11,308 nucleotides of DNA, from positions 1 through 11,308 of the forward strand of contig JBHLRQ010000098.1 in NCBI GenBank assembly GCA_048882385.1, in the 5' to 3' direction. Shown here piece after piece: positions 1-11,308 of the stretch. The notes below the pieces were generated by a model. The model made no database searches. It saw only the letters and a program-made list of their open reading frames with translations, and was not told where the DNA came from. The stretch is from Candidatus Thorarchaeota archaeon. Its GTDB lineage: Archaea; Asgardarchaeota; Thorarchaeia; Thorarchaeales; Thorarchaeaceae. Made by a program: the position numbers and the translations under genes. Numbering within the stretch: position 1 is the first letter of the stretch; every line of letters starts with the position of its first letter.

Positions 1-711
1 CTCTATTTTCTTCTCCCTATTGTAATGCGCCATCTCTCCACCGACTTTTTTCGTTGTGCCACTAAGAATGGCTAACCATTCACTCACACCTAGAAAAACT
101 GCAGCTAGGATTCCGCTGAAATCGCCAGCTATGAACCATCCAGATATACCCAAGATAAGACATGTTATCACTGTCCAAGCGCCCCCAATGAAGAAGAACA
201 TCTTACGTTTAGGAGGTTCTGCAAGCAGAAAACTCACATAGTCAATCTTCAGAGCTGGTTCACTATACATTCCTTTACACATAGCCTCTATCTTGATACC
301 GAACAGCGTGCCAGCTACTAATCGACCAAATGGGTAGAAGAAGAAAGTTGCTCCCATCACACAGCCAAGCCTTCTCAAGAAGAGCCACCAGTCATAACTG
401 GTCCAAACTAGAATTGTAGAGAAATCCAGTGGGGCTGATAGCAGTCTAAGATACCAATATGTCATTAAAAGACCAGGAAGGAAAAAGACACCAATGCAGG
501 GACCAAGAGGATATTCACGTCCTCGTAGTTCCTTGAAAAGGAGGTTTCTAATTCTAGCAGCAATTACGACCTCTTCCTGATCCGGATTTGGAGAGCGTTT
601 TATCTGTCTTACAATTTTCCAGAACTCTCTCCTCATTTCTTTGTCCACAGCCTTTGGATTCTTACTCACTATCTCCTCAATTTTCATCAAAGACTGCTTT
701 CGGTCAGACAT
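1..711 (-). CDS. Multi-pass membrane hypothetical protein, 3' end beyond the left edge (>=237 aa); not in the ORF track
   Basis: Manual translation: open frame from ATG at 711 (MSDRKQSLMKIEEIVSKNPKAVDKEMRREFWKIVRQIKR...) to the edge (...GGEMAHYNREKKIE), with several hydrophobic segments and an in-frame TAG upstream of the ATG. Confidence 0.88.
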   Translation of the reverse strand, partial: MSDRKQSLMKIEEIVSKNPKAVDKEMRREFWKIVRQIKRSPNPDQEEVVIAARIRNLLFKELRGREYPLGPCIGVFFLPGLLMTYWYLRLLSAPLDFSTILVWTSYDWWLFLRRLGCVMGATFFFYPFGRLVAGTLFGIKIEAMCKGMYSEPALKIDYVSFLLAEPPKRKMFFFIGGAWTVITCLILGISGWFIAGDFSGILAAVFLGVSEWLAILSGTTKKVGGEMAHYNREKKIE

Positions 712-787
712 CTGAATCAACAGTATGTTTGATTGACCTTGCTAATGAAACCTTACAACAGGGTAATTGAACCTGAATCGAGAAAAC

Positions 788-810
788 CAACAATCTCGCC
801 CGGTCCACAA
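788..810 (+). repeat. tRNA-3'-end-like repeat, copy 1 (CAACAATCTCGCCCGGTCCACAA)
   Basis: 18/23 to consensus TTCGAATCTCGCCCGGTCCACCA (18/19 over 792-810); intergenic, between divergent genes. Confidence 0.9.
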
Positions 811-888
811 CTTGGTTTCATATTGAAAAACGATTGCGTGTACAAGCTCTCTTTTATTATACGAGAATAGGGCGCACTCTGTGATGTT

Positions 889-1962
889 ATGGTTCAACCT
901 CGACGAAATTTGTTACAAATCGTTCTTTTACTTGCAATTCTGACAGTAGGCATCATAGTGTCAGCTGTTTATTTCTTACAACAAACCCAGATACTAGATT
1001 CACCGCAGACACCTGATCCACCTCAGATACAAAATCCGCAACAACTACCAAAAACTCCAGAAGATGTCGAACTTAGCCTCATAGGAGAGATTGATACTGG
1101 GGGTCATGCATTGAGTGTGCATGTGAATGGCGATCTCGCTTTCGTGACTGATTATGGAGAGAGCACTGCTCATGGTTTAATCATAGTCAATGTCAGCAAT
1201 CCATCTCAACCAGAGATACTGGGCGAATATCATGACGGAGGATTTCCGTATGCAATAGAGTCGGTAGGTGAAATAGTGTATATTGCAGACGAGGTTGAAG
1301 GACTCAGAGTAATCGATATTTCTGATCCTACTCATCCGCTCGAGATTGAAGGATTTGGTGGTAGCGGGATGGCGTTTGATTTGGAAATTGTTGGAGATTT
1401 CTTGTTCCTTGCAGATTACGAGTGGGGGATGGTTGTATTAGACATTAGCATTCCGAGTAACCCAGAATATGTTGCTAGTTTTGGTCCAGACTGTTTTCAT
1501 TTTGAGATTGAAGAGAATATTGCATACATAGCAGGTGCAGGACGTCTAAGAACAGTCAACGTCAGCGACCCACATAATCCAACGCTTCTGGGTCAAACCA
1601 TCGCAAGTAGTATCACTCTATGGGATCCGTCAGTTTCAAATGGGACAGTCTATCTTGCGAACCATAGTGGAGATGATGGTGAACTTCTTATTTATGATGC
1701 AAGAAATCCATCTAACATCCAAAAAATAGGCGAATTTGATTCTGCTGGTACGTTCCAGTCCTTCTTCGTTGATCATTCACTGCTTTATGCTGTTGACTTT
1801 GTGAGCGGGTTGTATGTTCTAGATGTGACCAATGCCACATTACCTTTAGAGATTGAGAGATTCTCAGATGGACAACCATGGGATGTAACTATCTGCGATG
1901 GTCTAGTATATCTAGTTGGATCTGAGGGCTTGCAAATTCTAGAAGCGACATACATCTACTAA
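889..1962 (+). CDS. Membrane-anchored LVIVD-repeat beta-propeller protein
   Basis: N-terminal hydrophobic anchor, Pro/Gln-rich linker, then ~42-aa repeats (GLIIVNVSNPSQP, GLRVIDISDPTHP, GMVVLDISIPSNP, LRTVNVSDPHNP, LLIYDARNPSN, GLYVLDVTNATLP). Confidence 0.9.
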   Translation: MVQPRRNLLQIVLLLAILTVGIIVSAVYFLQQTQILDSPQTPDPPQIQNPQQLPKTPEDVELSLIGEIDTGGHALSVHVNGDLAFVTDYGESTAHGLIIVNVSNPSQPEILGEYHDGGFPYAIESVGEIVYIADEVEGLRVIDISDPTHPLEIEGFGGSGMAFDLEIVGDFLFLADYEWGMVVLDISIPSNPEYVASFGPDCFHFEIEENIAYIAGAGRLRTVNVSDPHNPTLLGQTIASSITLWDPSVSNGTVYLANHSGDDGELLIYDARNPSNIQKIGEFDSAGTFQSFFVDHSLLYAVDFVSGLYVLDVTNATLPLEIERFSDGQPWDVTICDGLVYLVGSEGLQILEATYIY

Positions 1963-1985
1963 CCTAATACCACAGTGGTGGAGAT

Positions 1986-2008
1986 TTCAAATCTCGCCCG
2001 GTCCACCA
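1986..2008 (+). repeat. tRNA-3'-end-like repeat, copy 2 (TTCAAATCTCGCCCGGTCCACCA)
   Basis: 22/23 to consensus; ends in ACCA followed by CTTTT; 23 nt after the stop of 889..1962. Confidence 0.92.
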
Positions 2009-2115
2009 CTTTTAATGGGTGTATTGAAATTCCTTCTGTGGTAACAAGTAATCTACTGTTTTCTGAAATAGTTCTCCCAATCAATGAGAATTCATTGCTT
2101 GAAAACAAAAATGTT

Positions 2116-2132
2116 ATACCAAAAATTGGTAT
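2116..2132. promoter_or_regulatory. Inverted repeat ATACCAA-AAA-TTGGTAT, putative operator
   Basis: Perfect 7-bp arms, ending 22 nt upstream of the probable ATG (2155) of the wHTH gene. Confidence 0.4.
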
Positions 2133-2154
2133 CAAATCATTAGTGAATCGGAAA

Positions 2155-2814
2155 ATGACGGAAGGCACAACATCTGAAGGCAACAAAACACAGGATGTAC
2201 TGCATTTTACCCCTGAATTGGTGAAGATTCTAGATTCACCCCAAGCGATAAGACTGCTTGAAGATCCGGATTATTACATTATCGTTGAGATTCTACGAAA
2301 GAGACCTATGACTATTCGTGAAATTGAAGACGCGTACAAGTTGAGAGCTTCTGACCACGAAACGGTTGAGCCAAAATCCTACAACACCATCTACAGGTAT
2401 ATCAAAGCTCTGGAAAAAGAAGGTCTTGTGATACCTGGGGGGAAACGAGTTGAATTTGGAAAGACAGCTGCTGAAACTCTCTTCTCGAGAACGGCAAAAC
2501 TATTTCATTTTGGATGTCCTCCAGACATGACCGAAGAAGGCAGAGAATTTGTCGATCGAGTTTTGGGAGGGTTAATGCTTTTGTATGGTGGATCCAAAGT
2601 AACCGAGTCATGTCTACGTGAAACAATTAATGAAATCAGTGTAACAATGAAAGACGAGATTACGAAACTTGCACAGGTGGATCACAAAGTGAAATTGGAT
2701 GAAATCTTGGCAGGTGAATGGGGAATAATGATCAAGACTCTGGATTATATCGCCTTTTTGAGCATCATTCTGAATCATCCCGAACTAGTGAAGAAACTCA
2801 AAGATTGTTTCTAG
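2155..2814 (+). CDS. Winged helix-turn-helix (ArsR-like) transcriptional regulator; probable start ATG 2155 (219 aa)
   Basis: IVEILRKRPMTIREI...KSYNTIYRYIKALEKEGLV...AETLFSRTAK wHTH pattern. The 60 codons from GTG 1975 span repeat copy 2 and AT-rich promoter-like DNA, so they are likely spurious. Confidence 0.85.
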   Translation: MTEGTTSEGNKTQDVLHFTPELVKILDSPQAIRLLEDPDYYIIVEILRKRPMTIREIEDAYKLRASDHETVEPKSYNTIYRYIKALEKEGLVIPGGKRVEFGKTAAETLFSRTAKLFHFGCPPDMTEEGREFVDRVLGGLMLLYGGSKVTESCLRETINEISVTMKDEITKLAQVDHKVKLDEILAGEWGIMIKTLDYIAFLSIILNHPELVKKLKDCF

Positions 2815-3238
2815 TTGGACAGACATTCATTGGACATTCCATTACTGCTTCAAGATACCGTGAATTAGAACACCTTCCAATCATAATCAGTGTATGGTTT
2901 TTATTTTTCGTTGAGAGATATATTTATATCATTATTCGATAATATATTATCATGTTGTGATAATAATGGCTTTCCAGAAATTAAAACAAAGTGGTTTGGC
3001 CCATAGGAAAATTGTACAAGACGAACCTTGTGAAGATGGAATTGCTAGGAGTAAAACTAGTATGGACAAACAACATGTGGTAGCATACAGACATGATGTC
3101 TCACGAATTCCACGTCATAACAAATGGATGACTGGAAGATCAGTGGCAACTCTTCATCGCTAGAAAGCCAGGCACTTCATTTTTTCTCTCACACATCAAT
3201 CTGAATCAAACATTAGACAACCACTATTCTATACTTTA

Positions 3239-3261
3239 CTCGAATCTCGCTCGACCGATCA
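3239..3261 (+). repeat. tRNA-3'-end-like repeat, copy 3, most degenerate (CTCGAATCTCGCTCGACCGATCA)
   Basis: 17/23 ungapped to consensus; followed by CT as in copies 1, 2 and 5; intergenic. Confidence 0.7.
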
Positions 3262-3327
3262 CTACTCTTCTATGATATACTGAAAATTTAAACTGGAGTT
3301 GTGTTGTCTAAGATTGTTGGAAGGATA

Positions 3328-3765
3328 ATGGATTCGGTACATCCAAGCGGCATGTCATCAATCAGAAATGCCAGATTATTAGGAATTCTATTTCTAGTCT
3401 ATGCTATTCTAATGCCTCTCATCATTCTCTTAATACCAGAATCCGAACTTCCTGCTGGTGCTGATTTGCCTGAAGCCATTTCATGGTTAATGATTATTTT
3501 GATGCCCATCGAGATTCTACTCATCTATCTGTCGTATCATCATTTTAGAAAAAGGGCTGAGTTGGGTAATATCATGGGACCAGCTGTTCTCATGTACACT
3601 TTCGCTACTATACCATCTATCTATGCATTCGTAATTGGATTCATAGGATCAGAGTTGCGATCCATTGCGATTCTACTTGGCTTGGTCTTTTCACTCGTGG
3701 GTTTTTGGCTAACATCGATGTATTTGTCGAAACTTTGGGAAAACACTACATCAGACAATCATTAG
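3328..3765 (+). CDS. Four-TM membrane hypothetical protein (start ATG 3328; track uses GTG 3301)
   Basis: Four hydrophobic segments; TTTAAA TATA-like box at 3287-3292. Confidence 0.8.
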   Translation: MDSVHPSGMSSIRNARLLGILFLVYAILMPLIILLIPESELPAGADLPEAISWLMIILMPIEILLIYLSYHHFRKRAELGNIMGPAVLMYTFATIPSIYAFVIGFIGSELRSIAILLGLVFSLVGFWLTSMYLSKLWENTTSDNH

Positions 3766-3778
3766 GTTGTTCATATCG

Positions 3779-3801
3779 TTCGAATCTCGCCCGGTCTACA
3801 A
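3779..3801 (+). repeat. tRNA-3'-end-like repeat, copy 4 (TTCGAATCTCGCCCGGTCTACAA)
   Basis: 21/23 to consensus; preceded by G, giving the canonical GTTCGAATC; 13 nt after the stop at 3765. Confidence 0.92.
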
Positions 3802-3891
3802 GTTTCTCTTTTACAAGGATTTGATGGTTCAAGTATTCAAGCATCTCATTTGTTTTATAGGAACGATATCTAATTTATGTGATGCTGGATT

Positions 3892-4389
3892 ATGCTAATC
3901 GTTACTATTGCAAGCATCCTCGGATGGGCTTTACTAAGAAGATTTGGATGGAAATGGTCACTAGCAGCCTTTCTTATTATGACTTCAGTAGTTTCATTAT
4001 TAGTCATAAATGATGTCCAAACTGGAGGAGTTATACGTGATGATATCGGTCCAGAAACAGATCTTTTGTACTCCACTGTATATACCAGAAGTACTGCATT
4101 ATTACCCTTTATGATACAGAAACACCATAATTGGACCTCGCAGACATTCATTTACTATGTTACATTTCTTACTCATGATGGAGATATTGTTTCTCAGACA
4201 GGTCCAGCTCCAGACCAGAGCGAGTTCATGCATTTGGCACTGTTCACAATATCAGTGTCCATCTGTTTCCAAGGATTTGTAGTAGCTGTACTGGTAACTC
4301 TTGGAGCTGAATTCATTATATGGTGGCGAAAGCCTGATAGAATGGAAATACTACGAGGTTATTCTACCAAAAATGATGCCACTGAATAG
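3892..4389 (+). CDS. Membrane hypothetical protein
   Basis: 165-aa ORF with hydrophobic N- and C-terminal segments around a soluble loop. Confidence 0.7.
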   Translation: MLIVTIASILGWALLRRFGWKWSLAAFLIMTSVVSLLVINDVQTGGVIRDDIGPETDLLYSTVYTRSTALLPFMIQKHHNWTSQTFIYYVTFLTHDGDIVSQTGPAPDQSEFMHLALFTISVSICFQGFVVAVLVTLGAEFIIWWRKPDRMEILRGYSTKNDATE

Positions 4390-4467
4390 ACATTCATACT
4401 ATGGCATCATGTGAGTGGCATTGCGTTAACCCCTACCCTATAATGCAGTGGGAAAGGGCTGAAGAAC

Positions 4468-5154
4468 ATGAAGCTTCTTGTGTTCAATGCAAGTCCTAGG
4501 AAATCCAATGGCACGACAGATGTGTTGTTGGAAGCCTTCATTGAGGGAGCAAGGTCGTCAGGAGCTGCTGTTGAGAAACATCACATTGTGGACCTGAAAA
4601 TAAATGGATGCCGTGGATGCTTCAACTGTTGGTGGGTAACTCCTGGCAAGTGCGTACAAAAAGATGACATGGAAAAACTCCTTCCTAGCATTACAGAGGC
4701 CGATGTAATGCTCCTTGGTACACCAATCTATGGGCGTAACGTGACCCATTACTTGCAGAAACTGCTTGAAAGGACCTTTGTGTTCTCTCTTCCTGAGATG
4801 GTGAATCGTGAGGGAGAAACACAGCATCCAGGTAGAATAAGGAGGTTTCCAAGATTGGTTCTGGCTGCGACATGTGGATTTCCTGATACGAGTAACTTCG
4901 ATATAGTGAGAGCCCTCTATCCGATGGCACTACCCATCTTTCTTCCAGCTGCGCAGCTATTGTTCTACGAAGAGGGAAAGAAGCAGCTTTCAGGTTTTCT
5001 TCAGGCTGTAAGGCTTGCTGGAAAGAAGATAGCTGTGGGTGAAGATCTTACTGAAGAAACGAAGGACCAGTTGATAGTGGAATTCTCCGACGAGATGAAG
5101 AAACAGTTAGTGGAAATGCACAACAAATACAGCGAATCACGAAGCCAAAAGTGA
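4468..5154 (+). CDS. Flavodoxin-fold iron-sulfur flavoprotein / NADPH-dependent FMN reductase family
   Basis: FMN-binding loop NASPRKSNGTT, Cys motif CRGCFNCWWVTPGKC (CX2CX2CX7C), DDM and GTPIY motifs. Confidence 0.92.
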   Translation: MKLLVFNASPRKSNGTTDVLLEAFIEGARSSGAAVEKHHIVDLKINGCRGCFNCWWVTPGKCVQKDDMEKLLPSITEADVMLLGTPIYGRNVTHYLQKLLERTFVFSLPEMVNREGETQHPGRIRRFPRLVLAATCGFPDTSNFDIVRALYPMALPIFLPAAQLLFYEEGKKQLSGFLQAVRLAGKKIAVGEDLTEETKDQLIVEFSDEMKKQLVEMHNKYSESRSQK

Positions 5155-5162
5155 TTGAGATC

Positions 5163-5185
5163 TTCGAATCGCGCCTTGTCTACCA
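5163..5185 (+). repeat. tRNA-3'-end-like repeat, copy 5 (TTCGAATCGCGCCTTGTCTACCA)
   Basis: 19/23 to consensus; followed by CTT; 8 nt after the stop at 5154. Confidence 0.82.
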
Positions 5186-5306
5186 CTTCTTATGATTGGT
5201 GGCCCAGCTATGGTTGAAGTTCGAGGTTTGCTATACTATATCTATCTTGTAATAGCTCTTTTCGGTATACTAATCATATTCACTTGACGATGTTTGGAGG
5301 AATGAT

Positions 5307-5780
5307 TCAATCAAAGACGAGCTCAAAGAGCTCAACATCTAGACCCCAGAGATGCCTTCTCATATACGCGCACTTTTCGAAGCCATTCTTCTCATAGAGT
5401 GAGATTGCTTCTGTTAGAAATGGAACTGTGTTCAACCATACTTTTACTGCATTGTGTTTTCTTGCTGTTTCAATTACGACGTCAACCAAAGCCTGACCAA
5501 TGCCATGTCGTCTATGTTCAGGTGTAACTGCCATATGAGTCAGATAACATGTACCGTGTTTGAAAATACATCCCACAACTCCAACTACTTCTTTGGAGGT
5601 TTCAGCTACAAAGTATGTATCTGTTTGTAACCAGGTCACAGTTTCATCAGGAGATGGCGTTCTAGATTCTAACAATTCCTTAGGAAATCTATCAGAATAA
5701 TCGCTCCAGACTCTGGAGTAAAGACTCGAAATACTTGATGCGTCGCTCTCCAATGCAGGACGAATTGTGAATGCAGACAA
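5307..5780 (-). CDS. GNAT family N-acetyltransferase
   Basis: Motif A MAVTPEHRRHGIGQALV and motif B AISLYEKNGF. Confidence 0.93.
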   Translation of the reverse strand: MSAFTIRPALESDASSISSLYSRVWSDYSDRFPKELLESRTPSPDETVTWLQTDTYFVAETSKEVVGVVGCIFKHGTCYLTHMAVTPEHRRHGIGQALVDVVIETARKHNAVKVWLNTVPFLTEAISLYEKNGFEKCAYMRRHLWGLDVELFELVFD

Positions 5781-5986
5781 TGACTACACCAAATTCATAC
5801 TCGGGGTGGTCCGTAAATGTGTTATGATTAAATGAGATCGGACTTTAGTCAATCAATATTCTAATGACTAGATATCGGTAACACCATCATCTAAGAGAGT
5901 TTAGTGCTAAGAATGACAAACGTTGGAGACCTATCCACCATGGAATGCTTGCTTCTGAGTATATGATGTTGGGTAGAGAGTGATTA

Positions 5987-6514
5987 CTAATCGTCAATCC
6001 GTTCTCCCAAGTGATAGTAGTTGAAGTCGCCACCAATGGACCATATTATAGGTTGTACTCTTCTCAAGTCAAGTTTACCTTCTGAGAGCACTTCAGAGTC
6101 AGCATATGATTTTACTACTCTTCCTATGATACCCTCGTTGGGATCATAATCGAGTATCTCTGTGACTTCACACTCCATATTCAATGAGCACTCTTGAATC
6201 ATTGGAGCTGTGTCCAACTCACCAAAGAATGTTTCAAAGATCGTGGATTTGTCATAATCTCGGCCGGACTTACTTCCGCAAAGATTCGTTTTCTCAAGCA
6301 TTGACTCAGATGGTATGTTTACACTGAATGTCATGTTTTGGTGGATACCTATCCTAGTGTATCGTTTCTTGTATAGGCTGAAGAACACATGTCTACCAAA
6401 ATTGAATGGAGATATGTATCCTATTACCAAAAAGTTGGGTTTTCCATCTACTAGTGCACCTACAAGCGCCACAGGTAGAGGATTGAGTACATTTCCCTTG
6501 ACCACTTCTTTCAT
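5987..6514 (-). CDS. Flavin reductase family protein (DIM6/NTAB, flavoredoxin-like)
   Basis: PLPVALVG, FSVNIP, CGSKSGRDYDK and APMIQECSLNMECEV motifs; GGTGA SD upstream. Confidence 0.92.
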   Translation of the reverse strand: MKEVVKGNVLNPLPVALVGALVDGKPNFLVIGYISPFNFGRHVFFSLYKKRYTRIGIHQNMTFSVNIPSESMLEKTNLCGSKSGRDYDKSTIFETFFGELDTAPMIQECSLNMECEVTEILDYDPNEGIIGRVVKSYADSEVLSEGKLDLRRVQPIIWSIGGDFNYYHLGERIDD

Positions 6515-6539
6515 AGGTGGCTTTCACCATTCTTCATTA

Positions 6540-7112
6540 TTAGTTCAAACTTATTCCATAAGCCTCAGAGAATGCTATCTCGTTAAGATCACGGGTTGAC
6601 CTAGGATTAGGAACTTCATCAGGAATTCCTAGTGTCACCAATGCGACAATATCAGCAGTATCAGGGATTTGGAGAGCCTGTTTGACTGCAGCTATGTTCT
6701 GACTATTCCTAGAGTCTAGCATGGCCACCCAGCAGGATCCATATCCAAGAGCGGTTGCTGCTAAGACAACATGTTCTGTCGCAATCATTGTGTCTTGAAC
6801 ATGCCACATGGAGGGATTACCAGGGCAGCATGATGCTGCTTTGTTTGCTAACGCAATGATAACAGCTTTCGCACCTGCAATGAACTTCTGTCTACCTGCA
6901 ACAAGTGAGAGGAGTTCTATTGTTTCGGGATCCTTAACAATGACAAAACGCCATGGCTGGGTGTTGTTTGTAGATGGTGATAGTCGTGCGGCTTCCACCA
7001 TCTGAGTGAGGTGTTCATCAGGAATCTCAATGTCCTTGTATTTTCGAATGCTCCTTCTTTTTGTCACAACATCGAAGAAGCTCTCAGATTGGGTTTCATT
7101 CAAATCAATCAC
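6540..7112 (-). CDS. Nitroreductase family protein (start may be TTG 7103)
   Basis: KRRSIRKY, AARLSPSTNNTQPWRFVIV and LAATALGYGSCWV motifs; likely co-transcribed with the flavin reductase (25-nt gap). Confidence 0.94.
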   Translation of the reverse strand: MIDLNETQSESFFDVVTKRRSIRKYKDIEIPDEHLTQMVEAARLSPSTNNTQPWRFVIVKDPETIELLSLVAGRQKFIAGAKAVIIALANKAASCCPGNPSMWHVQDTMIATEHVVLAATALGYGSCWVAMLDSRNSQNIAAVKQALQIPDTADIVALVTLGIPDEVPNPRSTRDLNEIAFSEAYGISLN

Positions 7113-7124
7113 ACCTATCGGATA

Positions 7125-7151
7125 TCCAATATATTGGACGTCCTATATAAA
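7125..7151 (-). promoter_or_regulatory. TATA box (TTTATATA, 7151-7144) plus 14-bp palindrome TCCAATATATTGGA (7125-7138)
   Basis: Both lie directly upstream of the nitroreductase start; the palindrome sits between TATA and start. Confidence 0.5.
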
Positions 7152-7287
7152 ACATACACATTACGCAAGTAATCCAGTTTTGGAATTAATTGAGATTATA
7201 GATTGAAGTGAAAGAAAGGACTTCTACACAAATTCTGCCAATCCTTATCTTATCATACTCCCATAGAATTATGTCGGGGTTAGAAGA

Positions 7288-7977
7288 GTGGAACAGCTTC
7301 ATGATGAGCCAACATCAGAATCTGAAGTCGCCTTCCGGAAATTTGTGAGGAAGATGATGATGATTGGAGGAATTATGGCTATAGGTTTGGTATCACTACC
7401 AATTTTGATATACAATATGCAATATTCAGCCCCTTCAGACACATTGCTCATGATCGTTACGCCATTGATAGTCATCGGAAGTATTGGTTTCATCGTTCTT
7501 GTATACTACGGGGATGGAAGCTCCAAGATGTTCCATAGTCTAGATATTCTCAAACAACTCTCACCTCCTGAACCATTCATTGAGGATAGATTAGCAGTCC
7601 TGAATAAGAGCCCAGTATACGGGATTGCTCAATGGGCGTCAAACGTACTCTTGTTTGTGGCATTTCACGAAGTCGAGAGAACGTTTAATCAGAATGCAAG
7701 AGTACCCAAGGTGATTTGGACCTGGGAATATAAACACAAGATTGGACGTGTCAAAGTAGCTATACGGGAAGATGAAAAGGTCACTATTGCAGTTGAACCT
7801 GGAACATACTATACAGGGCAGGCAATTGTGTATTCACTTCTTGTACAAGAAAATGTAATGATTAAGTATCAACGTAGATTCAATACACAACAACTGAACG
7901 AGATTGTAGACCATCTTGCAAACAAAATTGCATCATATGGTTCTGACTTGTCTTCACTAGATGATGAGTACAATTAA
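7288..7977 (+). CDS. Hypothetical protein with two N-terminal TM helices
   Basis: 229-aa ORF; two hydrophobic segments followed by a soluble domain. Confidence 0.8.
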   Translation: MEQLHDEPTSESEVAFRKFVRKMMMIGGIMAIGLVSLPILIYNMQYSAPSDTLLMIVTPLIVIGSIGFIVLVYYGDGSSKMFHSLDILKQLSPPEPFIEDRLAVLNKSPVYGIAQWASNVLLFVAFHEVERTFNQNARVPKVIWTWEYKHKIGRVKVAIREDEKVTIAVEPGTYYTGQAIVYSLLVQENVMIKYQRRFNTQQLNEIVDHLANKIASYGSDLSSLDDEYN

Positions 7978-8130
7978 TTCTAAGTCACTCTTAATCCGTC
8001 CAATTGGGAGAGTATGCGCGAGTACAGCTATGCAATTAGCAAGAATCACTAAAGGATCAGAATCGACTTTACGTCTTAACAAATTGATCAAATTATTGAC
8101 CGACTAACTGAAGATATACAATCGGATGTG

Positions 8131-8292
8131 TCAGGATTCTGACTTTTCGTCAGAAGAAGATTCAATCTGTTTCTCAGGGATGCCAAGCATTTTACGCCAA
8201 GCCCTTTTCCCTTTCTCATCCAGATCCTCAGTTATGGCCTGCATAATTGCAACGACCTTGAGAGCAGTTTCAAGATCAGGGTCATCATCCAT
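8131..8292 (-). CDS. Small hypothetical protein, 53 aa (not in the ORF track)
   Basis: MDDDPDLETALKVVAIMQAITEDLDEKGKRAWRKMLGIPEKQIESSSDEKSES; AGGAGGT SD 6 nt before the ATG. Confidence 0.75.
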   Translation of the reverse strand: MDDDPDLETALKVVAIMQAITEDLDEKGKRAWRKMLGIPEKQIESSSDEKSES

Positions 8293-8352
8293 CAGTAGAC
8301 CTCCTTGACTTAGATTGATGCAATATATTGATACAATTGTATGAATTTGAAG

Positions 8353-8979
8353 CTAATCAAGTAATGCCTTAATGCGTCGAACTCCATCAATCGCATCAGC
8401 ACCATAATCATCGGCTCCCAATTCCTTTGCCAATTCCATATTTAGTGGAGCACCTCCAACAATAATCTTCACTTTTTCACGAAGTCCAGCTTGTTTGAGG
8501 GCATCATTAACTGTTGAGATTTCTTTCATTGTCATCGTCAATAGAGCGCTGAGAGCTACAACTTTGGCTCCGGAGTCTTTCACAGCTTTTACTACTTCAT
8601 CCGCAGGAGTATCTACTCCAAGGTCAATCACCTCAAATCCTGCAGACAAAAGCATAGAGAGAAGGATGTTCTTACCGATATCATGGTTATCACCCTTCAC
8701 AGTGGCTGCAACTATCGGTGTTTTGATTCCTGATTCATCAGTCTTCAGATGAGGTTTGAGAACCTCAAATGCCGCCTTCATAGTTTCTCCAGCTAGAACA
8801 AGTTCAGTGAGAAAGTATTCATCGGTCTCATATCTCCGCCCCACTTCATCCATCCCAGAGGTAAGTGCTTTGAGTAGGTCTTGGGGATCAACACCAGCAT
8901 CGATTTTGTTTTGGACAACGCTCGCGATATTTTCGTCATCCAACTCAACAATCATGTTTGTGACATCATCAAGCTCCAA
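8353..8979 (-). CDS. Corrinoid (cobalamin-binding) protein, MtaC/MtbC/MttC-like
   Basis: Cap domain (GMDEVGRRYETDEYFLTELVLAGE), DxHxxG motif GDNHDIGKNI, LSALLT and IVGGAP; AAGGAG SD. Confidence 0.94.
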   Translation of the reverse strand: MELDDVTNMIVELDDENIASVVQNKIDAGVDPQDLLKALTSGMDEVGRRYETDEYFLTELVLAGETMKAAFEVLKPHLKTDESGIKTPIVAATVKGDNHDIGKNILLSMLLSAGFEVIDLGVDTPADEVVKAVKDSGAKVVALSALLTMTMKEISTVNDALKQAGLREKVKIIVGGAPLNMELAKELGADDYGADAIDGVRRIKALLD

Positions 8980-9075
8980 TGATTATACGCTCCTTGTCTG
9001 TTTACCATGTATTGATAAACGGGGTAATATTCCTTGTTTTGTGCCTATCAATCGAAGGTAGGAGTATCACTAGAT

Positions 9076-9711
9076 ATGAATGATGATATCCAGAAGACAC
9101 TTCTTGATGTAATTGAGGAAGCGGGAAATGATCCACGATTGGCTGAAACGTGGTATGACCTTGGAGGTGCATTATACGACCGCAGTCAGTTCATCGAGGC
9201 AGAGTTTGCATATAGGGAGGCATTAAACTTAGACCAGACTCTAGTTGGAGCTTGGCGAGATCTGGGAGCTGCTCTATTTATTCAGAACCGATATGATGAG
9301 GCTGAGGACGCATTGAAGGGAGCTCTAGAATACAACAATGAAGACTCTGATGTTTGGTACAATCTTGGATGTGTCTACAATGTACTGGATAGATTCAATG
9401 ACGCCGCTTTGGCTTTCAGAAGAGCGTCCGAGTTGAATCCTGAAGACACTGATACATGGTGTAATCTGGGTGTGGTTTTGTCAAATCTCGGAGAGTATGA
9501 GGAAGCTGAGCGTGCTCTTAAGAGGGCAATAGAAATCAGGCCAGATCACTTTGTAGGTTGGTTGAATCTAATTAGTCATTATAAGACACAGGGAAAGACT
9601 AAGGAGGCGACCCAGGCATACAAATCAGCTTTGGAGTTCATCCCTGATTTTGATTATTATAAGGAAGATCTACAAGATGCCATAGATGAGGCGCAAGAAC
9701 AGGATACATAG
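9076..9711 (+). CDS. Tetratricopeptide repeat protein (probable start ATG 9076)
   Basis: About five 34-aa repeats (WYDLG, WRDLG, WYNLG, WCNLG, WLNL); AGGAG upstream of 9076. Confidence 0.92.
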   Translation: MNDDIQKTLLDVIEEAGNDPRLAETWYDLGGALYDRSQFIEAEFAYREALNLDQTLVGAWRDLGAALFIQNRYDEAEDALKGALEYNNEDSDVWYNLGCVYNVLDRFNDAALAFRRASELNPEDTDTWCNLGVVLSNLGEYEEAERALKRAIEIRPDHFVGWLNLISHYKTQGKTKEATQAYKSALEFIPDFDYYKEDLQDAIDEAQEQDT

Positions 9712-9726
9712 GTAGGGGCTCATCTC

Positions 9727-10287
9727 ATGTCTAGATTAGAAACAGAGGTCCAAAAAATCACTCTGAAACGATTTGAAAAGGAGGGATTGATACTCGATAT
9801 AGGAGGCGGGGGTGAAGGTCTAGTATCCAGGATTGAAAGGGAGCGAGTCTGTGCAGTTGATATTCGAATGAGTGAGATTCGAGAAGCTCAGATTCATGAT
9901 GCTCCAGCGAATTGGCTCGTCGGCGATGGTAGAAATCTGTCTTTCAAGAGTGGTTCTTTTGATATTGTCACACTTTGGTTTTCACTAGGTTACATGAAAG
10001 ATTGGACGACAAAAAGGGAGGTATTGGAAGAAGCGAAGAGGGTTTTGAAGAAACAAGGAATTGTATCTATTATGGCCAGTAAGATACCAGGAAAGGTCAA
10101 CCAGTTTGTTTTCTGGGCATTATTCACACTCCCAGACGGGACACAGTCGCAGACTGGATATGGAGTAAGTGGAAATCAGGGACAGACCCAAGAGCGAGTT
10201 CTGGACTTAGTTGACCAACTTGATTTCAAAGTGTTGAATTTGGGGGACCATGGAGAGTGGTTCAGTATCACAGCCGCTCGCTCTTGA
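9727..10287 (+). CDS. Class I SAM-dependent methyltransferase
   Basis: Motif I ILDIGGGGEG, AVD, GDGRNLSFKSGSFDIV and RVLKKQG. Confidence 0.9.
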   Translation: MSRLETEVQKITLKRFEKEGLILDIGGGGEGLVSRIERERVCAVDIRMSEIREAQIHDAPANWLVGDGRNLSFKSGSFDIVTLWFSLGYMKDWTTKREVLEEAKRVLKKQGIVSIMASKIPGKVNQFVFWALFTLPDGTQSQTGYGVSGNQGQTQERVLDLVDQLDFKVLNLGDHGEWFSITAARS

Positions 10288-10359
10288 CCAATTATTATGT
10301 TCCAAAACCTTAAAGGGGGAACTCATGTCTGGGCGGTCCAACACACCAGGTGAAATACA

Positions 10360-10878
10360 ATGAGCCTTGCAGTATGGTGGAGACGCGGTAGCAAACCCGG
10401 ACTTATCATGATGTTCTTAGGAATCGCAGGTTTTGTTCAGATTCCTATTATTTGGCATGCACAGGTCTATGTGACGGTCTTGAGTGCGGAGCTACAACTC
10501 TTGGTGTCTATTGGAGTCATGGTCGTTCTTGGAGGTTCATATGTACTGATGGCTGAAGCAATGTATCGATGGGCGTTTATTGTGTCGAGAAGAAAGACTC
10601 GTAGACGTCAGAGAGCTCAAGCAAACTGGATCAGCAGACTCTCCTCATTTGCCCGTTCATCTACTGACATGCCAGCATTTGTTGGAGTGGGGCTCTTGAC
10701 ATGTATTTTCCTGTTGTTCTATTTCGTCCCATTTGGTATTGCAGATGCAGGAAGCCTTCCATCATGGATAGCCACACTTGCATTTCTAGATCCTCTCTTC
10801 ATTTACATTCTCGGTGTGAATGCTGCTGCAATTGCTACAGCATTTGTAGCCAGCTACATGAACTACAAAATCAAGTAA
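10360..10878 (+). CDS. Four-TM membrane hypothetical protein
   Basis: Four hydrophobic segments with a basic loop (RRKTRRRQR); AGGTGA SD. Confidence 0.82.
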   Translation: MSLAVWWRRGSKPGLIMMFLGIAGFVQIPIIWHAQVYVTVLSAELQLLVSIGVMVVLGGSYVLMAEAMYRWAFIVSRRKTRRRQRAQANWISRLSSFARSSTDMPAFVGVGLLTCIFLLFYFVPFGIADAGSLPSWIATLAFLDPLFIYILGVNAAAIATAFVASYMNYKIK

Positions 10879-11170
10879 TCCTGGTCCTACAATTCCAACA
10901 GTATCTGTTGCCCTTATCATTAGCAGAACCACATCTAATGCAACGAACCTTTTCTGATGAGTCGTATTCAGAGTCCAAGATTCTGTGACGGGTTGTATCT
11001 ACATAGGGCGTCCCAGACATTCTAGAACCAACACCCTTTAGAGAAACTGTTGACCGCGGTTTCAATCGATCCCTACCACTTTCGGATTCAGCCACTATTA
11101 CAGGTTTCCTACAAGTTGGACAGATCCTTGTATCTTGTTCAAGGGTTCTTCGACAGGTGGGACATCTCAT
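10871..11170 (-). CDS. Double zinc ribbon protein
   Basis: CPTC..CPTC at the N-terminus and CIRC..CWNC at the C-terminus; convergent 8-nt overlap with the neighbouring gene. Confidence 0.85.
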   Translation of the reverse strand: MRCPTCRRTLEQDTRICPTCRKPVIVAESESGRDRLKPRSTVSLKGVGSRMSGTPYVDTTRHRILDSEYDSSEKVRCIRCGSANDKGNRYCWNCRTRIT

Positions 11171-11221
11171 TTACATGACTTCCTGAAAGAATAGCAGTTC
11201 CTCCGTCGATGTGTCGCTACG

Positions 11222-11229
11222 TTTATAAA
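11222..11229 (+). promoter_or_regulatory. TATA box TTTATAAA of the tRNA gene
   Basis: Archaeal TATA consensus ending 29 nt before the tRNA 5' end. Confidence 0.65.
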
Positions 11230-11258
11230 ACTTGGACTTTGACCCACCTATTGCATAT

Positions 11259-11308
11259 GCCGCGGTAGATCAGCCAGGGAGATCGCACGGCTGAAGACCG
11301 TGTTGTCG
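11259..11308 (+). tRNA. tRNA-Phe(GAA), truncated by the window edge
   Basis: Acceptor GCCGCGG, TA, D stem GATC/GATC, anticodon stem CACGG/CCGTG with loop CTGAAGA (GAA at 11293-11295), variable region TTGTC; no intron in the visible part. Confidence 0.95.

Follow-up and report, generated by a model that had tools for sequence, protein, structure and literature searches.

Arrays of gene-sized units separated by fragments of the tRNA-Ala 3' end in a genus of Thorarchaeota

The window, by which we mean the whole stretch of DNA that was analysed (11,308 nt), is an entire contig from a Thorarchaeota MAG that is 95.3% complete and has a genomic G+C content of 0.427. Five short + strand repeats divide part of it into cassettes (Table 1); the coordinates and match counts given for these repeats in the original prediction were reproduced, leaving 5, 1, 6, 2 and 4 mismatches to the 23-mer in order of position, as were the spacings of 1198, 1253, 540 and 1384 nt between them. 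The start proposed for the wHTH gene, at 2155, is supported by a homologue on G004:C20 that begins at the equivalent methionine, and with this start repeat 2 is non-coding. The wHTH protein has weak matches to HTH_5 and Cdc6_C in Pfam; the flavoprotein of cassette 4 matches PF03358 (E 8e-14), and no repeat separates its gene (family F0) from the membrane protein gene (F15) with which it shares the cassette. Gene orientation flips outside the array, as had been claimed, the genes at 1-720 and 5307-5780 both lying on the - strand. The distance from an upstream gene to the next repeat is 9-24 nt in three of four cases; in the remaining one, 425 nt separate the end of the wHTH gene from the repeat, with 76 nt between the 68-aa ORF and the repeat. 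The cassettes have a G+C content of 0.38-0.42. A/T-rich, TATA-like boxes can be seen by eye upstream of genes in the window.

Table 1. Genes, repeats and cassettes of the window; scores are those of the weight matrix described in the text.
Feature	Position	Strand	Remarks
Left-flank membrane protein gene	1..720	-	No Pfam match
Repeat 1, decayed tRNA-Ala 3'-end fragment	788..810	+	18/23 matches, score 21.4
Cassette 1	811..1985	+	LVIVD-repeat protein gene 889-1962; Pfam PF08309, E 6e-32
Repeat 2	1986..2008	+	22/23 matches, score 41.5; TTCAAAT T-loop like tRNA-Ala CGC
Cassette 2	2009..3238	+	wHTH gene 2155-2814 and unannotated 68-aa ORF 2957-3163
Repeat 3, decayed	3239..3261	+	17/23 matches, score 22.9
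Cassette 3	3262..3778	+	Small membrane protein gene 3301-3765, family F2; no Pfam match
Repeat 4	3779..3801	+	21/23 matches, score 34.4
Cassette 4, two genes	3802..5162	+	Membrane protein 3892-4389 (F15), FMN-reductase-like flavoprotein 4468-5154 (F0)
Repeat 5	5163..5185	+	19/23 matches, score 26.9
Variable block with GNAT acetyltransferase gene 5307-5780	5186..5983	-	PF00583; repeat on left, none on right
Flavin reductase 5987-6514 and nitroreductase 6540-7112	5984..7112	-	Pfam
229-aa ORF (F17)	7288..7977	+	Repeat-bounded cassette in G016:C124
5' part of tRNA-Phe(GAA)	11259..11308	+	By eye; last 50 nt of window, continues on C125

The repeats correspond to the last 23 nt of tRNA-Ala. At up to three mismatches there are two matches in the window and none in each of 200 dinucleotide shuffles, while a 33-nt weight matrix, derived from 86 copies at loci outside the window, finds the five repeats and nothing else; the runner-up site on either strand scores 1.0, and a reversed-genome control of 7.4 Mb gave no match scoring at least 12, with 0.015 expected per window at a score of at least 6. 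The suspicion that the repeats derive from a tRNA was well founded, the 23-mer being identical to the 3' end of a tRNA-Ala(GGC) on contig C110 of the same genome, and the CGC and UGC isoacceptors being 1-2 nt off the motif. Repeats range from 22 to 45 nt in length; blocks of identity to the tRNA begin at the T-loop (23 nt) or at the anticodon loop (~43 nt, L055:1188 and 5508) and run to the 3' end, and in some fragments they span 43-68 nt. Williams, in 2002, is said to have recognised the T-loop and the anticodon loop as the two usual crossover sublocations of tyrosine integrases. Both the identity of the repeats with the 3' part of the tRNA and, reportedly, such an extent of the identity block are features of tRNA-targeted integration. 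The T-stem variant of the fragments tracks that of the resident tRNA (CCCAG in 5/5 in L055, CCCAC in 3/9 in G010, CACGC in 2/5 in G005), and most of 90 copies have a pyrimidine-rich tract after the CCA. The repeat comprises only the 3' strand of the T-arm and acceptor stem, a tRNA-like fold being impossible, and DNA folds of the five sites have z-scores of -1.5 to +0.4.

With regard to the tRNA itself, an intact + strand gene had been expected to the left of the array. ARAGORN and Rfam identified no complete tRNA in the window and, because the window is the whole contig, no intact tRNA is found to the left of the array; tRNA-Ala(GGC), which has three introns, sits on the separate contig C110 (2139-2330), where it points away from a second array of seven fragments. 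Such divergence of the intact tRNA from its array occurs at G000:C110, the host's own, and at G007, G024, G015, L062 and L085, and is an arrangement that simple integration does not produce. At G004:C15, G005:C31, G010:C201, G012:C38 and G013:C12 an intact tRNA-Ala(GGC) immediately precedes the fragments and shares their strand, which is the classical arrangement left by integration at a tRNA 3' end, and the same order is seen in L055, L063/L070, L075 and L076. The 13 orphan Ala-type copies in the host genome are confined to 3 contigs, and so are clustered, as predicted, rather than scattered.

Similar arrays are present across the Thorarchaeota genus of the host, with up to 10 fragments per locus. 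Genomes of the genus hold 3-18 copies each at up to three mismatches, compared with 0 in controls; a stricter, exact-acceptor pattern, whose counts are not comparable with those at up to three mismatches, has 1-8 matches in seven other genus genomes sampled, and 0-4 matches, mostly on separate contigs, in 143 genomes outside the genus. At 30 chosen loci, the repeats that bound 91 same-strand intervals have a median spacing of 970 bp, with one ORF of at least 70 aa in 63 of the intervals and two in 17. The interval ORFs occur on both strands, 69 on that of the repeat and 50 of the 119 on the opposite one, and orientation relative to the repeat is constant in 14 of the 16 families that were seen in at least two intervals. 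A Pfam scan of ~30 proteins of the array cargo revealed enzymes, membrane proteins and others whose function is unknown; genes for integrases, replication or capsids were all missing from this set. The description of the intervals as gene-sized and integrase-free is thus borne out by array annotation and profile searches. On G011:C146 a segment of 849 bp with a tRNA 3' half in it is exactly duplicated in tandem.

Comparison with relatives reveals gain, loss and reordering of genes with breakpoints at the repeats, as anticipated (G020:C50, G010 and L048/L054). On G020:C50, a homologue of the LVIVD cassette aligns with window positions 792-2008, from repeat to repeat, at 76% identity, and is followed directly by the membrane-protein cassette, the 1253-bp wHTH unit being missing exactly between repeats; the wHTH homologue on G004:C20 sits between two repeats. 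At 8 loci, homologues of the F2 gene are found between repeats, in every case in the orientation of the repeat, and G010:C201 aligns with 3260-3812, again repeat to repeat, at 83% identity. The flavin reductase and nitroreductase pair is a repeat-bounded two-gene cassette in G020:C58 (L035: repeat, F9<, F16<, repeat). Cassette order also differs: L048 has F1, repeat, F15-F0, repeat, and L054 has F0, repeat, F1, repeat, the proteins reordered between them being orthologues of 84-89% identity. The two genes of cassette 4 occur in reverse order in G006, while in G016 and G009 the flavoprotein gene directly follows a repeat and window positions 3802-4418 are absent.

The proposal that breakpoints coincide with repeats holds for several cassettes, but at least three indels have a repeat on one side or on neither. 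These are the GNAT block (5186-5983), which is absent from L048, a relative of 88-92% identity in which the flavin-reductase gene directly follows a repeat; the segment 3802-4418, which holds the second membrane-protein gene; and 770-4417, a 3.65-kb stretch that the metagenome relative L066 lacks, 1-769 being joined there directly to 4418-5138 with no repeat at the joint. In L066 the left-flank membrane protein gene (1-720) lies inside a variable island. Two outcomes had been named as counting against the original prediction, a genome-wide scatter of the motif in both orientations and full synteny among relatives with no breakpoints at the repeats; neither was observed.

A tyrosine recombinase, sought nearby or in trans, was found neither in the array loci nor in the MAG. 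No tyrosine or serine recombinase, SSV-type integrase, Cas1, IS110 or Y1 transposase was identified in the 95.3%-complete MAG, PF00589 has no match in the whole of it, and a profile built from 12 integrases of the genus gave best E-values of 0.085 in the six-frame ORFs of the host genome and 0.7 in all array loci. Across ~75 array loci there was no integrase fragment or other mobile-element hallmark. PF00589 occurs in only 8 of 28 genus genomes and, among the matches listed, none is on a contig with Ala-type repeats; one genus integrase, at G018:C202, adjoins a tRNA gene. Neither the 23-mer nor a 19-mer core was found on viral contigs, nor was a helper carrying a tRNA-Ala att among them.

The arrays share features with several known systems. 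Tycheposons, which according to the account of Hackl et al. (bioRxiv 10.1101/2020.12.28.424599) build the tRNA-anchored genomic islands of Prochlorococcus, are described there as lying beside specific tRNA genes, with partial tRNA copies between elements and scattered through the island, newcomers pushing older elements outward, cargo of accessory metabolism and hosts mostly without classical mobile elements, all of which resembles the loci described here. However, the tycheposons of that account encode a tyrosine (rarely serine) recombinase of their own, in most cases together with a replication module, and measure several kb or more, whereas the Thorarchaeota arrays consist of ~1-kb, one-gene units in an Asgard host with a recombinase in 0 of ~75 loci. 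Neither kind of tycheposon hallmark gene was seen, there being no recombinase in the MAG or array loci and no primase, helicase or polymerase in the Pfam-annotated cargo. Elements integrated at archaeal tRNA genes (those with SSV-type and pNOB8-type integrases, the iMGEs of Thermococcales and Thaumarchaeota, and tandem arrays), as portrayed in PMC9897764 and PMC6563490, similarly have direct repeats equal to the 3' part of the tRNA, an intact gene at one end and tandem re-use of the site, and inversions can part a fragment from its gene. In these accounts they are 2.6-98 kb long, contain an integrase by definition and number few per site, whereas the Thorarchaeota loci lack an integrase and have as many as 10 fragments each, spaced ~1 kb apart; the integrase expected inside each such element was not found in the array loci.

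Non-autonomous relatives of integrative elements also deserve comparison. CIMEs are att-flanked, non-autonomous derivatives of streptococcal ICEs that are mobilised by a helper. Like the cassettes, CIMEs and 'hitcher' elements are att-flanked, lack recombination genes and are thought to depend on the integrase of a helper, but they stem from ICEs or islands by decay, measure several kb and do not form long one-gene arrays. Casposons have a Cas1 integrase (casposase), terminal inverted repeats and a 14-15 bp target duplication; the MAG contains no Cas1, the repeats measure 22-45 nt, and by eye the trailer has no purine-rich mirror before the next repeat.

Integrons have been reported in archaeal MAGs, with enrichment in Asgard archaea (Ghaly et al. 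2022, PMC9668308), in a paper in which the term tRNA does not occur. As they are characterised there, integrons are likewise arrays of mostly single-gene cassettes with a short recombination site between them, accessory cargo, and content and order that differ among relatives, and this structure, with short cassettes, mostly of one gene, that vary among relatives, is found here too. Unlike the integrons of that description, the Thorarchaeota site is the 3' end of a tRNA and the anchor is a tRNA gene, rather than attI with Pc. An IntI beside the array was sought through PF00589, which is missing from the MAG, and the genus-integrase profile, which has no match in the genome or array loci; attC sites, imperfect inverted repeats that fold single-stranded, are not represented by repeats that equal the 3' strand of a tRNA and have fold z-scores between -1.5 and +0.4; and promoterless, co-oriented cassettes under a common promoter are not what is seen, with 69 ORFs on the same strand as the repeat and 50 on the opposite, and promoters of their own apparent by eye. 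The array is not an integron by membership. The original suggestion of an integron-analogous capture system stands as a functional analogy but fails with respect to integrase, attC and promoterless co-oriented cassettes.

The best explanation of the repeats is that they are attachment-site relics, the last 22-23 nt of tRNA-Ala from T-loop to CCA, which mark a flexible genomic island of one Thorarchaeota genus. On balance, and by a judgement somewhat better than even, we consider the five copies in the window to be relics of, and substrates for, a series of site-specific recombination events at a tRNA att site, catalysed by a recombinase that acts in trans or has gone unrecognised. In the model that we propose, small circular DNAs would contain one or two genes under a promoter of their own, together with a T-rich trailer and a duplicate of the tRNA 3' end. 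Site-specific recombination would insert such a circle at the tRNA gene or at any of the fragments that the array holds by then, each event adding one cassette and one fragment, and excision followed by re-entry at another fragment could create a new cassette order without turning cassettes round. The recombinase would not be encoded by the array and would most likely be a tyrosine integrase that an unbinned mobile element provides in trans, or alternatively a recombinase of an unrecognised kind. No recombinase was found in cis or in trans; the integration of single cassettes, the circular intermediate, the class of enzyme and the movement of cassettes singly rather than as blocks all belong to the conjectural part of the model. 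More tentatively, and with a probability well short of even, the arrays might constitute an independently evolved, integron-like gene capture system, in which single genes travelling as circles use the last 22-23 nt of tRNA-Ala (and elsewhere other tRNAs, such as Phe, Leu and Tyr) and are inserted, excised and reshuffled in long arrays by a trans-acting recombinase, either on unbinned elements or of an unrecognised class.

It could instead be that multi-kilobase, integrase-bearing elements entered serially at tRNA-Ala and subsequently lost their integrase and replication modules by deletion, leaving cargo between att relics in cassettes that are no longer mobile. Both archaea and bacteria have integrase-bearing elements that occupy a single tRNA site in tandem, as related in PMC6563490 and bioRxiv 10.1101/2020.12.28.424599; some repeats in the window are decayed, with 17-18 of 23 matches; identity blocks of 43-68 nt in some fragments are typical of full-size elements; a few genus genomes do have integrases, in one case beside a tRNA gene (G018:C202); and several indels are not repeat-bounded. 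We nonetheless think such erosion unlikely, though not negligibly so, as no remnant of an integrase or mobile-element hallmark occurs in ~75 array loci, the spacing is strikingly gene-sized (a median of 970 bp, with one ORF in 63 of 91 intervals), and deletion alone cannot yield repeat-bounded cassettes that recur in varied order but fixed orientation.

Rather less probable again is that no dedicated recombinase is involved, and that fragments left by a few integrations now serve as dispersed 23-nt homologies for general recombination and repair, through deletion, duplication and block exchange, including after uptake of DNA from relatives. Recombination between direct repeats is expected to keep orientation; a site-specific recombinase is undetectable in the MAG and in 20 of 28 genus genomes; repeat-free breakpoints show that other recombination is at work in the island; the exact 849-bp duplication with the tRNA 3' half on G011:C146 fits such a process; and a cassette G+C of 0.38-0.42, near the genomic 0.427, is consistent with exchange within the lineage. 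However, a homology of 23 nt, often mismatched, is a poor substrate for homologous recombination, and this scheme leaves unexplained the fresh fragment that flanks each new cassette, the start of identity blocks exactly at the T-loop or anticodon loop, and the match of fragments to the resident tRNA variant. Selection might also have kept the repeat as a functional cis element, a tRNA-derived terminator or processing signal with a T-rich trailer, between independently transcribed genes, its distribution then reflecting function and not mobility; the pyrimidine-rich tract after CCA in most of the 90 copies and the 9-24 nt between three of the four upstream genes in the window and the next repeat agree with this. 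We regard it as highly improbable, given that the single tRNA strand, with z-scores of -1.5 to +0.4, affords no tRNA-like fold, copies decay freely, 50 of 119 interval ORFs lie on the opposite strand and the expansion is confined to islands adjoining tRNA genes.

The accessory genomes of Asgard archaea are large and fluid, and how their genes are gained and shuffled bears on models of eukaryote origin. tRNA genes are known landing sites for multi-kilobase elements with their own integrase; here, across one Thorarchaeota genus, a tRNA-type site punctuates arrays of ~1-kb, one-gene units without an integrase, whose content and order vary from species to species. Should these units move individually, they would represent a second, independent route to integron-like cassette arrays, would show a minimal site of 22-23 nt to be enough in an archaeon, and would give good reason to look for the recombinase; the conservative reading still gives a clear hot spot of gene flux in Asgard genomes. 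The repeat arrays also explain assembly breaks at these Thorarchaeota loci. The contig that forms the window overlaps C125 by 77 nt, and on C125 the tRNA-Phe is followed by two Phe-type 3' fragments, at C125:681 and 3388.

The 23-mer that recurs in the window matches exactly the 3' terminus (T-loop through CCA) of a tRNA-Ala(GGC) gene on a second contig (C110) of the same genome, a MAG of 3.70 Mb in 256 contigs (42.7% G+C, completeness 95.3%, contamination 4.94%). The window itself makes up all 11,308 bp of contig C98. The original prediction of an integron-like cassette array at 788-5185 counted five copies on the plus strand, and both their positions and the spacings claimed for them were reproduced by measurement, while the start proposed for the wHTH gene agrees with a homologue. 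At up to three mismatches the 23-mer finds two matches in the window and none in 200 shuffles. A 33-nt weight matrix built on 86 copies from other loci, with the window excluded, gives the five sites scores of 21-41 and the rest of the window at most 1.0, and no score of 12 or more occurs in 7.4 Mb of reversed genome. A search of the window to the right of 5185 found no further Ala-type copies.

Coordinates of repeats, tRNA genes and other features in the window (C98) and on further contigs of the same genome
Contig	Position	Strand	Feature	Mismatches to 23-mer	Distance to next repeat (nt)	Genes up to next repeat
C98	788	+	Ala-type repeat	5	1198	LVIVD-repeat protein
C98	1986	+	Ala-type repeat	1	1253	wHTH protein, start 2155
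C98	3239	+	Ala-type repeat	6	540	small membrane protein
C98	3779	+	Ala-type repeat	2	1384	second membrane protein; FMN-reductase-like flavoprotein
C98	5163	+	Ala-type repeat	4
C98	3802-4418		second membrane-protein gene
C98	5186-5983		GNAT block
C98	7288-7977		229-aa ORF
C98	8353-8979; 9034-10287	-; +	208-aa ORF, 225-aa ORF, 186-aa ORF
C98	10360-10878		ORF next to 186-aa ORF
C98	11259-11308		tRNA-Phe(GAA), 5' part
C125	681; 3388		Phe-type 3' fragments
C110	2139-2330	-	tRNA-Ala(GGC), intact
C110	918-981	+	extra copy of tRNA promoter and first 23 nt
C110	5881		Ala-type fragment
C94	9246-10922		TnpB-like ORF (Cas12f1-like_TNB, E 3e-14)
C188	1420-1518		99-nt tRNA-like gene (ARAGORN)
C229	490-588		99-nt tRNA-like gene (ARAGORN)
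C4	5427-5517		tRNA-SeC (ARAGORN)

Read by eye, the tRNA-Ala(GGC) gene has introns in the D-loop, in the anticodon loop and at the junction of the T-stem 5' strand and T-loop; it is missed by the Rfam tRNA model and by ARAGORN, even with the intron option, and an Rfam search at the window repeats likewise gave no match. Alleles of relatives carry one or two of the same three introns. The corresponding stretch differs from the 23-mer by 1 nt in tRNA-Ala(CGC) on C20 and by 2 nt in tRNA-Ala(UGC) on C2. The repeats are clustered rather than scattered, as had been predicted, since all 13 orphan Ala-type fragments of the genome are confined to C98 (five), C110 (seven) and C20 (one). C110 is a second array, likewise with one ORF per interval, and these include a DUF169 protein, a bPH-domain protein, an Old-Yellow-Enzyme-like oxidoreductase and an amidohydrolase. 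It also carries the extra copy of the tRNA promoter and first 23 nt, inverted relative to the intact gene. Orphan 5' parts of tRNA-Ala(GGC) occur in four other genomes of the genus (G011:C125, G005:C31, G008:C151 and G016:C38), so that in some genomes the 5' part of this tRNA is repeated as well as the 3' part.

Other tRNAs have left similar fragments in this genome: orphan 3' ends of tRNA-Phe lie on C125, of tRNA-Leu on C187, C134 and C66, of tRNA-Tyr on C1, and there are further tRNA 3' fragments on C94 and C164. Those on C187, C94, C164, C134, C66 and C1 (125502-130596) are spaced at 0.5-3 kb, with those on C187 and C94 in opposite orientation to the intact gene. The 3' end of the window overlaps the start of C125 by 77 nt, and C125, where the sequence continues over 1-3410, holds the remainder of the tRNA-Phe(GAA) gene; the window therefore passes through this gene into a Phe-type array with ORFs between its fragments. 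This is a second array, of a different tRNA identity, adjoining that of the window. ARAGORN also reports, in addition to a tRNA-SeC, two tRNA-like genes for which it calls an anticodon of four bases (atat).

The anatomy of such arrays was described from 30 loci, selected for containing repeats or homologues and so not a random sample, which gave 91 intervals between neighbouring repeats on the same strand; kin genomes are not independent, and ORFs of at least 70 aa were called mechanically. Spacing ranges from 61 to 3883 bp, with quartiles of 619, 970 and 1470 bp. Most intervals (63) contain a single ORF, while 17 contain two, six contain three or four and five contain none; 69 ORFs lie on the same strand as the repeat and 50 on the opposite strand. 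In most copies the CCA is followed by a trailer rich in pyrimidines, and part of the T-stem 5' strand survives in roughly one quarter to one third of them. Longer fragments exist: some in locus L055 share about 43 nt with the tRNA, beginning at the anticodon loop, and the C110:5881 copy about 68 nt, T-arm intron included. Fragments tend to share their T-stem variant with the resident tRNA (5/5 in L055, 3/9 in G010 and 2/5 in G005). In five genomes (G004, G005, G010, G012 and G013) and several metagenome loci the intact tRNA-Ala(GGC) is followed immediately, on its own strand, by the array, the layout that serial integration at the tRNA 3' part should leave; under such a process the newest unit would adjoin the tRNA gene.

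Every cassette of the window has homologues in other species of the genus, with different neighbours, and the predicted gain, loss and reordering with breakpoints at the repeats was seen in G020:C50, G010 and loci L048 and L054. The LVIVD cassette of G020:C50 aligns with window 792-2008, repeat to repeat, at 76% identity, and is followed immediately by the small-membrane-protein cassette; the wHTH unit between them is absent, and the missing 1253 bp comprise one cassette and one repeat, with breakpoints exactly at the repeats. The G010 alignment to window 3260-3812 also runs from repeat to repeat, and in G004 the wHTH cassette is on another contig with a repeat on either side. Order itself is variable: oxidoreductase, repeat, membrane protein, flavoprotein, repeat in L048; flavoprotein, repeat, oxidoreductase, repeat in L054; and oxidoreductase, repeat, amidohydrolase, repeat, flavoprotein in G010, despite proteins that are 84-89% identical. 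Among families found in at least two intervals, 14/16 keep one fixed orientation relative to the repeat. Deletion from a single ancestral order cannot yield reordering with fixed orientation, while excision of cassettes and re-entry at direct att sites would reorder them without changing orientation, and so matches what is found. Sharing of cassettes between arrays at different tRNA-Ala genes received no support from the NosD-like family F4, whose members are distant paralogues without DNA similarity. Genes to the right of the claimed array also act as cassettes in other genomes, the flavin-reductase and nitroreductase pair being repeat-bounded in G020:C58 and the 229-aa ORF in G016:C124. Further right, the 225-aa ORF has many TPR-like repeats, judged by eye, and the 186-aa ORF and the one after it are syntenic with G016:C124 as far as the tRNA-Phe gene.

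Several observations do not fit a tidy cassette model. Three indels relative to other genomes are not flanked by a repeat at each edge: the GNAT block, missing in L048 (88-92% identical), and the second membrane-protein gene, missing in G016 and G009, each have a repeat at the left edge only, and in a metagenome relative (L066) window 1-769 is fused directly to 4418-5138 at a joint without a repeat. The intact tRNA is divergent from its own array in G000 (the genome of the window), G007, G024, G015, L062 and L085, and neither this layout nor the inverted promoter and 5' copy on C110 could be derived from simple integration. The idea that the T-arm intron shields the gene from downstream integration fails, as the gene has this intron in G012, G013 and L076 and yet is directly followed by an array.

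Profile searches of the MAG found no Phage_integrase, SSV-type integrase, Resolvase, Cas1, IS110 transposase or Y1 transposase. A search with a profile of 12 genus integrases was negative for the six-frame ORFs of the MAG (best E 0.085) and for all array loci (best E 0.7), and tblastn of ORFs from the genus integrase loci against the MAG matched neighbouring genes only. The single TnpB-like ORF lies on C94, a contig that also has a tRNA with inverted orphan fragments. Tyrosine recombinases occur in only 8/28 genomes of the genus, and among the places listed none is on an array contig; that of G018:C202 adjoins the 3' end of another tRNA, like a classical element, and a further candidate integrase of the genus is on G024:C8. 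Three consecutive tyrosine-recombinase genes occupy a 2.7-kb contig of G020 (C116; L014/L022), the genome with the genus maximum of both recombinase matches (7) and tRNA-Ala repeats (18). A 485-aa array ORF, always antisense in four genomes and with its 3' end overlapping the repeat like SSV-type attP inside int, proved to be cargo, an amidohydrolase (PF07969, E 1e-47). Nor was there a recombinase among ten conserved flanking genes (a helicase, a PUA protein, an ABC transporter, ZPR1, an enolase-family enzyme, an LRR protein and four without a Pfam match). Viral contigs of the collection contain neither the 23-mer nor its 19-mer core; a looser 15-base pattern gave at least 120 loci there, and among the 80 listed the scorers were complete viral tRNA genes, intact T-arms included, and are unrelated. 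The 23-mer retrieved 30 metagenome loci, many holding arrays, and in these integrase was absent by blastp and by profile. Since mobile elements are frequently missing from MAGs, a recombinase provided by a helper in trans would still be the simplest idea.

The closest described case found is in Prochlorococcus, whose islands are anchored at tRNA genes and remodelled by tycheposons, and where partial tRNAs separate elements and litter the islands; tycheposons, however, have their own recombinase and replication module and are far larger (bioRxiv 10.1101/2020.12.28.424599), whereas the Thorarchaeota units are of about 1 kb and integrase-free. Archaeal tRNA-integrated elements are described as 2.6-98 kb with an integrase in each (PMC9897764, PMC6563490), and integrons have been reported from archaeal MAGs, with an enrichment in Asgard archaea (PMC9668308). 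The present arrays share the array logic of integrons but have no integrase, attC fold (attC-like folding was not found at the window repeats), common promoter (promoters of array genes being judged by eye) or strand bias, and are therefore filed outside that family. They are classed instead with tRNA-site integration islands, as a form of these that would work like an integron. A literature search of main texts found no gene-sized tRNA-fragment arrays described in Thorarchaeota or other archaea; supplements on the Asgard mobilome (PMC8813620, PMC13247210) could hold relevant loci.

At up to three mismatches the 23-mer is present in 28/28 genomes of the genus, with 3-18 copies each and none in the backwards control; many genomes have runs of copies on one contig, and many arrays are on short contigs or contig ends. 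A stricter pattern requiring the exact acceptor strand, run on a sample of the phylum, gave 0-4 matches in each of 143 genomes outside the genus, almost always on separate contigs, compared with six in the genome of the window and eight in G020. Repeat expansion is thus a trait of this genus, so far as tRNA-Ala, the one pattern covered by the phylum survey, is concerned. In a further genome of the genus, L030 (G011:C146) contains at 2357-4077 an exact 849-bp tandem duplication, made up of the 3' half of tRNA-Ala(UGC) and a 159-aa ORF on the opposite strand.
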